Shown here: positions 1-64,000 of the stretch, in pieces
Layout of the letters: each line of letters opens with the position of its first letter
How positions within the stretch are numbered: the stretch's first letter is position 1
Source: Candidatus Bathyarchaeota archaeon
GTDB taxonomy: Archaea; Thermoproteota; Bathyarchaeia; 40CM-2-53-6
Length of the DNA stretch: 64,000 nucleotides
NCBI GenBank assembly: GCA_005888745.1
Contig: VBBS01000027.1
Coordinates: 55,045-119,044 of the forward strand
Direction: 5' to 3'
The notes under the pieces: generated by a model
What the model saw: only the letters and a program-made list of their open reading frames with translations
Database searches by the model: none
What the model was told of the DNA's origin: nothing
Translations under genes and position numbers: made by a program

Positions 1-147
1 ATCGTCCAAGATAATGCACGGATACGGTATCTCCCTTCTGTGCTTTCAGATCCGTCGAGTTCAACTCGAATCTTGAGCCTGAACCGTTAGGCCTCGTAAA
101 TAGCTAACGGTGGTGCCGTAGTCAAGAAGGGCGCATCTTAATACGCG

Positions 148-453
148 ATGGGCATGTCTAGTTACCTCATGATGGCTGAGAGACAGAAGTACAAAGCAAG
201 GTTCACGAGCAAACTTCCCAACGGAGACTTTCTCGGCCTGACGGTATGGCCGGGAAAGAGCGACCCTAACGCTGAGGTGTTGACCATCCAGATTCGACGT
301 CAAGGAAGTGCCGGCTGGGAAACTGTTCATCGAATAGCAATCTATCGGACCTCCGATGGCAGATACTCTCTCCTGCCGGAGCGGACTCCAGCTTCGCAAC
401 CTGCGAAGGCCGAGCCGGTCGGCGCCGACGAATCGAGCGAGTCGTTCGAATAA
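148..453 (+). CDS. hypothetical small protein
   Basis: 101-aa ATG ORF with a beta-strand-like core (EVLTIQIRRQGSAGWETVHRIAIYRTSDGRYSLL) and an acidic/Pro-rich tail. No family recognised. The antisense ORF 61..399 is judged a shadow. Confidence 0.35.
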   Translation: MGMSSYLMMAERQKYKARFTSKLPNGDFLGLTVWPGKSDPNAEVLTIQIRRQGSAGWETVHRIAIYRTSDGRYSLLPERTPASQPAKAEPVGADESSESFE

Positions 454-520
454 AAGGTCCCGAGAACCCTTCAGGGTTATAACGCAGGGTCAGATAACCG
501 TTGGCACGTCGGGAAGCACA

Positions 521-922
521 TTGGCTACAAGCGAGGTTATTCTAGAGGAAACGCCTTACCTCAACCTAACTACTAAGGGTCGACGGACCAGCTTGTCTCG
601 CACCGTCGAACTCTGGTTCGCTTTCGAAGATGGAAAGCTGTACTTCTTAGCTCATGAAAATTCTGATTGGTGGAAAAACGTGAAGAAGACCCCCAGGGTG
701 GAGATTGAAGTTGGGGAGATACTTTTCGAGGGAAGCGGAAGTCTTGCTCAGGAGAAGCTCGACTATGTATTCGACCTCTTTCGACGGAAATATGGTGACG
801 ATCAAGTAAACAGATGGTATGGCGGCCAACGGTCCAACCGTAGAGTTGTCTCAGTGGACCTTGGAAGAGTCCTGGGCAAACGACCATCTGAGAAGATGCG
901 GCCTATTGAACTGGCAGCGTGA
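521..922 (+). CDS. split-barrel PNPOx-like protein of the DUF385 / deazaflavin-dependent nitroreductase type
   Basis: The C-terminal ~130 aa of ORF 356..922 show the family pattern LNLTTKGRRTS..R.V.LWF..EDGKLYFLAH..SDWWKNV...PRVEIEVG. The 5' part of the long ORF overlaps 148..453, so in-frame TTG 521 is the more plausible start. ACG 482 and ACG 506 are also in frame. Confidence 0.55.
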   Translation: MATSEVILEETPYLNLTTKGRRTSLSRTVELWFAFEDGKLYFLAHENSDWWKNVKKTPRVEIEVGEILFEGSGSLAQEKLDYVFDLFRRKYGDDQVNRWYGGQRSNRRVVSVDLGRVLGKRPSEKMRPIELAA

Positions 923-1001
923 AAATCCTAGAGAACGAAGCCTCAACAGCTGACCCGATAGTCATATAGCAGGTTCACTCTAGAGAGCTGCTGGATTTAC
1001 G

Positions 1002-1265
1002 ATGGCTTACGGTTTAGCCGAAGGTTTCAGAAAGACCGCAATAAGGCTCGGTGGCAAAAAGAAGAACCGCGCGGTTATTGTTGCGACTTTTGGAAACCAT
1101 TTCACCTTGAACGATGCCCTAGAAAAGTTTCGCGCGGAAGGTTTGCGCTTCGAGACGGAGAAGGGCCATATTGTCAAGATTTTCCTGGACAAGAACACAG
1201 AAGAGAGAGCTGAGAAAGTGCGCAAGATCATACGCGAAGGTTTCGGCTACGTAGAACCTCTTTAG
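1002..1265 (+). CDS. hypothetical small basic protein
   Basis: 87-aa ATG ORF. No motif recognised. The antisense ORF 1007..1231 looks like a shadow. Confidence 0.4.
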   Translation: MAYGLAEGFRKTAIRLGGKKKNRAVIVATFGNHFTLNDALEKFRAEGLRFETEKGHIVKIFLDKNTEERAEKVRKIIREGFGYVEPL

Positions 1266-1398
1266 CCCACCGCAATCTTCCACATCGTCACATCCATATT
1301 TTTGTTGAAGAAAGGAACCGGCAACAACGTGCTTAGACGTGACCGTCTACAAAACTTCAGCCTGAATATGTCTGGCTTGCCCAAGTTAGGGTTTTATC

Positions 1399-1614
1399 AT
1401 GGCCCGACCAGATGCGTTTCGCACCTCCATGTCTCTTCCCAAGCCCGGTGACAACGTCAAGGTGACATTGATGAGCGGCGAAACAATCGAGGGTATTGTA
1501 GAATGGATCGATGGAGCGGGCGCATGGGTCAAAGGTACCCAGAAGAGCCGATGGGTGCCCCTAGAAGCATTCCAACCGCAAACGCAGCAAGCAGATCCAA
1601 AAGACGATGAGTAA
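1399..1614 (+). CDS. hypothetical small protein (possible SH3/Sm-like beta fold)
   Basis: 71-aa ATG ORF with KPGDNVKVTLMSGETIEGIVEWIDGAGAWVKG, typical of small beta-barrel proteins. This is inference only. Confidence 0.4.
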   Translation: MARPDAFRTSMSLPKPGDNVKVTLMSGETIEGIVEWIDGAGAWVKGTQKSRWVPLEAFQPQTQQADPKDDE

Positions 1615-1650
1615 CTAGTCCTGTGAAACTGTGTCCATGTGAGGACGAGG

Positions 1651-2997
1651 CTATTTTACGAAAACGAGCCCTTTCCCGGAGTCTATCTCGAAAGTCTCCG
1701 TGTCAAGCTTTGACGCGGACCCGTTCAGCTTCCGGACCTTCAATTCTCGCCCGTTCGGATCAGAATCGTCCTTGTCCAGATCGATAACGCACGAAGCCGT
1801 ATCCTCCAACCACTTCAACACATCCTTAGGAGCTTTCGAGAGATCCACCGTCAGGACCAGTGTCACACTCGAATCTCGCAGCTTGTCCAGCATCTCGCTC
1901 AATCGCTTGACAAGATCCTTGGGCGCAACCTTCGCAACAACCGGATCGATGGAGTCGAACAGAATCTTGGTCTTCTCGCCGATAAACATGGAACTATTCT
2001 TGACGAGGGCGTCCTGTATCGAATCGAAGTCAAACGCCTTCTCAACATAGTAAGGCTCAAAACTGAACGAGTCGGACTGCGACGAGAACCCGTCCACCAG
2101 TAAGAACCTGTATTGAGACTCGGCCTCCGAAGGATCCGCGCCCATCTTCTTCATCTGCTCCCTGAGCGCCGCCGGCGCCTTATCGTAAGTAACGAACATG
2201 CAAGGGTTTCCATGCTTCAGAAAACTGCTCGCGAGTCCGGAGCACAAAGTCGTTTTCCCAGAGCCTGGACTGCCATTCACAACCACGAGACCGGAAGATT
2301 CGAGGTTTCCTTGGGTAAGCTCGAAGATGTGGTCGAAACTCTGAGAGACCCTTGGAGCGCTGGGACGTTTCTGAGCCTCTTCTCGAGTCGGTTTCTCCGG
2401 CTTGTCGGCAGAGGGTGGGTAGAATTTCGGTTGGACAGTTTCCTTTGTAGGTTGCTCCACAGATTCGGGAGTTTTCATGGAGCGGACTGGAGTCGCTGGC
2501 TGTGGAGGTGCAACACTTGGCTTGTCTGGCTCAGGACCTTTCTTTCCGCCTGGAATGATCGTCATCGGCCTGCTTGTGGGGGTTGCTCTGGGTGGCACCC
2601 ATTCTGGACTGCTCTGCAGCGCGAACCCTCTCGGCTGCTCCCCGCCAAACGAGTTCGCATCGGGTGGCAAATCTTTGAGCAGAGATTGAAGCAGTCTACT
2701 GAGAGAACTATCCTCGTCTGCCTGGGTAGGAGCGGGGGAGCTTCTCGGAGGCTGATAGAAACTGGTGCTCATGGGTTGAGGGCTGGGAGGAGTAGGTGAG
2801 CTTGATGAAATAGGAGGAGCTTGGACCGGAGTCGACGTGACAGGAGGGGTAGGTGCCGACGTTGATACTGATGTGGACGCATCTTCCGTTCCCTGGCCTT
2901 CTTTCTCGTCTTTCTTCTTGCGTCCGAACATGGTGAGTATTCCTATAACAGTGAAAAGGGTCCAGATGGGATCCAGACTTGCAAGTTGGACTAGCAT
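1651..2997 (-). CDS. membrane-anchored KaiC/RecA-superfamily ATPase with a long Pro/Ser/Thr-rich linker
   Basis: N-terminal hydrophobic helix (DPIWTLFTVIGILTMFG), then about 180 aa of P/S/T/Q low complexity. The C-terminal domain has Walker A VVNGSPGSGKTT and a Walker-B-like FLLVDGFSS, resembling single-domain KaiC/FlaH-like ATPases. Confidence 0.6.
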   Translation of the reverse strand: MLVQLASLDPIWTLFTVIGILTMFGRKKKDEKEGQGTEDASTSVSTSAPTPPVTSTPVQAPPISSSSPTPPSPQPMSTSFYQPPRSSPAPTQADEDSSLSRLLQSLLKDLPPDANSFGGEQPRGFALQSSPEWVPPRATPTSRPMTIIPGGKKGPEPDKPSVAPPQPATPVRSMKTPESVEQPTKETVQPKFYPPSADKPEKPTREEAQKRPSAPRVSQSFDHIFELTQGNLESSGLVVVNGSPGSGKTTLCSGLASSFLKHGNPCMFVTYDKAPAALREQMKKMGADPSEAESQYRFLLVDGFSSQSDSFSFEPYYVEKAFDFDSIQDALVKNSSMFIGEKTKILFDSIDPVVAKVAPKDLVKRLSEMLDKLRDSSVTLVLTVDLSKAPKDVLKWLEDTASCVIDLDKDDSDPNGRELKVRKLNGSASKLDTETFEIDSGKGLVFVK

Positions 2998-3178
2998 TCG
3001 TTCAACCCATACCTAGTGATCATTCACTCTCATCCAAGGATTCTTGTCTCTCAGGAAGTATCTCGAACAGGAGAACACAGCATGAGTTGTTCTTGGATAG
3101 GAGTGATGTTACCTTAGTGAATGGTCATCGGAAACAGCCTAGATACCACACGCACTCCAATATTATTCATCACTAGAA

Positions 3179-3751
3179 CTATCTCTTTGTCTTCAGAATA
3201 TCCGACTTTGTCAGAATGCCGACAAGGTTCTCACCCTTCGAAACGAGGACGCCGTAGTTGCTCTGCAAAAGTCCTAGAACCAGATCGAGTGGAGTATCGC
3301 TGTTGACCACTGGTAATGGCGAATCCATGATCTCGCGAACCTTGAGGCCCAGGACAGATTCTAAGGACTCACCCCGAGCAGCCCGATCAAGAATCGTTTT
3401 CTCCGAAATGCTTCCGACACATCTTCCGCTTTCGAAAACAGGAAGCTGCGAATAGCCCCTACGTCGCATCAAGTCAACAGCATCCCGTACAAGCTGTGTT
3501 CTGGCCACGGAAACGACGGGACGACTAATGAGCTCATCCACCCGACGCGCGGGGCTCTCGACCCCCGCCCTTTCCAAGGCGCCGAACAGTCTCTGAACGA
3601 TAGAATAAGATGGGTCCACGGAACCGGCTTCTATCTTTGCTATAATCGACTGACTTACTCCAGCGGATACAGCGAGTCTCGACTGTGTTAGTCCCAGCTC
3701 TTTCCTCTTCTTCGGAATCTCCCCCAACGACGGTAGCATGCCCCCGAACAT
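3179..3751 (-). CDS. transcriptional regulator, XRE-type HTH fused to a CBS-domain pair
   Basis: N-terminal RKELGLTQSRLAVSAGVSQSIIAKIE (HTH_3-like), followed by two CBS-like repeats (VVSVARTQLVRDAVDLMRRRGYSQLPV.. and VVNSDTPLDLVLGLL..YGVLV..LVGILTKSDIL). Confidence 0.75.
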   Translation of the reverse strand: MFGGMLPSLGEIPKKRKELGLTQSRLAVSAGVSQSIIAKIEAGSVDPSYSIVQRLFGALERAGVESPARRVDELISRPVVSVARTQLVRDAVDLMRRRGYSQLPVFESGRCVGSISEKTILDRAARGESLESVLGLKVREIMDSPLPVVNSDTPLDLVLGLLQSNYGVLVSKGENLVGILTKSDILKTKR

Positions 3752-3766
3752 GTTGGACCGTGCTCT

Positions 3767-3782
3767 TATTCCTATCGGAATA
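3767..3782. promoter_or_regulatory. operator-like perfect palindrome TATTCC-N4-GGAATA (site 1)
   Basis: TATTCCTATCGGAATA, 16 nt upstream of the regulator ATG (3751, minus strand), in the divergent intergenic region. Confidence 0.5.
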
Positions 3783-3791
3783 CATTAGGGC

Positions 3792-3807
3792 TATTCCTAA
3801 CGGAATA
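3792..3807. promoter_or_regulatory. operator-like perfect palindrome TATTCC-N4-GGAATA (site 2)
   Basis: TATTCCTAACGGAATA, 25 bp from site 1 and just upstream of the TATA-like element of the metE-like operon. Confidence 0.5.
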
Positions 3808-3822
3808 TGAGTACGATAGAAC

Positions 3823-3830
3823 TTATATAA
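3823..3830 (+). promoter_or_regulatory. TATA-box-like element for the metE-like operon
   Basis: TTATATAA ends 28 nt upstream of ATG 3858. This spacing fits an archaeal promoter with a very short or absent leader. Confidence 0.4.
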
Positions 3831-3857
3831 TTAGAATAACGAAACGGCAACGAAAAC

Positions 3858-4841
3858 ATGTCTCCGGAAATCCAGCTTGCGGGAATTCACCCGCGGTCAG
3901 AGAGGCTAATTGAACTCACCCGGTCGTATGAGCGGGCAAAAGCTAGCTGGAGCCAAGTAGAAGTCCAACTTGGGCAGGAGACAAGGGAAGTCATCAAGCT
4001 TCAGGAGAGCCTCGGCTTCAAGCACTTTTCCGACGGTTCCTTAGACTGGCAGGACCAACTTAGACCTGTCACGCGATCTCTGAAAGGAGTGGAGTCTGGA
4101 ACCCGATACTCAAGATGGTTTGACACTAATACATTCTACCAAAAACCCATCATCGTAGGCAAGATTTCCGCCGGCGACATCGACCCCAAGAACTTTCTTC
4201 GAGCCGAACTCTTGACAGAGAAAAGGGGTCGAAAAGTCACTCTCCCCGGACCGTACACATTCTCTCAACTGTCAGAAAACAAGCACTACAAGAATTATGC
4301 TGATTTGCTCTTCGACATTGCAATTGCCGAGCTCGAGATTATTCGGAGGCTCAAGAACGAGGGCGTTACCCTCTTCCAACTATCGGAGCCCTGTTTAGTC
4401 TATCAACCCTACAGGGAGAGCTTCAGGGACCATTCAGAAGTTGAGCAAGCCCTTGGAGCAATCCGTTCCCTAGTAAGAGAGAAGCCAGGAGACTTTCTGG
4501 TCCAGACCTATTTCGGCGACGCTGCCCCCTTACTCCCTGACCTTTTAGATCTGCCGGTCTTCGGTGTTGGAATTGACCTGTTCGAAACTGACGTTTCGTC
4601 GCTCAGCGAACAGGAAAAGACTTCGAAGGCACTCGTGTTGGGAGTTGTCGACTCACGTGAATCCTTCGTTGAAAATCCGAATTGGATCGCTGCCACGGCG
4701 AGGAAATTCTCCGAGAAAGTAGATGCCCGCGACCTGGTTTTTGCTTCCAATTCAGACCTGAAATTTGTGCCTCAAGGGATCGCGAACCAAAAGTTGGAGG
4801 CGCTGTCTAAGGCATCGGAACTGTTCGAGGAGAGCCGATAG
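3858..4841 (+). CDS. cobalamin-independent methionine synthase (MetE) N-terminal-barrel-like protein
   Basis: 327 aa with MetE/UROD-type barrel similarity and no obvious Zn ligands. It lies directly upstream of, and abuts (TAG then ATG), the catalytic MetE-like gene. Confidence 0.6.
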   Translation: MSPEIQLAGIHPRSERLIELTRSYERAKASWSQVEVQLGQETREVIKLQESLGFKHFSDGSLDWQDQLRPVTRSLKGVESGTRYSRWFDTNTFYQKPIIVGKISAGDIDPKNFLRAELLTEKRGRKVTLPGPYTFSQLSENKHYKNYADLLFDIAIAELEIIRRLKNEGVTLFQLSEPCLVYQPYRESFRDHSEVEQALGAIRSLVREKPGDFLVQTYFGDAAPLLPDLLDLPVFGVGIDLFETDVSSLSEQEKTSKALVLGVVDSRESFVENPNWIAATARKFSEKVDARDLVFASNSDLKFVPQGIANQKLEALSKASELFEESR

Positions 4842-6047
4842 ATGCCGAAGCTCTTCCCCGTTCAAGAGATAGGGAGTCTCGCAAAGCCCAAGTGGAGAAC
4901 GAAGGGGTTGCGACAACAACTCTCTTCGCAGGACCTCTCCGAGGCTGAAGAATGGGCTACGAAGCTGGGAATTCAGGACTTCCATGACCGAGCAAAGAGC
5001 ATTTTCAAGACCGGTGACGACAAGATGCGGGTCAAAGCGATTCTTGAACTCTCCACCTTGTATGGGCTGCGCCTCTTCGAAATCGCGGGTGTAGACAACG
5101 AAGGTGTCGGGGGAGAACAGCAACGAGTCGAAATGTACGAGCACGTAATCAAGGCCGTACAGGGAATGAACCTCCTCGGCCACGTCCACTCCTTTGACAA
5201 CAAGTACTTCAACAAGGGAGTTGCAGAGTCGAAGATCTCTAGAAAACATCCTATCTACGTGCCTGAATTTCTTGATGTCAAGAAATACGCCCACCGGGAC
5301 GTGAAGGTGCCGATTACCGGACCGTACACACTAGTAGACTGGTCCTTTAGCGGGTACTACATCCAGAAGCAACACGCCTCCTCTCCCAAGACACGGAGGA
5401 TCGAGGCAAAGCGCGAATTCCTCCTCGATATCGTAGAGCAAGTCATACGACCCGAGATCCGAGACCTAGTTGATGCGGGAGCCTCTTGGATACAGATAGA
5501 TGAGCCGGCGGTGACTACTCATCCAGAACCTCAGGAAATGGAGCTTTTCGTTGAGGCGTGGAATGAAACGGTCAAAGGGTTCAACTGCAAATTCAGTGAC
5601 CACACGTGCTACCCATCCGAGATAGGATACAAAGTGCTCTCGGAATACGCGCCGAAGCTAGACAAGTGCGACCAGCTCGCGTTGGAGTTCGCCAACCGAG
5701 ACACTTCGCGTCTTGGAGTCGACAAGGACTCGCGGGAAGGCTACGGCGACCTCAAACATTTCGTCGATGCTGGTTTCAGCGGAGAATTCGGGCTCGGTGT
5801 CGCCCACGTACACGATTTCACAGGAAACGTGTCCTCCGGTGCAGGAAAATCCGTGGGACGAGACTTTATCGAGTCTCCGGAGCTAGTGCGGGACCGTCTT
5901 CTGTTCGCTACCAGGATTGTAGGGGATCCGGCGAAAATCTGGGCGAACCCAGACTGTGGACTTCGGACCAGAACTTGGGATGTGGCCTTCGCGAAGCTCG
6001 CAAACGTCACGCATGGAGCCGAACTGGCAAGGGAGACATACCAGTGA
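4842..6047 (+). CDS. metE: cobalamin-independent methionine synthase catalytic-domain protein (MetE C-terminal type)
   Basis: Zn-ligand pattern of MetE: DHTCY (H-x-C), LALEFAN (Glu) and NPDCGLRTR (Cys). The N-terminus EIGSLAKPKW is typical of short archaeal MetE homologues. Confidence 0.75.
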   Translation: MPKLFPVQEIGSLAKPKWRTKGLRQQLSSQDLSEAEEWATKLGIQDFHDRAKSIFKTGDDKMRVKAILELSTLYGLRLFEIAGVDNEGVGGEQQRVEMYEHVIKAVQGMNLLGHVHSFDNKYFNKGVAESKISRKHPIYVPEFLDVKKYAHRDVKVPITGPYTLVDWSFSGYYIQKQHASSPKTRRIEAKREFLLDIVEQVIRPEIRDLVDAGASWIQIDEPAVTTHPEPQEMELFVEAWNETVKGFNCKFSDHTCYPSEIGYKVLSEYAPKLDKCDQLALEFANRDTSRLGVDKDSREGYGDLKHFVDAGFSGEFGLGVAHVHDFTGNVSSGAGKSVGRDFIESPELVRDRLLFATRIVGDPAKIWANPDCGLRTRTWDVAFAKLANVTHGAELARETYQ

Positions 6048-6949
6048 GACTAGGTGATCGGGCGAGGCGTCATAACCTCGTTACGGTTGAACTTATTCCG
6101 GACAGAGTGGTTACTAGCGATTTGGCTCTCCTTAGGGGAAGAGTTGACGCTATCACCGTTCCGGCCTTGCGGAATGGCCATAATGACCCAAGTTATCCAA
6201 AGTCTTTCGCGATAACGCCCCAACGCCGAAGTCTTGCTTCCGCATCTATCATCAATAAGGCTGGGATAACCGCTGTTCCCTCGCTAACATGTCGTGATTG
6301 CAGCAGGCTGGACTTGTCAACTGTCTCGAACCAAGTGGAACAAGGGCTTGAGAACGTACTGATAGTCTACGGGGACCCTTATCCAGAGCCTCGTCCCGGG
6401 ACCTATGAGTTCACCAAAACGAACGAGCTAATTCGGGAGGTCTCCTCCCTAAACGACGGAAACGACCCATGCATTGGGGCAGTGACAAACCAACACGCTG
6501 ACAACAGGGAAGGCGAAATCTCCCGAACGATATCACGAGTAGACGCGGGCGCGGACTTTATTGTCACAAACGTCGCCTTCGACTCGGAGAGTGTACTTGA
6601 CCACAGGGATTCCCTACTGGAAGCAGGGTTAGACGTGCCACTCTTCATTCAAGTCTCTATTCCGCTCAACCTAGACAATGTGTTGTTTGTGAGCCAGAAA
6701 TTCGACATACCCGTCCCGGCTCAGGTCAGGAGAAAACTTCTGGAGGATCCGACTGGAGGAAGTCTCGCTGTTGCCGCTGATGCCTACGAGGCCCTACGTG
6801 GAGAAGCGAATGGTATTCACTTCTCATACCTGTTCCGACAACGAAATCCGATTCCCACTTATCGCCATCTGCTGGAGATAATTGGGATAGCAGGCCCGAC
6901 ACTGGCTCCGCTAGCCACGTCTCCTGTGAAAACATATCCCGTTGTCTAG
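6044..6949 (+). CDS. methylenetetrahydrofolate reductase (MetF)-like protein
   Basis: VELIP...LTCRDCSRLDL..ENVLIVYGDPY..GAVTNQH..GADFIVTNVAFDSE follows the MTHFR TIM-barrel pattern. In-frame GTG 6044 overlaps the upstream TGA (GTGA). The long track ORF from 5606 is an overprinted extension. Confidence 0.65.
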   Translation: MRLGDRARRHNLVTVELIPDRVVTSDLALLRGRVDAITVPALRNGHNDPSYPKSFAITPQRRSLASASIINKAGITAVPSLTCRDCSRLDLSTVSNQVEQGLENVLIVYGDPYPEPRPGTYEFTKTNELIREVSSLNDGNDPCIGAVTNQHADNREGEISRTISRVDAGADFIVTNVAFDSESVLDHRDSLLEAGLDVPLFIQVSIPLNLDNVLFVSQKFDIPVPAQVRRKLLEDPTGGSLAVAADAYEALRGEANGIHFSYLFRQRNPIPTYRHLLEIIGIAGPTLAPLATSPVKTYPVV

Positions 6950-6983
6950 AGTTCTTCGAACGATCAGTGCAAGAATCAGAGTG

Positions 6984-7580
6984 TTAACTGTCTTGCTTGG
7001 CTGTCTCGACCGGTAGTGGAGCGTCTTCCCCAAGCTGGAGTACTTTCTTCAGTTCTTTTTTCATGAGTGATGGGTCATGGTTGAGATTGAAGTAGTCTGC
7101 GAACGTTGTAGTCGTCCTTAGCATTCTGGTTCTTCCGATCCTCTCGTCATTAATCAGGTCCATGTCCTTCAGCTGTTTCACATGGCCGTAGGCCAGTTTA
7201 CCGCGAACCCGTACCACGTAGGACTGGGTGACAGGCTGCTTCAGAGCTATGAATGATAACGTCCGAAGGGGTCCTGGTGTTAGAAGCGGTCTGTTCGCCA
7301 GTTTTCGAACGTGCTTAGCGAATTCTGCCTTTAGCTGCATGACAAAGCGTCCGTCGGGAAGTTCCACGACTTGAATCGGACTACTGGCGGTTTTGTAACG
7401 TTCAGAAACCGCCGTTGCGATTCCGCGTATCTTGTCCTCTGATCTAGCGCCTACGACAGACCCGATCATCTTCAGGTCTAGTGGTCTTCCGGATACGTAC
7501 AGTGCAGCCTCGCAGAGCTGCTGCTGTAGGTCAGCAGTTTTCTGCTGAGCTGTGTTAGTCGAAACTTGTGTTTCCGTCGT
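6984..7580 (-). CDS. scpB: segregation and condensation protein B (ScpB)
   Basis: Winged-helix ScpB pattern. The family N-terminal motif (EAALYVSGRPLDL) is encoded upstream of the first ATG (7469). The only start-like codons in the open 38-codon extension are ACG 7580 and ACG 7577. The start is uncertain. Confidence 0.75.
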   Translation of the reverse strand, partial: TTETQVSTNTAQQKTADLQQQLCEAALYVSGRPLDLKMIGSVVGARSEDKIRGIATAVSERYKTASSPIQVVELPDGRFVMQLKAEFAKHVRKLANRPLLTPGPLRTLSFIALKQPVTQSYVVRVRGKLAYGHVKQLKDMDLINDERIGRTRMLRTTTTFADYFNLNHDPSLMKKELKKVLQLGEDAPLPVETAKQDS

Positions 7581-8232
7581 CTCTCAGCTCGATTTCGATA
7601 TCACCGAACTCTAAAGGCTGGGCGAGGCCCACTCTTCCTTCTACTGCCAAGAATAGCAGCATGATGAACATTCTGACCGCTTCGAGAGGGTCTCCCTTTC
7701 CAAGGAGGGTTAGGAAGGACAATTTTGTTCGCGCGGATCCAGCTTTTGCTACTAGTCTCTGGAGAAACGCTTTGATATTCTCTTCAATCTTGACGAGGAA
7801 ATCGTCGACTTGTTCAAACACCTCGGGCGTCCTGAGAACCATCTGTGCGTTTGCCGGGAGCATTCTCTCCGCCGTCAACACCTCCAGTAATCCTTTGATG
7901 ACTTCCTCAACAGATGTGGTTGTCGACTCGTAGCGTAAGGGAAAGGATAGGGGAGGGGGAACGAAGTCTGTCGGCCTCTCGAGGGGGGGCTTCGGCGGTT
8001 CCTCCATCTTGAGGATTAGTTCTGATTTCATGCGCAGAAGGATTGCTGAAGAGAGAAGGGCTGTCCCAGAAACGGAGAAGTCGATGAACCCTCGACCCCT
8101 CATCTCATGAAGAAGCTCCTCCAGTATGTTTGCGAGGTTTACGTCCCACGGTTTGACGCGGTGAAGATGGATGAGGTCGAAGAGAACGGCATATGGTGCC
8201 TTCAGCCAGTACGCCTCTTCGTGAAGCGTCAA
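7555..8232 (-). CDS. scpA: segregation and condensation protein A (ScpA, kleisin)
   Basis: LFDLIHLHRVKPWDVNLANILEELL and the C-terminal winged helix are typical of ScpA. The start overlaps the smc stop by 4 nt. Confidence 0.8.
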   Translation of the reverse strand: MTLHEEAYWLKAPYAVLFDLIHLHRVKPWDVNLANILEELLHEMRGRGFIDFSVSGTALLSSAILLRMKSELILKMEEPPKPPLERPTDFVPPPLSFPLRYESTTTSVEEVIKGLLEVLTAERMLPANAQMVLRTPEVFEQVDDFLVKIEENIKAFLQRLVAKAGSARTKLSFLTLLGKGDPLEAVRMFIMLLFLAVEGRVGLAQPLEFGDIEIELRDDGNTSFD

Positions 8233-11200
8233 TTGTTCTCCTCCCTCGAGGGCAGGGACACGATCTGACTGCTGCCCTTGTCGATGAAGACTCCGAACAC
8301 CCTCTCCGCCCTCGATATTGTCGTATCCTTGAGCGAGATTACTATGAACTGGGACATGATACTCCTCGTCCGAAGGAGGGTCGCTAGGCGTTTTGCGTTT
8401 AACACATCCAAGTGTGCGTCAATCTCGTCCATTACGTAGAATGGCATGGGATGGATTTGTTGGAGTGCTAGAAGGTAGCAGACCGTTGAGACAGACTTCT
8501 CTCCTCCACTCGCGCTCCCAATCGTAAGCTCTGTTTTTCCGGGGAACTGAAGCAGGACGTCGAGTCCGCCTTCAAACGGGTTTTCAGGATTGTCCAGGAC
8601 CATTCTTCCGTTTCCCTCACCAGTCATCTCGCGAAAAATGCTCTGGAATGTCTCGTTGACCTTGTGGTATGCGCTCATGAACGTGTCAAGCTTCTTCCTC
8701 TCGAGCTCGTTCATGAAGTCGAGGATAGCCAGCTTCTCTCTTTCGAGTTCTCCGATCCTAACTGAGAGATGTTTGTATCCTTCTTTCTGTGATTCGTATT
8801 GTTGGGCAGCGAGCTGGTTGATAGCACCTATCTCGTCCCGTTCCTGTTCGAGGACGCGTTTCATATCTTCAGCCTCCTTGATGAGATCCGGGTGAGTCTC
8901 GAGCGGCGTCTCGAATCCAAGGCCTCTAAGTTGTCCTTTGAAGATTGTTAGTTGAGCGTCGACTTCCCTTAGGCCCGCCTTTAGATCGGTCACGCTTGCA
9001 TTGAGTGGATCCATCATTTGCAGAAGTTTCCGAGTTGCTTTTTCGACTTCCACAAACTGTTCTTCGTACTTCTTCCTCTCATCCCCAACGCTGTCCAAAT
9101 TTCGGACCAGCCGCTGCTTTTCCTCGTTGAACTTTTTCATCTCTTTCTCCAATGTTTCGAGTCGTTCGTGCGCTTCTTTGGCTCGGGCCTCTTCGCGATG
9201 AATCTCAGAGTCAAGCGAGCGCAGTTGTATTCGGATCTGGTCGATTCCCGGCCTCAGGGTCTCGAGAGTAGACTGTTGGGAGGAGAGACGTGTTTCTAGC
9301 TCGAGCTTCTCTCGGAGAATGAGTTGGTTCTCGGTGGTGGCTTGGTCTCGCTCCGTTTCGAGTTGAGAGAGCGCTGACCTTCTGGAATCAATCCTCAGCC
9401 TCGTTCTTTCCTCTTCTATGACCGCGAGCCGCCTCTTCATCTCCGCTTGTTTCTCCGCGGTCTCCTTCAACAAGACTTGTTCTTTCGCCATGGAGTTCTG
9501 GAGGCTGTCAATTCGCCGGGTCGTCTGTTGCAAGAATGTTCTTGTTCTCTCGAAACTCTTCTTGGCAAGTTCTACGTCCCTTGCCAAGGCCTCTCGGGTC
9601 TTGCTCGCGGATACTCGGTCTTCCAACAGCTCGTTTAGCTCAATCTCGATACGGTCAACGTCGGACCGTGAGCGTTGCACAACGGTCTCCAGCGATTTCA
9701 CTGTTTTCTCGAGGCTTTCAAGTGCAGTGGATCGGGGAACTAGGTTTGAGATCTCGAGCGGGGCTCTATAGTAGCCGCTCTCGAGGCCTCCTCCTGGCTC
9801 GTAAAGGTCTCCGCTGGTTACGACGCATCTTTGTCCCTTGGATGCTGTCAGGAACGCTGCTCTTTGCGTCGTGGCGAGTACAGTATCGCCGAAGACGAAT
9901 TTGACAGCGGGGGCAACTGACTTGTCGGACCGTATTACCTTCGAAAGCGGACCAATTATTCCGGAGACGTTGCCAGCGTCGGGCTCCAGATCCGAGAGTT
10001 CAAGATCTTCTATCGGAACGATCTTGACGCGTCCAAGCTTAGTACGTTTCAGGCTTTCGACGCACCGGATTGCTACCTCGAGGTTTTTCACAACTAGGGC
10101 TTTCATCCAGCCGGCGCTGGCTGCCTGTATTGCCTTACGGTATTCTTCGGGAAACTTGACGAGATCTTCTAGACGGCCGTAGACGCCTTTCAGAGCGCCT
10201 TCATCAGCCATCTCTTCGATCTTCTCGATAGCTTTGTCTTCTGCTCCCATGCTGTCCGCTAGGATCATTTGTGTGTTGAATTCCACCACGGTGACTCTTG
10301 CCTTCTTTGCGACGTCGAGGGCTTCGTCGATCTCTTTTCTGCGCTGGTCCTTGAGTTCACTGTATTCTTTTGTTTTCTGCTCGATTGATTCGAGCCGTTT
10401 TTCCTCTTCCTTCTGAAGTTTCTCCATTTCGCGGATTCTATTCTTCAGCTCTTCTGAGAGCTGGGCGAACTCTTTCTGGCGGGCTTCGAGGGTTTGCAGA
10501 TGGCTGGCGGTTAGGTCGAGTTTTGTCGAACTGCCCTTGCTTTGAGCGGTTAGGTTTGAAAGTTCCTTTCCCAGGCCGTCGATCTCGTCCTGGACTTCAC
10601 GCAGTTTCTTGGCGTCGAGGTTGAGAGACGATCGGGTGTCGGTAAGCTTTTGGCCGATTTTTTCGACCTTGAATGTGGAATCCTCTAGCTTGTCCTCTAG
10701 GATTTTCTTGTGTGAATGGAGACTTTTGATCGAGCTGGCAAGTGGTTTGACTGAGGTTTCCATCTCTTCCGCCTGTTTTGTGAAGGCTTCGCGCTGTCTT
10801 GCGCGGGTTGTGACCAGGTTCTTCGTTGTTTCCGCGGCGGATTTTGCTTCGACGATGCCCTTGCTGGCTTCTGCGATAAGTCTTTCGAGATCGAAGAGTT
10901 CTTGGTTTCCCTGGGTGACTATTTTCTCTTCGAAGCTTCGTCGGTCTTGTTCGATCTTTGCTCGCTGTTGAGTTAGGTCTTCTCTTTCGTGTCTCACCTG
11001 AGAGAGCTTGACCTGTTCCTGCTCGAGGGTCTGTGACATTTCCTGATGCCGGTTTTCGAGTGCAAGGATCTGGGCGGAGAGGATGCGCGCTTGCTGGCTG
11101 TTTATCTCGGTCTTGAGAAGATTGAACCTGAGAAGGTCGTTTCTTTCTCGTTCCAGCTGTTCTATTCTCTGTCTCACCTCATCAACTCTCGCAGCGGCGA

Positions 11201-11765
11201 CTTTGAGGTTCAGATCGGCCTCTTGTAATTGCACTCTTGCCTCGGCCTTCTTTGTCTCGAAGGTTCCGATTCCGATTAGGCTTTCAAGAATCCTTCTTCG
11301 TTCTTCTGTACTGATCTCCGCGAGGCGAGTGATGGCGTGTTGTGAAATAAGGTTGAAGCCGGTGACTTGGATGTCGGCTGAGCTCATTATGTCCTGGACT
11401 TGTTTTCTGGAGAGGCGTCGTCCGTTAAGGCGGTAGATTCCTTCTCCGCCTTTCGAGAACTCTCTGGATATAGTTACGAGGTCAGAATCTACGGGCAGCT
11501 TTCGGTCACTGTTGTCGAACTGCACTGCCACGTAAGCGGATCGTGCTCCTTCGCCCTGTGACTTGTGGACTAGGTCGGATAGGCTTCTGCCTCGGAGTTC
11601 TCTGGGGCTTAGCTCACCGAGCGCGAACTTGAGACTGTCCAGGATATTGGACTTGCCCGATCCGTTGGGTCCGGTTATGACTGTGAATCCTGTTCCGAGG
11701 TTGATGGAGACCTTCTTGTTGAAGGTCTTGAATCCTCGGATGTCGATTCTCTTGATGAACACCAA
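8229..11765 (-). CDS. smc: chromosome segregation ATPase SMC
   Basis: Walker A GPNGSGKSN, two long heptad coiled-coil arms, a hinge, signature SGGEKS and Walker B FYVMDEIDAHLD. TTG 11765 or GTG 11762 could be the start. Confidence 0.95.
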   Translation of the reverse strand: MVFIKRIDIRGFKTFNKKVSINLGTGFTVITGPNGSGKSNILDSLKFALGELSPRELRGRSLSDLVHKSQGEGARSAYVAVQFDNSDRKLPVDSDLVTISREFSKGGEGIYRLNGRRLSRKQVQDIMSSADIQVTGFNLISQHAITRLAEISTEERRRILESLIGIGTFETKKAEARVQLQEADLNLKVAAARVDEVRQRIEQLERERNDLLRFNLLKTEINSQQARILSAQILALENRHQEMSQTLEQEQVKLSQVRHEREDLTQQRAKIEQDRRSFEEKIVTQGNQELFDLERLIAEASKGIVEAKSAAETTKNLVTTRARQREAFTKQAEEMETSVKPLASSIKSLHSHKKILEDKLEDSTFKVEKIGQKLTDTRSSLNLDAKKLREVQDEIDGLGKELSNLTAQSKGSSTKLDLTASHLQTLEARQKEFAQLSEELKNRIREMEKLQKEEEKRLESIEQKTKEYSELKDQRRKEIDEALDVAKKARVTVVEFNTQMILADSMGAEDKAIEKIEEMADEGALKGVYGRLEDLVKFPEEYRKAIQAASAGWMKALVVKNLEVAIRCVESLKRTKLGRVKIVPIEDLELSDLEPDAGNVSGIIGPLSKVIRSDKSVAPAVKFVFGDTVLATTQRAAFLTASKGQRCVVTSGDLYEPGGGLESGYYRAPLEISNLVPRSTALESLEKTVKSLETVVQRSRSDVDRIEIELNELLEDRVSASKTREALARDVELAKKSFERTRTFLQQTTRRIDSLQNSMAKEQVLLKETAEKQAEMKRRLAVIEEERTRLRIDSRRSALSQLETERDQATTENQLILREKLELETRLSSQQSTLETLRPGIDQIRIQLRSLDSEIHREEARAKEAHERLETLEKEMKKFNEEKQRLVRNLDSVGDERKKYEEQFVEVEKATRKLLQMMDPLNASVTDLKAGLREVDAQLTIFKGQLRGLGFETPLETHPDLIKEAEDMKRVLEQERDEIGAINQLAAQQYESQKEGYKHLSVRIGELEREKLAILDFMNELERKKLDTFMSAYHKVNETFQSIFREMTGEGNGRMVLDNPENPFEGGLDVLLQFPGKTELTIGSASGGEKSVSTVCYLLALQQIHPMPFYVMDEIDAHLDVLNAKRLATLLRTRSIMSQFIVISLKDTTISRAERVFGVFIDKGSSQIVSLPSREENN

Positions 11766-11806
11766 GGCTGGGGCCCTGGACTCTCACTCGCAGGTGGGAC
11801 GTGTTC

Positions 11807-12589
11807 TCATCGGCCGTATCTTCTGTAGCGCCTCTGGTAGAGTCTGATGGCCCTTAAGAAATCGATTCTTCGAAACTCGGGCCAATAAACGTCTACGAAG
11901 ACCAGTTCGCTGTATGCGGATTGCCATAGGAGGAAGCCGCTTAGGCGCTCTTCGCCTGACGTCCGTATAACCAGGTCCGGGTTTGGGTTGGGGAGGTGTG
12001 CGGTGTAGAGGTATTTGTGGAATATTCCCTCATCGATGTCTTGGGGTCTCAGGTTTCCTTGGTAGACATCGTCAACGATCTTTTTGGTGGCGTCGACGAT
12101 TTCCGCTCGTCCTGTGTATGCGATTGCGATGTTTAGGAAGTGTCCTGTGTACTCGCTCGTGTCGTCTTCAAGTTTCTTCAGCGCGTCTTGGAGGCTTTCT
12201 GGGAGGAGGTCTGTTCTGCCGAGGGCTTTGACCCTGACCTTTTGTGTGTGGAGACGATTGTCTCTCCCAAGTTTTCGGGCTTCTTCCTCGACGAGTTTGA
12301 GGACGGCGTTTACTTCTTCGGCGGGCCGGTCGAAGTTTTCGGTTGAGAACGTGTAGAGGGTTAGGGTCTTGATTCCGTATTCGAGGCACCAGTCCAGCAC
12401 TTCTTCTCCAACCTTCGCGCCAATAGTGTGTCCGTCGTTGGGCCGGAGAGCTTTTTCCACGGCCCATCTTCTGTTACCGTCTAGTATTATTCCAATATGT
12501 TCAGGTAGCGGTTTTCCCTTGACCTGCTCGGTGAGCCATTTTTCATAGGCGGTGTATACTCCTGCTATTCTGAGTAGGCTGTCTAACAC
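11807..12589 (-). CDS. uppS: cis-prenyltransferase (undecaprenyl-diphosphate synthase family)
   Basis: GIILDGNRRWA, the RTSGEERLSGFLLWQSAYSEL motifs and the C-terminal RRYG. Confidence 0.9.
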   Translation of the reverse strand: MLDSLLRIAGVYTAYEKWLTEQVKGKPLPEHIGIILDGNRRWAVEKALRPNDGHTIGAKVGEEVLDWCLEYGIKTLTLYTFSTENFDRPAEEVNAVLKLVEEEARKLGRDNRLHTQKVRVKALGRTDLLPESLQDALKKLEDDTSEYTGHFLNIAIAYTGRAEIVDATKKIVDDVYQGNLRPQDIDEGIFHKYLYTAHLPNPNPDLVIRTSGEERLSGFLLWQSAYSELVFVDVYWPEFRRIDFLRAIRLYQRRYRRYGR

Positions 12590-13389
12590 GTTTGTTCTTT
12601 GACCTCCGGTTTGTTGAGTTGGGCTTGGGCGAGCGCTCTTGCGCAGGAGCAGCCGTCTCTCGTGTCAGGTATCTTGCCTATAGCTTCTATGAGAATCTTG
12701 TTCAGGATCTGGCTGGTCTCTTTTCCCTTCTCTTCCACCTCTCTTGCTGAGAGTGTTCTCTGGAGGCCGGCTGCCATGTTAGAGACGAAGCTGATTGATG
12801 CATAGCATATCTGGAGCTCTCTGGCGAGGAAGGCTTCTGGGGCGCCTGTCATTCCCACGATCGCGCCGCCGAGTGTCTTGAGCATGCGTATCTCCGCTGG
12901 TGTCTCGTATCTTGGGCCTTCGGTGGCGGCCATTACGATGTCGTTTCGAATGGTTTTCTTGCTGTCAGAGCCGGCGCTGGTTATCGCGTTTCTCAGGGTT
13001 GGGCAGTATGGTTCGGATACGTCGACATGTGTGACCGGGGAGTCGTCGTAGAAGGTTCCTTGTCGAGATTTCGTAAAATCGATCAGGTCTGAGGGTACGA
13101 CTATCTCTCCTGGTGTGAGAGTGGTGTCTATTGCACCGACGGCGTTTGTAGCGATTATTCTTTCAACCCCGAGACTTTTGAGTCCCCATATGTTGGCTCG
13201 ATAATTTACCTTGTGGGGTGGAGCGGTGTGTCCTTCGCCGTGTCGTGGTAGATAGACTGCTTCTCGTCCTTTAACTTGTCCGATGGTCAGGGTTGGGGTT
13301 GGACCGTATGGTGTGCCGAGGATCTTTTCTTCGCCTTTGACGAGGGATTTGACTCCTGAGCCACCGATTATTGCGATGGGCGGTTTCAT
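12583..13389 (-). CDS. mtnP: S-methyl-5'-thioadenosine phosphorylase
   Basis: IAIIGGSG, LPRHGEGH and TNAVGA motifs of the PNP/MTAP family. The Cys-rich C-terminal tail (CSC...C) resembles that of thermostable archaeal MTAPII. Confidence 0.85.
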   Translation of the reverse strand: MKPPIAIIGGSGVKSLVKGEEKILGTPYGPTPTLTIGQVKGREAVYLPRHGEGHTAPPHKVNYRANIWGLKSLGVERIIATNAVGAIDTTLTPGEIVVPSDLIDFTKSRQGTFYDDSPVTHVDVSEPYCPTLRNAITSAGSDSKKTIRNDIVMAATEGPRYETPAEIRMLKTLGGAIVGMTGAPEAFLARELQICYASISFVSNMAAGLQRTLSAREVEEKGKETSQILNKILIEAIGKIPDTRDGCSCARALAQAQLNKPEVKEQTC

Positions 13390-14150
13390 TCCTCTTCCTC
13401 GTAGAGTGCGCTCAGCTCGTGGAGGGAGAGCTTTGCGCCCTGGCTGAGCTTCTTCTTCGCAGCCTCTTTCAAGTTCTGCTTGTGAGTTTCTTCTTTTTGG
13501 CGCTGACTCATTTTCTCAGCTAGATCAATCGATTTTCTGACTACTTGGTATTGCTCGTCTGCGTCCTTGTATTCTCCGCGGAGCTGGTTGAGGGATTTTC
13601 TAACATCTTCCTGTTTTATCTTGAGTGCTTCGAACCGTTCGGATAGTATTACGATCTCCTCGTGATGCTTCTGGCTTTCCTCCGCGAGCTCCTGGACCTT
13701 CGCGTGTAGCTCGTCTGCTTCTTGGTTGGCTTTTGTGACCTCATCTCGTAGTCGGTTGATCTTCTTGGCCGCGTTTACTTGGGTTTCGAGAGCTCGGATC
13801 TTTATCATCAGACGCTTTTCTTCTTCCTTGCCTAGTGGTGCGGTTTGTACTTGCCATTCGAGCTGTTGTAGCTCGTGCTCGGCTGTTACAGACTGGAGGA
13901 GCTTGGGCGCTGTTTTCTGGAGAATCTTCAGTTTTGTGATGTTCTGTTTTGCTTTGTCTCGAAGGTTGTCTCGGGTTTTCTTGAGGGCTCTGACTGTCTC
14001 GTTGAGTTCGTCGCGGGTCTTCCGGCTTGCTTGGAGTTCTGTGCGTGTAGTGTCGAGTTTGCTTCTTACCTCGGATAGTGCTCCTAGGAGTTTGCGTTCG
14101 TCGGTTTTGATCCGCTGCCGCTCGTCGGCGAGCATTTCGAGATTGGTCAT
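13386..14150 (-). CDS. archaeal coiled-coil protein (COG1340-like)
   Basis: 254 aa of almost uninterrupted heptad-like charged sequence. Its stop overlaps the start of mtnP. Confidence 0.55.
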   Translation of the reverse strand: MTNLEMLADERQRIKTDERKLLGALSEVRSKLDTTRTELQASRKTRDELNETVRALKKTRDNLRDKAKQNITKLKILQKTAPKLLQSVTAEHELQQLEWQVQTAPLGKEEEKRLMIKIRALETQVNAAKKINRLRDEVTKANQEADELHAKVQELAEESQKHHEEIVILSERFEALKIKQEDVRKSLNQLRGEYKDADEQYQVVRKSIDLAEKMSQRQKEETHKQNLKEAAKKKLSQGAKLSLHELSALYEEEE

Positions 14151-14248
14151 AGCTGGATCCCCGTTTGTAACTGACGGGTCTGATTGTTGGAATATGGGGA
14201 AGCCGCCTTATAGACGTTCAACTCACTCCCTTCCAGAAGGGAGGTCAG

Positions 14249-14938
14249 TTGGGGCTGGAAAGGGTTGGGAGTCGTCTGTCCCTGATCGGGACGGTGCACG
14301 TGGACCCTGCCAGCGCTACGAACGTTCGAGGCACTATTGTAGCGATGAAACCGGAGGTCGTGGCCTTGGAGCTGGATGAGGCCCGGATGATGGCGCTGGA
14401 GAATCCGAAGGCTCAGAGCGGACGCGGAGCTGGAGTGTCATTTCTGACCTTGGCTTTGTTGGAGAGGTTTGCTGGACAGATGACCGGGTCGCCTCCCGGA
14501 ACAGAGATGTTGGAGGCAGCTAGGACGGCGAAGGCTGTCGGGTCCAGAGTGGAATTCATCGATCTGCCTATCACGAGTACGGGCGCCGCGTTGAGGGGGC
14601 TGCCTCGGAAGGAGAAAGCGAAACTGGTGGTTGACGCGCTCGTCAGCCTTGTCGTCTTGCCGTTCAGCAGGATAAACTGGTCGAAGGTGACGGAGGACTT
14701 GGATTCGCAGATCGGGGCTTTCCGGAAAAGATATCCAGTTTTGAGCAAGATATTGATCGATACGCGCGAGGAGCACATGATCAACCGTTTGAAGATGGTG
14801 ATGGACTCGACGACCGGGCAGGTCTTGGCCGTTGTAGGTTTTGGACACCGGGCTTCGCTGGCGCGGGCGTTGGCTGGGTATATGGAAGGACCGGGGTTCA
14901 GTACTAGTATTTCCTGGAACGTGTCGACCGGCAGCTGA
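14249..14938 (+). CDS. TraB/PrgY/GumN family protein
   Basis: N-terminal LIGTVHVDPAS...PEVVALELDEAR, characteristic of TraB-family proteins. Confidence 0.65.
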   Translation: MGLERVGSRLSLIGTVHVDPASATNVRGTIVAMKPEVVALELDEARMMALENPKAQSGRGAGVSFLTLALLERFAGQMTGSPPGTEMLEAARTAKAVGSRVEFIDLPITSTGAALRGLPRKEKAKLVVDALVSLVVLPFSRINWSKVTEDLDSQIGAFRKRYPVLSKILIDTREEHMINRLKMVMDSTTGQVLAVVGFGHRASLARALAGYMEGPGFSTSISWNVSTGS

Positions 14939-15116
14939 TGGCTGGATTCAGCCATGGAGGAAGGAGGGAGTGGCATGGGTAAGTGAACGTGGGTTCTAAG
15001 CGTTTTCACGAAGAGCGGGGCGCGGGAAAACAGACCACTCCGGGGTCACATAATAGTTAACGGAAAAAATAGTTACAAGAAAAGTTAGGATACTCAGAAC
15101 TCTCGTACCGTGCCCT

Positions 15117-15917
15117 TCACGGATCTTTCTGACGCGAGCGGGCTGACTTCGCGAGTTCGCGTAGGAGGTATGCGATGGCGTTGTCCAGCCTTGCGTGAGA
15201 GTTGGGGTCTACGCTGTAGACATGAAGCTGGATTAGGGTCCGGATTCCACCCTCGCGGCCGCGGGGATGGGACTTGAAGTATAGTCCTGGAAAGGCCTTC
15301 CGCGTGCGGTCTAGGGCCGGCGCGAGTGCTGACTCAATAATTCCAACCAGGCCAATGGACACTTCCTTGGGAGCTTCTGTCTTCGAGGATCTCAGCATCG
15401 GAGTAACGGACCCTTGGAAGATGGCTTTCATCTCTGAGGGAACCCCTGGAAGAGAAACAAGCCTCGTCTTGCCAACTTTGATCGTGACTCCCGGAGCAGT
15501 TCCAACGGGATTGGGAAGAGGCTTAGCGCCCTCAGGCAAGGTGGCCATCTTTCTACGAAATCGGGTTAGACCTGTAGAAGCTTCCAGCATACTGTACCGG
15601 GCCTTGACCATCGCGAAAGCTTCCGAATCCAGCACGAGCCGCTTGTTCAGAGCGAGGGCGACTCCTTTGAGAGTCATGTCATCATGGGTCGGACCAAGAC
15701 CGCCGAGAGTGATCAGAACGTCAGGTCTTCTTCGAAGAGCGCCTCCAACTCCATCCTTTAACGCCGCAAGCGAGTCGCGAAGGACAGTGATCCTCTGAAG
15801 GGTCCAACCGAAACTTGTGAGACGTCTTGCGATCCAGTGAGAATTGGTATCAAGTGTGTGTCCGATCAGTAGTTCATCGCCGACAGAGATTATCTCTGCT
15901 GTCGGAGACTTCCTCAC
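15117..15917 (-). CDS. CinA-like molybdopterin-binding (MoCF_biosynth) domain protein
   Basis: AEIISVGDELLIGHTLDTNSHWIARRL...DVLITLGGLGPTHDDMT. GTG start. Confidence 0.75.
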   Translation of the reverse strand: MRKSPTAEIISVGDELLIGHTLDTNSHWIARRLTSFGWTLQRITVLRDSLAALKDGVGGALRRRPDVLITLGGLGPTHDDMTLKGVALALNKRLVLDSEAFAMVKARYSMLEASTGLTRFRRKMATLPEGAKPLPNPVGTAPGVTIKVGKTRLVSLPGVPSEMKAIFQGSVTPMLRSSKTEAPKEVSIGLVGIIESALAPALDRTRKAFPGLYFKSHPRGREGGIRTLIQLHVYSVDPNSHARLDNAIAYLLRELAKSARSRQKDP

Positions 15918-15943
15918 TCAGCAAGACCCCGAAAAAGCCCTGA

Positions 15944-16570
15944 CTAGTGTCTCTCCAACGAGACGACAGCTGCCAGTGCGCCTGAAAGAGCTCGGTTCGC
16001 GTCTTTCCCAAACCCAATGATCACGAGGTCGTTCTCAGAGGGATGGAAGAGTTCTCGAATCCGAGCATCTTCACGTGGCGACAGTTCGGCAACTTTCTTG
16101 TTATCGGGCGGTATCGAGAGCTTCCCGTTAACGACCGCTATAGTTAGGGTCCCTTCCGCGCCGACCTTGATCGCTTCGTCCCTTTGTAACACCCCTGTGA
16201 TTCCGGGCTTGTACCTCTTGGACAAGTGGACTCCTACCGACACTTTGCCGGGGACCAGTTCCATCTCATCTAGTGTCCTGATCTTGCGCACGGCTATCTG
16301 CTTAAGATACCGTTGCAATGTTTCCCGTCCTTGCCTAGAAAGCTTGGCACCCGTTCCCTCGCCAACTTCAACCAAGCCCTGTTCCGCGAGCCTTTCCAAC
16401 AAGCCCCGGGTAACGCCATCATTGATTTGAAGAGCTTGAGCCAAGGCACGGCGTCCAACCGGGCCCTCAAGGTCAATGAGGACTAGGGCGCTCAGAAGCT
16501 GGACTGGAGTAAGCTGGGGAAGCGGACCCCTGGCTCCGCGACGCCACTTCTCAAGCATTTCCTCAAGCAT
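15944..16570 (-). CDS. winged-helix DNA-binding protein (MarR-like N-terminus, DUF4443-like C-terminus)
   Basis: LIDLEGPVGRRALAQALQINDGVTRGLLERLAEQGLVE is wHTH-like. The C-terminal domain was not identified with confidence. Confidence 0.5.
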   Translation of the reverse strand: MLEEMLEKWRRGARGPLPQLTPVQLLSALVLIDLEGPVGRRALAQALQINDGVTRGLLERLAEQGLVEVGEGTGAKLSRQGRETLQRYLKQIAVRKIRTLDEMELVPGKVSVGVHLSKRYKPGITGVLQRDEAIKVGAEGTLTIAVVNGKLSIPPDNKKVAELSPREDARIRELFHPSENDLVIIGFGKDANRALSGALAAVVSLERH

Positions 16571-16687
16571 CGAATCCGACAGCCAGTGTGATCATGCCAC
16601 TGGAAAGTTAACTCTTCCCAAGAAACGCGCAATTGCTTAGTCCTGCTTTCACCAGACAGAAATTATAGAGGAAGCTGTGAGGAGTCA

Positions 16688-17194
16688 GTGAGGTACAGAC
16701 TTCGTGAACGAGTTTCTAGTCAGGTCAATTCAGGCATCGGATCGCGGTTGGGTGGAGGCTTTCATCAAGTCCCATTGGGTTCAGAGATTGTTGTCGCAAA
16801 GGGCCGGGTCATTCGTCCCGCGGAACTTGGCGGTTTTGCAGCCTTCAGGGGAAAAGACGCCGTCGGTCTGCTGACTTATCAAATAGAGGGACGTGACTGT
16901 GAGATTGTCACACTCGACAGCATCACTGAACGCGAGGGAATTGGGATGTCGCTTGTTGAAGCTGTCAAGGAAAGAGCGAAGGCGAAGGGTTGTAGGAGAA
17001 TTTGGCTCATAACTACCAACGACAACCTGAACGCTTTAGGATTCTATCAAAAGAGATGTTTCCGTCTGATAGCTCTCTACCCTAATGCTTTGGAAGCTTC
17101 TAGGAAGCTGAAGCCTCAGATCTCCATGAAGGCCGCCAATGGCATTCCGATTAGAGATGAACTTGAACTCGAACTTGAGCTGTCAAGCCGGTAG
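16688..17194 (+). CDS. GNAT-family N-acetyltransferase, 5' end apparently frameshifted
   Basis: GNAT core (GIGMSLVEAV...GCRRIWLITTNDNLNALGFYQKRCF). A better N-terminus (MNEFLVRSIQASDRGWVEAFIKSHW) is encoded from GTG 16704 in another frame and joins at the GGG run 16777..16779. Confidence 0.65.
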   Translation: MRYRLRERVSSQVNSGIGSRLGGGFHQVPLGSEIVVAKGRVIRPAELGGFAAFRGKDAVGLLTYQIEGRDCEIVTLDSITEREGIGMSLVEAVKERAKAKGCRRIWLITTNDNLNALGFYQKRCFRLIALYPNALEASRKLKPQISMKAANGIPIRDELELELELSSR

Positions 17195-17246
17195 CCACAC
17201 ATTGTAGGAGAACAACGTCAACGAGATTTTGGGAAAACGTAGCTGA

Positions 17247-17459
17247 CTACTTTTTCTTGTCGCTCAGCCACCATTTCAGATAGTCCTTGTGGCGGCGTTT
17301 CTTCTCTTCGTCTGCCGACTCTTCGGTGCGAAGCATCTTTTCTCGTCCTTCTAGAAGGTTTTGCTGGGTGAAGGTTAGGCCGCAGCTCTTACAGGCATAT
17401 TGCTTGATTGCAGGGTCATAACTTAGGTTTCCACCGCACTCCAAGCAATAATTAGGCAA
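17247..17459 (-). CDS. small zinc-ribbon protein
   Basis: CLECGG...CKSCG four-Cys ribbon followed by a Lys/Glu-rich tail. Confidence 0.55.
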   Translation of the reverse strand: MPNYCLECGGNLSYDPAIKQYACKSCGLTFTQQNLLEGREKMLRTEESADEEKKRRHKDYLKWWLSDKKK

Positions 17460-17576
17460 ACTTCTCCTCGAGAAGAAATTTGGCTCGCGAACCAGATAAA
17501 GATTCGGTTACTCAAAAGGGCCAAAGGATGAAAAATTCGGCCGTAGGCGACGAAATTGGGTGTTGGCGGAGAACGG

Positions 17577-17584
17577 TTAATATG
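17577..17584 (+). promoter_or_regulatory. TATA-box-like element upstream of rps8e
   Basis: TTAATATG ends 30 nt upstream of TTG 17614. Confidence 0.35.
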
Positions 17585-17613
17585 CCGACTCTGTCAGTCG
17601 GAATTCGATTCGA

Positions 17614-18012
17614 TTGCCTCGATATCATGGCAACCAGCACAAGAAGAAACCCACTGGTGGGGTCAAGCGTAACTGGCGGGGAAAACGCGCCTTCGAGGCC
17701 GGCGGAGAACCGGTCGAGACGACCCTTGGCAAGGTTAAGCAGAGAAGAGTTGGAATCCGAGGCGGGGCTACGAAAATAAAACTGGCGTCGGCTGACTGGG
17801 CTGTTGTCACCGACAAGTCGACGGGTAAGTCGTCGAAATCGAAGCTTCTGCGAGTTGTTAAGAATCCGGCGAACGTTGACTATCAGAGGCGGGGAGTAAT
17901 CACGAAGGGTGCGATCGTCGATACGGAACTCGGTCAGGCGCGAGTGACCTCTCGTCCCGGACAAGACGGGGTCATCAACGCAGTCCTCGTATCCCAAGCC
18001 AGCAAGTCCTAA
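17614..18012 (+). CDS. rps8e: 30S ribosomal protein S8e
   Basis: Basic N-terminus with KKKPTGG..R and the C-terminal VTSRPGQDGVINAVL pattern of S8e. TTG start. Confidence 0.9.
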   Translation: MPRYHGNQHKKKPTGGVKRNWRGKRAFEAGGEPVETTLGKVKQRRVGIRGGATKIKLASADWAVVTDKSTGKSSKSKLLRVVKNPANVDYQRRGVITKGAIVDTELGQARVTSRPGQDGVINAVLVSQASKS

Positions 18013-18032
18013 GATAGAACGGTGAAACCAGG

Positions 18033-18356
18033 GTGAAAAACCCGGGTCACGTCATCATCTGGCCATTCCACATAGACAGTACGAAGACCAGGGGCCAGGG
18101 AAGAAAACTTCCGATAGCGCGAGCGATAAAACAGCCAAACCTCAGAGAAATTGTGCAGGCGGCGACAATCCTAGGTTATGTTCCGGAACCGAAGGAAAAA
18201 TCGGCGATGCCCAGCCTTCACTGGGAGAAGGCAGGAAATGTTACGGTGAAGAAGACGGCTCCCAAGGTTACAATGCTGAAATCGATTGCCGGGGAGATCG
18301 TGAAGATACGGCAAAAAGAGGCCCAGGCTGTCGAGCCGAAGAAAGACCGACGATAG
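18033..18356 (+). CDS. srp19: signal recognition particle protein SRP19
   Basis: IIWPFHIDSTKTRGQGRKLP...L...A..LGY pattern of SRP19. GTG start. Confidence 0.85.
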   Translation: MKNPGHVIIWPFHIDSTKTRGQGRKLPIARAIKQPNLREIVQAATILGYVPEPKEKSAMPSLHWEKAGNVTVKKTAPKVTMLKSIAGEIVKIRQKEAQAVEPKKDRR

Positions 18357-18363
18357 ACCCGAC

Positions 18364-19419
18364 CTATCCGTGTTTCTTGTTCGGATACATTATGATCTTT
18401 CCCGAACGTCCAGACTTCATCAATGCAAATGCCTTGGAGAACTCTTCGAGATCGAATCGGTGAGTTATGAGCTTCGACAGGTCGACTTGGCCCGCTTTCA
18501 ATACCTCAGCTGTCTTGTACCATGTTCCGAAGAGCCGACGGCCAAAGACACCTCGAACGTGGGCGTCTTTGAAGACAATCCAGTTGGCTACGTCTAGCTC
18601 GACCTTTTTCGAAGGCAGACCGAAGAGGATGACGGTCCCTCCTGGGCGAAGAGCTTTGAATCCTTCTTCGAAAGAGGGTTGCGCTCCTGACATCTCAAAA
18701 AACACATCAACTCCGCGCCCGTCTGTCAAGCGCATGATCTCCTTCACAGGGTCCTGTTGAGACCCATCGATCAGGACGTCTCCACCCATATCCTTCGCCA
18801 GCTTCAACCGGTAGTCGACAATATCGATGCCGAAAATCTTAGTCGCGCCAAACGACTTGCAGAGCCCGATCAAGCAAGCACCGATTGGACCGCACCCAAA
18901 AACGGCGACACTATTCCCCGAGATCTCTGCAGCGGAGGCTGCATGAACAGCGTTACCCAACGGCTCTTGAGCTGACGCAACCTCTATCGGAATCTTCCGA
19001 TCGTTCAACCATGCATGCTGCTCGTTTAGAACATGATATTCCGCGAAACAACCGTCCGTGTCTACGCCTCTGAGAAGCATTCGCTCGCAGATGTGAGCGT
19101 TACCAGTCCGACACTGGAAGCACTTGCCGCAGAAGATGTGAGTCTCGCCGGAGACAATATCGCCCTCGCGGAGGTCCGAGACCTCCTTGCCAACTTCCAT
19201 GATTTTTCCGGCGAACTCGTGTCCCATGACCATTGGAGGCTTGACTTTGTCTCTGATGGATTCGTGCCAGTCGTAGATGTGCATGTCTGTTCCACAGATC
19301 GAAGTGGCCTCGATCCGGACGAGAATGTCTCGCAGACCGAGTTTGGGTGTCGGCCATGGTTCGAAGACTGCGCCGGGACCCGGCGACGCCTTCACAACAG
19401 CGTGCATCTTTTCTTTCAA
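18364..19419 (-). CDS. tdh: L-threonine 3-dehydrogenase (zinc-dependent medium-chain dehydrogenase/reductase, MDR)
   Basis: CGTDMH, GHEFAG, the structural-Zn cluster CGKCFQCRTGNAHIC and GCGPIG Rossmann motif. It is divergent from kbl. Confidence 0.85.
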   Translation of the reverse strand: MKEKMHAVVKASPGPGAVFEPWPTPKLGLRDILVRIEATSICGTDMHIYDWHESIRDKVKPPMVMGHEFAGKIMEVGKEVSDLREGDIVSGETHIFCGKCFQCRTGNAHICERMLLRGVDTDGCFAEYHVLNEQHAWLNDRKIPIEVASAQEPLGNAVHAASAAEISGNSVAVFGCGPIGACLIGLCKSFGATKIFGIDIVDYRLKLAKDMGGDVLIDGSQQDPVKEIMRLTDGRGVDVFFEMSGAQPSFEEGFKALRPGGTVILFGLPSKKVELDVANWIVFKDAHVRGVFGRRLFGTWYKTAEVLKAGQVDLSKLITHRFDLEEFSKAFALMKSGRSGKIIMYPNKKHG

Positions 19420-19504
19420 CAGATTTCCTCGAAACTGGATGTTAGCCGCACAAAGAGCGCTGTAAAACGTTTTAGATTAGGAACAAATTATCGATCTTGA
19501 GAGT

Positions 19505-20707
19505 ATGAGCCAAGAGTCCGGTTTGCAGAGAGCACCGCTTCTAGATGCATTGAGGGAAGAGCTTAGAGGACTGGATCAGCAGGATTTACTGTGGCGCATC
19601 AAGACCCTTCAAAGTCCATCTGCGCCGCACGCCAAAGTGGATGGCAAGAACGTCATTGTTCTCTGTTCGAACAACTATCTTGGACTGGCAAACCATCCCA
19701 AGCTCAAGAAAGCAGCTATCGCTGCAACTAGAAAGTACGGAGCGGGGAGCGGGTCGGTTCGAGTTATCGCCGGGACTATGGACTTACACGCTAAGCTGGA
19801 AAAGGAACTAGCGGCTTACAGAGGAACCGAGTCCTCGATTACCTTCCAATCTGGTTACGCAACGAATCTTGGGACGATCATGTCCTTGGTCGATGAACGT
19901 GATCTGATCATCAGCGATGAACTGAACCACGGCAGCATTATCGATGGCTGTCGCTTGACGAGAGCGGAGAGACGAGTCTACAAGCACAAAGACATGGGCG
20001 ATCTCGAGAAACAGCTCCAGGGAACAGAACGGTTTCGGAGGATTCTAGTCATAACTGACGGAGTCTTCAGCATGGACGGAGACATAGCACCACTGAAAGA
20101 CATTGTAAAGCTGGCGCAAGAACATAATGCGATGACCTATGTTGATGATGCTCACGGAGACGGTGTTCTCGGTAAGAACGGCCGTGGAATAACGAATCAC
20201 TTCCATCTTGAAGGGAAGGTGGACGTTGACATGGGAACCTTCTCGAAGGCCTTCGGATGCGTCGGAGGATACGTGGTCGGCTCGAAAGACCTCTGCGTAT
20301 ATCTCCAGAACAAGGTCCGAAGCTACCTACTCTCCGGGTCCCATCCACCAGCTGTCGCAGGCGCATGCATTGCAGCGCTTCAGCTCGTCCAGAAACAACC
20401 GTCCTTGGTCAAGAAGCTCTGGGACAACACCCACTACTTCAAGAAAGGCCTGAAAGACATAGGCTTCGATACCGGGAATAGCGAGACCCCTATTACTCCA
20501 GTAATAGTCGGAGAGGCCGGGAAGGCTCGCGAACTAGCAGACAATCTCTTCAAACTAGGAATATTCGTCCTTCCGATCGTCTTTCCGATGGTCGCTCGGG
20601 ACAAAGCTAGGGTCAGGACCATAGTGACAAGTGCTCACACGAGAAAAGATCTCTACACAGCATTGAGAGCCTTTGAGAAGGTTGGCAAACAACTAGCACT
20701 AATCTAA
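19505..20707 (+). CDS. kbl: 2-amino-3-ketobutyrate CoA ligase (glycine C-acetyltransferase)
   Basis: Alpha-oxoamine synthase pattern: NNYLGL, VDDAHG, and TFSKAF with the PLP lysine. It is paired with tdh. Confidence 0.85.
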   Translation: MSQESGLQRAPLLDALREELRGLDQQDLLWRIKTLQSPSAPHAKVDGKNVIVLCSNNYLGLANHPKLKKAAIAATRKYGAGSGSVRVIAGTMDLHAKLEKELAAYRGTESSITFQSGYATNLGTIMSLVDERDLIISDELNHGSIIDGCRLTRAERRVYKHKDMGDLEKQLQGTERFRRILVITDGVFSMDGDIAPLKDIVKLAQEHNAMTYVDDAHGDGVLGKNGRGITNHFHLEGKVDVDMGTFSKAFGCVGGYVVGSKDLCVYLQNKVRSYLLSGSHPPAVAGACIAALQLVQKQPSLVKKLWDNTHYFKKGLKDIGFDTGNSETPITPVIVGEAGKARELADNLFKLGIFVLPIVFPMVARDKARVRTIVTSAHTRKDLYTALRAFEKVGKQLALI

Positions 20708-20735
20708 CTACGACAATCCTTGCTCGGGATCAGAG

Positions 20736-21257
20736 TTGGCAACCCAGAAAAAGAAACGAGCGAAGAAGCCCCGAAGGCCGGCGTTCACTGTCCGTAAGGC
20801 CACCTTGAAGGATCTTCCGATCCTGGTTCACCAGCGCAGGGCGATGTGGCGTGATCTCGGGGCGAGAGAACAGAGAGAGTTGGATAGAGCCGACAAGATC
20901 TACGCGCGATGGGCAAGGTCGAGAATGAAGAGTGGGAGTCTGATGGGCTGGGTGGCGGAGAACGGAGGTAAGGTTCTCGGTGGAGGATGCGTGTGGCTGC
21001 AGCCTGTCCAACCGAGGCCAGGATACAATCTCATGATCCAGCCATACTTGCTGTCAATGTACACGGAGCCTCGCTCCAGAGGACTTGGCGTCGCCTCAGG
21101 TATTGTAGAGAAAGCGTTAGAGTGGTGCAGAAAGAACCAGTTTCTCCAGCTTCGCCTGCATGCTAGCGAGATGGGACGCAAGGTCTACCTCAAACACGGG
21201 TTCGAGCGGACATGGGAAATGAGGCGCAGAATCAAGAAGCTCAGAGAAGACAGCTAA
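20736..21257 (+). CDS. GNAT-family N-acetyltransferase
   Basis: Acetyl-CoA-binding region RSRGLGVASGIVEKALEWCRKN...LHASEMGRKVYLKHGF. Confidence 0.7.
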   Translation: MATQKKKRAKKPRRPAFTVRKATLKDLPILVHQRRAMWRDLGAREQRELDRADKIYARWARSRMKSGSLMGWVAENGGKVLGGGCVWLQPVQPRPGYNLMIQPYLLSMYTEPRSRGLGVASGIVEKALEWCRKNQFLQLRLHASEMGRKVYLKHGFERTWEMRRRIKKLREDS

Positions 21258-21309
21258 CAGGTCAGCTTAGAAAGAAGCTTAGTTATCCAGATTTACCGCG
21301 ATTCGAATC

Positions 21310-21477
21310 TTGTCACGCCTGGTTCCGAGATGCTCCTGCGGTGGAGAGCTAGTAATCATAGGTGAGAATAGGAGTGCGGAAGGCTGGCGGACAGGCTTCA
21401 AGCTTCAATGCAAGAAATGCAACAAGCGATGGATCTACACTGGCGGAACCTACCACGCGGACCCAACCTCGGGCTGA
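21310..21477 (+). CDS. small zinc-ribbon protein (55 aa, below the ORF-track cutoff)
   Basis: Read by hand: TTG 21310 ... CSCGG ... CKKCNKRWIYTGG ... TGA 21475-21477. It ends 9 nt before the SIS-domain gene. Confidence 0.4.
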   Translation: MSRLVPRCSCGGELVIIGENRSAEGWRTGFKLQCKKCNKRWIYTGGTYHADPTSG

Positions 21478-21486
21478 GAACGAAAT

Positions 21487-22425
21487 ATGTCCGTCCTCGC
21501 AATGGCAGAAGAGATCTCGAACCAGACGCAGGACCTTCCAAGGTTCGCTTCTCAACTTCGAAAAAAGCACCTGCCAAAGATCCAACCTTCCAGATTGATC
21601 TTCGCAGGGTCAGGCGATTCATACGCAGCAGCCGTCTTTGCCCAAGAACTCTCCCAGGGAGAGTCTACAGCCTCGGACCCTTACGAGCTGCTGACGAACA
21701 TTAGGCGAATCCGAGGAAAGAATCTCGTAATTATCTCGGTCAGCGGCCGAACGAAAACCAACATCGAGCTAGCCAGAAAGGCAAAAAGAATCTCAACAAA
21801 CACGTTAGCAATCACTGCCAACCTGGAGAGCCCACTAGCTGGAGAATGTGACGAGACCCTTCAACTACAATATCGAACTACCGGAACACCCACCTCTGGG
21901 ACAATCAGTTTTACGACTAGCTTGTTGGCTTGTGCGTTCCTTCTTAGGAATCTGCCAAGGACTGTCCAAGTGAAGACCGCTCCCATCGACACTGCCGGGT
22001 TGGCAACGAAATTGAACCAAGCTGGGAAAGGAGCATTTGTCTTTGCAGGATCGGGAGCAGACTACGCCCTCTCCCTCTACGGCGCAGCAAAAATCAACGA
22101 GGTATTGGGTGCAAAGGCAGAGGTCGTATACCCTGAACAGCTTGGGCACGCGAAACTGTTCACAATAGACAAGAAACGGGACTTTGTTGTGTGCATTTCA
22201 TCAGGACGAGACAAGGCCAGGGAGACGTATCAATTGCTCATCAAGGAAGGCTTCCAGGGCTCAATCATTGCCTTTCCAGATAGTCACGTGGTCAATCGAA
22301 GCTTGAAGATTGCAATCTACCTTCAACGACTCGCACTCTCTCTTGCCCGGATAAGGGGAATCGAAGAGTGCGCGTTCCTCTATGACAAGAGTAGGTTGAG
22401 TCTCAGCAACCGTATGATCTATTGA
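21487..22425 (+). CDS. SIS-domain sugar-phosphate isomerase/aminotransferase-like protein
   Basis: Two SIS-like halves (LIFAGSGDSYAAAVFA...VIISVSGRTKTNIELARKA and FVFAGSGADYALSLYGAAK). Confidence 0.65.
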   Translation: MSVLAMAEEISNQTQDLPRFASQLRKKHLPKIQPSRLIFAGSGDSYAAAVFAQELSQGESTASDPYELLTNIRRIRGKNLVIISVSGRTKTNIELARKAKRISTNTLAITANLESPLAGECDETLQLQYRTTGTPTSGTISFTTSLLACAFLLRNLPRTVQVKTAPIDTAGLATKLNQAGKGAFVFAGSGADYALSLYGAAKINEVLGAKAEVVYPEQLGHAKLFTIDKKRDFVVCISSGRDKARETYQLLIKEGFQGSIIAFPDSHVVNRSLKIAIYLQRLALSLARIRGIEECAFLYDKSRLSLSNRMIY

Positions 22426-22440
22426 ACGACCGGCGACTTC

Positions 22441-23088
22441 CTAGGGAACAGTTTGAAGATACTTGTATACGTCAAGAAGATCATCAGTATCCATGCTGTG
22501 GGACGCAGCGGCTTTCACTTTGGGGACCTTCGCGTTCAAAGCCACAGAATAACGCACAATCCTGAAGACAGGGACATCGTTCACCCAATCTCCCACGTGA
22601 GCACATCTTGATGGGGGTATGCCTGTCCATGCACAATATTTTCGCAAACCAAGTCGCTTGTCCGGCAGAGTTTCTATCTCGTCCGTGACGATTCCATCCT
22701 TGATGCCAACTTTAGATCCAACGTAGCCTTCGAACCCGAACCTTTCAATCAAGTACGCACAGAGAAAATCTGGATTATCAGTCAGGAGAACAACCCGAAT
22801 TCCATGACCTTGCAACTTCTCAACTGTTTCCCGGACATTCCTGATAACCTCGACCTTTGAGACCTCTCGAAGAACGTCTGCCAGCTTCATTCCCTGGAGG
22901 AGCTTGTATTCAGAAGCAAGGCATTCTCTAAGGGTGATTCTCTGATGATGATACCTTTGGTCGAGAGCGTCCCATTTCTCTCCAATTCCTAGAGATCGGG
23001 CCACTTGGGTGAGAGCTGCCTTTCGGAAGATGGTCCCGTCAACATCGAAGGAAACCATCGAGAGGGAAGAGAGCGGCAGGATCTTCAC
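22441..23088 (-). CDS. HAD-superfamily hydrolase, phosphoserine-phosphatase-like (subfamily IB)
   Basis: The FDVDGT nucleophile motif, LLTDNP and the GDWVNDVP (DD) motif. It lies next to glyA. Confidence 0.65.
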   Translation of the reverse strand: MKILPLSSLSMVSFDVDGTIFRKAALTQVARSLGIGEKWDALDQRYHHQRITLRECLASEYKLLQGMKLADVLREVSKVEVIRNVRETVEKLQGHGIRVVLLTDNPDFLCAYLIERFGFEGYVGSKVGIKDGIVTDEIETLPDKRLGLRKYCAWTGIPPSRCAHVGDWVNDVPVFRIVRYSVALNAKVPKVKAAASHSMDTDDLLDVYKYLQTVP

Positions 23089-23100
23089 TCCTCTTTGAAG

Positions 23101-24288
23101 TCAAGTGTATTCGATTGTCTTGAACTCTTTCCGCAGTCTTGTCGCCGATCTGCGTACGCTGCTCGGTTCTTCGCCCTTGTAGATTCTAATGATCAGTTCT
23201 GCAATTCTCTCCATATCTCTCGCTTTCATTCCGCGTCGAGTAGACTCGTTTGTTCCGAGCCGGATTCCATGATCCACTATCATGTTTGCTTCTTCCAGCT
23301 TCTCGGAAAACCGGTTCACATTCTCTTCGCCGTTGATGTCGAGGAAAACCTGGTGCGACTCAGTAAATCCATAGTCTGGGCATCTGACAGGTAGACCTCC
23401 TTCGTGAAGCGCCTCGGCCAAGGCTTTCGCGTTCGCAATTACTTGAGGCGCATATTTCGTTCCTCTTCTCCGAACCTCGTCCAGCGCCCATGTTAGAGCT
23501 GCGATCCTGTTCCAGTGGGCGTTATCGACTAAGCCTGGGAACTGTTGGTCCTTGACCCGCGTTTTCAGTCGGGCCGTTCCGAGGATTATTCCTCCTTGAG
23601 GCCCGAAGAAGCTCTTGTGAGTAGAGCCTAGCATGAGGTCCGCTCCCTCCTTCAGGGGACGCTGGAACTCGCCGCCTCCGATCAGGCCCAAGACATGGGA
23701 AGCGTCGAAGGCAACTTGAGACTCAGCTGCTCGGCAGGTCTCGGACAATTCCTTGACGGGGTGAGGGAAGAGGAAATAGGACTGGCCAAAGACTACGAGA
23801 GATGGTTTTTCGTCCTCAATTAGCGTCTTGGCCTTTTCTACGTCAATATTCATTCGTTCAGAATCGTATGGGAAAAAGAGATTTTTCACATTGACGAACG
23901 GGGGATAGCCACGGTTCCCAAGTCCATCATACCCACCGTTCGAAGGATTGACGGTGAGGATCGAGCCTCCGGGCTTCGTCAGGGTGGATACCATTATCGT
24001 GTCGGCAATGTGCCCGGAGAGTGGTCGGAGGCTTGCCCAGTCAGATCCGAAGACCTCGCACGCTAGCTTCTCTCCCAGGCTCTCAAGCTCGTCGATGAAA
24101 CGTGTCCCCTTGTAGAACCCATCCCAAGCAGTATAACGATGGCCCATATCGCCAGAGAGAAGTTGGCGAACAGTGTGACTGGTTACGTTCTCAGATGGGA
24201 TGAGGTTGAGGCATTCTTCTGCACGCCAGCGTTGATGCTTGTCAACGATCTTTCTGATCTCGGACGCGTAGGACGTTGTGGTCGACAT
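23101..24288 (-). CDS. glyA: serine hydroxymethyltransferase
   Basis: LNLIPSENVTS and GSTHKSFFGPQGG (PLP Lys). ATG 24288 is preferred over the longer ORF to 24342, which would overlap rps11. Confidence 0.9.
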   Translation of the reverse strand: MSTTTSYASEIRKIVDKHQRWRAEECLNLIPSENVTSHTVRQLLSGDMGHRYTAWDGFYKGTRFIDELESLGEKLACEVFGSDWASLRPLSGHIADTIMVSTLTKPGGSILTVNPSNGGYDGLGNRGYPPFVNVKNLFFPYDSERMNIDVEKAKTLIEDEKPSLVVFGQSYFLFPHPVKELSETCRAAESQVAFDASHVLGLIGGGEFQRPLKEGADLMLGSTHKSFFGPQGGIILGTARLKTRVKDQQFPGLVDNAHWNRIAALTWALDEVRRRGTKYAPQVIANAKALAEALHEGGLPVRCPDYGFTESHQVFLDINGEENVNRFSEKLEEANMIVDHGIRLGTNESTRRGMKARDMERIAELIIRIYKGEEPSSVRRSATRLRKEFKTIEYT

Positions 24289-24298
24289 TAGTTGAGAA

Positions 24299-24706
24299 CT
24301 AGACTCTTCGACCGCGTCGACCGCCGGGTCTTCGGGTCCCATCGTGAGGGACTGGTGTCACGTCTTCTATTCGGCCGATTCTGAAACCGTGACGGGCAAG
24401 CATTCTGATGGCTGCTTGCGCCCCCGGACCAGGAGTCCTGGCACCGTGTCCACCCGGAGCTCGTACTCGAATGTGAAGGGAGGTAATTCCCTTGTCCTTT
24501 GCGGTCTTGGCGGCGGCCGCAGCGGCCTGCATCGCGGCGTATGGTGTCCCCTGGAGTCTGTCGGCTTTGACGTGTTGCCCGCCGGCGCTTCGAGATATTG
24601 TCTCGGCGCCTGTGAGGTCTGTTATGTGGACCATGGTGTTGTTGAAGGATGAGTAGATGTGGGCTATTCCCCATCTGTCCGCCGGTGCTTTCGTCTTCTC
24701 CGCCAT
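24299..24706 (-). CDS. rps11: 30S ribosomal protein S11
   Basis: [19 protein letters not shown]...[10 protein letters not shown]...[31 protein letters not shown]. Confidence 0.9.
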
Positions 24707-24746
24707 GCAGAATTACCTGATAGATTGCGGCTTGACCCTCACGCGA

Positions 24747-24754
24747 ATTTAAAC
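24747..24754 (+). promoter_or_regulatory. TATA-box-like element upstream of polB
   Basis: ATTTAAAC ends 26 nt upstream of TTG 24780. Confidence 0.35.
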
Positions 24755-24779
24755 TCTCCTTGGAGGATATCGTCCCAAG

Positions 24780-27119
24780 TTGAAACTAGACTTCTGGCTC
24801 CTAGACCTCAACCACGATGCCCATGAGGGCAAGTCTGCGATCTGGCTGTGGGGAGTCACACGTGACAACAAACGAGTCCTAGTTATCGACGCCAACTTTC
24901 AGACGTCCTTCTATCTCCTGCCTAAGAAAGGGCAGGACATCGACCAATTGAAAGAGAGGATAGAGAGAGAAAAACCACATCCCTCAGTTGAAAGAGCCGA
25001 TATCGAACAGAAGAAACGCCTCGGGGAAGATAGACAAGTTCTCAAGGTGTCTTGCAAAGATCCTGACAATTTGGAGAAGTGTGCGAGAGACTGCGTAAAG
25101 CAGCTCGGTGTGGAGGCGAGCTTTGAGGACAAGCTTCGTTATTCGATAAAATACCAGATCGAGTTCGAGATCAGACCCTGCCAATGGTACAAAGTCGAGG
25201 GAACAGAATCCTCTATTGATCCTCGAAAGTATCATGTTGACAGGGTCTTTGAGACCAGTGGGCATCCAACTTCCATCCCAAGGGAAAATGCTCCCAAACT
25301 TCGACTGCTCTCCTTTTCTATCCTATCTGTCAGTCCCACAGGTTCTCCGAGCCCAATCCGCGACCCCGTATGTCTTGTCGCATGGAAAAAAAAGGATGGC
25401 CAGGCAAATACCATCCAGTCAGAAAAAACCTCTGACAATGAACTAATCGAAGAATTCTCGCAGGCTCACCAGAAATTTGACCCCGATGTTGTCTTCTCGT
25501 TTGGCGGCAACACATTCGACTGGCCCTACCTGATCAAGCGAGCCGATAGGACCAAGGCAAAGCTTTCCGTTGGAAGGGACGATGGTCCAGCCCGCCAGAG
25601 CCTCTATGGCCACTTCTCCCTCACCGGACGAGCAAACGTGGATCTGCAGGACTTCTCAGGAGACCTCTATGATGTAAAGATCAAGACCGTGGAGAATGTC
25701 GCTAGGTTTCTCGGAGTCGAAGCATCTACTCCAACAATCGACGAGACAGAATACTACGATCACTGGATCGGCAAGGATCGCCCGGCATTAGTAGAACAGA
25801 TGAAAGCGCGCGCGATTTCAATATTCAATGTCGGAGACGACGCACTTGATTACACCCTACAACTCTCGAATCTCTCAGCGCTCCCACCCGACCAAGTTCT
25901 TGCAGCTGCGGTCGGGTTCAGGGTCGATAGTTACTTGTTGATGGAGGCGCGCAAGCTCGGCGAGCTGATCCCTGCCAGATCAGAACTGAACATCATCCCC
26001 TACAAGGGTGCAATTGTCCTAGAACCCAGTGTAGGACTTCACGACAATGTTGCAGTGCTCGACTTCTCCGCGATGTATCCTAGTCTCATGGTGAAGTACA
26101 ACATTTCCCCTGACACTCTCGTCGATGAGGGAGGCGATGATGCCCTTGAGGTTCCCGAGGTCGGGCATCATTTCCGGAAGAACCCTCCAGGATTCTACAA
26201 GATCGTTCTAAGTCAGCTCATCGCAAGTCGACAGGCGGCGAAGAAAGAGGCCGCTAAGACACCGCGCGGAACTCCCGAACACAAGATCCTGAAAGCACGT
26301 GAAAAGGCGACCAAGGTCATTACCAATGCCACCTACGGGTATGCGGGTTGGGCCGGGTCCAGATGGTACTCTCGTGAGGTCGCAGAATCAGCCGCCGCAC
26401 TCGGAAGAGACACAATCAACAAATCCATTGATATCGCCAAGAATCTCGGACTCCATGTTCTCTACGGAGACACAGACAGCCTCTTCGTCGAATACGAGGA
26501 AAAACTCGTCAACCAATTCATCAAAGAGATCGACAAGAATCTAGGTCTTGAAATCAACCTGGGACAATTGTACAAGCGAATCCTGTTCACCGAGGCCAAG
26601 AAGAAGTACGCTGGACTACTGGAAGATGGCGAGCTCGATATTGTCGGAATGGAAGCAATCAGAGGAGACTGGTCTAACCTCGCGAGAAGTATCCAGAACG
26701 AAGTTCTCAAACTTGTCCTTCAAGGTGGCAATCCAACTGAAGCAAAGTCATACGTGCAGAGCCTAGTCAAGGACCTGGAATCCTTCAAGGTTCCGAAGTC
26801 TTCGCTGGTGATATGGAAGACCCTTACCAAACGTCCTGATGAGTACGAGGTAAATGCTCCACATGTGGAGGTTGCTCGGAAGATGGCAAAGGAAGGCTGG
26901 CCCGTGACTGTGGGAGACAAGGTTGGTTTCATAGTCACAAAGAAACCCGGCAAGCTCTACCAAAAGGCAGAGCCGCACTTCAAGGTCTCCCTTGGGCAGG
27001 TGGATTACGACTATTATGTTCACAATCAGATTGTCCCGGCTGCGGCTAGAGTTCTAGAGGTCTTTGGGATACATGAGGAAGATCTTCTTGAACCGAGTCG
27101 CGGTCAAGTCAATTTGTAA
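24780..27119 (+). CDS. polB: DNA polymerase, family B
   Basis: Exonuclease motifs (FDWPYL), polymerase motif A LDFSAMYPSLM, motif C YGDTDSLFV and KKKYAG. Confidence 0.9.
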   Translation: MKLDFWLLDLNHDAHEGKSAIWLWGVTRDNKRVLVIDANFQTSFYLLPKKGQDIDQLKERIEREKPHPSVERADIEQKKRLGEDRQVLKVSCKDPDNLEKCARDCVKQLGVEASFEDKLRYSIKYQIEFEIRPCQWYKVEGTESSIDPRKYHVDRVFETSGHPTSIPRENAPKLRLLSFSILSVSPTGSPSPIRDPVCLVAWKKKDGQANTIQSEKTSDNELIEEFSQAHQKFDPDVVFSFGGNTFDWPYLIKRADRTKAKLSVGRDDGPARQSLYGHFSLTGRANVDLQDFSGDLYDVKIKTVENVARFLGVEASTPTIDETEYYDHWIGKDRPALVEQMKARAISIFNVGDDALDYTLQLSNLSALPPDQVLAAAVGFRVDSYLLMEARKLGELIPARSELNIIPYKGAIVLEPSVGLHDNVAVLDFSAMYPSLMVKYNISPDTLVDEGGDDALEVPEVGHHFRKNPPGFYKIVLSQLIASRQAAKKEAAKTPRGTPEHKILKAREKATKVITNATYGYAGWAGSRWYSREVAESAAALGRDTINKSIDIAKNLGLHVLYGDTDSLFVEYEEKLVNQFIKEIDKNLGLEINLGQLYKRILFTEAKKKYAGLLEDGELDIVGMEAIRGDWSNLARSIQNEVLKLVLQGGNPTEAKSYVQSLVKDLESFKVPKSSLVIWKTLTKRPDEYEVNAPHVEVARKMAKEGWPVTVGDKVGFIVTKKPGKLYQKAEPHFKVSLGQVDYDYYVHNQIVPAAARVLEVFGIHEEDLLEPSRGQVNL

Positions 27120-28386
27120 TCGTAGGGCCCGGACTGAACGAAGAGAGATCGCTCAGAGTCATCACGTTCACGTTGGGTGGCTTCTTGGCGCCGTCGGATA
27201 TCCTGTCGCCAATGACGAATCGGATGTTCTTTCCGGCGGCAATGTCCAACAATCTCTGAGTGACAACTCCATCGAAGAGGATCAAATGCGCGTTCTCTAC
27301 GCTTGGAATCTTCTCCGCAAGCTCGCTGACAGGCATTCGGGATAGCTCCTTTCCTGCTTCGTCGAATATCACTGCCTCCAGAGTTCCGCGCAGGTCTTTT
27401 GCTGCGTCGAACACCGTTGGCGAGAGACTGGGTCTTGGGATGGGCGGTGCTTCTACGCGAGGTTCAGATGGGCCGTATCCTCTTTCGTAGGGTCGCTCGT
27501 ATCGTTCCTGTCTCTCAGGTCTTTCCTGGCGGGCGAACTGAACTCTTTCTGGTCTCTCGATAGGTCGAGCTAGATTGATTGGGACCTTTTCTCTGAGGGC
27601 TTTCATTAGCTCCTTAGGAGTGAGCTCCTCTACCTCTTTGCCGAAGGGTGCACGTGCAACGTAGTCTATGTCTGCGACCTGTTGTAGTTCTTTGAGGATC
27701 AGGTCTCCTGCCCTGTCACCGTCCAGGAAGGCTGTGACTTCCTTGTCCTTGGTGAGTTTGATGATGGTATCAGGTACCTTGGTGCCGTTGAGCGCGATGA
27801 CGTTCTTTATCCCCACCTTCATGAGGAGAATGACGTCGGCTCTGCCTTCAACGACAATTAGTGAGCCGCTCTCGACCTCCGGACCCGCAGGGAGCTTCTC
27901 GGGACCGTACTCGATAAGATCGACACCCCTTAGGGAGGAAGCGACTTCTTTGACGACCTCTTCAGTGCTGGGAGATGATTCGACTACCCATTTGCGGAGA
28001 ATGTCCTTCGCCTTGGTTAGGATGGCGTTTCTTTTTTCTTCGCGGACATCCTCTACCTTCTCCAGTGTAATCTTGGCTTCGCAGGGGCCGATTCTGTCGA
28101 CGCTCTCGATCGCGGCGGCAATAATGGCTGTAGAGACCTTGTCTAGGCTTGAGGGTATTACGATTGATCCTGTTGTCTTGTCGCGTTTGGAGTCGAGGTT
28201 GATCTCGATTCGTCCTATTCTTCCTGATTTTTGTAGTTCTCTAAGGTCTAGATCGGGTCCGAAGAGTCCTTCTGTTTGTCCGAAGACCGCACCCACAACA
28301 TCAGGTTTCTCGACGACGCCTTGAACGTCGAAGTGTGCTTTTACTATGTATTTTGTAGTCGTAGCGTACTGAGACTGTTCAACCAT
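27109..28386 (-). CDS. dnaG: archaeal DnaG-type primase (TOPRIM)
   Basis: N-terminal KYIVKAHFDVQGVVEKPDVVGAVFGQTEGL. TOPRIM motifs LIVVEGRADV and FLDGDRAGD. Its 3' end overlaps the polB 3' end convergently by 11 nt. Confidence 0.9.
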   Translation of the reverse strand: MVEQSQYATTTKYIVKAHFDVQGVVEKPDVVGAVFGQTEGLFGPDLDLRELQKSGRIGRIEINLDSKRDKTTGSIVIPSSLDKVSTAIIAAAIESVDRIGPCEAKITLEKVEDVREEKRNAILTKAKDILRKWVVESSPSTEEVVKEVASSLRGVDLIEYGPEKLPAGPEVESGSLIVVEGRADVILLMKVGIKNVIALNGTKVPDTIIKLTKDKEVTAFLDGDRAGDLILKELQQVADIDYVARAPFGKEVEELTPKELMKALREKVPINLARPIERPERVQFARQERPERQERYERPYERGYGPSEPRVEAPPIPRPSLSPTVFDAAKDLRGTLEAVIFDEAGKELSRMPVSELAEKIPSVENAHLILFDGVVTQRLLDIAAGKNIRFVIGDRISDGAKKPPNVNVMTLSDLSSFSPGPTITN

Positions 28387-28553
28387 GAAAGTTTAACCTC
28401 CATAATTCAATACCTTCTTTCTGATACCTTCTCTTTTCGATTTGTAAGCGGTAAAGCTTGAGAGCGTAAAGGGTCCAGCCCTAGTATTAAAGCCCGTCTC
28501 CAATCCTCACGATTATCGGTATTGCTGGCTATTTCGAAAGCAATCATCACAAT

Positions 28554-28931
28554 TTACGCTTTACAATCAGCCTGAGGAACCACGGGAGGGCGTCGATCCA
28601 TCTTACTCGTTTGGGGCGCATGATCCGCAACCGTGTTTGTTTCCATCGCTGGTTCCATGCGTCTGGCAAGGATAATCAATAGGATTCCTAGAACAATGAA
28701 GGTTATGCTCGAGAAGAACGCTGCATTACGGACAACATCGTACCAAAAAAACACTCCTGGAACGCAGCCGGTTGCTGGGCAGGATTCTGGTCCGCCGGTG
28801 AGAAGGCTGATGAAGAACAAGACTAGACCGATCAGTGTAAGGCCGAATCCGAGAGTCTGAATGGCATACTTGTCAAATCGTGGCAAACGAACCCACCCTG
28901 CAAAAGAAACGTAGGCATCTCTAAAAAGCAA
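28554..28931 (-). CDS. hypothetical membrane protein
   Basis: 125 aa with about three hydrophobic helices. No family recognised. Confidence 0.4.
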   Translation of the reverse strand: MLFRDAYVSFAGWVRLPRFDKYAIQTLGFGLTLIGLVLFFISLLTGGPESCPATGCVPGVFFWYDVVRNAAFFSSITFIVLGILLIILARRMEPAMETNTVADHAPQTSKMDRRPPVVPQADCKA

Positions 28932-29110
28932 GATGGTCTTTCCGTAAGCACTTCCTAGTCCATGTCATACCTCTTCCTGTTCTTCTTCCGCGGTCGCTCA
29001 CCAGATCAACGCTCGATGCTCAACATGAAAATCTCTAGCCAAAAAAAGACCCTGACAAGGACGGTTATGTCTATTAGAAACCATCAGGCCCATAACCCTG
29101 ATGTGTTTGT

Positions 29111-30148
29111 ATGCCTAAGCCGGCGGCCAAGGTTGGAGTAAACGGTTTTGGAGTCATCGGCAAGCGTGTTGCCGAGGCTGTGTCGAAGCAGAAGGACATG
29201 AAACTCATCGGCGTCTCCGACGTCGTCGCAGATTATCGCGTGAAGATGGGGCAGAAGAAGAATTTCGCGATATACAGTTCCATTCCCGAGAAACTTCCCG
29301 ATATGAAAAAGGCGGGAATAGAGGTGTCAGGGGTTCTAGAGGACCTAATCAAAAAGGTCGACGTCATGATCGACTGCACTCCAGCAGGCCTCGGCGCAAA
29401 GAACAAGGAACAATACGACAAGCTCGGCATCAAATCCGTCTTTCAGGGCGGCGAGAAACACGATCTCACGGGATCGTCATTCGTTGCCCAGTGCAACTAT
29501 GAAGAGAATCTGAACAAGAACGCCACGCGGGTCGTGAGCTGCAACACAACCGGAATCTGCAGAACCATCGGGGCGCTACAGAGCGGGTTAGGAGTGAGAA
29601 AAGCGAGAGTAGTCGTGTTTCGAAGAGGAACAGATCCGTGGGAGAGTCACAAGAATGGGCTCATCAATACTGTGGTCCCGGAAGCGCATATTCCATCTCA
29701 TCAGGGACCCGACGCACAGACCGTCTTGCCCAAGCTAGACATTACAACAATGGCCGCGAAGGGACCTTTCAACATCGGCCACCTCCACTTCGCCATGGTA
29801 CAATTGAAGAACAAACCGGAGAGAAAGGACGTTCTGAAAGTATTGAAGAACGCGCCCAGGCTGGCCCCTGTCAGGACGACTGATGGAGTTGACAGCATGA
29901 ACGCTGTAGCCGAGATGATGCGAGACATGCACAGAGCCAGGGCCGACATGTGGGAGGTCGCGTACTGGGAAGACATACTCAACGTCACTGACGGCGAGGC
30001 GAACCTCGTCTACCAGGTCCATAACGAGAGCGTAGTGGTTCCAGAGAACGTTGACGCCATAAGGGCACTCACGGGCTTGGAAAGTGAAGGACGGAGGTCT
30101 ATTGCGAAGACTGACGAGGCTCTCGGAATCACAAACAAGTTCCTCTAA
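29111..30148 (+). CDS. gap: glyceraldehyde-3-phosphate dehydrogenase, archaeal type II
   Basis: VNGFGVIGKRV Rossmann motif, catalytic SCNTTG, HQGPD. Confidence 0.9.
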   Translation: MPKPAAKVGVNGFGVIGKRVAEAVSKQKDMKLIGVSDVVADYRVKMGQKKNFAIYSSIPEKLPDMKKAGIEVSGVLEDLIKKVDVMIDCTPAGLGAKNKEQYDKLGIKSVFQGGEKHDLTGSSFVAQCNYEENLNKNATRVVSCNTTGICRTIGALQSGLGVRKARVVVFRRGTDPWESHKNGLINTVVPEAHIPSHQGPDAQTVLPKLDITTMAAKGPFNIGHLHFAMVQLKNKPERKDVLKVLKNAPRLAPVRTTDGVDSMNAVAEMMRDMHRARADMWEVAYWEDILNVTDGEANLVYQVHNESVVVPENVDAIRALTGLESEGRRSIAKTDEALGITNKFL

Positions 30149-30174
30149 GATAGACTGCACGAAAAAACTCTAGG

Positions 30175-30182
30175 TTTTTCTT
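30175..30182 (+). terminator. oligo-T tract downstream of gap
   Basis: TTTTTCTT lies 27 nt after the gap stop. Archaeal terminators are oligo-T tracts, but this call is weak. Confidence 0.3.
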
Positions 30183-31042
30183 CAGGTGACAACAAGGTCG
30201 ATGTTTGCGCTACTGTCAGGGACGCGCCCCCCGTATCCGTAAACAGAGTATCGGATCGTTGCGGGACTAATACTGGGATCGGTCGCGAAAGTAACCACCG
30301 TGTAATTCGATCCACCGGGCTTCAGAAATACGCTCGCGGGACTAATCGTTACTGTCGGAGTGAGTCCGCAGTGATTGCATGAGCTTTGCCATGTGAAATT
30401 GATCATCCCGCCGAATGTTCCAAGACTAGTGACTGTGATCGTTGAGGTGGCTGATTGCCCCTTGGGAATGGAGAGCTGGGTGGGGGAAGCTGAGAGTTTG
30501 AATGCGGGTGGGGTAGGTCGTGGTGGAGCGTACTGCCCATTTCGCCACGACACAGTGAAACCAATAGGACGGGTCGAAGAGTTGAGGACCGCAATGTAAT
30601 CATAACCCCCCCAGGAACTCAAGTAAACTGTATTTCCACTCTTTAGCGGAATGGTTTGACCAGCCAGACAGTTGACCGGACAGGTGAGCGAGAGAGTTAG
30701 GTACCCACGGGGAAGGGTAAAGATGGGAACGAGGGGGAAGTATTGAGGGTCACGACACATGAAACAAGTTAACGTGTCGAGCGGAAAAATCTTCAGAGCA
30801 TAATTTCCGGAGCAGCTGAACTCGACAGTGTGATTGCCTCCTCCCGTTGCGATTGTCGTCACGCTTAGAGTTGGACACTGGGGTTCCGCGTAACGAATTA
30901 TAGAGACCGCAGGGAAATTCTGGTTCCCTAAATAGGACTCAACCAGGATGATGATCAGCAAGGATGACTCCAGGATTAGAGCCAAGATTAGGAGAGCCAG
31001 GAACCACTTCTTCTGAAGAAGACCCTTGATGCCTGCCCGCAT
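30182..31042 (-). CDS. hypothetical exported/membrane-anchored protein
   Basis: N-terminal hydrophobic anchor, then a Thr/Ser/Cys-rich beta-like sequence. No family recognised. Confidence 0.4.
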   Translation of the reverse strand: MRAGIKGLLQKKWFLALLILALILESSLLIIILVESYLGNQNFPAVSIIRYAEPQCPTLSVTTIATGGGNHTVEFSCSGNYALKIFPLDTLTCFMCRDPQYFPLVPIFTLPRGYLTLSLTCPVNCLAGQTIPLKSGNTVYLSSWGGYDYIAVLNSSTRPIGFTVSWRNGQYAPPRPTPPAFKLSASPTQLSIPKGQSATSTITVTSLGTFGGMINFTWQSSCNHCGLTPTVTISPASVFLKPGGSNYTVVTFATDPSISPATIRYSVYGYGGRVPDSSANIDLVVT

Positions 31043-31226
31043 TTAGTACGACAACGACCTGAACCGAGCCAAGTAGAAAGGAATTGTGTCGAGACTATCT
31101 GACCAACTCGACCAACCCCCGCCACCACGAGAGCTGATCGAATATGGCCGAGTGGTTTAGAATCTCCAAACCAAATATAGCGGTTGGAAGGCTGACCTGA
31201 GTTTCTATACTCGGAGAGAATTACAA

Positions 31227-32735
31227 GTGGAGTTGCGTGAGAATGATGTTAAAGTCCTGAGAACTCTCCGGGACGCGGGCGGAATCGCTTCAGCTGAAGA
31301 TATAATCCGGAAAGCCGGCATAGTCGACGCGGCTGTTGCCCGCGCGTCACTCACACTGTCAGAACTAGGCCTAGTCAAGGAACAGACAACAAGGACCACC
31401 GAAATATTTTGTACCGAGGAAGGACATGATTATCTGGCTAATGGACTACCCGAGCGAAGGGTCGCCACGGTAGTTCACGATGCCGGGGGAAAACTCTCGG
31501 TCAGCGAAGCGGTCCAGCAAGCGGGTCTGCCACAAGACTTTGTCTCAATAGTCACAGGCTGGATTGCCCGCAAACGCTGGGGAAAGATCGAGAAAACAAG
31601 TTCAGGCAATATTCTACTGATCTCGAAAAACCCGCCCAAAGACGAAGATGAAGAGGTTCTCGAGAGAATTGGCCATGTCAGCATTCCAATAGAAGAATTG
31701 CCGAGCAACCTGAGACAAGCAGCCGATAGACTCCTCAAGAGAAACATCCTGGCCTCGAAGGAACGAGTACAGCGGAAACTACAGATCACCCCTCAAGGGT
31801 TGGACGCGATTCCGGCCCAAGCATCTGTCGATGAGATTAGCAGTCTAACAAGCGAGATGATTCTCTCTGGAGACTGGAAGAGAGTCCACCTTCGATCGTA
31901 CAATGTTTCTTCACCTGTCCCTTCGCTCAGTCCTGGAAAGTATCATCCTTACTTGCGATTCTTGCGGAGGGTCAAACGGAAGCTTGTTGCGCTCGGGTTC
32001 AGAGAGGCTGTCGGACCCCTGGTCGAAACCGCCTTCATCAACGACGACTGCCTCTACATGCCGCAAGATCATCCAGCGAGAGAAATCCACGATCTCTACT
32101 ACCTGAAACACCCGTCCAAAGCGAGCCTGGAATCATGGAAGGAAATCGTGGAGAAGGTAGCGCAGACCCACGAGAACGGCTGGAAGACAGGGTCCACCGG
32201 ATGGGGCTACAAGTACTCGAGAGAAGAAGCCTCCAAACTAGTCCTTCGGAGCCACGGCACCGCTCTAAGTGTCCGGTCAATGATTTCCAAGGACCTTCAG
32301 ATTCCAGGCAAATACTTTGCTATCGCGAGGTGCTTCCGGCCCGAACTCCTCGACAGAACTCACTTGACAGAATTCAACCAGGCGGAAGGGATCGTTCTCG
32401 ATCCCAGCCTCAACCTACGCAATCTCCTCGGGGTCTTGGAGATGTTCGCTCGCGAGGTCGCGGGGGCCGACAGGGTCCGTTTCAAACCCGACTACTTTCC
32501 ATTTACAGAACCCAGTGTCGAGTTGCAAGCCTACAAGGAAGGATACGGATGGATGGAGTTCGGCGGCAGCGGAATATTTAGACCCGAAGTCACAGAACCC
32601 CTCGGCATCAAAGTACCCGTGATCGCGTGGGGGCTCGGAATAGACAGGCTGTTCATGATGAACCAGCAGATCCAGGATATCAGACAGCTCTTCACAACTG
32701 ACCTCGAATGGATAAGGCAACAGAAGGTCGGCTAG
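31227..32735 (+). CDS. pheS: phenylalanine--tRNA ligase alpha subunit
   Basis: Class II motifs (FRPE..D.THLTEFNQAEG, GSGIFRPEV) and the long N-terminal winged-helix extension typical of archaeal/eukaryal PheRS alpha. Confidence 0.9.
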   Translation: MELRENDVKVLRTLRDAGGIASAEDIIRKAGIVDAAVARASLTLSELGLVKEQTTRTTEIFCTEEGHDYLANGLPERRVATVVHDAGGKLSVSEAVQQAGLPQDFVSIVTGWIARKRWGKIEKTSSGNILLISKNPPKDEDEEVLERIGHVSIPIEELPSNLRQAADRLLKRNILASKERVQRKLQITPQGLDAIPAQASVDEISSLTSEMILSGDWKRVHLRSYNVSSPVPSLSPGKYHPYLRFLRRVKRKLVALGFREAVGPLVETAFINDDCLYMPQDHPAREIHDLYYLKHPSKASLESWKEIVEKVAQTHENGWKTGSTGWGYKYSREEASKLVLRSHGTALSVRSMISKDLQIPGKYFAIARCFRPELLDRTHLTEFNQAEGIVLDPSLNLRNLLGVLEMFAREVAGADRVRFKPDYFPFTEPSVELQAYKEGYGWMEFGGSGIFRPEVTEPLGIKVPVIAWGLGIDRLFMMNQQIQDIRQLFTTDLEWIRQQKVG

Positions 32736-32736
32736 A

Positions 32737-34422
32737 ACGCCCTCAGTCCAATTCTCTCTGGCGGATCTGGAAGATCTCCTTGGACAGAAGGTTCCCCGAG
32801 ACGAAGACGGGCTCAACCAGCTCCTCGCCTACGTCAAGGGCGACGTGGAATCCCTCGACGAACAGAATGACAGCGTCAGCATCGAGGTCAAAGACAGCAA
32901 CCATCCCGACATCTGGTCGGTAGAGGGAATCGCACGCGCTCTCCGCACTCATCTCGGTCTTACCAAGCCCAAGGCTCCAATCCTTACCGGAAAATCCGGT
33001 CTGAGAGTCACAATAGATCGTAGACTAGGTGCAGTCCGGCCTTTCATCGCAACCTCCATCGTGAGAAACGTCAAGCCAAGCGAGGACGCCCTGAAGAGCT
33101 GGATAAGCCTACAAGAAAAAATGGACCTCACGTACGGTAGAAAGAGAAAACGTGCCTCAATCGGGTTCTACCAAGCCGACCTGATCAAGTCACCTCTTCG
33201 CTACACTGTTGGCAATCCTGAAGACACAGGGTTCGTCCCCCTAGGCTCAACAGAGAAGATGTCTCTCCGAGAGATTGTAGAGAAGCATCCTAAGGGAATT
33301 GAGTATGGAGGAACAATCTCATCTTTCAAAGACTGGCCGCTCCTGGAGAACGGCGACGGCAAGATTCTCTCTCTTCCACCAATCATCAACTCCAACGATC
33401 TGGGCAAGATCGCCTCAGATACGAAGAACATCCTGGTAGAGGTCACAGGGACGAATATCGAAACCGTAGGCAATACGCTGAAGATAGTCGTAGCCGCTCT
33501 CGCCGAAAGAGGAGGCAAGATCTACAGCTGTACTCAAACCTACACGGACAAGTACTCCAAGCCGATAACTACGCCAGACCTGAAATCCAGCATCAAGGAA
33601 TTATCAGTCAACTATGCTAACAGACTTCTTGGATCCACGTTCAAACCAGCAGAGATGATACGATCCTTAGTGAGAGCCGGCCATCCTGCTCGACAGGTGA
33701 GTAAGGACATCTTGCGCGTGGAGAGCCTCTGCTACCGTATCGACATCATGCATCAAGTTGACCTCGTCGAGGATCTCGCGATCGCACTTGACATTAACAG
33801 GCTAGATCCTGAATGGCCGAGAATCTGGACTCTCGGGGGACTAGCGCCTGAAACAGATAGACACGAGACTCTTGCCGAAATCATGATCGGGCTAGGATAC
33901 CAGGAGCTTCTGACCTACAGTCTGACATCCCCTGAAGTCTTCGTTGACAAGATGGGCATAAAACGCGAAAAATACGCGGAGCTGATGAATCCTAAGATGT
34001 CAACCCATACCGCATTGAGAACCTGGCTTCTACCCAGCATTCTCAATTTGCTCAAGGACAATACTCATGTCGATTATCCTCAGAGAGTCTTCGAGATCGG
34101 ACCTTGCGTAGTTGTCAAAGAAAATGGCGAAGGTCAGACGGAAACTCGATACAAGATCGCTGCGGCGACAGTTCACACAGCAGCCGGCTTCACTGAGATT
34201 CGATCTTGCCTCGACACACTCCTCGCAAGCATCGGGGTCAAGTTCGAGGTCGTGCCCACGGTTCAACCGAGCTTTCTCGAGGGACGCACTGGGGAGGTGA
34301 TGTCAGGGCAAGAGCGACTAGGAGTAGTTGGAGAGTTGCACCCGAAGATAATCCGTGCTTGGAGTCTCAGCCTCCCCGTCGCAGCTTTCGAACTAGAGAT
34401 TCCACCAATGGAGGCTGGTTAG
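32737..34422 (+). CDS. pheT: phenylalanine--tRNA ligase beta subunit
   Basis: Archaeal PheT architecture. The conserved N-terminus PSVQFSLADLEDLLG is encoded upstream of the first canonical start (GTG 32845). The only start-like codon after the in-frame stop (32713-15) is ACG 32737. Confidence 0.85.
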   Translation, partial: TPSVQFSLADLEDLLGQKVPRDEDGLNQLLAYVKGDVESLDEQNDSVSIEVKDSNHPDIWSVEGIARALRTHLGLTKPKAPILTGKSGLRVTIDRRLGAVRPFIATSIVRNVKPSEDALKSWISLQEKMDLTYGRKRKRASIGFYQADLIKSPLRYTVGNPEDTGFVPLGSTEKMSLREIVEKHPKGIEYGGTISSFKDWPLLENGDGKILSLPPIINSNDLGKIASDTKNILVEVTGTNIETVGNTLKIVVAALAERGGKIYSCTQTYTDKYSKPITTPDLKSSIKELSVNYANRLLGSTFKPAEMIRSLVRAGHPARQVSKDILRVESLCYRIDIMHQVDLVEDLAIALDINRLDPEWPRIWTLGGLAPETDRHETLAEIMIGLGYQELLTYSLTSPEVFVDKMGIKREKYAELMNPKMSTHTALRTWLLPSILNLLKDNTHVDYPQRVFEIGPCVVVKENGEGQTETRYKIAAATVHTAAGFTEIRSCLDTLLASIGVKFEVVPTVQPSFLEGRTGEVMSGQERLGVVGELHPKIIRAWSLSLPVAAFELEIPPMEAG

Positions 34423-34423
34423 G

Positions 34424-35578
34424 ATGGTCGAGGAGAAGTTCGTCGTAACCCCTTGGGAGGTCAAGGGGGCGGTCGATTATGACCGACTGATCCGGGACTT
34501 CGGAACCCAACCGATAGCCGGCCTGCTGACCAAGAGGATGGAGGAGATTATGGGTGATGCTGGCTACCTCATCCGCCGGCACATCTTCTTCTCACACCGA
34601 GACCTCAACCTTGTTCTCGACGACTACTCGAAGGGCAAGGGATTATTCCTGTATACTGGTCGTGGACCTAGCGGTCCGATGCACATTGGCCACATACTCA
34701 GCTTCTACTTCACAAAGTGGCTGCAAGACAAATTTCATTCAAACGTCTACATTCAGATAACGGATGACGAAAAATTCCTTGAGGAGAAGCGGAACCTAAC
34801 CTACGAAGATACTCAACGATGGGCTGTAGATAATATTCGTGAAATTGCCGCGGTTGGCTTCGACCCTGATCGGACTTTCATTCTCCAAGACACGGAGTTC
34901 ATCGGACACGCGTATCCTCTAATTCTGAAAATAGCCCGGCGAGTCAATTTCAGCCTCGCCAAGTCAGTTTTCGGGTTTACTGGCGAGACAAACATCGGTT
35001 TCGCTTTCTACCCATCGATCCAGATTCTTCCAACCCTTCTCGAAAAAAGGCGCTGCCTCATCCCGTCGGCCATAGACCAGGACCCATACTGGAGGATACA
35101 ACGCGACATTGCCGAATCCATGGGATACTACAAGGCTGCTGCCGTTCACAGCAAGTTCCTGCCCCCGCTAACAGGGATGAAAGACAAGATGAGCTCATCA
35201 AAACCCGAGACTGCAATCTACCTCAGCGATGATGACAAGACGGTTCGGAACAAGGTATACCGGTACGCTTTTTCTGGTGGACAAGCGACCAAGGAGGAAC
35301 ATCGGAAGAAGGGTGGAGACCCCGATGTTGATGTTCCCTTCCAGTGGCTCTACATGTTCTTTGAGCCCGATGACAAGAGAATAGAGCAGATACGCGTCGA
35401 GTACAAAAGCGGCCGAATGCTTACAGGGGACCTCAAAGACATACTCATTGAAAAGGTGACAACATTTCTCAACCAGCACCGACAACGTAGAGAGAAAGCT
35501 GGCGACCTCATACATTTCTACAAGAAAGACGGGACGCTTGCACAGGAAATGTGGACTCGTGACTTCAGTAAATCGTAG
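34424..35578 (+). CDS. trpS: tryptophan--tRNA ligase (archaeal/eukaryal type)
   Basis: VTPWEVKG.VDYDRLIRDFG, the HIGH-type PMHIGH and the KMSKS-type KMSSS. Confidence 0.85.
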   Translation: MVEEKFVVTPWEVKGAVDYDRLIRDFGTQPIAGLLTKRMEEIMGDAGYLIRRHIFFSHRDLNLVLDDYSKGKGLFLYTGRGPSGPMHIGHILSFYFTKWLQDKFHSNVYIQITDDEKFLEEKRNLTYEDTQRWAVDNIREIAAVGFDPDRTFILQDTEFIGHAYPLILKIARRVNFSLAKSVFGFTGETNIGFAFYPSIQILPTLLEKRRCLIPSAIDQDPYWRIQRDIAESMGYYKAAAVHSKFLPPLTGMKDKMSSSKPETAIYLSDDDKTVRNKVYRYAFSGGQATKEEHRKKGGDPDVDVPFQWLYMFFEPDDKRIEQIRVEYKSGRMLTGDLKDILIEKVTTFLNQHRQRREKAGDLIHFYKKDGTLAQEMWTRDFSKS

Positions 35579-35583
35579 TTCAT

Positions 35584-36543
35584 ATGTCAGAGGAGTATCC
35601 TTTCAAGCATAGCAAACTTAGGAGTATGGTGGATTCAGTGTACGATTCGGAAGCCCTGAACTCTTTCCGGAAATCAGGCCAGATCATCGCAAAGCTCCGG
35701 AAGGAAATAGCCTCCATCGTCAAGCCGGGAAAACCCGCGCTGAAGATATGCGTGGAAATCGAAAGCCGGATTCGGGAGCTCGGAGGCAAGCCGGCCTTCC
35801 CCGTCAATATCGGGATCAATGAGATTGCCGCACACTACACGTCGCCGCCCGGCGACACTCTAACCATTCCCTCCGGGTCAATGGTGAAAGTTGACTTCGG
35901 GGTCCACGTGAACGGTTACGTGACGGACACGGCTGTGACCGTTTTCTATGATCCGAAATTCGAACCGATGGTGAAGGCTGCTGACGATGCATTGCAGAAC
36001 GCAATCAAAACATTCAGAGGAGGAGTCAAACTATCAGATATCGGACGAGTCATCCAGACAACGATAGGAAAGTATGGGTTCCGACCCATTAGCAATCTCA
36101 CAGGTCACAGCATCGAAAGGTACAGCATTCACGCAGGTAAATCCGTGCCAAACGTTCCAGTGCTTGCCGCAGGGAAGGCAAACGAAGGCGAAGTGTTCGC
36201 CATCGAACCTTTCGTAACCCTGCCCGACGCCGCAGGCTCCGTCACAAACATGCTGCCGGCCCAGATCTACCGCTACATAAAATCCAAAGGCGTTAAAAAC
36301 GACGAGTCCAAGAAAGTCCTCGACGACATATACGCAAGATTCTCAACCCTGCCCTTCGCACCCCGCTGGCTGGAAGACAAGTTCCCTAGAGAGACCGCTA
36401 AGCGCGCGATGCTAGACCTGACACACAACAAGTGTGTAGGCGGATATCCTGTCTTAGTGGAGGAGACTCGGAGACCCGTTGCCCAGTCAGAACATACGGT
36501 TCTGGTCGGACGGGATGACTGTACCGTACTTACAACAGACTGA
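35584..36543 (+). CDS. map: methionine aminopeptidase, type 2
   Basis: Pita-bread metal ligands (VDFGVHVNGYVTDTA, LTGHSIE, FAIEPF, SEHTV). Confidence 0.85.
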   Translation: MSEEYPFKHSKLRSMVDSVYDSEALNSFRKSGQIIAKLRKEIASIVKPGKPALKICVEIESRIRELGGKPAFPVNIGINEIAAHYTSPPGDTLTIPSGSMVKVDFGVHVNGYVTDTAVTVFYDPKFEPMVKAADDALQNAIKTFRGGVKLSDIGRVIQTTIGKYGFRPISNLTGHSIERYSIHAGKSVPNVPVLAAGKANEGEVFAIEPFVTLPDAAGSVTNMLPAQIYRYIKSKGVKNDESKKVLDDIYARFSTLPFAPRWLEDKFPRETAKRAMLDLTHNKCVGGYPVLVEETRRPVAQSEHTVLVGRDDCTVLTTD

Positions 36544-36548
36544 CAGGG

Positions 36549-36935
36549 CTACTTTTTCGGCGACCCTTCGGTGTAGATCCCGTTGATACTGAGGTCTCCA
36601 GTAGTACACTGGGTGCACTTGCCGAGCGTCTTGAAAACAAAATCTCCCAAAGCGAAGTTCTTGATCTGTTTGAAGCTGCACTGGCCGCACTTGACTACGG
36701 AAAGCACTTTTGGCGGTGTGAATGCGCCTATCCGGACTCCTCTCCTCATCCTCGTGAAAGACAGGACAACGAACGTGAAGGCGAGAACCGCGATTGTGAA
36801 ATAGAGAATCTGAATTGTCGGATCCAGATTACCGTTCAGAGCGAGACCGATAGTGTAGAGGCCGACTACCGCCATGACGGCGGCTACTATGGTTATGACT
36901 ATTGATGAGCCGCTACGTGGCTTAGGCTGCGACAC
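36549..36935 (-). CDS. hypothetical membrane protein with C-terminal zinc-ribbon
   Basis: Two hydrophobic helices, then CGQC...CTQC. Confidence 0.4.
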   Translation of the reverse strand: MSQPKPRSGSSIVITIVAAVMAVVGLYTIGLALNGNLDPTIQILYFTIAVLAFTFVVLSFTRMRRGVRIGAFTPPKVLSVVKCGQCSFKQIKNFALGDFVFKTLGKCTQCTTGDLSINGIYTEGSPKK

Positions 36936-36948
36936 CCCCGATATCCTT

Positions 36949-38061
36949 CTATTGACCGATACCGATGGTGTTGCCGATACCGGCGACTATTATAGTATCG
37001 CCCGGCTTGCTCCGTTCCAGAATGAGGCTCTTGATCCTCTCGATAACTTTCTCTCCAGCCTCCATTATCTCCTTCTTCATCGGCGTAATCGCTTCCTGAA
37101 TACTCTCCTTTACGATAACAGCGTAGACCGGAATCTTGTGGACTGTTGCTTCCTGTTCGATCTTGAACCGTTCCGTGCCGACGCCGCCGATAGCCGCCCC
37201 AATTCCTTCGCTGATCTCGCCTGAAGTCTCGCCCTCGAACTTCACCGCCGCATCCACCATGACCACCATCGAAACCTTACCAACATTTTCTTCGATGATC
37301 GTCTTGATGGCGTCCCCCGGTTTCCCAACGTTTCCGCCAGGACCCTCCGCCTTCAAAGCGATCACTCTACGGTCCTCCATCATCGTCTCCGCAACAACAA
37401 CGTCCTTCTCGACCTTCCGCTTCTCCTTGTCCTTCATCAGCCTCGAAGCAACAAGTGGTCCGATTCCATCCCCGATAGGCTGGCCCTCAGCGAACGCCTT
37501 CGCGGCGCCCAAGTAGGCCTCAGCCTCTTGGATAATCAGTGGAAGCAACGCTTGAAGCTGGATAATGATGAAGATACTGTTAGTCTTCTTCCCCATCAAG
37601 TAGAAGTGTCGGATAATCCTGTAGATCGTGTTAAGAGCCCAAGAGGCCTCCACCAAGTTCTCCAGGTTCATAACCTGAGAAGAGTCCGCGCCGGGCGCGA
37701 TCCTTCGAACATCCTCCTTGAACTTCGCATCTCGAACATCCAGCAAATGATCGATCTTGCCGACGATTCCAGCTGGGTCCATATCGACCGGCGAGATTAG
37801 GAATTGCTCCATCAACACATTGATTTGTGGACCGGGATCAGTTGAAGGTTTTCCGATTTCCTTGACGGTCTTGAGCGTTAGATCCTTCGCTGAGTTTCGG
37901 AACATGTCCAGTCTCCGCAATCCCTTGTCGATCTCCCAAAGGAACTGGCGCATCTGCAGCTTCTGACCAAACCCGAAGAACAGTGCGATGAAGAGAACAG
38001 TAAAGAGTAATTGACTGATGGTGCCCAGATTTCCCAGGATCGCATCGAAAGGTGTAGCCAA
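36949..38061 (-). CDS. archaeal membrane-associated protein, DUF1512-like
   Basis: N-terminal TM helix, then a conserved-looking soluble domain. The assignment is from overall resemblance only. Confidence 0.45.
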   Translation of the reverse strand: MATPFDAILGNLGTISQLLFTVLFIALFFGFGQKLQMRQFLWEIDKGLRRLDMFRNSAKDLTLKTVKEIGKPSTDPGPQINVLMEQFLISPVDMDPAGIVGKIDHLLDVRDAKFKEDVRRIAPGADSSQVMNLENLVEASWALNTIYRIIRHFYLMGKKTNSIFIIIQLQALLPLIIQEAEAYLGAAKAFAEGQPIGDGIGPLVASRLMKDKEKRKVEKDVVVAETMMEDRRVIALKAEGPGGNVGKPGDAIKTIIEENVGKVSMVVMVDAAVKFEGETSGEISEGIGAAIGGVGTERFKIEQEATVHKIPVYAVIVKESIQEAITPMKKEIMEAGEKVIERIKSLILERSKPGDTIIVAGIGNTIGIGQ

Positions 38062-38236
38062 TTAGCCAGGGCTCCGAAATCTAACCGATTATTCCCGTCT
38101 GAATGTTATAAACGTTGATCCCTAAGACTAGCCCAAAGTAATCCGAAAGATATCCGACAGGAAAACCGTTACTTCTTGTTGAAACAGAAAATGAGGTTGG
38201 CAGCGGTCTAAGCTTCGCGTGGGCTTTCGCACCACA

Positions 38237-38503
38237 CTACCACATAGATCGCCTGGGAGATTCACTTCCGTGCTTCCGGTACGAGTCAAGCATCGCCCTA
38301 AGTGTTCCTGCCTTGCCAACATCACTGAATCCGATCCTATCACAGAATCGGAGCAAGTTGTCCCTGCCAAGGATGGCTAACTTCCAACTTGTAATCGTGC
38401 TCCTTCGAACGCCAGCCTTGGTGTCCAAGTACAACTTGGAGTCGATGCCCATTTCGGTGAGCATCCCGCCGATGTTTTCTAGGAGCATACTATTTGTGTC
38501 CAT
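38237..38503 (-). CDS. small ORF resembling the C-terminal half of a LAGLIDADG homing endonuclease (possible remnant)
   Basis: L..MGIDSKLY......R.STITSWKLAILGRDNLLRFCDRIGF...K resembles the second-half scaffold of these enzymes. No intact LAGLIDADG motif is present. Confidence 0.25.
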   Translation of the reverse strand: MDTNSMLLENIGGMLTEMGIDSKLYLDTKAGVRRSTITSWKLAILGRDNLLRFCDRIGFSDVGKAGTLRAMLDSYRKHGSESPRRSMW

Positions 38504-38539
38504 GATGCTTTTCTCGTTCTTTCGGAATGGGTACGGGTC

Positions 38540-40552
38540 CTAGCTCCCAGCTATGGCCGCCAACCCCGTGAGCAATGCCCCCCGGAGTCGGCTAGATAAG
38601 CCTTGTCCGAAATCAGGCCTAGAAGCATACGCGGGCGGTGCTTCAACCGGATGGTAATATTGCGACGCTGGCTCGCGCCTTCGCCTTGATACTAGAGCTA
38701 TCAGAACTACGAGGAACAAGAGGGCTAACCCCGCAATGAGGTAGATGAAGGGAATCCCCACGACCTTCAGATTAGTCAGGTTTGGAATCCCATTTATCGT
38801 AACGGTCAAAGTGTTTTGCCCTGAGGCGAACCCGGGCTTCGAGGCCTGAACGGTGACAGTTGGGTTCGAGGCCTGGAGAGGCGTAGTGTAGACGGCCGTG
38901 TAGTTACCGTTACCGCCATCAGTTGGGCTTGAGAAGCTTCCACCAGCCGAGGATGAGAGAAAGATCGTGGCCCCTGTTACGGGGCTGGTTCCGTTTGTGA
39001 CTCGAATCATCAGGACAATCTCACCTCCCGGAGTGATCGAAGCAACGCTAGGAACGGCAGCTACGGTCAAAGGCGGAAACGGATTCAGAGTGATCGTCGT
39101 CAGAGCAGATCCACTTATGAAACCATTTTCACTCGCAATTACCTGAATTATCGAGCTGACAAGAGAGTTCACAAGCGGTGCTGTGAAATTGGACGAATAT
39201 ACACCGATGCTGCCCATGATAGGTTGAGTGAACCCGCCGCCAGCCGATGAGCTAAGAGCAAGAGTCACACCGGCCTGAGGAGTCGACCCATTCGTAACCG
39301 TGATGGTCAGAATCGAAACCTGTCCAGGCTTCAAGCTCGTCACGCTTGGAAATATCGTCGCCTGCAACCTAGGTGCGATTACGCCCAACGCGTAGACCTT
39401 CGTATCCCATGACCCGAAGAAGGCCCTAGAATCCGCGATGGCAGGGGACGAAGATATGCCGGCACCAGTCGTGTACTTCCAGAGCAAAGCCCCCCCAGTC
39501 GCGTTCAGCGCGTAAATGCTGTGGTCACTCGAGCCGAACAGTAGAGTATTCGAGCCGAGCGCCAGGGCTGGAGAAGATGAAATTCCCCCGATCGTACCTG
39601 CTTTGGGATACGTCCAGAGCTGGGCACCGGTCGTGGCGTTGAGCGCGTATAGAATGCCTCTGCCTGTTCCAAAATAAACTGCTCCATTGCTGACCGCTGC
39701 AGAAGTAGCGTTGAATGCTCCGATGTTGAACGTCCAGATAATGGCACCAGAAGTCTGGTTCATCGCGAGAAACCTATTGCTGTCAGCTCCAACGTACACC
39801 CTACCGTAAGCAAGAGCTGGAGCCGTGCTTATCGACGCCGCCACTCCAATAGGAACCTTCCATAGCTGAACACCCGTGGTCTCGTTAACCGCAACAACAT
39901 AGCCATTGTTTTGTCCGAAGACAACTCGACCATTATTGACCGAGGGAGATGACTTGATCGTGTCATCTCCAACATACTGCCAGGCGACCGTGTTGTTTGT
40001 ATAGACTGCCAAGAGAACTGAGTTGAACCTGACAAACCAGGTTCCGTAGAAGATCTTCCCACCAGCATAGACTGGCGAGGATGTGATCGGACTGATGTTC
40101 GCCCTCTGCCAGATCACCGATCCTGTCTGCTCATTGAGAGCATAGACCATCGAGTTTCTTGAGGCGAGATAGACTACGCCGTTCGCGACTGCAGGTGTCG
40201 CGTAGATCGGAGCTGAAGTGCTGAAGACCCACCTCTGAGCCCCGTTGTACTCGTCGAGCGCGTAGAGGTTTCCATCCCAAGATGGGATCAAAACCAGCCC
40301 GTCAACAACGACGGGGGAGGGATACACGTAGGATCCAGTTGTGAAAGTCCACATGAGGTTTGGCCCACTGGGCGAGGATGCTGGAGTAGTTCCGGTTCTC
40401 AGAGCGTCGTGATGGAACATCGTCCAGGGATAATCTGTAGGACCCGGAGAAGCGGCGGGAAAATGTTGCGGAGTCGCTGGTGTTTTGCTAGCGGGTATTC
40501 CTATGCTGAGAAGGAAGAGGGAAAGGATCAGAATAACAACTGCCCATCTCAA
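38540..40552 (-). CDS. exported PQQ-like beta-propeller repeat protein with Ig-like domains and a C-terminal membrane anchor
   Basis: Signal/anchor MRWAVVILILSLFLL, many repeats of the type G.VY.GS.D..VYALNA.TG..LW, two T/S-rich Ig-like modules and a C-terminal TM helix. Confidence 0.7.
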   Translation of the reverse strand: MRWAVVILILSLFLLSIGIPASKTPATPQHFPAASPGPTDYPWTMFHHDALRTGTTPASSPSGPNLMWTFTTGSYVYPSPVVVDGLVLIPSWDGNLYALDEYNGAQRWVFSTSAPIYATPAVANGVVYLASRNSMVYALNEQTGSVIWQRANISPITSSPVYAGGKIFYGTWFVRFNSVLLAVYTNNTVAWQYVGDDTIKSSPSVNNGRVVFGQNNGYVVAVNETTGVQLWKVPIGVAASISTAPALAYGRVYVGADSNRFLAMNQTSGAIIWTFNIGAFNATSAAVSNGAVYFGTGRGILYALNATTGAQLWTYPKAGTIGGISSSPALALGSNTLLFGSSDHSIYALNATGGALLWKYTTGAGISSSPAIADSRAFFGSWDTKVYALGVIAPRLQATIFPSVTSLKPGQVSILTITVTNGSTPQAGVTLALSSSAGGGFTQPIMGSIGVYSSNFTAPLVNSLVSSIIQVIASENGFISGSALTTITLNPFPPLTVAAVPSVASITPGGEIVLMIRVTNGTSPVTGATIFLSSSAGGSFSSPTDGGNGNYTAVYTTPLQASNPTVTVQASKPGFASGQNTLTVTINGIPNLTNLKVVGIPFIYLIAGLALLFLVVLIALVSRRRREPASQYYHPVEAPPAYASRPDFGQGLSSRLRGALLTGLAAIAGS

Positions 40553-40699
40553 TGGAATCCCCTAGCTGAACCCGAACACCTTGCTCCAAGAGAGATTTGG
40601 AGAATCCACAACTAAAGAGACATGTAACTCACGCTTCCACAATCGCGGATGCGACAATCGGAGCAAAGCCGAAAACTAGATTAATCTAGACACGGCACA

Positions 40700-41002
40700 A
40701 CGCCCGAACAAGGTGCAACCTGTCTGATATTCGCCTTCTTAATCTTCTACCGGGTTAGACCGCTGTCTGAGGCAGATAAGAAGAAAGCCACAGCCGACTG
40801 GGCACGGTTCAAGAAAACACTGTCCAAAGAACTCGCGATAGTAGCGGAGTACGCGCACATCTGGGGAACAACCTACAACGGCATGATCCTCGTCGAGTCA
40901 CGTGACCTCTCCACATTCCACGACTTCTGGCACCGTTTCCGCGAAACTACAAGATGGTACGTGCCAGAGACAAGAACATACATCGCCCAGAAAGAAGAAT
41001 AG
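40700..41002 (+). CDS. small ferredoxin-fold (DUF3303/EthD-like) protein; start codon unresolved
   Basis: Found by hand. The frame is open 40685..41002 and reads ..CLIFAFLIFYRVRPLSEADKKKATADWARFKK...ILVESRDLSTFHDFWHRF... There is no ATG/GTG/TTG before codon ~65. ACG 40700, CTG 40724 and ATA 40727 are candidate starts. Confidence 0.4.
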   Translation, partial: TPEQGATCLIFAFLIFYRVRPLSEADKKKATADWARFKKTLSKELAIVAEYAHIWGTTYNGMILVESRDLSTFHDFWHRFRETTRWYVPETRTYIAQKEE

Positions 41003-41263
41003 GCCAGAACTATCCCGAGTATTTCGACTAGGCTCTATACCAAGAATTTCCGACACCCGCATCTCAGTGGGGCACTCAACTCTCCGTCGGATTAGGAGAG
41101 ATTGTGCCACTGTTCCGGAAGGATTCTTAGCTTCGGCACCTTTCTCTCTGTCTTTTGACTGGAAACGCGCTCACTTGCCAGGGGTCTGGCCAGTGAAAAC
41201 GGTCAATAGGAAAATTCGCCCCCTAAGCGACCTTCTAAGCCCGTAGCCCTAGGATGTTACGAA

Positions 41264-41956
41264 TTGCTCACCGAGTCGCAGTCAGAGATGCTTGGGATAC
41301 TGTTCGGAGATGGGTCGATGTCTGAGAATCACAACTCCGTTCAGATCGTCATAACCGGTCACAAATTCGATGACGTAGAGTACCTAATTGGCCGCGTAGG
41401 TCCGATGTTCGCGGAACTCTTTGAAATGCCCCTCAAGGTACATCTAGTGAAAGATGAAAATACGATGATCCTCTACGCTTACTCCAAACGAATTGCCCTG
41501 ACCCTTCACGAATGGGGAATGCCTTTTGGCCGAAAAAAACTGGCCTGGCTCACACCGCACGTCGCATTGGATGAAGTATCTTTCGTCAGAGGCTTATTCG
41601 ACACAGATGGCTGTGTCTATCGCAAGTATGGCCCTTATTTGCAAATCCAGTTTAAGTTCGCTTCCCTTTCGCTCCTTGAGTACGCGAGGGAGTGTCTGGT
41701 AAGACTCGGCCTGAATCCCACATCGATCAGGTGCGACGATACGAAGTTCAGGTTCTATCTCAGCAGACAAGCCGAGGTAGACCATTTCTTTAGGGTCGTA
41801 GAACCCAAGAACCCAAAGCATCTTAATCGTTTCCAAAATGCTTCTCGGAATCGGTCCTACCGCCCATACACACATCGTCCTGAAGCACTCAGAAGAATTG
41901 GAAACCAACCAAGCCTTATAGGACCAATTCTGTGGAAAACACACTCGGTGGGGTAA
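41264..41956 (+). CDS. free-standing LAGLIDADG homing endonuclease (double-motif)
   Basis: Two motifs: MLGILFGDGS and VRGLFDTDGC. It ends 27 nt upstream of the tRNA-Trp gene. Confidence 0.8.
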   Translation: MLTESQSEMLGILFGDGSMSENHNSVQIVITGHKFDDVEYLIGRVGPMFAELFEMPLKVHLVKDENTMILYAYSKRIALTLHEWGMPFGRKKLAWLTPHVALDEVSFVRGLFDTDGCVYRKYGPYLQIQFKFASLSLLEYARECLVRLGLNPTSIRCDDTKFRFYLSRQAEVDHFFRVVEPKNPKHLNRFQNASRNRSYRPYTHRPEALRRIGNQPSLIGPILWKTHSVG

Positions 41957-41983
41957 CTAAGGAAACCTTTCGACATAGGGCTT

Positions 41984-42164
41984 GGGGCCGTAGTCTAGCC
42001 AGACCCACTCCGGGTCCTAGTAAGGGACGACGACGGGCTCCAGAATCTATGAAACATGCACACCGACCAATATCGAGGGATGAGGAAATTCGGGAGCGCG
42101 TGAAGATACCCGTAGACGAGGGACTCGGCGGATGTCGTGGGTTCAAATCCCACCGGCCCCACCA
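41984..42164 (+). tRNA. tRNA-Trp (anticodon CCA) interrupted by three putative introns; CCA end encoded
   Basis: Acceptor GGGGCCG (41984-90) pairs with CGGCCCC (42154-60). The T arm is GTGGG-TTCAAAT-CCCAC. The anticodon arm is ACGGG (42033-37), loop CTCCAGA, and CCCGT (42109-13). A cloverleaf results only if about 22 nt (D-loop, ~42001-42022), 64 nt (37/38, 42044-42107) and 18 nt (45/46, 42116-42133) are removed. Confidence 0.75.
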
Positions 42165-42619
42165 GTGTAGGGCAAATCGTCAGGGACTGGAAAGATCAGG
42201 ATCTCCTCAGCACAGACTTTGGGTCTAACCATGGCTCTTCAATCCGCCTTCGAGTCTGTTGAGGAATGAATCAATGTACTGCCGTGCGATCCCCCAATCA
42301 AAACGGCTGAGAGAGTCCGATCCGGCCCCGTGAGGACGCGTGTCGCATTGTCATCGATTCTAAGCTAGGTTCACGTAGAATGTCTCGGTCCACGTAAGCG
42401 AGTCCATGATGATTTTCAACTCAATACTGCCCGTTGTCTTGTCTGCTTTTGTGGCGTTCCATCTAGCATTCTGAACCACGAGCAGGAGTGCGTCCCAAAC
42501 CTTCTCAAAGGCGTGGGCAAATCTACCTTCTTTTCTAAAGGCAACTTCTCACATTGGGCCTGCAACCTGGCAATAAACTCACACCCCATCGTCTCCTCAA
42601 TGCTCGGGGCAAATTGAAC

Positions 42620-43081
42620 CTACTTCTCTGTTCGATGGAGATGTTTCGCGTCTAACGCCTTGGCGCGCTGTATTAGTTTGGCGTCAATTCCAGTAGTTAC
42701 TGCACTGCTCGAAAACCAGGAGTCGAGTATCTCTTTTGCGATGGCGGTCGAGGTGCTTCTGAGGCTCATAGCCAATACGTTGGCGTCGTCCCACATTCGA
42801 GCACCTTTCGCGGTTTCCGCGTCCCAGCACAAGGCGGCTCGGACCTCTCGGACCTTGTTGGCGGCAATCGTAACCCCGGTTCCAGTCCAACAGAACAGAA
42901 CACCCTGGTCCGCTCTCCCGCTGCTCACGTCTAGTCCTACTTTCTCTCCAACATCAGGCCAGCCCATCGCCTCTCCTTTCAAGGGACCAAAGAGGGTGAC
43001 AGTGTGACCCCTCTTCTTCAACTCCTCGACGACATAGTCTGTCAGAACAGTTTTCTCGTCGCTTCCAACAGCGATCTTCAA
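42620..43081 (-). CDS. rpiB: ribose-5-phosphate isomerase B (RpiB/LacAB family)
   Basis: MKIAVGSDEKT..., GVLFCWTGTGVTIAANK with the catalytic Cys region. Confidence 0.8.
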   Translation of the reverse strand: MKIAVGSDEKTVLTDYVVEELKKRGHTVTLFGPLKGEAMGWPDVGEKVGLDVSSGRADQGVLFCWTGTGVTIAANKVREVRAALCWDAETAKGARMWDDANVLAMSLRSTSTAIAKEILDSWFSSSAVTTGIDAKLIQRAKALDAKHLHRTEK

Positions 43082-43170
43082 GTCTCGATCGAGAACCCCG
43101 TATACCTCAACATAGGTTTTGTGCCGGGAAAGCTAAAGTCTCTCTAGATCACGCTGTGAACTGACACATC

Positions 43171-43665
43171 TTGAGTAGGCCTTCAAAGCAGGTAAGCACT
43201 TCCAAGACCACTCTCTCCAGTCAGATGATGCCTGTGGACGCCAATCCGATGGGAAACGTGCACGGGGGCACAATTCTCAAACTTGTCGATGTCGCCGCCG
43301 GAGTCACGGCCCTGCGACATGCGAGAACTATTGTGGTCACCGCAAGCATCGACCGTATGGACTTTTACCATCCAGTCTATGTCGGCAACCTTCTCAACTT
43401 CAAGGCCTCAGTCAACTACGCTGGAACAACCTCGATGGAAGTCGGAGTAAGGATAGAAGCTGAGGACCTGAAGACTGGTAGAATAACACACACCGGCTCA
43501 TCCTACCTCACCTATGTTGCTATAGATGAGAACGGACAACCAGTCGAGATTCCCGACGTCATCCCGGAGACACTTGACGAAAAACGACGCTGGAGAGAAG
43601 GAAAAAAGCGAAGGGCCGAACGCCTCAAGATCCTACAAGATCGAAGGAGCAAGGGCAAGGCCTAG
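43171..43665 (+). CDS. acyl-CoA thioesterase (hotdog fold, YciA/ACOT-like)
   Basis: ANPMGNVHGGTILKLVD...TASIDRMDF..PV.VG....A.V.Y.G.TSMEVGV. Confidence 0.8.
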   Translation: MSRPSKQVSTSKTTLSSQMMPVDANPMGNVHGGTILKLVDVAAGVTALRHARTIVVTASIDRMDFYHPVYVGNLLNFKASVNYAGTTSMEVGVRIEAEDLKTGRITHTGSSYLTYVAIDENGQPVEIPDVIPETLDEKRRWREGKKRRAERLKILQDRRSKGKA

Positions 43666-43677
43666 GGTCGACAAAGA

Positions 43678-44562
43678 ACGAAAGTCGCAATTGTAGGGTT
43701 CGGCATGATGGGCCGGCAGATAGCCCAAGTATTCGCCCAAAATGGCCACGAGGTCGAGGCCACGGATGAGGATCAGCAAGCACTGAAGGCGGGGCTCAAC
43801 GAAATAGCAGACGGGCCCTACGGATTGCACGCGGCTGTTTCAAAAGGAAAACTGGCTGCAGAGCAAGCTCACAGGACTCTAGCAGCCATCAAGACAAGAC
43901 CCGAGCTAGCGGATGTTTGCAAGAACTCGACTCTTGTGATCGAGGCAGCCTTCGAGGAGCTGCAACTCAAACAGAATCTGTTTCACAGAATTGAATCTGC
44001 TGCGCCACCAACTGCGATCATAGCATCAAACACTTCAACCTTGAGCCTGGACAAGATCACCCAAAGAATCTCAAGGAAGGACAGAACGATTGGAATGCAC
44101 TTCTTTAATCCAGCCCAGCTCACAAAACTCGTCGAGATCGTCCGAGGAACGTCGACATCACCTGAAACACTAGAGAAAGCGTCCCAAATCGTCCGGGAGA
44201 TCGGTAAGACCCCTATCCTCGCCCAAGATGAGCCTGGTTTCATCGCCAACCGTCTCGGACTCACCCTCTACATGGAGGCTTCAAGACTGCTAGAGGATCG
44301 TGTCGCAAGTCTCTCTGACATCGACACGTGCATGAGACTCGGATACAACCATCCAATGGGACCCTTCGAACTAGCCGACTTCGTCGGACTTGACACCAGA
44401 CTTCGGAATCTAGAATCACTCTACAAGTCAACGAATGAAAGTAAATGGATACCACCTCAGATTCTAAGAGAGATGGTCCAACAAGGATACCTCGGCGACC
44501 CTGCTAGAAAGAAGACGAGCAAGGGCGGATACTACGAGTATCTCCGGATAAAGCGAGGATAA
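43678..44562 (+). CDS. 3-hydroxyacyl-CoA (3-hydroxybutyryl-CoA) dehydrogenase
   Basis: The HADH family core is present (NTSTLSL, HFFNPA). The Rossmann beta1-GxGxxG element KVAIVGFGMMG starts upstream of the first ATG (43705). ACG 43678 directly precedes KVAIVG. Confidence 0.85.
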   Translation, partial: TKVAIVGFGMMGRQIAQVFAQNGHEVEATDEDQQALKAGLNEIADGPYGLHAAVSKGKLAAEQAHRTLAAIKTRPELADVCKNSTLVIEAAFEELQLKQNLFHRIESAAPPTAIIASNTSTLSLDKITQRISRKDRTIGMHFFNPAQLTKLVEIVRGTSTSPETLEKASQIVREIGKTPILAQDEPGFIANRLGLTLYMEASRLLEDRVASLSDIDTCMRLGYNHPMGPFELADFVGLDTRLRNLESLYKSTNESKWIPPQILREMVQQGYLGDPARKKTSKGGYYEYLRIKRG

Positions 44563-44611
44563 GAAAATCCCAACCCTTTATACAGAACATAAGCCGTGTC
44601 AACTCCACTGG

Positions 44612-45016
44612 TTGTTATTTGGTGTGTTAACTTCGTTCGTCTCCAGCCGTTACCTTCGAAGTATGACTCTTCACATGTTAGGCGGTCGTCGCATGAACCT
44701 GTCACGTTGGGATGAGGGGGATGACTCCGATCAGGTGACGGGTCAGAAATGGGATAGCCGGTTGGCTGGCCACCGTAAAATCCTTGCTTGGCAATCGGCC
44801 AAGTTACCACGCTATGGGCGTGAGGGGGCGGTTGAGGTTCGACCGTTCCCTGCCAAAAAGAGACTACATGTCTCTGAGGCGCAAGGGCTCGCAGGTGAAG
44901 CAGTGAAGAGGAACCCGCCGACGACGGTAATCCTCCGAGCAGATGAGAGCAAGTCTAGTCCCCCAGCAACGGAAGACTCGACAGAACCCAGAACACAACC
45001 CACAAACCATCGATGA
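44612..45016 (+). other. unassigned segment: either a 134-codon ORF of no recognisable family or a structured RNA
   Basis: The ORF is open across the whole HADH-ECH gap and stops 3 nt before the ECH start. The same segment has complementary GT-rich 5' (44610-28) and AC-rich 3' (44992-45008) ends plus several local hairpins. Confidence 0.25.
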
Positions 45017-45019
45017 TGA

Positions 45020-45793
45020 TTGCTGTACACACACATTCTAGTTGAGACTGAGCCGCCTATCGGAATCATCCGACTGAACCGTCCGAAAGCTCTCAACGCC
45101 CTCAACTTCGAACTTATCCAAGAAACAGTGGAGGCACTCGAAGGCTTCGACAAAGACGACAGGATCAAAGCGACGATCTTGACAGGGGGAGACGACGCCT
45201 TCTCTGCTGGAGCAGACATCAAGGAACTAGCGGAAGCGACTCCTGTCACCTTGATCGAGGAGAACAAGTTCGCCCTCTGGGATCGCTTGAAGAAGATCGC
45301 AAAGCCGATCATAGGAGCGGTCAGCGGCTACATCTACGGAGGAGGATGCGAACTGGCAATGAATTGCGATATCATCATTGCATCCGAGACCGCACGATTC
45401 GCACAGCCTGAAATCAACATCGGAATAATGCCCGGAGCTGGCGGGACACAGCGTCTCACAAGAACCATCGGAAAGTATAGGACAATGGAGATGGTTCTAA
45501 CCGGACAACCCATGACCGCGCGAGAGATGGAGAAACACGGTCTCGTCAACAGAATCGTCCCCGTCGAGGCCTACTTCGATGAGGCACGCAAACTCGCCAT
45601 GCAAATCGCCCAGAAAGCCCCCATAGCCACACGGCTAGCGAAAGAGGCGGTGCTGAAAGCTCTCGACACACCGCTCGAGGAAGGGCTACAATTCGAGAGG
45701 AAGAATTTCTACCTCCTCTTCTCAACAGAGGACATGAAAGAGGGAATGAAAGCCTTCACGGAAAAACGGCCCCCCAGATTCAAAGGACGATAG
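45020..45793 (+). CDS. enoyl-CoA hydratase (crotonase family)
   Basis: ITLNRP-type start (IIRLNRPKALNAL), FSAGADI, GGGCELAM and the active-site Glu regions. Confidence 0.85.
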   Translation: MLYTHILVETEPPIGIIRLNRPKALNALNFELIQETVEALEGFDKDDRIKATILTGGDDAFSAGADIKELAEATPVTLIEENKFALWDRLKKIAKPIIGAVSGYIYGGGCELAMNCDIIIASETARFAQPEINIGIMPGAGGTQRLTRTIGKYRTMEMVLTGQPMTAREMEKHGLVNRIVPVEAYFDEARKLAMQIAQKAPIATRLAKEAVLKALDTPLEEGLQFERKNFYLLFSTEDMKEGMKAFTEKRPPRFKGR

Positions 45794-45796
45794 TTC

Positions 45797-46591
45797 TTGG
45801 CACCTGAAACACTCATCGTCGAAGAACACGACCACATCACAAAGATCACACTGAACAGGCCGAGCGCCCTAAATGCGATAAACGACAAGATGGGCGAAGA
45901 ACTACTCGCGACTCTCAAAGAGACAGAGAAGAGCGACACTACCAGATGTCTTGTCATAACAGGGGCAGGAAGAGCTTTCTCAGCAGGAGAAGACATATCA
46001 GCTCTGAAAGACCGCTCTGGGACAGGAGACCATCCCTCACTCGGGGATCATCTCCGGAAGAAGTATCATCCAATCATAACCCGGATCCGAAACATCGAGA
46101 AACCAGTAATCGCCCGTCTGAACGGCATAGCAGCCGGAAGCGGGGCAAGCTTGGCCCTCGCCTGCGACATCCGAGTAGCCTCAGAGGAGGCGGGCCTCAA
46201 ACAGGCCTTCATCGGGGTAGGCTTGATACCGGATTCTGGAAGCAGCTACTTCCTAACACGAATGATCGGTCCCGGAAGGGCCCTCGAACTCATCATGACA
46301 GGAAAAACAATACCAGCGAAAGAAGCTGAACAACTTGGCCTCATCAACAAAGTCGTCCCCGCCGCCGAGCTTGACAAGCATACAGACGAGCTTGCCCATC
46401 AGCTCGCAACCGGCCCGACCAAAGCACTAGGACTCTCCAAGCGAATCGTGAACAAAGTCATAAGCCTCGAACTTCCAGAAGCCCTGGAGTATGAAGCCTA
46501 CAACCAGGACATCGCTGGACGAACCAGCGACCATCTAGAAGCCGTCAAAGCCTTTCTAGAAAAACGACAGCCGAAGTTCTTAGGGAAATGA
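45797..46591 (+). CDS. enoyl-CoA hydratase/isomerase family protein (second paralogue)
   Basis: ITLNRPSALNA, FSAGEDI, AAGSGASLALACD. Confidence 0.8.
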   Translation: MAPETLIVEEHDHITKITLNRPSALNAINDKMGEELLATLKETEKSDTTRCLVITGAGRAFSAGEDISALKDRSGTGDHPSLGDHLRKKYHPIITRIRNIEKPVIARLNGIAAGSGASLALACDIRVASEEAGLKQAFIGVGLIPDSGSSYFLTRMIGPGRALELIMTGKTIPAKEAEQLGLINKVVPAAELDKHTDELAHQLATGPTKALGLSKRIVNKVISLELPEALEYEAYNQDIAGRTSDHLEAVKAFLEKRQPKFLGK

Positions 46592-46658
46592 GACACGGTG
46601 TGTTTTCCAGGTTTCACGTTTAAGTAACAAGCTCCTCAATCGCGAGAGTTGAATAACC

Positions 46659-47660
46659 GTGCCGGGAAGGAACAAGAAACGGCCGAAATTGGACCTCAAC
46701 ATCTTCCCCGGAAACTGGACTGTCACGAATGACCGGATGTTCAAGGCCTTCGACCTGTCCTTCGCCCAGAACTGGAACCCTGCTACTTTTCCTTGGGATG
46801 AACTTGACCAGAAGAATTTCGACTCGAAGGAGAGAATAGCGCAAGCCTACTGGATGTCCAAACTGGCTCTCTTCGAGAAATCTGGAATTGGAGCCTTCGG
46901 CTTTGGGGCCGTAAGAGCCGCAGAACTGAACATGGAAGACCCCACGAAGAAGATGCTTGCCTCCATCACATACGATGAATGCCGGCATGACGAAGTCTGC
47001 CGAAGAGCCTGCGACAAGCTCTGTCCCAACTGGCCATACGGATACAAGCCACAATCAGATTTCGAATCAAGGGCCCTCCGAAACATCAAGGCACTCTACG
47101 ATGACGGCAGACGCTACTGGGAAGGATTCCTAAAGGCGTGGGAATATTTGCCGCCTGAGATTCTGTTCGCTGGCTTCTTTTTTGCGGAAATAGGCGCAGA
47201 AACGATCTTCAACGCGATGCGCCAGACCAGCAAACTCGGAATCTACCAACAAACCTTCCGAAATATTACACGAGACGAGACTCGCCATCTCGTTGCGACA
47301 ATGGCCCTGCTCCGGGCCATGGCCGAGAAGTTCTCGGAGGAACAGAAGATGACTATTACCCGGCAGATGAAGCAGGGCTTCATCTTTCTCTCACCCCTCC
47401 TCTACCAGCACAAGCCCGAGTTCTGGCATCTCCCCGCAGACTTTGACAAGGTCGACCAGGAGATGGAGGAAGCGGCCAGGGACGCGGGACTGGGAGTGCT
47501 CACCCTTGAAGAGAAGGTGAAGTTCTGGAAGGAAGCGATTGAGAAGAAACGGTCCGAGATAGAAGAGATGGGAATCAAGGTACCCGCCATCCCAGAGCTG
47601 GGAGTTGAGGGCGAAGAGGTTCAGGTTAAGAAGAACGAGACTATAGCCACGAGCTTCTAG
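46659..47660 (+). CDS. ferritin-like diiron-carboxylate protein (R2/PaaA-like oxygenase scaffold)
   Basis: Two E...ExxH pairs: LFEKSG ... YDECRHD and FAEIGAE ... RDETRHL. Confidence 0.55.
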   Translation: MPGRNKKRPKLDLNIFPGNWTVTNDRMFKAFDLSFAQNWNPATFPWDELDQKNFDSKERIAQAYWMSKLALFEKSGIGAFGFGAVRAAELNMEDPTKKMLASITYDECRHDEVCRRACDKLCPNWPYGYKPQSDFESRALRNIKALYDDGRRYWEGFLKAWEYLPPEILFAGFFFAEIGAETIFNAMRQTSKLGIYQQTFRNITRDETRHLVATMALLRAMAEKFSEEQKMTITRQMKQGFIFLSPLLYQHKPEFWHLPADFDKVDQEMEEAARDAGLGVLTLEEKVKFWKEAIEKKRSEIEEMGIKVPAIPELGVEGEEVQVKKNETIATSF

Positions 47661-47667
47661 GAAGTGG

Positions 47668-47985
47668 TTGAAGATCACGAAGATCATAGTCCTGTTCGGA
47701 CAACCGAAAGACCCCGAACTATTCGATGAGCAATACTGGAAAGACCATGTTCCAATAGCGAAGGCGATGCCAGGTTTGAAGAAATACACAGTTCACAAGA
47801 TCGTTGGGGCACCACGAGGAGAACCGGCATACTACCAGGTTGTCGAACTGGAATTCGAGAATATGGACAGCCTGAAGAAAGCATTGGAAAGCCCGGCCGG
47901 ACGCGAATCAGGCCGGCACGGCGTAAAGATTGCTACTGGTGGCATAACTTTCCTTTACGCGGAATCAAGAGAAGCGATGCCGTAG
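47668..47985 (+). CDS. EthD-domain protein (TIGR02118-like)
   Basis: 105 aa: KIIVLFGQPKDPELFDEQYW..HVPIAKAMPGLKKYTV. Confidence 0.6.
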   Translation: MKITKIIVLFGQPKDPELFDEQYWKDHVPIAKAMPGLKKYTVHKIVGAPRGEPAYYQVVELEFENMDSLKKALESPAGRESGRHGVKIATGGITFLYAESREAMP

Positions 47986-48077
47986 AACAACAACAGTCTA
48001 GCCCGGTTCCATCTGACATATTCCTCGGAAAACGTTCTTCTAATCAGACCCGTCAGTTCTAGGACAGGAGCGGGGAA

Positions 48078-49235
48078 GTCTTAGGCCGCATCGGAATCGT
48101 TGGAGTTGGACATTCAAAGTTCGGAAAAAGGAGCGACGCCTCCCTCCGAGAGCTAGCATTCGAAGCGTACAGTTCCGCCCTAGATGACGCCGACATCGAC
48201 TCTTCAAAAATAGACGGTTCAATAGTTTGCTCCGCCACTCACTACGACAAGCAACGATCGCCTGCAGGTGTTGTTGCGGAATATCTCGGACTCAATCCCC
48301 AACCAACATTCAACGTTGAGGCAGCCTGCGCCTCCAGCGCTGTTGGCCTTCGGACCGCGTGGGCGCTTGTCTCATCAAAACTTCATGATGTGGTGGCCGT
48401 TGTGGGGGTGCAGAAGATGACCGAACTCTCCTCGGAGGAGATCCAGGAGCTCATGGGCAGAGCAGGGGACGTCATGTGGGAGTCTCCCTTCGGAACAACA
48501 ATGCCCGCATACTACGCCTCCTATGCTAACGCCCACATGGCCAAGTACGGAACTACAGAGGAACAAATGGCGCTCGTGTCGGTGAAGAACCGAAAATACG
48601 GATCCAAGAATCCTAACGCCATGTTTCAAAAACCCATCCAATTGGAAGAGGTCCTAAAATCGCGAATGGTATCTTATCCTCTAAAACTATACGATTGCTG
48701 CGCCAATGCTGACGGGGCGGCATGTCTGCTCATTACTAGTGCCGAAAAAGCAAAGAAAATTTCTGATAGACCCGTATGGATCTCCGGGCTTGGCCTGGCT
48801 TCGAGTCCCATGTCGCTTGCTGGAAGAAAAGGTCCATTGACGAGTTTCGATGCCACAAGAAATGCGGCGAGAACGGCATACGAAATGGCCAATATCAAAC
48901 CACACGACGTACATGTGGCGGAGGTTCATGACTCTTTCTCGGTAACAGAAATCATCAATTATGAAGACCTCGGATTCGCACGACCTGGAAGGGGTGCTAA
49001 GCTTCTGGAAAACCAAGGCACGGAGCTCGGCGGGAGAATCCCCGTCAACATCGACGGAGGCTTGATTTCCAAAGGCCATCCAGTCGGAGCCACAGGCGCG
49101 TCCCAGATCTTCGCATTGGTCAAACAACTACGGGGGGAAGCGGGTAGCGTTCAGGTCGACGGCGCTAAGATTGGTCTCGCACAGAACATAGGGGGAATAG
49201 GAATGTACTGCTCCGTTACGATCTTGCGCTCATGA
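48078..49235 (+). CDS. thiolase (SCP-x / archaeal acetyl-CoA C-acetyltransferase type); start codon unresolved
   Basis: The frame is open from 48063. The N-terminus RIGIVGVGHSKFGKR and the catalytic-Cys region NVEAACASS lie upstream of the first canonical start (GTG 48390). The C-terminal GHPVGATGA is also present. The start given is approximate (GTC 48078, TTA 48081 or ATC 48090). Confidence 0.85.
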   Translation, partial: VLGRIGIVGVGHSKFGKRSDASLRELAFEAYSSALDDADIDSSKIDGSIVCSATHYDKQRSPAGVVAEYLGLNPQPTFNVEAACASSAVGLRTAWALVSSKLHDVVAVVGVQKMTELSSEEIQELMGRAGDVMWESPFGTTMPAYYASYANAHMAKYGTTEEQMALVSVKNRKYGSKNPNAMFQKPIQLEEVLKSRMVSYPLKLYDCCANADGAACLLITSAEKAKKISDRPVWISGLGLASSPMSLAGRKGPLTSFDATRNAARTAYEMANIKPHDVHVAEVHDSFSVTEIINYEDLGFARPGRGAKLLENQGTELGGRIPVNIDGGLISKGHPVGATGASQIFALVKQLRGEAGSVQVDGAKIGLAQNIGGIGMYCSVTILRS

Positions 49236-49281
49236 GTACATTCTCCAAGCTCTATGACGAAAAGCGAGGGCGAATCTAGGA

Positions 49282-50208
49282 TTGCAGGTGGACATTCAAG
49301 AGTTGACCCCCATTCAAAGCTTCGGCAGAAGAATTCGAGCCTATGATAAAGCCACACGCCTCGCAAAGGAAGGTCGCCCTGTCACTGAAATCTCGAAAGA
49401 GACGGGAACGCCTGACGCTACCATCAGGGGATGGCTCGTAAACGGTCGAAAACCTTGGACCCGCTGCGAACTCTTCAAACCAACGTACTCTGATCAATTA
49501 ACATATGTTATCGGTGTTTACATGGGAGACGGCTCGATTTCCCGATGGAGAAATCGTTTTTTACTGCGATTAGATGTCAAAGACAAAGAATTCGCCGATA
49601 AGTTTTCTTCAACATGCGCACATGTTCTGGGTAGGAAACCATATTCTGTGAGGCATGTCAGGGATAGGGACACATACGAGACTATCATTTCAAACGCGTC
49701 TTTCTGCAAGTTCCTCAACCGAGGCCTCACCCACCTGGATCGGTATGTACGGGAGCATCCCTCTGGCTTTGTTAGAGGTTTAGCTGATAGCGATGAGTGC
49801 CCCACTGTGACAACAACAAAAAAGCGGGGCAAACCCTGGTTCTTCGTCCAAGTTGTAGTAGCAACATCCAAGAGCATACGCTTACTGAGCTATACTCGGA
49901 CGATCCTGAGGGAATGCCTCGGACTCAAAGCGACGCTAGTGTACAAAGGCAAGCCAAGACCCAGTGTGTTCAAGAACAAGTTGCTCCGTTCAAGAAAGAG
50001 GGTCTTTGACCTTAGGATATCGCGCTTTGGTGACGTGAAACGATTCTCCCGGGTTGTTGGTTTCGAATTGGCTCGGAAACAAGAGAAGCTTGCCGCTGCT
50101 ATCTTCGTCCGTGAAGGATTTGGTTCTGGTCAGGATGCGGTGAAAGAGTGGACCCGTCGCTGGGAGCATGGCACCACTGAGTGGATTCTCAAGAAAGGAG
50201 TGGACTAG
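49282..50208 (+). CDS. LAGLIDADG homing-endonuclease-like protein with N-terminal HTH
   Basis: Motifs YVIGVYMGDGS and FVRGLADSDEC. The N-terminal EGRPVTEISKETGTPDATIRGWL is HTH-like. It sits between the thiolase and DUF35 genes. Confidence 0.7.
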   Translation: MQVDIQELTPIQSFGRRIRAYDKATRLAKEGRPVTEISKETGTPDATIRGWLVNGRKPWTRCELFKPTYSDQLTYVIGVYMGDGSISRWRNRFLLRLDVKDKEFADKFSSTCAHVLGRKPYSVRHVRDRDTYETIISNASFCKFLNRGLTHLDRYVREHPSGFVRGLADSDECPTVTTTKKRGKPWFFVQVVVATSKSIRLLSYTRTILRECLGLKATLVYKGKPRPSVFKNKLLRSRKRVFDLRISRFGDVKRFSRVVGFELARKQEKLAAAIFVREGFGSGQDAVKEWTRRWEHGTTEWILKKGVD

Positions 50209-50212
50209 GCAA

Positions 50213-50620
50213 TTGGGTTTTGAAAAGTTCGGGAGATTTGGTTATGTCTCCCAGACCAAGATCAACCCCTTGTTATCCTATCTGGAAAAGGGGCAGATTG
50301 CCGCGACCAAGTGCAAGAAGTGCGGGAGAACGTACTTTCCACCAAGAGCCGAGTGCCTGGACTGCCGCCACAGTACGATAGAATGGGTTGTAGTGGACGG
50401 GAGGAGCAAACTGATCACATTCACCCAGGTTTTCTTCGCACCACCCGCCTTTCAGCACGAAACCCCGTACATGCTAGGACTTGCGGAACTCACGAATGGG
50501 CTTCGCGTATTCGCGCCTGTCAGTCCTGCAGTGGAAAAGGAGCAACTCAAACCGGGCGTCGAGCTGACCTTGAAGGTTGCAAAAGGCTCACGTGACAACT
50601 TGTACTACTGGCTCGAATGA
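50213..50620 (+). CDS. DUF35 OB-fold/zinc-ribbon protein (thiolase partner)
   Basis: CKKCGRTYFPPRAECLDC zinc ribbon followed by an OB fold. TTG 50213 lies 5 nt after the endonuclease stop. The track ATG 50168 would overlap that gene. Confidence 0.8.
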   Translation: MGFEKFGRFGYVSQTKINPLLSYLEKGQIAATKCKKCGRTYFPPRAECLDCRHSTIEWVVVDGRSKLITFTQVFFAPPAFQHETPYMLGLAELTNGLRVFAPVSPAVEKEQLKPGVELTLKVAKGSRDNLYYWLE

Positions 50621-50645
50621 AGAACATGTGAATCGTCTTTCGGAG

Positions 50646-51509
50646 CTATTCGAGCCGCGGTAATCGGAGATCATCGCCCGCTGTTCGATAGCCGAGCTTG
50701 AGGGCCAATGGTGGGCGTCTCTTGTGCTCTGACTTCAACCAGCGTTCTCGAACTCTCCTGACTAGTGCCAGCTTCAAGCTCGTTTCATCCACTATCTCTT
50801 CTGGTGTCATCCATCTTTCAAGGCCCCAAAGAATCCTGTCCAGCTTCTCATAGCTGAGGCCTAATTCTTTCTCCGCTGTCTGACCTGGCCATAGCTCAGG
50901 GCTAGAAGCTTTCACGCGAATCCTCTCCGGTATGTTCAAGTGTCTGGCCAGGTTCCGGACTGATGTCTTGTAGAGATCTGCGAGGGGGAGTATGTCGCAG
51001 GCTCCATCGCCAAACTTTGTGAAGTAGCCTAGCATAATCTCACTCTTATCGCCAGTTCCCACGACGAGACCGTGCTCCGTGTTAGCATAATAGTAGAGGA
51101 CTATTGCGCGAAGCCGCGCCTTGACGTTTCCCCAAGGAATTCCCTTCGCGCTCTTTGCGTCTAGAGCGTTTCGAGAGGTTTTGACAATGGGCGTAATGTC
51201 AATTAGCTTGAAGCCTATTCTATGCTTCAACGCCACAAGTCTCGCATCTTCCACGGCCTGATCATTCCTCGTCTCATTCTCCGGCAGAGTTATCCCAAGA
51301 ACCCGCCTGCCCCCGACCGCGCGGGCGCATAGCGCCGCGGCAACACTAGAATCTAGACCACCAGACATGCCAAGGACGAGGCAGCGTGCACCGGCTTCTT
51401 CCAGGTGAGTCGTAAGAAATCGTTCAAGCCGACTTACTGTTTCCTCTGGGTCCCGAATGGCGAAAGGATCCTCGCCGTATCTAGAGGACATGGTGTCCTC
51501 GACTTTCAA
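50646..51509 (-). CDS. nadE: NAD+ synthetase (ammonia-dependent type)
   Basis: PP-loop SGGLDSS, and the GTGDKSE and Y.TKFGDG motifs. Confidence 0.85.
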   Translation of the reverse strand: MKVEDTMSSRYGEDPFAIRDPEETVSRLERFLTTHLEEAGARCLVLGMSGGLDSSVAAALCARAVGGRRVLGITLPENETRNDQAVEDARLVALKHRIGFKLIDITPIVKTSRNALDAKSAKGIPWGNVKARLRAIVLYYYANTEHGLVVGTGDKSEIMLGYFTKFGDGACDILPLADLYKTSVRNLARHLNIPERIRVKASSPELWPGQTAEKELGLSYEKLDRILWGLERWMTPEEIVDETSLKLALVRRVRERWLKSEHKRRPPLALKLGYRTAGDDLRLPRLE

Positions 51510-51537
51510 GCCAGTGTAATAAGCCGAGAGTCCTTGT

Positions 51538-52797
51538 CTAGCTGATGATGCGTGAGCCGCGATCTTCTGAGGCGAGGTTCTTGAACAATGGCAGCATCCT
51601 GTCCATCGTCACCCAGCGCTCACTCGCGAACGAAGCCTCGCTCGCCGCTTCCTGAACAATATTCTTCAAGTCCCGAGGCGTCACAACGTACTGCTCGCGA
51701 ACTGTAACCCCTCGTTCAGGGATCGATGCTTCGTACAATTGTTTCCTAGACCTAATCGTCCTCCAGATATCCGCGAAGGCCTCGTCAGTCAATCCTCCAC
51801 GATAGTTCGAGACTGACGGATCCAGCTCTACCTTGGAGCAGTAAAAGTCCAATAATCTCTTGACTTCATCCATCGACCTTGGAGGCGGAACATAGATGAT
51901 CCGCTTGATCCGATCCAGAAGCGCTTGATCTATGACACTGGGATAGTTGGTGGCGAATATCACGGACACGTTTCTGTTAACGTGGAAGCCTTCTCCGAGC
52001 TCTGTAAGAATCTGGTTAAGCATTCCCTGAACATCCCTTCCCGCGTCAGTCGTCGCTTCCATCCTCGCGCGTCCAATAGCATCAGCCTCATCTATGAAGA
52101 GAACTGTAGGAGCAGATTCTCGCGCGAGCTTGAAGACCTCCTTGACGTTCTTCGCAGACTCGCCCAGCCATTTTGACACTATCTCGTAGCTCTCTATTTT
52201 GAGGAAGCTTGTCTCCTGACCCCTCTGCCCGATCGTCCCCGCAACAGCCTTCGCCATGTACGTCTTCCCAGTCCCGGGTGGACCGAAGAGAAGTATCGAC
52301 CCGGCTTCTTCAAGCATCCGTGGGTCTCGGATGATCTGCTCGCGTCGAGCTCGGACCTGAGGATCAAGTATCCACTCGACCGCCTGCCGCAGGCTGTGCA
52401 GCTCTTTTTCGAGGCCAACGACGTCTTCATAGAAGACCTTGGGCGACTTTTCCACCTGATATTCTAAGAGTGAACGCTCGCGTAAACGGTCAATCACGTC
52501 GACAATGACTCCCTTCGTCGGAGAGAGAACCGCGTCCACGTCGGTGGACACTTTTTCCCTTATCTCGGGAGGGATGCTAACCTGAAACGCTTGGCCGCCT
52601 GATAGCCGAACCAGCGCCATATCCCCCTTGACATCTTCTATGGTCCCGATGGGACGCATACCTTGCTTGAGCTCTTCCATCAGGTTGTGGTATCTGCGGA
52701 GCTCGGTCTGGAGATACTCTATCTGTCTCTCCTTTCTTGTCAGTTCTCTTTCGAGGTCAAGTGCAGGAGGATATTCTGGCGAGTTCTGCTCGGCCAT
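51538..52797 (-). CDS. PAN-like AAA+ ATPase (coiled coil + OB + AAA), divergent
   Basis: N-terminal coiled coil, OB-like IGTIEDVKGDMALVRLSGGQAFQV, Walker A GPPGTGKT, Walker B LFIDEADA and pore loop KWLG. It lacks a C-terminal HbYX (ends RIIS) and has an atypical second region of homology (ALLDRIKRI). Confidence 0.75.
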   Translation of the reverse strand: MAEQNSPEYPPALDLERELTRKERQIEYLQTELRRYHNLMEELKQGMRPIGTIEDVKGDMALVRLSGGQAFQVSIPPEIREKVSTDVDAVLSPTKGVIVDVIDRLRERSLLEYQVEKSPKVFYEDVVGLEKELHSLRQAVEWILDPQVRARREQIIRDPRMLEEAGSILLFGPPGTGKTYMAKAVAGTIGQRGQETSFLKIESYEIVSKWLGESAKNVKEVFKLARESAPTVLFIDEADAIGRARMEATTDAGRDVQGMLNQILTELGEGFHVNRNVSVIFATNYPSVIDQALLDRIKRIIYVPPPRSMDEVKRLLDFYCSKVELDPSVSNYRGGLTDEAFADIWRTIRSRKQLYEASIPERGVTVREQYVVTPRDLKNIVQEAASEASFASERWVTMDRMLPLFKNLASEDRGSRIIS

Positions 52798-52990
52798 GCA
52801 GCTTCTGAACTATGATACCCGTTCGGGGAATAAATAGATATGGGCTTGCCCGAGCTGCCAACTTTGTGGTCTTTCACGTAGAGACCGAGTTCGAGACTCA
52901 ACAAAGTCCCGTTTTCAAGAACTCGAGAATGGCGAACAGTTCGAGAAAAAAGTGATTGATCTATTGCAATGAATCGAGAACGCGGTCCGG

Positions 52991-53758
52991 CTAGGTGCCA
53001 ACCATCGTGCCCATGCTCGGTCTCTTTCGCAAGAACCCGAACCGCGGAAGCTGAAGCTGAATCCCTATCCCGTTTATGATATCGAACCGTACGAGCCGCG
53101 GTATAATCTGGCGACGATCCATTTTCCTGACGAGCAAGTATCGACGTAGCACCTGGTGCTCTTCTACCATTCGCAGTTCTACCACGCCGTCCACGAGACT
53201 CTCGACCTTGTGAAACAGTTCCGGCTGGACACTGCCCGTTGAGAGGGTGGCTATCATTTTTCCTCCCACCTTCTTGACTTTCGCGGCAATACTCTGGATG
53301 AAACTGACGGCATGTTTCGGCTCAGCTTCGCTAAAGATCGGCATCAACGAGTCAAGTATGATGGTCACCTGGTGATTGCCCATCTTTTCCATTACGGAGG
53401 TCAAATGAATGCTGACATTGGTCAGGTCGAATGGTTGAGGAACCACTCCCTCGGTAACTCCAGCGGTTGCAGAGTAACAATCAATGATGCCAAGTTTGTT
53501 GAGCAACTGGTACTTCCTCGGGTCCCAGCCAAACTGGCTCATTCTCTCGAGAATGTTCGAAGGAAACGTGTCGTATGTGACTATGATACAGGGTCTCGAT
53601 CTCTGAAGCTCCTCGTAGAGGATCTGTTGTGCAAGAGTCGTCTTTCCACTACCTGGGTCGCCTGTGATCAGCACAGACGAGGAATCGGGCAGACTGCCCC
53701 CTATGAGCGCGTAAAATCCCTTGAAGGGCGCGGACCTAGTCTCCAGTTGTGAGTTCAC
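52991..53758 (-). CDS. single-domain KaiC/RecA-superfamily ATPase
   Basis: LITGDPGSGKTTLAQQ Walker A, and Walker B IILDS. Confidence 0.7.
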   Translation of the reverse strand: MNSQLETRSAPFKGFYALIGGSLPDSSSVLITGDPGSGKTTLAQQILYEELQRSRPCIIVTYDTFPSNILERMSQFGWDPRKYQLLNKLGIIDCYSATAGVTEGVVPQPFDLTNVSIHLTSVMEKMGNHQVTIILDSLMPIFSEAEPKHAVSFIQSIAAKVKKVGGKMIATLSTGSVQPELFHKVESLVDGVVELRMVEEHQVLRRYLLVRKMDRRQIIPRLVRFDIINGIGIQLQLPRFGFLRKRPSMGTMVGT

Positions 53759-54336
53759 CTAAGGCAAGCTAAACGTCGAAAGCTACTATTTTCCAACAGG
53801 ACCGTTCAGGCGTATGAATGGGAATTGTAACCTATCCATCCATCAAGGAGTGACCGAGCTCGTGAGGCAGCGAGAAAGCGCCCCCGCAGAACGTCGAATA
53901 AGTCAATAATGCTGAAGTGTGTCGCAAGAGGGCACTGCGAAAGGCTCGGACTGGGAACTTCGACTAGTCTAGCTGGCCTTCAAAATGGCTCGTTTCGACC
54001 CTTAGACGGAAATGAAGCTCCAGCAGATTCATCAACGTCGCAATCTCGTCGAGGTCTTCGGCATTGTCCATCCGCCTGAGGGGTTTCCCCTTTCAAGCCA
54101 CCGACGCATACGATTTCCAATCAGCTGCCGCTAGCACAGGGATTATGGTTCTGCTTAGTTTTGGTTGGATAGTTGTTGTTGGCTTGTTGACTTAGCTTGC
54201 CTCCATCGTCATCAGGGAGAGTGACCTAACCCCTCTCAATCCGACGAAGAGTTAACAGTGCCTCATTTTCTCATGCATTGTTCTCTACCAACACGAAATT
54301 ACGTGAACGGAAGACAGAAAAAAGGAGATGATCGAA

Positions 54337-55353
54337 CTAAATCTTTGGAGGCGGTAGCGGCCTTCGCACCTTGATCGCCAAAAGAATTAGGAAAAGCGCC
54401 ACACCGAAGATCGTCAATAATACGATTGCTGAGACGACAGGAGCAGAAGAAGTACCACCCGCATTCAGTGTTACGGTGCTGACCGGAGCGACTGAAGCAT
54501 CTTCCGACCATGTTCCCTGGTCTTGACCCTGGTAGAGAACGTGCGCTGAATAGGGTCCGATTGGAATATCGCCGAGTTGAACTGTTCCCTGACTGTCGGT
54601 CGTGAAAGTTCTGCTTGTTGCGTTGGCGAAGGTGATTGTTACCGATGCGCCCTGAATCGGACTGTTCAGCTTGTCGACAACTTTGACGGACGCCGGGTAC
54701 GCGCTCACCCCGACAATGGCAGAGGCTGAACCCAAGGCGAGGTCAAGGGGTACTGGGGCAGGCAGAGCTCCTTGGTAGCCTTCCCAGGTCGCCGAAGTAA
54801 CCGTCCAAGAAGTCGCGGCCAGCCACTGGCCAGAATAGGACGAGGTTGTAACACTCGAACCTGCACTCGACAATACGACAGACGTTGGACTCGGAACGAG
54901 TGATTGCCCTGCAGCATCTTTGAAGGTCAACGTATACTGGAACTGCTTATCGAACTTGGCGGTGAAGGGTCCTCCATCCAATGATCCTGTGTAATTGTAG
55001 AGCATGATCGGAGTCTGCATCATCAGAGTGGGGGTCCACTGCAAACTGGAACGGACCCATTCGTTCCATACATAACGTGCTCCTGAGGACGCTGACAAGG
55101 TTGTGTTCAGAACGGTAAGAGTATGTCGACTATTGTTTGCGAATGAGAACGTGTGTGGTAGAGGATAAACTAAGCCAGTATTGTTGTCGAGCTCAACGTA
55201 CACTGTTCCATCCGCACCAGGCACGGTTGTGTCTGCTTTGAGAAGACAGCTTGTGATGCACCCGCTGGTCGCATGAACATCTGCCAGGAAGAGCGGGACA
55301 ACCATGATTGAAAGTGCCAGAATCAGCAATGAGGCACGAGCCGTCTTCCTCAA
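54337..55353 (-). CDS. exported protein with an Ig/CarboxypepD_reg-like module and C-terminal membrane anchor
   Basis: Signal-like N-terminus, VKVVDKLNSPIQGASVTITF....TFTTDSQGTVQLGDIPIGPY, and a C-terminal TM helix followed by a basic tail. Confidence 0.45.
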   Translation of the reverse strand: MRKTARASLLILALSIMVVPLFLADVHATSGCITSCLLKADTTVPGADGTVYVELDNNTGLVYPLPHTFSFANNSRHTLTVLNTTLSASSGARYVWNEWVRSSLQWTPTLMMQTPIMLYNYTGSLDGGPFTAKFDKQFQYTLTFKDAAGQSLVPSPTSVVLSSAGSSVTTSSYSGQWLAATSWTVTSATWEGYQGALPAPVPLDLALGSASAIVGVSAYPASVKVVDKLNSPIQGASVTITFANATSRTFTTDSQGTVQLGDIPIGPYSAHVLYQGQDQGTWSEDASVAPVSTVTLNAGGTSSAPVVSAIVLLTIFGVALFLILLAIKVRRPLPPPKI

Positions 55354-55643
55354 CAGAGATGCTCACTAACGGTTGAGGAAATTGGAACTCTATGCCTTAG
55401 GACATCTTTAACCACAGTCAATCGGTGTAGGGAACAACCAGGCTTTTGAATTGAACTCATTGGGAAGCCGGTCTAAACGGTGCTCGCACGAGAAATGCAT
55501 AGTGCAATCCACATAGTGGAGCCGTTCTTGAGCCTCAACTCTTACATTGAGCATCCTTCTCCCGGATTCCCGGTCCTACGGATAGTGATGTTTCTCCGGA
55601 CATTCGAAGACTTCTAGCTCCGACCGGAATAGAAAGTTACATA

Positions 55644-56051
55644 TTGTGGCAGGCGTATGACAAGTCAGCTTTGGAACTTGGAGATCTCGAGGCAGCTGTC
55701 CTCGGGACAGTTGTTCGGCTTGGCAACGCTTCTGCCCGCCAAGTCGCTCAGGACCTGCATGCTACCCGTGGACTCGCATACACTACAATCAGTACAACGC
55801 TGGATCGTCTTTACAGGAAGGGGATCTTGGCCCGTGATGAGGCTGTTGGCAGAGGAGGGTCCAGATACGTGTATCGCCTTCACTCCGAGGACAAGGTCAA
55901 GGGTCGAGTCGTGAAAGGATTCGTTGACAGGTTGCTCACAGCCTTTGGACCCAGCATTATCTCGACGTTGCATGACTACATGGATGAGATTCCAAAGGAG
56001 GACCTGAAGAAGCTGGAAGAAAGAGTTCGTAGGGAGTCCGGGCAACGATAA
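55644..56051 (+). CDS. BlaI/MecI/CopY-family transcriptional repressor
   Basis: LEAAVLGTVVRLGNASARQVAQDL......YTTISTTLDRLYRKGIL.R winged-helix pattern. Confidence 0.75.
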   Translation: MWQAYDKSALELGDLEAAVLGTVVRLGNASARQVAQDLHATRGLAYTTISTTLDRLYRKGILARDEAVGRGGSRYVYRLHSEDKVKGRVVKGFVDRLLTAFGPSIISTLHDYMDEIPKEDLKKLEERVRRESGQR

Positions 56052-56956
56052 GCCTGGAACTGTACTCGCTCTACTTCCTTTCGACAGCTACCCTGGGAAT
56101 TGTAGCAACAGTTCTGATAGTCCAAATTGCTTCCTATATCGCCTACCGATCAAGTGTGGGAAATCCCTCTCGCAGATCCAGCCTCCTATATCCGATACTA
56201 TCCTCTTCTGTTTTCTTCTGGTCGTTTCTTGGAACTAGCCTTGTAGTGTGCACGCTCTTCCTCAATATGTACGAGTGGCAATCACAACGAGTGATAAGAC
56301 TCGTGTTTGGAAGTTCGCTGGTAGCATCTATCGGAATCTCCTCTCTCATGTCCCTTATTGCTCGAAGATACGCGTTCCCTAGAATGCTTGGGGGAATGAT
56401 CGCAGGAACATTCTCGAGCTCTAGACTGAGCGAAACATGTGCGGAGCTATGCAACAAGATGGGTATCAAAGGAGTCGACCTTAGAGAAGCTAGGGTGGGA
56501 AACGCGTTTTCTTTGGACAATGGGAGTTGGAAGGTCGTTGCCGTATCTCCCGAGCTGGTGAGTTCCATGTCACCGGCGGAAGTCGAGGCGGTCATTGCTC
56601 ACGAGATCTCTCACTTGAAGAACAAGGATTCTCGAGAGAAGGGACTTGCAAGGCTGGCTAAACTGGCCTTCGTTTTTGACCCCGTGCTGCATCTTGTTGA
56701 GGCTGCGGTCCACAGAGAACGTGAACTCCTCGCCGACCAGTTGTCAGTGGAATACACTCAGAAGCCGTTGGCACTCGCATCAGCTTTGCTGAAGGTTCAT
56801 TCAGCCTTCCACGCCCCATTGCCTGGGCCTGGAGCCGGATTGTTTGTAGGTCGAAAGACAAGAGGTCTCTTGAGCAGGTATCCCGACCTTGATCGAAGAG
56901 TCCAGCTGCTAATTGACATGGACCGAGAGATGAAGACTCAGACGATCCCCGCCTGA
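56045..56956 (+). CDS. BlaR1-type (M56/M48) membrane zinc metalloprotease, no sensor domain
   Basis: HEISHL (HExxH) plus downstream E(RE)LLAD, and several TM helices. The first canonical start is GTG 56156, but a further hydrophobic helix is encoded in frame upstream. ACG 56045 overlaps the BlaI stop. Confidence 0.6.
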   Translation, partial: TISLELYSLYFLSTATLGIVATVLIVQIASYIAYRSSVGNPSRRSSLLYPILSSSVFFWSFLGTSLVVCTLFLNMYEWQSQRVIRLVFGSSLVASIGISSLMSLIARRYAFPRMLGGMIAGTFSSSRLSETCAELCNKMGIKGVDLREARVGNAFSLDNGSWKVVAVSPELVSSMSPAEVEAVIAHEISHLKNKDSREKGLARLAKLAFVFDPVLHLVEAAVHRERELLADQLSVEYTQKPLALASALLKVHSAFHAPLPGPGAGLFVGRKTRGLLSRYPDLDRRVQLLIDMDREMKTQTIPA

Positions 56957-57025
56957 AGGAACGCTCTTTTATAGCCTCACCAGGTTTGGATTGCGGACTT
57001 GACAGTTCAAATTCAGAAATACAAA

Positions 57026-58431
57026 ATGCTGATCGGGGGAGAGTGGAAGGACAGCGCAAATGGCGCTGTTTCATCAGTTCTTGATCCTTCAAACAACGTA
57101 CAAGACAGGACGCGAAAGCTGCAGTCGTGAGTGCGAAGATCGCGCTGGAGTCGGCCGGCTGGGTCGACATTGATCCCAGCAAGAGAGGGCGTCTCCTAAC
57201 TAAGCTCACAACTCTGGTCAGGGAGAATTCAGAGCAGCTGGCAAAGCTTGAAACCATGAGTGAGGGGAAGACTCTCCGAGAGTCTAAGGGTGATGTTGCC
57301 TGGGCGGCCAGGGCGTTCGAGTACTGGGCAGGACTGGCGGACAAGGTTGAAGGAGAAACCATACCTGTTCCGCCGAGACGTCTGAACTACACTCTTCGTG
57401 AGCCGCTAGGCGTAACGGTCCATATTGTTCCTTGGAATTATCCGATCGCGCTTGCTGCTAGAAGTTTGGCACCGGCAATTGCAGCAGGGAATACTGTTGT
57501 CGTGAAACCGTCTGAGATTACTCCTCTTACAGCGATTATGCTGGGAGATCTAGCGCTTAAGGCCGGCATCCCCAAAGGTGTTATCAACGTTGTAACTGGA
57601 TCAGGTGCTGAAGTAGGCGAAGCACTTGTGTCGGACCCGCGAGTGGACGGGATAGTTTTCACAGGGTCCGCTGAGACAGGAACGCAGGTGATGGAGTCAG
57701 CCGCGAAAAATGTTACAAGGGTACTTCTGGAGTTAGGCGGTAAGAACCCGCATATTGTCTTCCCTGACGCCGACTTGGCGAAGGCCGCTAAGAGCGTGAA
57801 GGAAGGCATTTTCACCAATGCTGGACAAATGTGCTGGGCCGGATCTAGGGCATTCATTCACGAGAGCATATACGATGATTTCGTAAAGGACCTCGTCGCC
57901 AAGACCCGAGCGATAAAGGTCGGGCCTGGAAGAGATGATACCAGCGAGATGGGACCCTTAGCCTCAAAGGCTCGGCAAGACGTGGTTCTCGGGTTTGTCA
58001 AGGACGGCCTCGAAGAAGGGGCAAGTCTTCTCTGCGGGGGGAAGAAACCATCTGACCCAGGACTGCAGAAGGGAAATTTCGTCGAGCCCACCATTTTCGA
58101 GAACGTCAACGGGAAGATGAAAATCGGGTGCGACGAGATTTTCGGACCTGTTCTGGGCCTTACCCAGTTCAAGACTCTCGACGAGGTTGTTGCTATGGCC
58201 AATGAGACAGATTATGGACTATACGGGGGAGTCTGGACGAGCAATTTGAAAGTCGCTCATGAACTCGCTGTTCGTCTCCAGGTCGGTGGACTAGCCGTGA
58301 ACGAGTATTTGGTGACCTTTCCGCAGACCCCGTTCGGCGGCTACAAGGACAGCGGAATAGGACATGAAAACGGCATACGCTCGTTAGAATTCTACACACG
58401 AACCAAGAATGTCTCGATAAACCTTTCCTAG
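57026..58431 (+). CDS. NAD(P)-dependent aldehyde dehydrogenase, N-terminus frameshifted
   Basis: The ELGGKNP and GQMCWAGSR catalytic motifs lie in the main ORF (57127..58431). The family N-terminus MLIGGEWKDS...LDPS is in another frame starting at ATG 57026. Confidence 0.8.
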
Positions 58432-58767
58432 ACACTATCGCCAGCTCCCTACAATTATCCTCTGAAGAGGCATGCGGAGAGCATTGCCACGAAAAATAGC
58501 CCATTTTCAGACCCCTGATATCGAGTCTGGGGCCCTTCTCTACACTGACTAGGAAAATCGTTCTTGACACCGCATTTAGAACCGCAGGAACCATCATGTC
58601 GTTTAGGCCAAATGCCAAGCTCTGAATCGCGAGACTCGCCCGGAATCAGTGCCAGACACGGAGCGACCTCTCAGGAGCGTGTCTTACACAGAGCATCTCG
58701 TGACGCCAGAGTGTTTGAGAGCGCGAAATCCACTGCCGAGCTTGGGAACAGTGGAGGTTCTTTCGAA

Positions 58768-59694
58768 CTAGGTAAGCTCGTCCAGCAACGGCGTAATATC
58801 ACGGTTGTAAATATCCTGCTCGACAAAGGGCTTTTCTTTCAGGGCGGGCATTCGAAGAGCCAGCTGGTCCTCGAAGGTAGGAACCTCCATCTTGAAGAAA
58901 ACCCCGATCGGTATCTTGTCGCCCCACTCGAAAGACTTCACCAGGGCATTTCCCTTCTTTGTGTTAACCTCGTCCGTCGTGGGATCGGCAACCGTACCAT
59001 TGTACCCTGAATCCTCCAGCTTGTAGAGCCTCGGTGCCTTGACCGGAAGATCTTCGCCACCATACCATTCTTTCGTGTTGATGTCGTTATAGGTCGGGCA
59101 TGTTTGCAGAACATCTACGAACGCGCTTCCCCGATGTTCTATTGCCGCTCGAAGGGTTTGCTTCAAGTGGCGAACGTCAAGAGCATAACTCCGCGCAACG
59201 AACGTATAGCCCGAAGCGACTGCCATAGCGATCGGATTCACACGCTCAATGATCGCGGGGGCAGGCATCGATTTCGTTTTCACACCCTTCGGCAGGGTCG
59301 GAGATGCCTGACCTTTTGTCAAGCCGTAGACTCCATTATCGTAGAGCACGTATGTGAAATCCAGGTTCCTTCGACCAGTATTGACGAAGTGGCCTGCTCC
59401 TATTCCCAGTCCGTCTCCGTCGCCACCAACAGCGACAACGGTCAGTCCTGGGTTAGAAAGACGGGCACCAGTAGCGATTGGAAGGACACGGCCATGGAGA
59501 GTATGGAACCCGTACGCGTTAACAAAATGAGGTGTCTTGCCTGAGCATCCGATTCCCGAGAAGATCGCGACCCTGTGGGGTTCAAGCTGCATTTCTAGAA
59601 GGGTCATCTGAATCGCGTTGACGATTCCGAAGTCTCCGCAACCAGGGCACCAGTCGTTGTGAACCTGTGTCCGGTAGGTCTTTAGCTCAAGCAT
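58768..59694 (-). CDS. 2-oxoacid:ferredoxin oxidoreductase beta subunit (TPP-binding)
   Basis: WCPGCGDFG and GGDGDGLGIG motifs. Confidence 0.9.
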   Translation of the reverse strand: MLELKTYRTQVHNDWCPGCGDFGIVNAIQMTLLEMQLEPHRVAIFSGIGCSGKTPHFVNAYGFHTLHGRVLPIATGARLSNPGLTVVAVGGDGDGLGIGAGHFVNTGRRNLDFTYVLYDNGVYGLTKGQASPTLPKGVKTKSMPAPAIIERVNPIAMAVASGYTFVARSYALDVRHLKQTLRAAIEHRGSAFVDVLQTCPTYNDINTKEWYGGEDLPVKAPRLYKLEDSGYNGTVADPTTDEVNTKKGNALVKSFEWGDKIPIGVFFKMEVPTFEDQLALRMPALKEKPFVEQDIYNRDITPLLDELT

Positions 59695-60121
59695 GAGATA
59701 CGGTTACCTCTTTGATTCCGTTCTTTATTATGTCTTTGACACCCTCGTAGATTTCGTTCTGGGAAAACGGTCTTCCGTCGAACTTTACAATAGTATTGTC
59801 CATTGCAATACCGGTTTTCTCACGGATCAACCCTGCCATCTGTGCGGAGTAATTGTTTTCGATCGCGATCTTCCGCCGGGCCGAACCAAGTGCCTGCTGA
59901 ACGAAGCTTGTTGGGAACGGGCTAACGTATCGCACCTGTAGAAAGTTTGTTTCTATCCCGTCGCTCTTGAGGTCTTCCATGCCGTCGAGTATCGCTCCCT
60001 TCGATGACCCCCAGCCAACGAGTGTAATCAGAGCCGATGTTGGTCCGTGCAAGGTTGCCTTCTTTGAGTCCGGTATTACTTGTCCAGCAAGCTCGATCTT
60101 TCTCATTCTCTTCCTCATCAT
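59687..60121 (-). CDS. 2-oxoacid:ferredoxin oxidoreductase alpha subunit, C-terminal part (separated by a frame break)
   Basis: In its frame this ORF continues upstream as ...GGIFWTTGDEHDEYGHITEAPDIRIKMMRKRM, the conserved alpha-subunit segment. Confidence 0.8.
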   Translation of the reverse strand: MMRKRMRKIELAGQVIPDSKKATLHGPTSALITLVGWGSSKGAILDGMEDLKSDGIETNFLQVRYVSPFPTSFVQQALGSARRKIAIENNYSAQMAGLIREKTGIAMDNTIVKFDGRPFSQNEIYEGVKDIIKNGIKEVTVSHA

Positions 60122-61536
60122 CTTGATCCGGATATCCGGCGCCTCCGTGATATGACCATACTCGTCATGCTCATCTCCAGTTGTCCAGAAGATCCCCCCT
60201 TTCTGACCAGGAATTGCTCGGGGGGAAATTCCCAGTTCTGTCCAACGGTAGCGTCGATGCTTATGGCGAGATCTGATTCTCGAACCAAGTCTCCCCGATC
60301 GACCTTCAGGTTGTCGCCGTTGAAAGGAGGAATATCTTGGTAGGTGCTCGCCAGGAACTTGTCGGTCAGAAGTATGACGGGCACTTGGTAGCGTTCCGCG
60401 TAGTTGAACGCGTCGAACGTGTCGTAGTAAGTTTCGACCACATCTCCGGGTGCAATAATTATCCGAGGAAATTCTCCATGGGCAGCGTGAAGAGCAAATC
60501 TTAGGTCTGCTTGCTCCGTCCGAGTCGGCAGCCCAGTTGCAGGACCTGCCCGCTGATATAGCACGACAACTGGTCCAGGGGCTTCAGTTATCCCGGCCCA
60601 CCCCAAGCCTTCGGCCATAAGAGAAAAGCCCGGTCCAGATGTAGAGGTAGAAGATCTGAGACCAGCGTGAGCCGCACCGGTGGCCATGTTGATCGCGGAA
60701 ATCTCGTCCTCTGCTTGTACGACTATCATATTGTAGTCCTTCTGGTGGGACTCCAAGTACTCGCTCTCGTCCGTTGCTGGTGTAATGGGATAGTAGGTTT
60801 GGAATCCACATCCGGCCTTGAGTTTCGCGATAGCCACGGCTTGTACACCTCTGATCATCATTCGCTTTCCAGACAGCGGTTGCTTTCGCAGCTTTATCGG
60901 AAACGCATCTTCGCCGAAACCCGCCTTTGCATAATCGTATCCGCGTTTCGCGGCGCTGACGTTTAGGTCGCCGAGAGCTGCCTTGCGTCCGGTGAACCCT
61001 TCTCTAATGGCCTCGGTTGCGAGGTCAAAGTCGTAATCGGCGAGGCCAAGGGAAGCCCCTAGAGCAATCGTGTTGACCATAACCTGGTACTTGCTCAGTT
61101 CCTTGTCCTTTCCAAACTCCTTCAGCGCCTCGACAAGGAGATCCATGTAGGGGATCGGAAAGAGTTTGATATCATCACGCCCGAAAGAGTCAGGTGACAG
61201 GTTCAAGCTGCGATCGTAGATTATTCCACCTCCAGGGCTGACCTCGTGTCTATGCCCTCGATGGGTAGGACGAAGCTTGTTCATGTCGCCGAAGATTGTT
61301 TCCCGGTCGAGGGCTACGAGTAAGTCTACCCAGTCCACGTGGGATCTGGGCGCCTTTGACTCTACTCTGAGCCTGTAGTAGCTATGTTCGCCCTTGATGT
61401 TGGAGTGATACTCGATGTTGGCAAATATGTGAAGTCCTCCACGAATGCATGCTTTTGCAAAGTTCTCTGCAACCGAGTTGATCCCGCTGCCTTGAGGACC
61501 GCCTATCATCCAGGTGAAACTGTTGGTTACTGTCAA
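60118..61536 (-). CDS. 2-oxoacid:ferredoxin oxidoreductase alpha subunit (gamma-alpha fusion type), N-terminal part
   Basis: N-terminal IGGPQGSGINS (gamma-like domain) followed by YPITPATDE (alpha). The last ~20 codons look out of frame. Confidence 0.85.
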   Translation of the reverse strand: MTVTNSFTWMIGGPQGSGINSVAENFAKACIRGGLHIFANIEYHSNIKGEHSYYRLRVESKAPRSHVDWVDLLVALDRETIFGDMNKLRPTHRGHRHEVSPGGGIIYDRSLNLSPDSFGRDDIKLFPIPYMDLLVEALKEFGKDKELSKYQVMVNTIALGASLGLADYDFDLATEAIREGFTGRKAALGDLNVSAAKRGYDYAKAGFGEDAFPIKLRKQPLSGKRMMIRGVQAVAIAKLKAGCGFQTYYPITPATDESEYLESHQKDYNMIVVQAEDEISAINMATGAAHAGLRSSTSTSGPGFSLMAEGLGWAGITEAPGPVVVLYQRAGPATGLPTRTEQADLRFALHAAHGEFPRIIIAPGDVVETYYDTFDAFNYAERYQVPVILLTDKFLASTYQDIPPFNGDNLKVDRGDLVRESDLAISIDATVGQNWEFPPEQFLVRKGGSSGQLEMSMTSMVISRRRRISGSR

Positions 61537-61699
61537 ATTCCCGCACCATTAGGGGATCTGCTAGCATAGAAAATTCTTTGCCCCGTCGAGGTCTTGGGTC
61601 CTAAGGCGGGGAACTTGCCTTGGTCTGAAGTTGGGTGTCAAGCAGGGCGCCTCAAAACAAGCGCTATATACGTATAGTCCAGCGAGAATTCGTTTCGCC

Positions 61700-62407
61700 A
61701 TGAATCAGATGGGACGAGTGGCACTGGCTGAGGCTTATGGGACCTTTCTTCTCACTATGATCGGCCCGGGGACAATCATGGCGGTCACGTTGCTCGATTT
61801 CGGGGGTACGGGTGCCGGACTCGGCTTTATCGGTCTCGCCCATGGGGTAGCCCTCCTGTTGGCGGTGTACACCATAGGCCGCGTGACGGGCGCCCACATC
61901 AATCCCGCGGTCACAATTGCTCATTGGGCTACGCGGAGGGTAGAGACAAAAAAAGTAGCACCGTACATTCTTGGACAGCTTGCAGGCGCATCCGTCGCGG
62001 GCTTCATCCAGCTCGCATTGTGGACGTCAAGCAACAGCCCAATACTTGTGCAGGCCGCTCGCTCGACCTTCTTTGGAGATACCATTCCAAACCTTGAATT
62101 CGGCATCGGTGCCGTACTTCTAGCTGAGGTGACTGGTACTGCCATCCTCGTCTTCACCGTGTTCGGGGCTACGGACAAGGCTGCTGACCCAAGCCGGGCA
62201 GGAGTCACGATAGGATTCGCTCTGGCAGCCATGGTCTGGATGTTCGGCCCGATTTCTGGGGCATCTCTTAACCCAGCTAGAACATGGGGGCCGACACTGG
62301 CTTCATCAATTTTCAGCCTGACCCCTCTGGGAAACTTATGGATCTATGTCGTTGGACCGGTCTTAGGAGGTTTGCTTGGAGCTTTCCTGTACGACGCGTT
62401 TAGGTAG
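61700..62407 (+). CDS. aquaporin / MIP-family channel
   Basis: Two NPA boxes (HINPAVT, SLNPART) and six hydrophobic helices. ATG 61700 is preferred over TTG 61631. Confidence 0.85.
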   Translation: MNQMGRVALAEAYGTFLLTMIGPGTIMAVTLLDFGGTGAGLGFIGLAHGVALLLAVYTIGRVTGAHINPAVTIAHWATRRVETKKVAPYILGQLAGASVAGFIQLALWTSSNSPILVQAARSTFFGDTIPNLEFGIGAVLLAEVTGTAILVFTVFGATDKAADPSRAGVTIGFALAAMVWMFGPISGASLNPARTWGPTLASSIFSLTPLGNLWIYVVGPVLGGLLGAFLYDAFR

Positions 62408-62488
62408 GGCCTAGACGAGGAAATGAGTCAAAGATTCTTCAGGAATATTTCTGATTGAACACAGTCTGATGTTGAGGCGGTGGGTGGC

Positions 62489-62827
62489 TCAAGCCTTCGT
62501 CTGAGCTGGCGTCGCCGGCTGGACCGCCGGAGGAGTGTAGCCGGGGTTGACTCTCTGGTTGATCTCGTTGGCGAGAGCATGTCCGTGGAGAATAACCGTG
62601 ACCTTCTTTACACCTTCGAGCTTGGACGTAAGTGTCTTTATGCTCATTCCAATGTCTTCCGCGAAGATCGGGGGACAGAACGGTGCAGTAAGATGATATT
62701 TGATGAAAATCTCTCCATTCTCTTGGATGTTTATCTCGTCAACTAGGTGCATCTCTGTGATCGGAAGTCCGATCTCAGGATCCACAACCTTCTCAAGCTC
62801 CTTTTCGACTAGGTCTACGGTGATCAT
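62489..62827 (-). CDS. DUF59 / MIP18-family Fe-S assembly protein
   Basis: VVDPEIGLPITEMHLV...LTAPFCPP pattern. Confidence 0.7.
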   Translation of the reverse strand: MITVDLVEKELEKVVDPEIGLPITEMHLVDEINIQENGEIFIKYHLTAPFCPPIFAEDIGMSIKTLTSKLEGVKKVTVILHGHALANEINQRVNPGYTPPAVQPATPAQTKA

Positions 62828-62966
62828 GCTCTTCGAGTAGATGAGTGTGACCGTTTTGATTTATAGGTTCCTTGGAGGTGTAAAAACGGATGTTCGTGTG
62901 GGGTAAGCTGATAATGGGCGACTTCGCATCGAAGCGAAGACTCTTCGGATTATGACATAAGTTATG

Positions 62967-62974
62967 TTTAAATA
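62967..62974 (+). promoter_or_regulatory. TATA-box-like element
   Basis: TTTAAATA ends 33 nt upstream of TTG 63007. Confidence 0.35.
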
Positions 62975-63006
62975 GATTTTGCGAACTATTAGTCAACGTC
63001 GTCTTA

Positions 63007-63456
63007 TTGATCATTCCTTGTGAAGTTGCAGCGAAATCCGTCATCCCCGCACTACGGGCAATGATAGCTCGAGAGCTGATAGAAGACTATGGAATGAAAC
63101 AGGAGCTCGTCGCAGAACGACTGGGAATTACACAAGCAGCAGTGAGCAAATACAGACACCAGGTTCGCGGAGAAGCAATAGATTTGGGAGCATCATCAGA
63201 GGTCCGTCAGATGAGTAGAGATATAGCCTCCACTCTTGCAAGCAACCCGAGCCCGCTGGAAGTGTCAAGAAAGCTGTGTCAAGCCTGCACAGATATCCGG
63301 GCTTTAGGCCTCATGTGCGAGACCTGCAGGAAGGTCGACCCTGGGTGGGATGTCGAGCATTGCACGATTTGCTTTGGACATCACAGCTGCGCAGAGATTG
63401 TGAGTATCGAAACCAGCAGCATTGCAAAGTACAGAAAGATACCGATTCGACAATAA
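63007..63456 (+). CDS. archaeal HTH transcriptional regulator (COG2522-like) with C-terminal Cys cluster
   Basis: IPCEVAAKSVIPALRAMIAREL..YG..Q..VAERLGITQAAVSKY, then CQAC..C..C..C..C. Confidence 0.6.
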   Translation: MIIPCEVAAKSVIPALRAMIARELIEDYGMKQELVAERLGITQAAVSKYRHQVRGEAIDLGASSEVRQMSRDIASTLASNPSPLEVSRKLCQACTDIRALGLMCETCRKVDPGWDVEHCTICFGHHSCAEIVSIETSSIAKYRKIPIRQ

Positions 63457-63811
63457 CTCAGTTCCTACAAGTTTGACCCTAAGTCGCGGCCTAGTAATTC
63501 TCCTGGTTTTTCCAACCGAGTCGACGCATTACCGACCTGAGTTATGACTAGAGCTCTTGAATTCTCAACGATCGGTTCCAAGTTCTAGTACTTGATGATT
63601 CTTCCACTGGAGGACTTCCGATAAGGACCTCTCTTTCGACGCCGAGCCTTATCCTTGGACTCTCTTCTTCGAATTATCTTGTCTTCAACATTCAGAGACG
63701 TTTCCCTCCTACAGTCCTATCCTCGCAGGCTGCGCAAGTCAATTCTTAAATGCCTAATAAGAAAAGCTTACGTGCATCCCAGGGGACACGCGCAACACTT
63801 TGAGACTAGGC

Positions 63812-64000
63812 GTGGGCAAGTCAAAGCAAAAGGATCCGCCTCCGGGAGCAAACGTTCAGCCTTCAGCAACCAGCCGGCTGAGAGAGCTGTGCGGTGGGGA
63901 CGAGGAACTCTACATCGCCATGTCGCACCTGATGTTCCTGGATCCGAAGAAAATCACAATGCCTTTCGAAGGGGTGCTTAAAGAGGCTCAAGACTACGAG
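63812..64000 (+). CDS. hypothetical protein, 3'-truncated by the window end
   Basis: Hand-read frame gives ...LRELCGGDEELYIAMSHLMFLDPKKITMPFEGVLKEAQDYE and runs off the window. Candidate starts are GTG 63812, TTG 63800, and ACG 63770 or 63788. The track ORF 63655..63981 in another frame looks non-coding. Confidence 0.3.
   Translation, partial: MGKSKQKDPPPGANVQPSATSRLRELCGGDEELYIAMSHLMFLDPKKITMPFEGVLKEAQDYE

Follow-up and report, generated by a model that had tools for sequence, protein, structure and literature searches.

Which element lies between the HADH gene, ending with the TAA codon at 44560–44562, and the next gene, that for enoyl-CoA hydratase (ECH), is the question raised by this part of the window (the whole stretch of DNA analysed, 64,000 nt). 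Both neighbours have been looked at in their own right: at the thioesterase/HADH boundary an ACG codon stands where relatives have ATG, a TAG read-through fusion of thioesterase and HADH was rejected, the two genes of relatives being in different frames, and an exact-protein look-up of ECH retrieved only near-identical contigs, of no comparative value. The gap was correctly delimited by a first-pass annotation, as was the 134-codon frame that fills it (ORF134, from TTG 44612 to TGA 45014–45016, its stop 3 nt ahead of the ECH start TTG at 45020). This annotation hesitated between an orphan protein gene coupled to ECH, which it favoured, and a structured RNA, and it did not recognise the entire segment as an insertion that has inverted repeats and has duplicated its target. 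The best reading of the data is that the segment is a copy, of about 400 bases, of a mobile element common in soil Bathyarchaeia, which has lost the gene for TnpB and has kept a folded homologue of the guide-RNA region. The features of the locus are collected in Table 1.

Table 1. Features of the insertion and its surroundings (positions in the window)
Feature	Position	Strand	Basis or remark
TATA box TTTATA of the ECH promoter	44577..44582	+	motif AACCCTTTATACAGAAC conserved ~33 nt 5' of the ECH TTG in L006–L022
Target-site duplication, left copy, 8 bp, CAGAACAT	44583..44590	.	direct repeat; relatives without the insert have CAGAACAC once
Inserted non-autonomous element, 398 bp	44591..44988	+	absent in L006–L024; boundaries from homology and column identity
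Left end, terminal inverted repeat AAGCCGTGTCAACTCCACTGG	44591..44611	+	degenerate here; family consensus GGCACTGTCAACTCTTCGG
134-codon open frame (pseudo-ORF)	44612..45016	+	variation across copies; no Pfam match
Middle-region hairpin CCUGUCAC...GUGACGGG	44699..44741	+	covaries; many U-G pairs
Conserved 3' domain, candidate ωRNA scaffold	44808..44988	+	reaches the last base of the element; pair statistics and tnpB homology
Invariant block GGGCGGTTGAGGTTCGACCGTTC	44826..44848	+	within stem-loop 44823–44851, with G-U pairs
Hairpin AGAGAC/GUCUCU	44859..44875	+	in gene-less copies only; absent in tnpB-bearing copies
TnpB C-terminal coding relic EAQGLAGEAVKRNPPTTVILRADESK...TEP	44876..44988	+	in the ORF134 frame
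Long helix 44887–93/44944–50 around inner helix 44908–17/44922–35	44887..44950	+	kept in tnpB-bearing copies
Right end, terminal inverted repeat CGGAAGACTCGACAGAACC	44970..44988	+	comparison of copies
Right copy of the target duplication (44989–96, CAGAACAC) and host flank	44989..45008	+	predicted guide if TnpB uses the RNA
Second relative, 116 nt, same ends GGCACTGTTAACTCTTC...CTAAGCAGAACC	54147..54262	-	inverted-repeat search

In related Bathyarchaeia, the homologous locus consists only of a spacer of about 60 nt, in which a TATA box is followed about 30 nt on by the ECH TTG start. The comparison of relatives places the insertion in the window at 44591–44988; it is missing from L006–L024, and the empty site itself has been seen in L006–L013. 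Insertion took place 8 bp past the TATA box in the ECH promoter; the last three bases of this box (ATA) occupy the position of an NTR motif directly 5' of the duplicated target. Copies in other contexts are homologous to exactly 44597–44988, and in 88 aligned copies column identity rises from about 30% to more than 80% at the 5' end (approximately 44592–44596) and drops straight after 44988, beyond which flank conservation is at background level. The terminal inverted repeats are imperfect, the consensus GGCACTGTCAACTCTTC and the reverse complement of the right end (GGTTCTGTCAAGTCTTC) matching at 14 of 17 positions, and it is between 44591–44611 and 44970–44988 that the true terminal complementarity is found. 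A different pairing of the segment ends had been claimed, but its 3' arm (44992–45008) is not part of the element and belongs to host spacer also found in uninserted relatives, and it is therefore not meaningful. The degenerate form of the left end (CTCCAC) is common to the orthologous copies in L218 and L219 and therefore argues for a single ancestral insertion in these two and the window; an independent re-insertion at the ECH site in L218/L219 was rejected on this ground.

The element belongs to a dispersed family, present on at least 120 metagenome contigs and in different gene neighbourhoods, with 41 distinct sites at which 8-bp duplications are recognisable. Being 398 bp long, non-coding, ended by inverted repeats, flanked by an 8-bp duplication, matched by an empty site in relatives and represented by many dispersed copies, it is MITE-like. 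BLAST revealed no second full copy in the 64-kb window; the left end of the 116-nt relative is gone in strain L002 through a 104-nt deletion. The core 21-mer had no match among viral contigs. Apparent cases of two copies per contig (L110 and L163) were left out as palindromic assembly artefacts, and a candidate 3.5-kb element in L211 proved spurious, its interval being the gene for a 1786-aa surface protein. The 41 insertion sites have a target motif in common: T occupies position -2 in 40 of them and A or G position -1 in 40, T is found at -3 in 29, and there is no base bias at other upstream positions or downstream. In 40 of the 41 sites this (T)TR motif abuts the 5' side of the 8 bp that are duplicated and so precedes the left end by exactly one duplication length; it belongs to the target, because empty sites in relatives carry it. 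For the 3' flank to act as a guide, a TnpB target-adjacent motif (TAM) would have to be at this position, and we infer that (T)TR is such a TAM. The TAMs of characterised TnpBs have 4–5 nt, whereas the motif here has only 2–3 nt.

A small protein gene (107–134 aa), translationally coupled to ECH, would be in keeping with an open frame that ends so close to the ECH start, with its prediction by gene callers and with the existence of at least 584 seemingly homologous protein clusters. However, nucleotide diversity by codon position is flat (0.243/0.250/0.238), without codon periodicity; 87% of the indels have lengths not divisible by 3, and of 86 copies chosen irrespective of their frame most have it interrupted. 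The predicted “homologous” proteins begin at varying starts and read past the end of the element into more than 40 different tails, each specific to an unrelated flank, and the stop codon of ORF134 itself sits in the host spacer. No Pfam match was obtained for ORF134 or two antisense ORFs, and within the element only the last ~37 codons resemble a real protein, namely the C-terminus of TnpB. The coupled protein gene is thus effectively refuted, with next to no probability left, and the “hypothetical protein” met repeatedly in public protein sets goes back to a spurious ORF in what is really a mobile element.

Elements of the same family, of 1.26–1.31 kb, do encode TnpB, an RNA-guided nuclease, and the conserved 3' half of the insert has its homologue in the 3' end of tnpB together with the right end (44826–44988 aligned to L138). 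tnpB-bearing siblings with the same target duplications have been found in L138 (which also has the same ends), L137 (with an intact TnpB of 401 aa) and L213. The C-terminus of the TnpB family reads ...EAQGGAVEAVKGNPTPTVI(P/L)(G/R)VDA(P/S)K...DLTEP, and at least 1489 clusters of this family have C-termini matching the ORF134 relic. TnpB is the sole protein encoded by the longer relatives with the same ends, and the left end of some tnpB-bearing elements is a poor inverted repeat. A gene-less copy and tnpB sequence occur together on one contig in L213, L133, L121, L099, and L107, tnpB being partial or fragmentary in the last three. There is no tnpB gene within the 64-kb window, and the tnpB-bearing siblings sampled, among which no cognate TnpB for the gene-less subfamily was found, share only 50–60% identity with the gene-less consensus over the 3' domain. 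In 1.5 Mb of related contigs, no transposase with matching ends was detected. A search of the literature on TnpB or ωRNA MITEs of Bathyarchaeia found nothing specific.

The 3' half of the element contains a conserved RNA structure of the + strand that covaries, and a check of covariation across element copies found compensatory changes. In the 3' domain, the 62 predicted pairs are 92.5% canonical, against 33–42% when the partners are slid, and 26 of them show compensatory change; with the middle hairpin included, the resulting structure of 73 pairs has 95.5% of its cells paired (32–42% with partners slid), with both-side changes in 18 pairs and 70 cells, a level reached by none of 500 shuffles in which the kinship of the copies was ignored. 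The + strand is favoured because GU/UG cells (485) far exceed AC/CA cells (66). In the window copy 3 of the 62 pairs are broken, which is typical for the family. The fold of the single sequence is unexceptional (z = -1.5 for the + strand and +0.36 for the - strand) and uninformative alone. RNAalifold run on all 84 copies, divergent subfamilies included, gave a collapsed structure because of alignment gaps, and the main subfamily and the 3' domain were taken instead.

Individual helices illustrate this conservation. The three internal hairpins of the first-pass annotation are all present, although two of their 5' arms were placed one position off (GGGGGCGG is at 44824–31 and not 44823–30, AGAGAC at 44859–64 and not 44860–65), while the coordinates of CTTGGC/GCCAAG were correct. 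Across copies, two of them are upheld: AGAGAC/GTCTCT shows strong compensatory variation (for example, pair 44863:44871 is GC in 30 copies, AT in 29, GT in 9, and CG in 6), and the inner part of GGGGGCGG/CCGTTCCC, which includes G-U pairs, is invariant. CTTGGC/GCCAAG is not upheld, a C-A mismatch being present in most copies and compensation in none. The invariant block encodes GRLRFDRS in intact tnpB genes, and as further evidence the peptide GAVEVRPF occurs in 115 of 120 independent protein hits. Compared with tnpB, the AGAGAC/GUCUCU insert causes a frame shift. The long helix is maintained in L118, L138, L142, and L194 by largely compensatory flips (GC>CG, CG>GC, UA>GC or GU, CG>GC or AU, UA>GC), with one mismatch, in L142. 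Since AGAGAC/GUCUCU and the 5' helices are missing in tnpB-bearing copies, some of the conserved structure may serve a function other than TnpB binding. By its location, from the 3' end of tnpB to the right end and on the tnpB strand, with tnpB deleted here, the 3' domain would fall where an ωRNA is expected.

A structured RNA had been the second option of the first-pass annotation, and it was right in kind, a covarying structure being present on the + strand, but not as to the identity of the RNA, which is that of the 3' region of a TnpB element and not of RNase P. RNase P RNA, or some other structured RNA with a housekeeping role, was suggested by several hairpins and by strings such as ACAGAACC and AGATGA, the letters of which are indeed there. 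However, Rfam searches of the window (gathering threshold), the region (E≤10), and two other copies (E≤1) returned only weak chance matches of the C/D-box and CRISPR-repeat kind; apart from these, neither the RNase P models nor any other family matched at E≤10. Moreover, ACAGAACC is the terminal inverted repeat, and the sequence is multi-copy, has a target duplication and is missing at this locus in sister genomes; dispersal and insertion polymorphism refute this reading.

The two remaining alternatives accept the insertion and differ on what has been conserved. An inert, decaying miniature transposon, in which uneven conservation would reflect recent spread or gene conversion and not RNA function, agrees with the inverted repeats, the 8-bp duplication and the many copies devoid of a gene, with the lack of tnpB in the window and of a cognate TnpB among the sampled siblings, and with the degenerate left end of the window copy. 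On the other hand, column identity is 50–80% in the 5' part and 90–100% at 44876–44955, a stretch that was not part of the block by which the copies were gathered, and the helices are kept by compensatory changes. Orthologous copies from three species are 89–93% identical in the 3' domain against 59% at the adjacent third codon positions of ECH, the genes neighbouring these copies being near saturation at synonymous sites. We consider inertness unlikely. An RNA exapted by the host, which would act without TnpB as a small RNA in its own right or, within the ECH operon, as a structured 5' leader or riboregulator, would suit the sense orientation of the insert, its place between the ECH start and the conserved TATA box, the retention of the insertion in at least three species, where it is constrained, and the helices unique to gene-less copies. 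Nevertheless, more than 40 unrelated sites, with no neighbouring gene in common, carry this sequence in conserved form, and the 5' flanks show no promoter bias beyond the TTR motif; the constraint therefore follows the element and not the ECH operon, and exaptation appears quite improbable, more so than inertness.

It is rather likely that the segment derives from a TnpB element that has inverted repeats and makes target duplications, and that it is a MITE-like copy reduced to the ωRNA and served by TnpB in trans. Judging from the sequence, the + strand would be transcribed, at the ECH locus probably from the displaced ECH promoter, so that the element would form a leader of about 430 nt on the ECH mRNA. 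By analogy with ωRNA architecture (PMC10055086, PMC10691335), the 3' domain may fold as an ωRNA scaffold and read into the flank CAGAACACAACCCACAAACC, which would be the guide. A TnpB from sibling elements could then use this RNA in trans to cut unoccupied alleles, in which NTR is followed by a match to the guide, and recombination after the cut would restore the element; the element would thus be retained because empty alleles are cut and the copy is restored. Movement to new sites would depend on a separate putative transposase, recognising the inverted repeats and making 8-bp staggered cuts beside NTR. More tentatively, and with some doubt, we propose that in soil Bathyarchaeia a large family of transposons with inverted repeats and target duplications took up TnpB–ωRNA homing, and that hundreds of ωRNA-only copies parasitise TnpB in trans under long RNA-level selection. 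Under this proposal, the target choice of the transposase (NTR plus 8 bp) and the TAM of TnpB would have co-evolved, and because of this the guide derived from the flank would still abut the TAM in the empty site after the 8-bp duplication; alternatively, TnpB/ωRNA could bias where insertions occur or survive. For some ωRNA-only copies, the one at ECH being an example, transcription would start from a host promoter that the element has captured.

The understanding of TnpB–ωRNA systems is most advanced for IS200/IS605 elements, whose insertion produces no duplication. In the family described here, the carrier of the RNA-guided module seems to be an element that has inverted repeats and duplicates 8 bp, with a candidate TAM one duplication length upstream, and the family offers a natural test case of how RNA-guided homing and staggered-cut transposition can be reconciled. 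A 2026 review of OMEGA systems (PMC13565253) regards the rarity of TnpB alongside DDE-type transposons as an open issue. At the ECH locus, the insertion has put about 400 nt between the promoter and its gene and has yet been retained in at least three species. As a source of tools, the family might provide a compact TnpB of archaeal origin (about 400 aa), together with a defined scaffold and a candidate TAM that is very short.

Among known systems, the ωRNA (reRNA) of TnpB in IS200/IS605 elements (ISDra2, Geobacillus ISGst; OMEGA) is a structured RNA of the tnpB strand that overlaps the 3' end of tnpB, extends to the right end and takes its guide from the flank, and the present family resembles these elements in the short T-rich motif 5' of the target and in the structured, covarying homologous region. 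IS200/IS605 elements insert directly 3' of a target of 4–5 nt, whereas here 8 bp are duplicated between the motif and the left end; in addition, the copy lacks tnpB and matches no Rfam family. Terminal inverted repeats and target duplication, both present here, are absent from IS200/IS605 and IS607 (PMC4810608, PMC13565253). With its clear inverted repeats, 8-bp duplication and a motif 8 bp from the left end, the element is not a member of IS200/IS605, PATEs included. PATEs (palindrome-associated transposable elements) are gene-less IS200/IS605 derivatives that often encode ωRNAs used in trans (PMC10055086); they are also protein-less and multi-copy, keep the RNA and need TnpB and transposase in trans (PMC10055086). 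However, PATEs have subterminal hairpins, lack inverted repeats and duplications and are moved by Y1 TnpA. In the literature on related systems, no mention was found of a large ωRNA-only miniature population or of the motif one duplication length upstream.

The 8-bp target duplication is shared with IS6/IS26 elements and their MITEs. The first 8 bases of the left end (GGCACTGTC) are those of the IS26 inverted repeat (GGCACTGTTGCAAA, confirmed in NZ_CP023725), but only 9 of 19 positions match and the similarity stops after about 9 nt; inverted repeats of the IS6 family, which the ends of the element resemble, are of the GG(C/T)(A/T)CTGTTGCAAA type. Neither the IS26 transposase nor any IS240/IS26-type DDE transposase was detected by tblastn in 1.5 Mb of loci and the window. 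We know of no IS6 elements carrying TnpB. Another parallel is Fanzor, the eukaryotic TnpB, in which nuclease and ωRNA reside in a target-duplicating transposon, and the guide starts with the duplicated bases because the carrier transposon makes this duplication (PMC13565253, PMC10530073); these elements are eukaryotic or viral, belong to another protein clade and are autonomous or large. Finally, TnpB clades associated with DDE transposases have been described that have inverted terminal repeats, together with solo TnpBs mobilised in trans (Altae-Tran et al., 2023, PMC10691335). The present family, from soil Bathyarchaeia, differs in that a linked DDE transposase was not found in 1.5 Mb of related contigs; it is like those clades in that TnpB lies within a symmetrical-ended element and tnpB-only copies share their ends with the other family members.

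The gap between HADH (3-hydroxyacyl-CoA dehydrogenase) and ECH (enoyl-CoA hydratase), the genes 5' and 3' of the segment, was confirmed, and the 134-codon frame described there (ORF134) is present. The two proposals of the first-pass annotation for this gap, an orphan protein gene and an RNase P-like RNA, both fail, although the feature itself is real. An ECH protein search placed the window among soil Bathyarchaeia MAGs. The HADH-ECH spacer measures only ~60 nt in every relative compared (L006-L024, with 72-91% DNA identity in ECH) and runs from the stop codon through a conserved BRE/TATA-like block, AACCCTTTATACAGAAC, and ~30 nt to a TTG start. In the window this spacer is found in two halves, TTTATA-CAGAACAT and, from 44989, CAGAACAC-AACCCAC..., with ~398 nt between them. 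Since the spacer is split and CAGAACAC is single-copy in the empty allele (the same site without the insert), the segment is almost certainly a transposon insertion with an 8-bp target duplication, whose left and right copies differ here by one mismatch. The ECH TATA box, formerly ~35 nt from the start codon, now lies 9 nt 5' of the element; because it has been displaced and no TATA-like sequence is found near the element 3' end, ECH is probably transcribed through the element, the + strand RNA of which would probably be a ~430-nt leader of the ECH mRNA.

Coordinates of the element, its parts, its relatives and neighbouring features
Feature	Location	Strand	Length	Remarks
HADH stop	window 44560-62			TAA
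Left spacer half	window 44577-90
Element	window 44591-44988	+	398 bp
ORF134	window 44612 to 45016		134 codons
Middle-region hairpin	window 44699-44741
3' domain	window 44782-44988			includes candidate ωRNA scaffold
Corrected 5' arm	window 44824-31			GGGGGCGG
Region aligning to L138	window 44826-44988			tnpB 3' end + right end
Corrected 5' arm	window 44859-64			AGAGAC
Extra hairpin	window 44859-75			gene-less copies
Long helix	window 44887-93 / 44944-50
ECH start	window 45020			TTG
HADH start region	window 43663-43710			first ATG 43705; ACG 43681-83
LAGLIDADG-domain ORF	window 41264-41956			free-standing
Thiolase C-terminal half	window 48390-49235
LAGLIDADG-domain ORF	window 49282-50208			free-standing
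zf-ChsH2/OB gene	window 50168-50620
116-nt relative of element	window 54147-54262	-		same ends (GGCACTGTTAACTCTTC...CTAAGCAGAACC)
Deletion in L002	window 54230-54333		104 nt	between ACCTAA / AACTAA microhomologies
tnpB-bearing sibling	L138:1018-2328		1311 bp	same inverted repeats + 8-bp duplication (TTG|CCCGTAAG)
Adjoining elements	L213:303-1951			gene-less copy on minus strand
Direct repeats	L168:2556-2796, 9846-10086		241 nt	98% identical, 7.3 kb apart
GNAT acetyltransferase gene	L218:1276-1716, L219:2173-2655	opposite		between HADH and ECH promoter

The element belongs to a dispersed family. A translated search with ORF134 returned at least 584 protein clusters of 64-92% identity, every one labelled 'hypothetical', with variable starts and a shared ...TEP followed by more than 40 unrelated tails; the copies occupy unrelated gene neighbourhoods, and the DNA similarity between the window copy and the others covers exactly 44597-44988. 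Scanning metagenomes for an invariant 22-mer located the family on at least 120 contigs. When 88 copies are aligned together with their flanks, identity per column climbs from ~30% to >80% at the 5' end (~44592-44596) and drops again immediately past 44988. Nearly all copies start with GGCA-CTGTCAACTCTTC and end with GAAGACTTGACAGAACC, an imperfect inverted repeat of 17-19 nt, and recognisable 8-bp direct repeats flank many of them (41 distinct sites qualify). Two contigs, L110 and L163, seemed to hold double copies; these were discarded as palindromic assembly artefacts. The window also contains a 116-nt relative with no clear target duplication around it, the left end of which is taken out by a deletion in strain L002. 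In contig L168, each of two direct repeats contains the invariant core and the 5' part of a divergent member of the family before ending abruptly; they may be copies that have been truncated, or they may mark the limits of a larger composite unit.

The origin of the family is indicated by tnpB-bearing siblings. The frameshifted ORF of the L138 sibling matches the TnpB family and a Cas12f1-like TNB domain, and L137 encodes an intact TnpB of 401 aa, in which RuvC-like D, E, D motifs and a CxxC...CxxC zinc ribbon can apparently be recognised by eye. This clade (at least 1489 clusters, ~400 aa, from soil 'Crenarchaeota/Bathyarchaeota' MAGs) has the C-terminus ...DRDxVAAxNLSRRGRLRFDRS...EAQGGAVEAVKGNPTPTVI(P/L)(G/R)VDA(P/S)K...DLTEP. 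The C-terminal stretch of ORF134 (EAQGLAGEAVKRNPPTTVILRADESK...TEP) is that of TnpB, read in the same frame; the invariant block upstream is in another frame than tnpB because gene-less copies have the extra hairpin. Gene-less copies and tnpB sequence occur together on contigs L213 and L133, and with partial or fragmentary tnpB on L121, L099 and L107. In L213 the gene-less copy directly adjoins an element with tnpB, at the left end of the latter. Both have an 8-bp duplication of their own (AATAGACC and GTCTATTC), and the two duplications overlap, which suggests that the insertions were nested or side by side at a common TTG-proximal site. In TnpB elements, the ωRNA scaffold extends from the tnpB 3' end to the right end and the flank serves as guide (PMC10055086, PMC10691335). 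Very probably, then, the element derives from a TnpB element and retains the ωRNA-homologous region.

A protein-coding role for ORF134 is ruled out by flat nucleotide diversity across its codon positions (0.243 / 0.250 / 0.238), by indels of which 87% are not multiples of three, and by interruption of the frame in most copies of a sample collected regardless of frame; frameshifted variants (e.g., ...NRRLDRT) occur even among the protein hits, and a Pfam search of ORF134 gave no match. The 'hypothetical proteins' of these clusters (at least 584 in public collections, 95-199 aa) are spurious translations of the element continuing into the flanks, an annotation artefact that recurs in soil metagenomes. 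The structured-RNA proposal stands as regards a covarying + strand structure and falls as regards RNase P: no RNase P family, nor any other credible match, was obtained with Rfam at E<=10 for 44400-45200, and the entire window gave no match at gathering thresholds. The single-sequence fold is unremarkable (z = -1.5 on the + strand, +0.36 on the - strand). In the 3' domain, the 62 predicted pairs are canonical at a rate of 92.5% across 101 sequences, vs 33-42% with slid partners, with compensatory change at 26 pairs; the window copy breaks 3/62, which is typical for the family. The 3' domain together with the middle-region hairpin was then assessed on 59 aligned copies of the whole element. By the pair count that the tool itself gives, the paired cells amount to 95.5%, both sides change at 18 pairs (70 cells), and the covariation score is 0.104 vs 0.02-0.05 with slid partners. 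None of 500 shuffles matches the observed values; since the shuffle ignores relatedness among copies, the slid control and helix flips weigh more. The long helix is kept in tnpB-bearing L118, L138, L142 (one mismatch) and L194, with largely compensatory flips; the AGAGAC/GUCUCU hairpin is absent from these four. GU/UG cells outnumber AC/CA cells (485 vs 66) and several G-U pairs are invariant, which places the structure on the + strand, that of tnpB. All the hairpins noted previously exist, with two 5' arms shifted by one base; CTTGGC/GCCAAG is unsupported across copies, and the proposed end pairing uses host spacer external to the element.

Two other species, L218 and L219, have this insertion at the identical position and with the same degenerate left end (CTCCAC), so that these copies and that of the window are orthologous. 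When the window is compared with L219, identity is no more than 59% at third codon positions of ECH; along the element it amounts to 74-79% (5' part), 84-90% (middle) and 89-93% (3' domain). Constraint tracks the element over many unrelated sites, which argues against a purely local host role. The GNAT acetyltransferase gene of the L218/L219 locus is missing in the window.

Insertion sites share a motif. Relative to the duplicated 8 bp, position -2 is T and position -1 is A or G, each in 40 of the 41 distinct sites, and position -3 is T in 29, with no base bias elsewhere, including the 3' side. The tnpB-bearing elements have the same pattern 5' of the duplication; in the window the motif is ATA, which belongs to the TATA box, and empty alleles have it too. 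Once the element is precisely lost, the flank into which the RNA reads (N8 and following bases) directly adjoins the motif. The target-adjacent motif (TAM) of a TnpB must lie directly 5' of the guide-matched flank, and we infer that the 3-base motif is the TAM. Somewhat more likely than not, the element would work as a trans-acting ωRNA.

Other features of the neighbourhood deserve mention. The conserved Rossmann strand of HADH, (M/T)KVAI(I/V)GFGMMG, starts 5' of the first ATG. Among the window, L006-L024, L218 and L219, ATG (eight) or TTG (L022) precedes KVAI in 9/15 genomes, and ACG in the window, L218, L219, L011, L012 and L013, where no canonical in-frame start follows the preceding stop; ACG may therefore be a non-canonical start that has been conserved. 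As other genomes have HADH and the thioesterase gene upstream of it in different frames, the in-frame TAG of the latter is a coincidence. Of two LAGLIDADG-domain ORFs, the second lies between the thiolase C-terminal half and the zf-ChsH2/OB gene, and given this position there may be a split or an interruption in the thiolase gene.

The element is thus MITE-like and ωRNA-retaining, derived from a TnpB element of archaea that has inverted repeats and target duplications; a literature search found no description of this family. The left end is identical to the inverted repeat of IS26 over the first 8 bases (the IS26 repeat was verified in a plasmid record), and it shares the 8-bp target duplication of IS6, of which this length is typical; as a search of 1.5 Mb of related contigs found no transposase of the IS6 type, the IS6 link is a lead only. 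The classical TnpB carriers, IS200/IS605 and IS607, are without inverted repeats or target duplications (PMC4810608, PMC13565253), and therefore the family is a member of neither; likewise, its gene-less copies do not strictly count as PATEs. TnpBs have been described in inverted-terminal-repeat elements with linked DDE transposases, and so have solo TnpBs that are mobilised in trans (PMC10691335); gene-less ωRNA-bearing IS605 derivatives used in trans are also on record (PMC10055086).

Follow-up and report, generated by a model that had tools for sequence, protein, structure and literature searches.

A thiolase gene with TTA at the orthologous start position and evidence for relaxed start-codon usage in a soil Bathyarchaeia clade

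Where does translation of a conserved thiolase begin if its reading frame offers none of the usual start codons until the catalytic cysteine has been passed? The question is raised by a locus on the forward strand of the 64,000-nt stretch of bathyarchaeal DNA analysed here (the window), where a frame opens after an in-frame TAG (48060..48062) and runs for 390 codons from 48063 to 49235. Its first ATG, GTG or TTG is the GTG at 48390..48392 (codon 110), and the 109 codons before it form the longest start-less leader of any plausible gene among the window's open frames of 150 or more codons; frames with longer ones are shadow frames that overlap real genes. By a rough estimate of our own, based on about 3 canonical codons among 61 sense codons, only about 0.4% of random 109-codon stretches would be start-less, but what decides that a start is missing is not this chance figure but the conserved domain upstream. 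Pfam Thiolase_N begins at residue 12 of the open frame, above every canonical start, and so does the nucleophilic cysteine codon (TGC, 48327..48329) in the motif E-A-A-C-A-S-S, which the 281-aa product begun at the GTG would lack. A preliminary description of this DNA had already located the TAG, the GTG, an AGGAG at 48066-70 and three candidate initiators (GTC 48078, TTA 48081 and ATC 48090), and had stated that the catalytic cysteine and the N-terminus precede any standard start and that no ACG is available; on re-reading the sequence we found all of this correct, with a further ATC at 48096 and no in-frame ACG between 48063 and the GTG. The NCBI product (P0001, 381 aa) is begun at ATC 48090, and automatic callers in other assemblies start beyond GTG 48390 and yield a 272-aa thiolase. 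Look-ups of the 381-aa NCBI product and the 281-aa product from GTG 48390 returned no match.

Alignment with thiolase homologues discriminates between the three candidates. The 384-aa orthologues begin M-[G/S]-R-I-G-I-V-G, their methionine aligns with TTA 48081..48083, and orthology picks this codon as the putative start over GTC 48078 and ATC 48090. Read from there, the coding sequence (48081..49235) comprises 384 intact codons plus TGA, and the protein would begin (M)GRIGIVGVGHSKFGKRSD, or (M)GIVGVGHSK if begun at ATC. A Shine-Dalgarno-like box, AGGAGC (48066..48071), lies 9 nt (48072-48080) before TTA and is kept in the closest relatives as AGGAGC, AGGAAGC or GGGAGC with unchanged spacing, regardless of the start codon, and a non-canonical codon occupies the orthologous start column at this conserved distance. 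ATC 48090..48092, three codons further on, is the nearest codon with a single mismatch to AUG, which TTA, with mismatches at positions 1 and 3, is not; however, it lies 18 nt (48072-48089) past the box, well over the 9-nt spacing of every orthologous start. The nearest species representative (L004) has a near-identical leader with TTG at the start column, so that the change to TTA amounts to a single G-to-A substitution. Across the clade this column holds ATG (72), TTG (14), CTG (12), ACG (3), GTG (1) and TTA (1). The 12 CTG and 3 ACG contigs represent at least 4 different leader contexts and have 24 to 89 codons without a canonical start, except for one contig (L124) with a GTG at +3. In-frame stops of the relatives lie 0 to 39 codons upstream of the column (6 to 13 in the nearest) at positions that are not conserved, so that neither a readthrough fusion nor an upstream extension is conserved. 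The gene is also uncoupled from its upstream neighbor, since 95 nt separate the EthD stop (47983-85) from TTA and the thiolase has a Shine-Dalgarno box of its own.

The encoded protein has the features of an intact thiolase. Pfam identifies Thiolase_C_1 (4.6e-42), Thiolase_N (1e-16) and Thiolase_C (3.6e-12), the active-site motifs E-A-A-C-A-S-S and S-K-G-H-P-V-G-A-T-G are both invariant in the orthologues, and the 384 codons are uninterrupted, collinear with and 82-98% identical to the 384-aa orthologues, without any frameshift, premature stop or truncation beyond the start codon itself. Between the window and its nearest alleles and relatives dN/dS is 0.03-0.06, with no sign of relaxed selection, though the power of this comparison for the time since the mutation is low. 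The CTG alleles have diverged up to a dS of 1.36 at dN/dS 0.05-0.10 and the ACG alleles to a dS of 0.63 at dN/dS 0.06, indicating that genes with these starts work. The surrounding cluster is fatty-acid/butyrate beta-oxidation-like and encodes a thioesterase, a 3-hydroxyacyl-CoA dehydrogenase, two enoyl-CoA hydratases, EthD, the thiolase and a DUF35 partner (50144-50620), which clusters with orthologues carrying PF12172 and PF01796; a LAGLIDADG ORF is inserted between the thiolase and the DUF35 gene. The locus shares Thiolase_N, Thiolase_C_1, the catalytic cysteine, G-H-P-x-G-A-T-G and a downstream DUF35 gene (zf-ChsH2/OB_ChsH2_C) with the archaeal-type thiolases of the acetoacetyl-CoA thiolase / HMG-CoA synthase complex family, but differs from that family in its beta-oxidation-like cluster, the lack of an adjoining HMG-CoA synthase, the LAGLIDADG ORF before DUF35 and the TTA start codon.

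The thiolase is not the only gene of the window with a non-canonical codon at the methionine column. In the 3-hydroxyacyl-CoA dehydrogenase gene (HBD, 43678..44562, forward strand), ACG 43678-80 occupies the start column, 4 sense codons after an in-frame stop and 12 nt after the thioesterase stop. Of 51 orthologues, 19 including the window have ACG at this column, with diverged leaders, and 30 have ATG. The next ATG (+9) falls within V-A-I-V-G-F-G-M-M-G, position 1 of the Pfam 3HCDH_N profile aligns to the residue right after the ACG, and the protein would read (M)KVAIVGFGMMGR. A readthrough or fusion was considered for this gene, whose frame is continuous with that of the thioesterase through the TAG in the window, but rejected, as this relation is not conserved in relatives. 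The essential PheRS-beta gene (32737..34422, forward strand) has ACG 32737-39, separated by a single nt from the PheS stop (TAG 32733-35), and from there would read (M)PSVQFSLADLEDLLGQK; full-length orthologues begin M-P-S-V-Q-F-S-L. Their start column is ACG in the window, L181, L175-L180 and L182 (four lineages), 2 to 7 codons past an in-frame stop, and database calls of this 561-aa protein are raggedly truncated to 524-553, 453 or 432 aa. On the reverse strand, the ACG of ScpB (6984..7577; ACG 7577-7575) overlaps the end of ScpA (stop TAA 7557-7555), and the SMC_ScpB domain begins 16 residues ahead of the first ATG. ScpB orthologues begin M-E-A-Q-V-S, ACG ACG GAA of the window corresponds to ACG ATG GAA in the closest relative (L183), and translation from the ACG would give an (M)EAQVSTNTAQQK-type N-terminus. 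The ACG starts of PheRS-beta, HBD and ScpB are arranged relative to the preceding gene as in coupled gene pairs, and all three genes, like the thiolase, have conserved and required coding sequence ahead of any canonical start and an in-frame stop a short way upstream. Furthermore, the methionine aminopeptidase gene (MetAP) of L181 has ACG at its Met column, and EthD and DUF35 genes of relatives have CTG starts.

Other candidates did not withstand inspection. SRP19 (about 18033-18355) has a normal GTG at 18033, and the conservation upstream of the GTG of PheS (31161-32735) is that of a Shine-Dalgarno region, so that both starts are canonical. In the column analysis we set aside three clusters with GTA or ATA, two of them (18 and 19) because over 100 codons of open frame precede the inferred column, and the third (16) because it rests on one instance only, with another in-frame start further upstream. 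CCA, ACC, TCC and TCA in the EthD, 333-aa and ECH clusters reflect alignment wobble, with a canonical start 1 to 4 codons upstream.

At loci around two genomic neighborhoods, from which all clade statistics are drawn, 50 of 1031 gene instances (4.8%) have no canonical start, whereas the identical pipeline gave 0 of 144 for bacterial control loci (Fisher p=0.003). The distinct non-canonical start sequences comprise 18 with ACG, 10 with CTG and 1 with TTA, and all validated ones other than TTA are a single mismatch away from AUG; TTG accounts for 34% of clade starts. This repeated replacement of ATG, GTG or TTG by ACG or CTG suggests an unusually permissive initiation in the lineage, and the sequence comparisons support a relaxed start-codon usage. 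Of the corresponding proposal in the preliminary description, the part concerning the organism and its clade is well supported, with ACG or CTG at Met columns of several conserved genes under strong purifying selection, of which two are essential; its extension to TTA is weakened by the two mismatches of this codon and its presence in one population only.

We think that the locus most probably (at roughly 0.6) encodes a functional thiolase whose start codon changed from TTG to TTA in a soil population in which the change is fixed, within a clade of weakly constrained start codons. An ancestral TTG would have turned into TTA by one G-to-A transition and become fixed in this natural population, against the background of soil Bathyarchaeia in which the identity of the start codon seems weakly constrained and ACG and CTG appear to be the only available starts of conserved or essential genes. 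The small subunit would be positioned by a Shine-Dalgarno box or, in operon-internal genes, by the terminating upstream ribosome, and a machinery less stringent about the codon would then take initiator tRNA on near-cognate codons. For the thiolase, we infer that initiation would occur with methionine at TTA 48081, where the Shine-Dalgarno box positions it, with ATC 48090 as the less likely site, and that it would supply enough enzyme to keep the gene under selection. The odds seem about even for the broader proposition that the clade has heritably lowered stringency or start-site mRNA editing, with ACG and CUG as regular sole starts of essential genes like PheRS-beta and MetAP and, in this population, with even the two-mismatch UUA initiating a gene that is still under selection. 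Lowered stringency could be caused by an altered aIF1 or aIF2, by a changed or differently modified initiator tRNA, or by initiation that is defined purely by position (Shine-Dalgarno- or termination-directed). A tRNA scan of the 64,000-nt window found no tRNA genes.

Several other explanations of the TTA have to be weighed against this reading, one being a sequencing or assembly error at 48083 with TTG as the true codon, given that one base separates the window from its nearest relative. However, exact look-up of the neighboring 333-aa protein located five independent assemblies from different samples, runs and pipelines (L170-L174; ENA ERZ28573795, ERZ27285877 and ERZ28573596, Logan SRR5436853 and SRR7042386) that all have TTA, two of them with other SNPs and one of them a diverged haplotype. 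The TTA is therefore real, an error is effectively refuted, and the correction to TTG or GTG by which the preliminary description might have been overturned is not borne out. The NCBI 381-aa product likewise implies that there is no canonical start, and a collection of 5.8 billion proteins contains no 384-aa product that matches the window at 100% identity. A scan of JGI metagenomes for the same strain returned only relatives at 79-95%. We give next to no credence to an N-terminus supplied from upstream by readthrough of TAG 48060 or by frameshifting from another start, even though the frame above the TAG is open through the intergenic region: the in-frame stops of relatives are not conserved in position and neither is the intergenic sequence as protein, orthologous proteins all start at the TTA column, the only nearby canonical start in another frame (TTG 48100) meets TAG 48154 after 18 codons, and the in-frame relation of HBD to its upstream stop is not conserved either. 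It also seems very improbable that starts are rescued by mRNA base editing, with C-to-U changes turning ACG into AUG and CUG into UUG and A-to-I changes making UUA read as UUG. This would fit the observations that each validated non-canonical start (ACG, CTG, TTA) is one transition from a canonical codon and that a purine-rich ..GA-ACG context recurs at several ACG starts; also, validated start columns hardly ever hold ATA, though it is equally accessible from ATG by transition. Yet two separate chemistries would be required, one for ACG and CTG and one for TTA, literature searches turned up no mRNA editing in archaea, CUG and ACG are also the near-cognate preference of eIF1/aIF1-type systems (PMC4705826), and, as a weak check, no internal position in the protein alignments seems to call for editing.

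The remaining alternative, which we regard as unlikely but worth taking seriously, is a very young null allele in which the change from TTG to TTA abolished initiation and was fixed too recently for further lesions to accumulate, with paralogous thiolases covering the function. Among 103 orthologous starts TTA indeed occurs only once, and it differs from AUG in two positions; at least one related MAG has two thiolase loci (L014 and L015), so that the clade does contain paralogues. The TTA haplotypes are near-identical (0 to 9 differences per 1152 nt) and come from one population only, pointing to a young allele on which selection since the mutation is weakly tested. However, the diverged haplotype has 9 differences in the thiolase that are all synonymous, where about 7 nonsynonymous ones would be expected under neutrality, though they could also have come by recombination from functional alleles. 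Moreover, all 384 codons of the ORF are intact, the Shine-Dalgarno box and residues 2-3 are unchanged, TTA is fixed in five samples, and genes with non-canonical starts demonstrably stay functional in the clade over long times. The same intact frame, the dN/dS of 0.03-0.06 and the 9-to-0 ratio of synonymous to nonsynonymous differences also disfavor the start-dead pseudogene that the preliminary description had left as its alternative.

If a functional thiolase in a clade with relaxed start codons is the correct reading, this lineage would, against the textbook view that archaea and bacteria alike initiate at AUG, GUG or UUG, be a ready-made system to study how archaeal and eukaryotic-type initiation machinery sets its stringency, and the TTA population would extend relaxed initiation to a two-mismatch codon. 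Furthermore, standard gene callers accept only ATG, GTG and TTG and would systematically truncate genes of the clade. Public databases hold many 272-aa thiolases, PheRS-beta proteins of 524-553 aa and 453 aa, and shortened dehydrogenases from it, and such calls would distort annotation, domain statistics, MAG quality and metabolic inference for what are abundant soil archaea.

According to reviews, archaea start translation at AUG, GUG or UUG while aIF1 rejects other codons (PMC4705826, PMC7531240, PMC8211752), and the pattern of the clade departs from this rule; Ribo-seq of H. volcanii did detect near-cognate initiation sites (PMC7261190). An earlier description of ACG or CUG as main-ORF starts in archaea or Bathyarchaeota did not turn up in a search that lay largely outside subscription journals. 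The geometry of termination-reinitiation is matched by the ACG starts of PheRS-beta, HBD and ScpB but not by the uncoupled thiolase, and for coupled archaeal and bacterial pairs the passages concerned describe canonical NTG starts only, with no word of non-canonical ones (PMC6728339, PMC12548453). Rare bacterial starts like the AUU of infC or the CUG and AUH of table 11 likewise make a conserved gene depend on a codon other than AUG, GUG or UUG, and annotation pipelines allow these table-11 alternatives, as in NCBI's ATC 48090. The bacterial cases concern isolated genes, and that of infC is autoregulatory through IF3. The clade differs from them in that about 4% of its start columns are affected, with ACG as the main codon, and neither ACG nor TTA is a table-11 start. 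The measured efficiency of bacterial non-canonical starts is 1-2% of AUG or less, and in E. coli codons other than AUG, GUG, UUG, CUG and AUH reach 0.1-1% of AUG (bioRxiv 10.1101/063800). Plant organelles resemble the clade in having genomic ACG at the conserved methionine of essential genes, which C-to-U editing converts to AUG; the same chemistry would also make the CTG starts of the clade canonical UUG but cannot repair TTA. The preferred codons of the clade, CUG and ACG, are those of eukaryotic near-cognate initiation (CUG, GUG and ACG), which is policed by eIF1 and eIF5 and whose fidelity factors are homologous to archaeal aIF1, aIF1A and aIF2 (PMC4705826, PMC7531240). In eukaryotes, however, such codons mostly give rise to low-level alternative isoforms or uORFs reached by scanning, whereas in the clade ACG and CUG appear as the sole possible starts of essential and housekeeping genes; their position is set by a Shine-Dalgarno box or the upstream stop codon, and they are conserved across species.

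On the forward strand of the window, the thiolase reading frame opens directly after an in-frame TAG (48060-62), runs from 48063 to the TGA at 49233-35, and holds no ATG, GTG or TTG before the GTG at 48390, its 110th codon. Re-reading confirmed these coordinates from the preliminary description, as well as those of the AGGAG at 48066-70 and of the candidate initiators GTC 48078, TTA 48081 and ATC 48090 (with a further ATC at 48096), and its statement that no ACG is on offer also holds near the top of the frame. The 109 codons ahead of the first canonical start do include the catalytic cysteine, as claimed, with the Cys codon of N-V-E-A-A-C-A-S-S at 48327, and form the longest start-less leader among credible genes in a window survey of open frames of 150 codons or more. 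Pfam places the beginning of Thiolase_N at residue 12 of the open frame and also matches Thiolase_C_1 and Thiolase_C, so the conserved domain, nucleophile included, lies upstream of all canonical starts. The gene shows every feature of the archaeal thiolase family that we tested and is an ordinary member of it; its unusual part is initiation.

Thousands of relatives came up in a protein search, the close ones nearly all 384 aa long with the N-terminus M-[G/S]-R-I-G-I-V-G-V-G-H-S-K-F-G, and the homologue alignment suggested earlier for locating their Met places it on TTA 48081. The sole 100% identical entry is a 381-aa NCBI product ("Candidatus Bathyarchaeota archaeon") from a 133,960-bp contig; it begins M-G-I-V-G, so its annotated start is ATC 48090. 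Among metagenomic relatives, the closest carry ATG at the start column in their DNA, preceded by a conserved AGGAGC box. L004, the species representative nearest to the window (88% amino acid identity), has a leader, TAGTTTAGGAGCGGGGAAGTT[TTG]GGCCGT, almost identical to that of the window, TAGGACAGGAGCGGGGAAGTC[TTA]GGCCGC, which puts the window TTA one G-to-A transition from a TTG start. Spacing is unchanged between the two, with 9 nt (48072-48080) separating the box from TTA, and ATC 48090 sits 18 nt from it.

Among 103 orthologous loci of soil Bathyarchaeia, drawn from species-representative genomes and metagenome contigs, the thiolase start column reads ATG in 72, TTG in 14, CTG in 12, ACG in 3, GTG in 1 and TTA in 1; bacterial homologues from the same search all have ATG or GTG. 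Eleven CTG contigs (MAGs, ENA, JGI) share the preceding AGGAGCGTTTGAATTT, L124 being a separate case, and ACG occurs in L084 and, in another lineage, in L158 and L168. These CTG and ACG starts stand 8 to 21 codons downstream of an in-frame stop, and no canonical start follows for 24 to 89 codons, well into the domain (except in L124, with GTG at +3); gene callers shorten the proteins to 360 or 379 aa. Pairwise divergence among CTG alleles reaches a dS of 1.36 with dN/dS of 0.05 to 0.10, and two ACG alleles differ by a dS of 0.63 with dN/dS of 0.06. Judged by these sequence comparisons, the CTG and ACG thiolases lack a canonical start, yet are functional and have persisted for a long time.

The thiolase and its DUF35 partner are separated by a 308-aa ORF with a LAGLIDADG_3 domain (49282-50208, forward strand) that overlaps the DUF35 start. 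Relatives have versions of varied length (267 to 310 aa) or short ORFs only, and L084 and L175-L182 carry further LAGLIDADG ORFs nearby; they resemble a family of free-standing mobile genes akin to homing endonucleases. Thiolase loci 80 to 82% identical to the Bathyarchaeia gene occur on L020 (DASPWZ010000005.1) and L022 (JAJPJY010000153.1), labeled Candidatus Dormiibacterota and "bacterium", with start-region leaders that match, exactly or almost exactly, those of contigs such as L153 and L161 from the clade; they are probably mis-binned archaeal contigs.

The count of conserved genes lacking a canonical start, proposed earlier for the whole genome, was made by ortholog columns on each conserved gene of the fetched loci (26 families, 1031 gene instances), which represent two genomic neighborhoods, not whole genomes. 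In 50 of the 1031 instances (4.8%), the consensus start column held a non-canonical codon and the 4 codons to each side offered no canonical start, compared to 0 of 144 for bacterial loci in the same pipeline (Fisher p = 0.003). The distinct sequences comprise 18 ACG, 10 CTG, 1 TTA and a few doubtful columns, and each non-canonical start seen is one transition away from a canonical one. Overall, the clade uses ATG at 52%, TTG at 34%, GTG at 8%, ACG at 2.4% and CTG at 1.3%, and roughly 4 of about 60 window genes lack a canonical start. TTG opens ~34% of distinct gene sequences, with several families 100% TTG (L001-L024, L084-L169), far above the 3 to 13% of model bacteria (PMC4705826); such very high usage fits generally low initiation stringency.

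In the window, 3-hydroxyacyl-CoA dehydrogenase (HBD; forward strand, CDS to 44562) has ACG at its start column (43678-43680, from ortholog columns and Pfam), four codons past an in-frame stop. Position 1 of 3HCDH_N matches the residue following this ACG, the next ATG falls within the nucleotide-binding (Rossmann Gly-rich) motif V-A-I-V-G-F-G-M-M-G, and 19 of 51 orthologues, their leaders diverged, share the ACG. The TAG of the upstream thioesterase (4HBT) lies in the HBD frame only 12 nt before the ACG (43663-43680, forward strand); this shared frame is not kept in relatives, making a readthrough fusion unlikely, and the geometry suggests translational coupling. The essential phenylalanyl-tRNA synthetase beta subunit (PheRS-beta; forward strand, CDS to 34422) has ACG (32737-32739), a single nucleotide past the PheS stop, in place of the Met of M-P-S-V-Q-F-S-L. 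Three other lineages (four in all) share it, there only two codons past an in-frame stop, and public calls for the clade fall short of the full 561 aa at irregular lengths (524-553, 453 or 432 aa). ScpB, on the reverse strand, starts with ACG (7577-7575) against ATG in its closest relative; it opens ACG ACG (7575-7580, reverse strand) where relatives have (ACG) ATG or ATG ATG, and its start overlaps the ScpA end by about 20 nt. A second essential clade gene with an ACG start is methionine aminopeptidase on the related 327-kb contig L181 (12738-12740), while the window copy has ATG (35584). CTG stands at the start column of the L160 DUF35 gene (8308-8727), where the next canonical start comes 72 codons on; CTG also takes this position in the EthD genes of one lineage (L016, L132, L133, L137, L139).

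An exact look-up of the neighboring 333-aa protein retrieved the thiolase locus from five independent assemblies of different samples (ENA ERZ28573795, ERZ27285877 and ERZ28573596; Logan SRR5436853 and SRR7042386), two of which show a few other SNPs relative to the window. All five read TTA, so the base-call correction to TTG or GTG considered in the preliminary description fails. Sequencing error or readthrough, taken jointly, is an extremely improbable source of the start-less frame. Gene callers report a truncated 272-aa thiolase in all three assemblies with the complete gene; in the remaining two, the contig ends within the call. A young null allele is a more serious yet still doubtful explanation: TTA is the only codon two mismatches from AUG at any validated start column, and such codons give 0.1 to 1% of AUG initiation in E. 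coli (bioRxiv 10.1101/063800), but all 9 sites that differ in the thiolase CDS of L173, a diverged haplotype among the five, are synonymous. The gene looks selectively maintained, though the allele is young and these differences could stem from recombination with functional alleles. Rescue by mRNA editing could repair ACG and CTG by C-to-U and TTA by A-to-I changes; needing two chemistries, and with no archaeal precedent found in a literature search, it seems very unlikely.

We favor, at a probability of roughly 0.6, a functional thiolase with non-canonical initiation. The relaxed start usage proposed earlier agrees with the ACG and CTG columns and the purifying selection across the clade, and fits TTA itself less well. 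We infer that initiation in this clade is mainly position-defined and demands less of the codon-anticodon match. In the thiolase, the AGGAGC box would be the positioning element; for PheRS-beta, HBD and ScpB, the stop of the upstream gene, 1 to 12 nt away or overlapping, may position the ribosome, a stop/start geometry typical of termination-reinitiation coupling (PMC6728339, PMC12548453). The TTG-to-TTA change would then probably be mildly deleterious or nearly neutral, with some initiation remaining at 48081; alternatively, initiation could occur at ATC 48090, despite its distance from the box.

These genes are of practical interest because an abundant soil archaeal group has many truncated gene calls in public databases. 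A literature search that left out most subscription journals turned up no archaeal lineage described as having ACG or CUG as conserved sole start of housekeeping genes. Precedents for non-AUG initiation are the near-cognates of eukaryotes, the AUU of bacterial infC and rare CUG or AUH starts. Ribo-seq of H. volcanii hinted at near-cognate sites that were set aside (PMC7261190). CUG and ACG, the non-canonical codons preferred in this clade, rank with the more efficient near-cognates of eIF1-type systems, and aIF1, the archaeal eIF1 homologue, is the known start-codon discriminator (PMC4705826, PMC7531240, PMC8211752); the mechanistic interest of this clade is that of a natural low-stringency aIF1-type system.

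Follow-up and report, generated by a model that had tools for sequence, protein, structure and literature searches.

Organization of the locus

The window is a stretch of 64,000 nucleotides from the genome of a Candidatus Bathyarchaeota archaeon. It carries, in the same orientation, a thiolase gene, a gene for a LAGLIDADG protein and a DUF35 gene (Table 1). A previous reading, based on the sequence alone, described the middle gene as a homing-endonuclease gene that had invaded a junction where the thiolase is normally followed directly by DUF35. Its coordinates are correct: the thiolase ends with TGA, the ATG of a mini-ORF overlaps this stop as ATGA, the following ORF has 308 codons when it is read from TTG 49282, and its stop lies 4 nt (gcaa) before the DUF35 start. 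The usual arrangement is also as described, the DUF35 start being 3–8 nt past the thiolase stop in 66 related loci which are devoid of insertion (hereafter "empty").

The window thiolase has no canonical start codon (TTA at 48081; the 381-aa model of NCBI implies ATC 48090). In relatives, the start codon is ATG (63 loci), TTG (13), CTG (9) or TTA (2). A thiolase from Candidatus Bathyarchaeota (P0035) is 100% identical to that of the window. The 5' end of DUF35 is intact, and the gene shares 88–92% identity with the nearest empty alleles, starting at its first codon; two deep classes of DUF35 alleles are found in the sampled loci.

Table 1. Features of the thiolase–DUF35 junction (positions in the window).
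Feature	Position	Strand	Remarks
Host thiolase (SCP-x / PRK06064-type)	48081..49235	+	Thiolase_N/C_1; NF004720, E 9e-140; stop TGA 49233-35
Divergent thiolase 3' tract	48516..49208	+	sliding identity, 3' tree
Cassette, apparently mobile, ~1004 nt	49209..50212	+	replaces ~33 nt of the empty allele
Recoded last 8 thiolase codons and stop	49209..49235	+	CSVTILRS-TGA; cassette-borne
Mini-ORF (MSTFSKLYDEKRGRI)	49232..49279	+	ATG 49232; stop TAG 49277-79; 15 codons; type-A cassettes only
LAGLIDADG endonuclease ORF	49303..50208	+	likely start TTG 49303 (301 aa); stop TAG 50206-08, also with TTG 49282
N-terminal three-helix (HTH-like) module	49321..49437	+	residues 14-52 in 308-aa numbering; without counterpart in type-B alleles
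LAGLIDADG motif 1 (IGVYMGDGS)	49510..49536	+	D83 aligned with catalytic D21 of I-DmoI
LAGLIDADG motif 2 (FVRGLADSDE)	49768..49797	+	D171 aligned with catalytic E117 of I-DmoI
Host DUF35 / ChsH2-like gene (zinc ribbon and OB fold)	50213..50620	+	zf-ChsH2, OB_ChsH2_C; start TTG 50213

The cassette consists of the recoded last eight codons of the thiolase, a 67-nt spacer which contains the mini-ORF, the endonuclease gene with its stop, and a further 4 nt. In the empty alleles, the thiolase ends with (S/A)AVTIL(K/R)A followed by TAG, TAA or TGA. The recoded tail differs from the native one at 11 of 27 nt, and it is linked to one of two allele types, type A, whose endonuclease has a helix-turn-helix (HTH) that type B lacks (the two types are about 46% identical in domain 1). 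The cassette appears to be built to do little harm, in that it brings its own last eight thiolase codons and stop. At its other end, the succession of a stop, 4 nt and TTG mimics the native stop, 5 nt and start; because this spacing is reproduced, DUF35 should still be translatable within the operon. Expression of the endonuclease itself probably relies on the transcript of the operon.

The sequence-only reading considered that neither an intron nor an intein is involved, and the searches agree: no Rfam family (intron RNA or ribozyme) matches at E ≤ 1 within positions 47500–51500, the Pfam search of the ORF product gives no Hint/intein domain, and the ORF cannot be an intein because stop codons separate it from both neighbours.

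Occupied and empty alleles

The first 11 related loci all have the order thiolase–LAGLIDADG–DUF35, a conservation which, according to the sequence-only reading, would point to a domesticated, non-mobile gene. However, these loci had either been found via the endonuclease itself, or were those whose thiolases are the closest to that of the window, and the idea of a fixed gene is contradicted by the empty sites of a broader, thiolase-anchored metagenome sample. Among the best 80 of 282 thiolase matches, 66 loci are empty, 13 are occupied and one is unreadable; these occupancy frequencies are not population estimates, because the matches were ranked by similarity to the window's thiolase. An endonuclease-anchored scan of genome contigs gave three occupied MAG loci and none that is empty. 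Overall, 66 of the 91 related loci examined are empty, and all 66 belong to the thiolase-anchored sample. Every occupied lineage sampled has its insertion at one conserved site. The comparison of these loci shows that some of the close relatives carry the cassette, always at the same position, and that most lack it: occupancy of a single defined site is polymorphic, and the empty allele can be identified.

The limits of the cassette are fixed to the base by near-isogenic occupied and empty alleles, so that aligning the junctions of relatives does define the empty site, as had been anticipated. The occupied locus L019 and the empty locus L037 are 98.6–99.6% identical over about 5 kb, and the cassette is their sole difference: positions 6129–7133 of L019 stand in place of positions 1211–1243 of L037, whose junction reads ...GGAATAGGCATGTACGCCGCCGTGACGATCTTGAAGGCGTGATCTGGATGGGGTTCGAAAAGTTCGGG.... 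When a second occupied locus, L004, is included, the flanks are 98.6–99.8% identical to those of L037, and 1005 nt correspond to 33 nt. The thiolases of L004 and L037 are identical until 27 nt before the stop, and their DUF35 genes are identical from about codon 3. The same left boundary is found in seven pairs of type-A and empty alleles.

The endonuclease

The ORF product is a genuine two-domain LAGLIDADG protein with an N-terminal HTH, and the fold that the sequence-only reading had recognized is supported by both profiles and structure prediction. The product matches Pfam LAGLIDADG_3 with an E-value of 2.7e-8, above the gathering score, and the family profile matches I-DmoI by sequence, with both motifs aligned. 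The AlphaFold (AF2) model has a pLDDT of 83.7; its top PDB matches, PI-PfuI, I-DmoI, I-Tsp061I and E-DreI, have a Foldseek probability of 1.00. Together, the model, Foldseek and Pfam indicate tandem alpha-beta-beta-alpha-beta-beta-alpha domains, which form the DNA-binding saddle of this family. Each of the two LAGLIDADG helices ends with a catalytic acidic residue (D83 and D171), and residues G82, D83, G84 and S85 of motif 1 are invariant in the family alignment. The N-terminal module is made of three helices in the model (residues 14–29, 34–41 and 45–52), and its match to HTH_28 over residues 14–52 is weak (E 0.0016, below the cut-off).

The true start of the gene is likely to be TTG 49303: a TTG or ATG occupies this position in all 11 type-A loci compared, whereas TTG 49282 is missing in 4 of these 11. 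The sequence-only reading had placed the stop of the mini-ORF 2 nt before the endonuclease start. This spacing holds for TTG 49282, but because the likely start is downstream, the distance is probably 23 nt.

The gene is under purifying selection (dN/dS 0.11–0.20). Most copies keep both catalytic acidic residues, in some an Asp is replaced by Asn or Gly, and the copies of L009 and L016 are frameshifted, although in metagenome contigs a frameshift may stem from faulty assembly. This combination of selection and decaying copies is as expected for a homing cycle. The Gly that follows D171 is nearly invariant; it is Glu only in the window and in its twin, L012, and because this substitution lies beside the second catalytic Asp, the window's own copy may be weakened or inactive.

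Two putative traces of the insertion were discarded. The GC content of the endonuclease gene (49.6%, compared to 52–53% in the neighbours) is not informative as a sign of import. The C-terminus of the endonuclease (...ILKKGVD*) resembles a remnant of the thiolase tail (...ILKA*), with attctcaag in common, but it must be native to the family because homologues from Thermococcales have the same pattern.

The mini-ORF

The ATGA overlap is found in 15 of 15 type-A loci, with a mini-ORF of 5 to about 32 codons. Type-B cassettes have neither the overlap nor the mini-ORF; at most, a TTG ORF of five codons is seen in two loci. The sequence-only reading envisaged that the mini-ORF is the severed 5' end of DUF35. 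This idea fails, since the DUF35 start is intact and matches the empty alleles, and the mini-ORF resembles the DUF35 5' end no more than expected by chance (in local alignments, 61% of the shuffles score as high for DNA and 17% for protein). Production of the mini-ORF and the endonuclease as one product by programmed frameshifting was also rejected, the frame relation being +1 in some loci and −1 in others; no slippery heptamer lies between the two in the loci compared, where the length of the mini-ORF also varies. In P0008 the mini-ORF is fused in frame to the endonuclease, and in P0008 and L078 an indel in a run of A fuses or extends the ORF. This suggests that the mini-ORF is a leftover of a longer ancestral N-terminus of the endonuclease, which would have begun at the ATGA overlap. 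It is also possible that it acts as a translational relay, a role that the sequence-only reading had put forward.

Spread of the cassette and co-transfer of flanking DNA

The cassette and its flanks have different histories. Between the occupied loci L001 and L011, an island of 93–98% identity, in a background of 75–87%, begins about 50 nt upstream of the thiolase stop and ends at the endonuclease stop. In 66 type-A pairs, the proportion of synonymous differences (pS) is lower in the endonuclease than in nearly every flanking gene (for example 0.30 compared to 0.74–0.88 in the flanks for L011 and L078). In the tree of the upstream gene, used as a host marker, the occupied loci interleave with the empty ones; this tree and that of the thiolase 3' end, below, are single-gene neighbour-joining trees, drawn without bootstrap for a region that recombines. 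For L078, the nearest empty locus is closer (92% identity) than the nearest occupied one (84%). The element is therefore incongruent with the host flanks in phylogeny or age, and the comparison of alleles shows that the cassette moved between diverged lineages more recently than these lineages split.

The same comparisons show that the cassette sometimes brought flanking thiolase or DUF35 DNA along. L078 has kept its host's original thiolase tail and a degenerate, donor-type DUF35 fragment of about 190 nt, which marks an import because it belongs to a foreign allele class. In the window (whose flanks were compared with loci that include L029, L031 and L039, and also L093), the divergent thiolase 3' tract is 62–78% identical to the nearest empty alleles, and 85–98% identical to type-B loci until about position 49160. 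In the tree of the last 600 nt of the thiolase, the window groups with all type-B loci. A divergent thiolase tract of about 700 nt is thus tied to type-B cassettes in different host backgrounds, as in co-conversion. The window copy is a mosaic, in which a type-A endonuclease lies beside a thiolase 3' tract typical of type B; the tract is taken to be flanking DNA, co-transferred and derived from a type-B cassette. Domain 1 of type B may follow the divergent thiolase tail that accompanies it.

Mosaicism is widespread in the region (DUF35 allele classes, thiolase tracts), and it also affects the endonuclease: A/B chimeras are joined at the domain boundary, which is motif 2 (breakpoint at about 49760–49820). 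Such domain swaps would yield new half-site specificities.

Possible explanations

The gene is very probably a free-standing, monomeric (two-domain) LAGLIDADG homing endonuclease gene with an N-terminal HTH, carried by a cassette of about 1.0 kb at the thiolase–DUF35 junction of soil Bathyarchaeia. The invasion proposed in the sequence-only reading is supported by the empty sites, the near-isogenic pair, the younger age of the gene and its patchy distribution on the host tree, and the cassette looks like a homing element which is still spreading rather than a fixed host gene. In the proposed mechanism, the endonuclease would cut the uninterrupted junction between the thiolase stop and the DUF35 start of an empty allele (the site being deduced from the insertion point), and repair of the break by homologous recombination from an occupied allele would copy the cassette in. 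The split of the target and the recoding of its left half would make occupied alleles immune.

The protein could instead be domesticated and non-mobile, either as a regulator similar to WhiA or as an accessory subunit of the thiolase–DUF35 system; its gene would then be a fixed third member of the operon, passed on vertically. The uniform order in the first 11 loci, the purifying selection, the fusion of an HTH to a LAGLIDADG protein and the presence of WhiA among the structural matches (rank 41) all fit this explanation, which is nevertheless very hard to defend: the gene is absent from 66 of the best 80 thiolase-anchored relatives, a pair of 99% identical loci differs by the cassette alone, the endonuclease is younger than its flanks, most copies keep both catalytic acidic residues, unlike WhiA, and type B lacks the HTH entirely. 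A repeated loss of an anciently fixed insertion, instead of a gain, is equally improbable. Degenerating copies do occur, and the A and B alleles are old, judging from their identity in domain 1, but a plain deletion could not restore the native thiolase tail; because the occupied alleles have the recoded tail, loss would also need recombination with an empty allele. The later coalescence of the endonuclease genes compared to the flanks, and the foreign-class DUF35 DNA imported in L078, also argue for gain.

It is also conceivable, although unlikely, that the cassette is moved passively by ordinary homologous recombination among soil Bathyarchaeia, or is of benefit to the host, the protein being kept for another role (DNA binding, defence against other elements, etc.), without endonuclease-driven homing. 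Indeed, every event observed is a recombination product in a region where mosaicism is common, cleavage by the enzyme is a prediction, and the occupied loci are a minority (13 of 79 readable loci among the best 80 of 282 matches), with no sweep to fixation seen among them. On the other hand, the island of identity follows the borders of the cassette and not random tracts, a single insertion site is conserved across all lineages, purifying selection with retention of the catalytic Asp is what selection for cleavage predicts, and copies with frameshifts or lost catalytic residues exist, as in a homing cycle. These observations favour the homing endonuclease.

Comparable systems and significance

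The window protein shares with I-DmoI, I-Tsp061I and the endonuclease domain of PI-PfuI the two motifs per chain, the positions of the catalytic Asp/Glu and the two-domain fold, with 13–16% sequence identity in the structural matches. These three are encoded in rRNA introns or in an intein, whereas the window gene is a separate ORF between protein genes, and its product has in addition the N-terminal three-helix module and a conserved C-terminal helical extension. Proteins of about 300 aa from Thermococcales (P0031–P0034), annotated "LAGLIDADG family homing endonuclease", are 28–32% identical over 80–95% of the query and have the same overall architecture, including the N-terminal region. The homologue from T. 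pacificus is also free-standing, upstream of ribosomal protein S15 (one context), so that the insertion site and the host differ. About 200 clusters of related HTH-LAGLIDADG sequences are found at E ≤ 1e-10, mostly of 260–330 aa.

WhiA also combines a LAGLIDADG scaffold with an HTH. It is known as a bacterial regulator, universal in its lineages, which has lost the catalytic residues and has a C-terminal HTH, whereas the window protein mostly keeps these residues, its HTH is N-terminal and its gene is patchy, which sets it apart from a domesticated regulator.

The "intronless homing" of the seg and mob genes of T-even phages is similar in that the gene lies between host genes, spreads by break repair and causes co-conversion of flanking markers, and in that the carriers' allele differs in sequence at the target, as in the window cassette. 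The T-even enzymes, encoded by phage genomes, are of the GIY-YIG or HNH type, whereas the window gene encodes a LAGLIDADG protein at an operon junction of an archaeal chromosome. Free-standing elements of the atp6 type, in fungal mitochondria, bring a substitute 3' end of the upstream gene, which keeps the host gene intact; they are organellar, one such case involves a different endonuclease family, and the window cassette replaces only eight codons. The comparison with T-even phages leans partly on general statements in PMC13619312. In Haloferax, a free-standing LAGLIDADG ORF outside any intron or intein was proposed to drive gene conversion (PMC5867893). As described in the sections of that article at hand, it lies in a glycosylation island and belongs to another Pfam family than the window gene (pfam03161), and these sections cite no empty-site or population evidence.

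The element is therefore of a known kind, a free-standing LAGLIDADG homing endonuclease gene as judged from its sequence, and what is new is this member with a clear empty site; in the literature searched, neither homing endonucleases of Bathyarchaeota nor this thiolase/DUF35 site are reported. It provides a precisely delimited pair of occupied and empty alleles for a LAGLIDADG endonuclease of an uncultivated archaeal lineage, whose target can be synthesized and whose enzyme can be tested directly. The natural A/B chimeras, with a compact scaffold and an accessory HTH, are relevant to meganuclease engineering. The alleles are also direct sequence evidence of recent homologous exchange among soil Bathyarchaeia lineages whose flanking DNA differs by 10–25%; to our knowledge, no mechanism of genetic exchange is known for Bathyarchaeia. 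A more tentative idea is that the cassette belongs to a widespread, little-studied class of archaeal free-standing HTH-LAGLIDADG elements, which would home into gene junctions with recoded gene ends and diversify by swapping LAGLIDADG domains. If so, such elements would not only mark gene flow in uncultivated Bathyarchaeia but also drive it. Regarding annotation, the "conserved" three-gene order seen in the closest relatives illustrates how a search with the mobile gene itself can bias the sample towards such an order.

Elsewhere in the window, there is a second, unrelated free-standing LAGLIDADG gene, which has its own empty site.

Gene layout and identity of the middle ORF

The ORFs and junctions described in the sequence-only reading are borne out by reading the sequence again (see the table). 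Upstream, the genes for a 4HBT thioesterase, a 3-hydroxyacyl-CoA dehydrogenase, two enoyl-CoA hydratases, a 333-aa conserved protein and EthD make up an operon that resembles one for beta-oxidation. A 100% identical thiolase is recorded from a Candidatus Bathyarchaeota MAG, and the related contigs belong to MAGs from soil that carry the label Crenarchaeota or Bathyarchaeia. Conservation within the operon is highest for the 333-aa protein (46659-47660; 84-98% amino-acid identity between loci), which has only a faint rubrerythrin-like match in Pfam. The window thiolase has no canonical start codon (48081-48092): the start position is ATG in 63 related loci, TTG in 13 and CTG in 9, but the window (48081) and its twin locus L012 have TTA there; the NCBI 381-aa model implies ATC at 48090.

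Features at the thiolase-DUF35 junction (window positions)
Feature	Position	Strand	Basis
Mobile unit	49209-50212	+	occupied/empty comparison
Thiolase ORF	stop TGA 49233-35	+	NCBIfam NF004720, E 9e-140
Mini-ORF, 15 codons	ATG 49232 overlapping thiolase stop, TAG 49277-79	+	sequence reading
Endonuclease ORF	TTG 49282 or TTG 49303 to TAG 50206-08	+	Pfam LAGLIDADG_3
DUF35/ChsH2-type gene, 135 aa	from TTG 50213, 4 bases past endonuclease stop	+	zinc ribbon + OB fold, Pfam/NCBIfam

The middle ORF is a real LAGLIDADG-family protein and a predicted enzyme. It passes the Pfam threshold for LAGLIDADG_3, and the family profile matches I-DmoI in sequence, GVYMGDGS aligning to the motif that bears D21 and FVRGLADSDE to that bearing E117. 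The AlphaFold model (mean pLDDT 83.7, built on 22 homologues) shows three short helices (residues 14-52) followed by two alpha-beta-beta-alpha-beta-beta-alpha domains, and Foldseek matches it in the PDB to PI-PfuI, I-DmoI, E-DreI and I-Tsp061I with probability 1.00. The N-terminal helices match Pfam HTH_28 only below threshold, so "HTH" is to be read as a structural designation. The protein is not WhiA-like. A homologue search returned about 30 clusters at 52-90% identity, the next being Thermococcales proteins at about 30%; the full-library search gave about 200 related clusters of similar length.

The Rfam scan of 47500-51500 matched no family, hence no group I or II intron model, and stop codons part the ORF from both neighbours. 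It is thus neither intron- nor intein-borne, as had been proposed. Its start is probably TTG 49303, since TTG or ATG stands there in 11/11 aligned type-A loci (those with the N-terminal helices) and TTG 49282 is absent from 4.

Fixed gene or mobile cassette

In the first contexts examined (related loci L001-L011), the order thiolase-LAGLIDADG-DUF35 was found within one operon in every case, and dN/dS is 0.11-0.20 in the endonuclease gene, where the thiolase has 0.02-0.08 and DUF35 has 0.06-0.17. This uniform order and purifying selection gave the impression of a fixed, domesticated gene, which the sequence-only reading had named as the alternative to a mobile one. However, these loci are a biased set, since they were located via the endonuclease itself or as nearest thiolases. 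Two observations among them also fit poorly with a fixed gene. The flanks of L003 match the window at 88-89% identity, yet no DNA similarity is detectable over the first 570 nt of its endonuclease gene. Between L001 and L011, the gene is an island of 93-98% identity in a background of 75-87%; the island opens about 50 nt short of the thiolase stop and closes at the endonuclease stop, and dS is 0.16, compared to 0.81 and 1.16 in the neighbouring genes.

A thiolase-anchored metagenome scan overturned the impression. Among the best 80 of 282 loci, 66 are empty, 13 are occupied and 1 is too short to tell; in the 66, the DUF35 start follows the thiolase stop at a distance of 3-8 nt and the LAGLIDADG gene is absent. 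Occupied and empty loci are interleaved on a neighbour-joining tree of a conserved gene 1.5 kb upstream. In the upstream gene, the nearest empty and nearest occupied loci stand at 91.9% and 91.4% for the window, 92.2% and 83.9% for L078, and 96.9% and 95.3% for L072.

Cassette boundaries

The empty site expected among related junctions is defined by L037. Its thiolase is 99.5-99.8% identical to those of the occupied loci L004 and L019, and the downstream sequence 98.6-99.6% (about 3.8 kb in L019), and the occupied loci have 1005 nt in place of 33 nt. Homology stops 27 nt before the thiolase stop, after ATGTAC, a left border that is identical in seven type-A/empty pairs, and returns within DUF35 codons 1-2. 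The cassette consists of a recoded thiolase tail (CSVTILRS-TGA replacing (S/A)AVTIL(K/R)A-stop; 11/27 nt differ between L004 and L037), a 67-nt spacer containing the mini-ORF, the endonuclease ORF, and TAG plus 4 nt. The replacement tail and this end leave the host genes whole, and the latter reproduces the native stop-spacer-start geometry ahead of DUF35.

The ATGA overlap with the thiolase stop is present in 15/15 type-A cassettes. In these the mini-ORF is between 5 and about 32 codons long, and the frame in which it stands to the endonuclease is not the same at every locus. In type B, which lacks the helices, the overlap is CTGA or TTGA and the mini-ORF is missing or of 5 codons at most. 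The suggestion that it is the severed 5' end of DUF35 does not hold: its similarity to the DUF35 N-terminus is no higher than that of shuffled sequence, and DUF35 is untruncated. In the homologue P0008 it is in frame with the endonuclease and fused to it. The most economical reading is that the mini-ORF would be the remnant of a longer ancestral N-terminus starting at the ATGA overlap; it could possibly aid re-initiation after the thiolase stop.

Allele types and decay

Domain 1 of type B is about 46% identical to that of type A. The common type-B alleles match the window at 78-91% identity in domain 2 and the C-terminus, whereas P0026 and P0028 reach only 46-61% there. The common alleles are thus B/A chimeras whose parts meet at motif 2, where the two domains adjoin. 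The window is the reverse mosaic, a type-A gene beside a type-B-linked thiolase tract (48516-49208).

In the alignment, most copies retain both catalytic acids. The second catalytic site has Asn in L003, L014 and P0018 and Gly in L015 and P0003; in the window and L012, Glu replaces the Gly following D171. The endonuclease is frameshifted in L009 (type B, ~6514-6520) and L016 (type A, ~6611-6614). L072 has an insert 48 nt shorter than those of L005 and L075, its near relatives. These three cases may be real decay or assembly errors. A homing cycle would be expected to leave such a combination of copies under selection, damaged copies and sites with no copy.

Movement between lineages

In 66 type-A locus pairs, the endonuclease has a lower proportion of synonymous differences than nearly every flanking gene compared (0.30 vs 0.74-0.88 for L011-L078; 0.14 vs 0.33-0.43 for window-L015). 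In L078 and P0008, the endonuclease ORF has lost its stop codon. Downstream of it (L078 5187-5436) lie some 190 nt of degenerate DUF35 5' sequence, belonging to the window/L001 allele class, and the host's own thiolase tail (GTCACAGTTCTGAGGGCGTAG); a spacer and an intact DUF35 of the other class come next. We interpret this arrangement as the fossil of an import that integrated irregularly.

Type-B cassettes are linked to about 700 nt of divergent thiolase 3' sequence, also in L093, whose thiolase 5' portion is L043-like. For this segment, the window and every type-B locus fall into one deep clade of their own, although their upstream genes are scattered. DUF35 (window 50213-50620; L007, L042-L091) falls into two deep allele classes of about 61-65% amino-acid identity, which occur among lineages with thiolases 80-90% identical and track neither thiolase nor upstream genes. 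The whole junction region is a recombination mosaic.

Mechanism and relation to known systems

The proposal that a homing-endonuclease gene invaded the thiolase/DUF35 junction is upheld by three lines of evidence: the gene encodes a protein of predicted LAGLIDADG fold that has the catalytic residues and evolves under purifying selection; the cassette is polymorphic, present or absent at one specific site, in the loci compared; and it has recently spread laterally, taking flanking sequence along. The encoded enzyme would cut the empty junction, and break repair would copy the cassette into the empty allele.

In its mode of action the cassette would parallel the free-standing endonuclease genes known from T-even phages, although here the enzyme is of the LAGLIDADG family and the gene lies in an archaeal chromosome. 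The relatives of its fold are intron- or intein-encoded, whereas the window gene is free-standing. Free-standing LAGLIDADG genes are noted in Haloferax by PMC5867893. Such genes are also annotated in Thermococcales, where the one context checked is free-standing. A literature search turned up no publication on Bathyarchaeota homing endonucleases or on any at this thiolase/DUF35 site. The cassette therefore belongs to a known kind of gene, with an unusually clear natural history.

Other elements in the window

A second, unrelated free-standing double-motif LAGLIDADG ORF (41264-41956, + strand, 230 aa; Pfam LAGLIDADG_3, E 6e-9) is followed after 28 nt by an intron-containing tRNA-like gene (41984-42164), which ARAGORN missed and which has a sub-threshold tmRNA/tRNA-clan match in Rfam (36.8 bits). 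L034 matches 40969-41076 and 41984-42167 and lacks the ~880 nt between them, so this gene has an empty site too.

Some 400 nt of additional non-coding sequence (44596-44988), located between the genes for 3-hydroxyacyl-CoA dehydrogenase and enoyl-CoA hydratase, are shared with L012 and L038 (86% identity) and absent from the other relatives compared (L001-L005). The ends carry imperfect 13-nt direct repeats, and a core of about 70 nt recurs in L011 (318-388) and, on the opposite strand, in L013 (8812-8880). A small element, either mobile or repeated, may account for this DNA.
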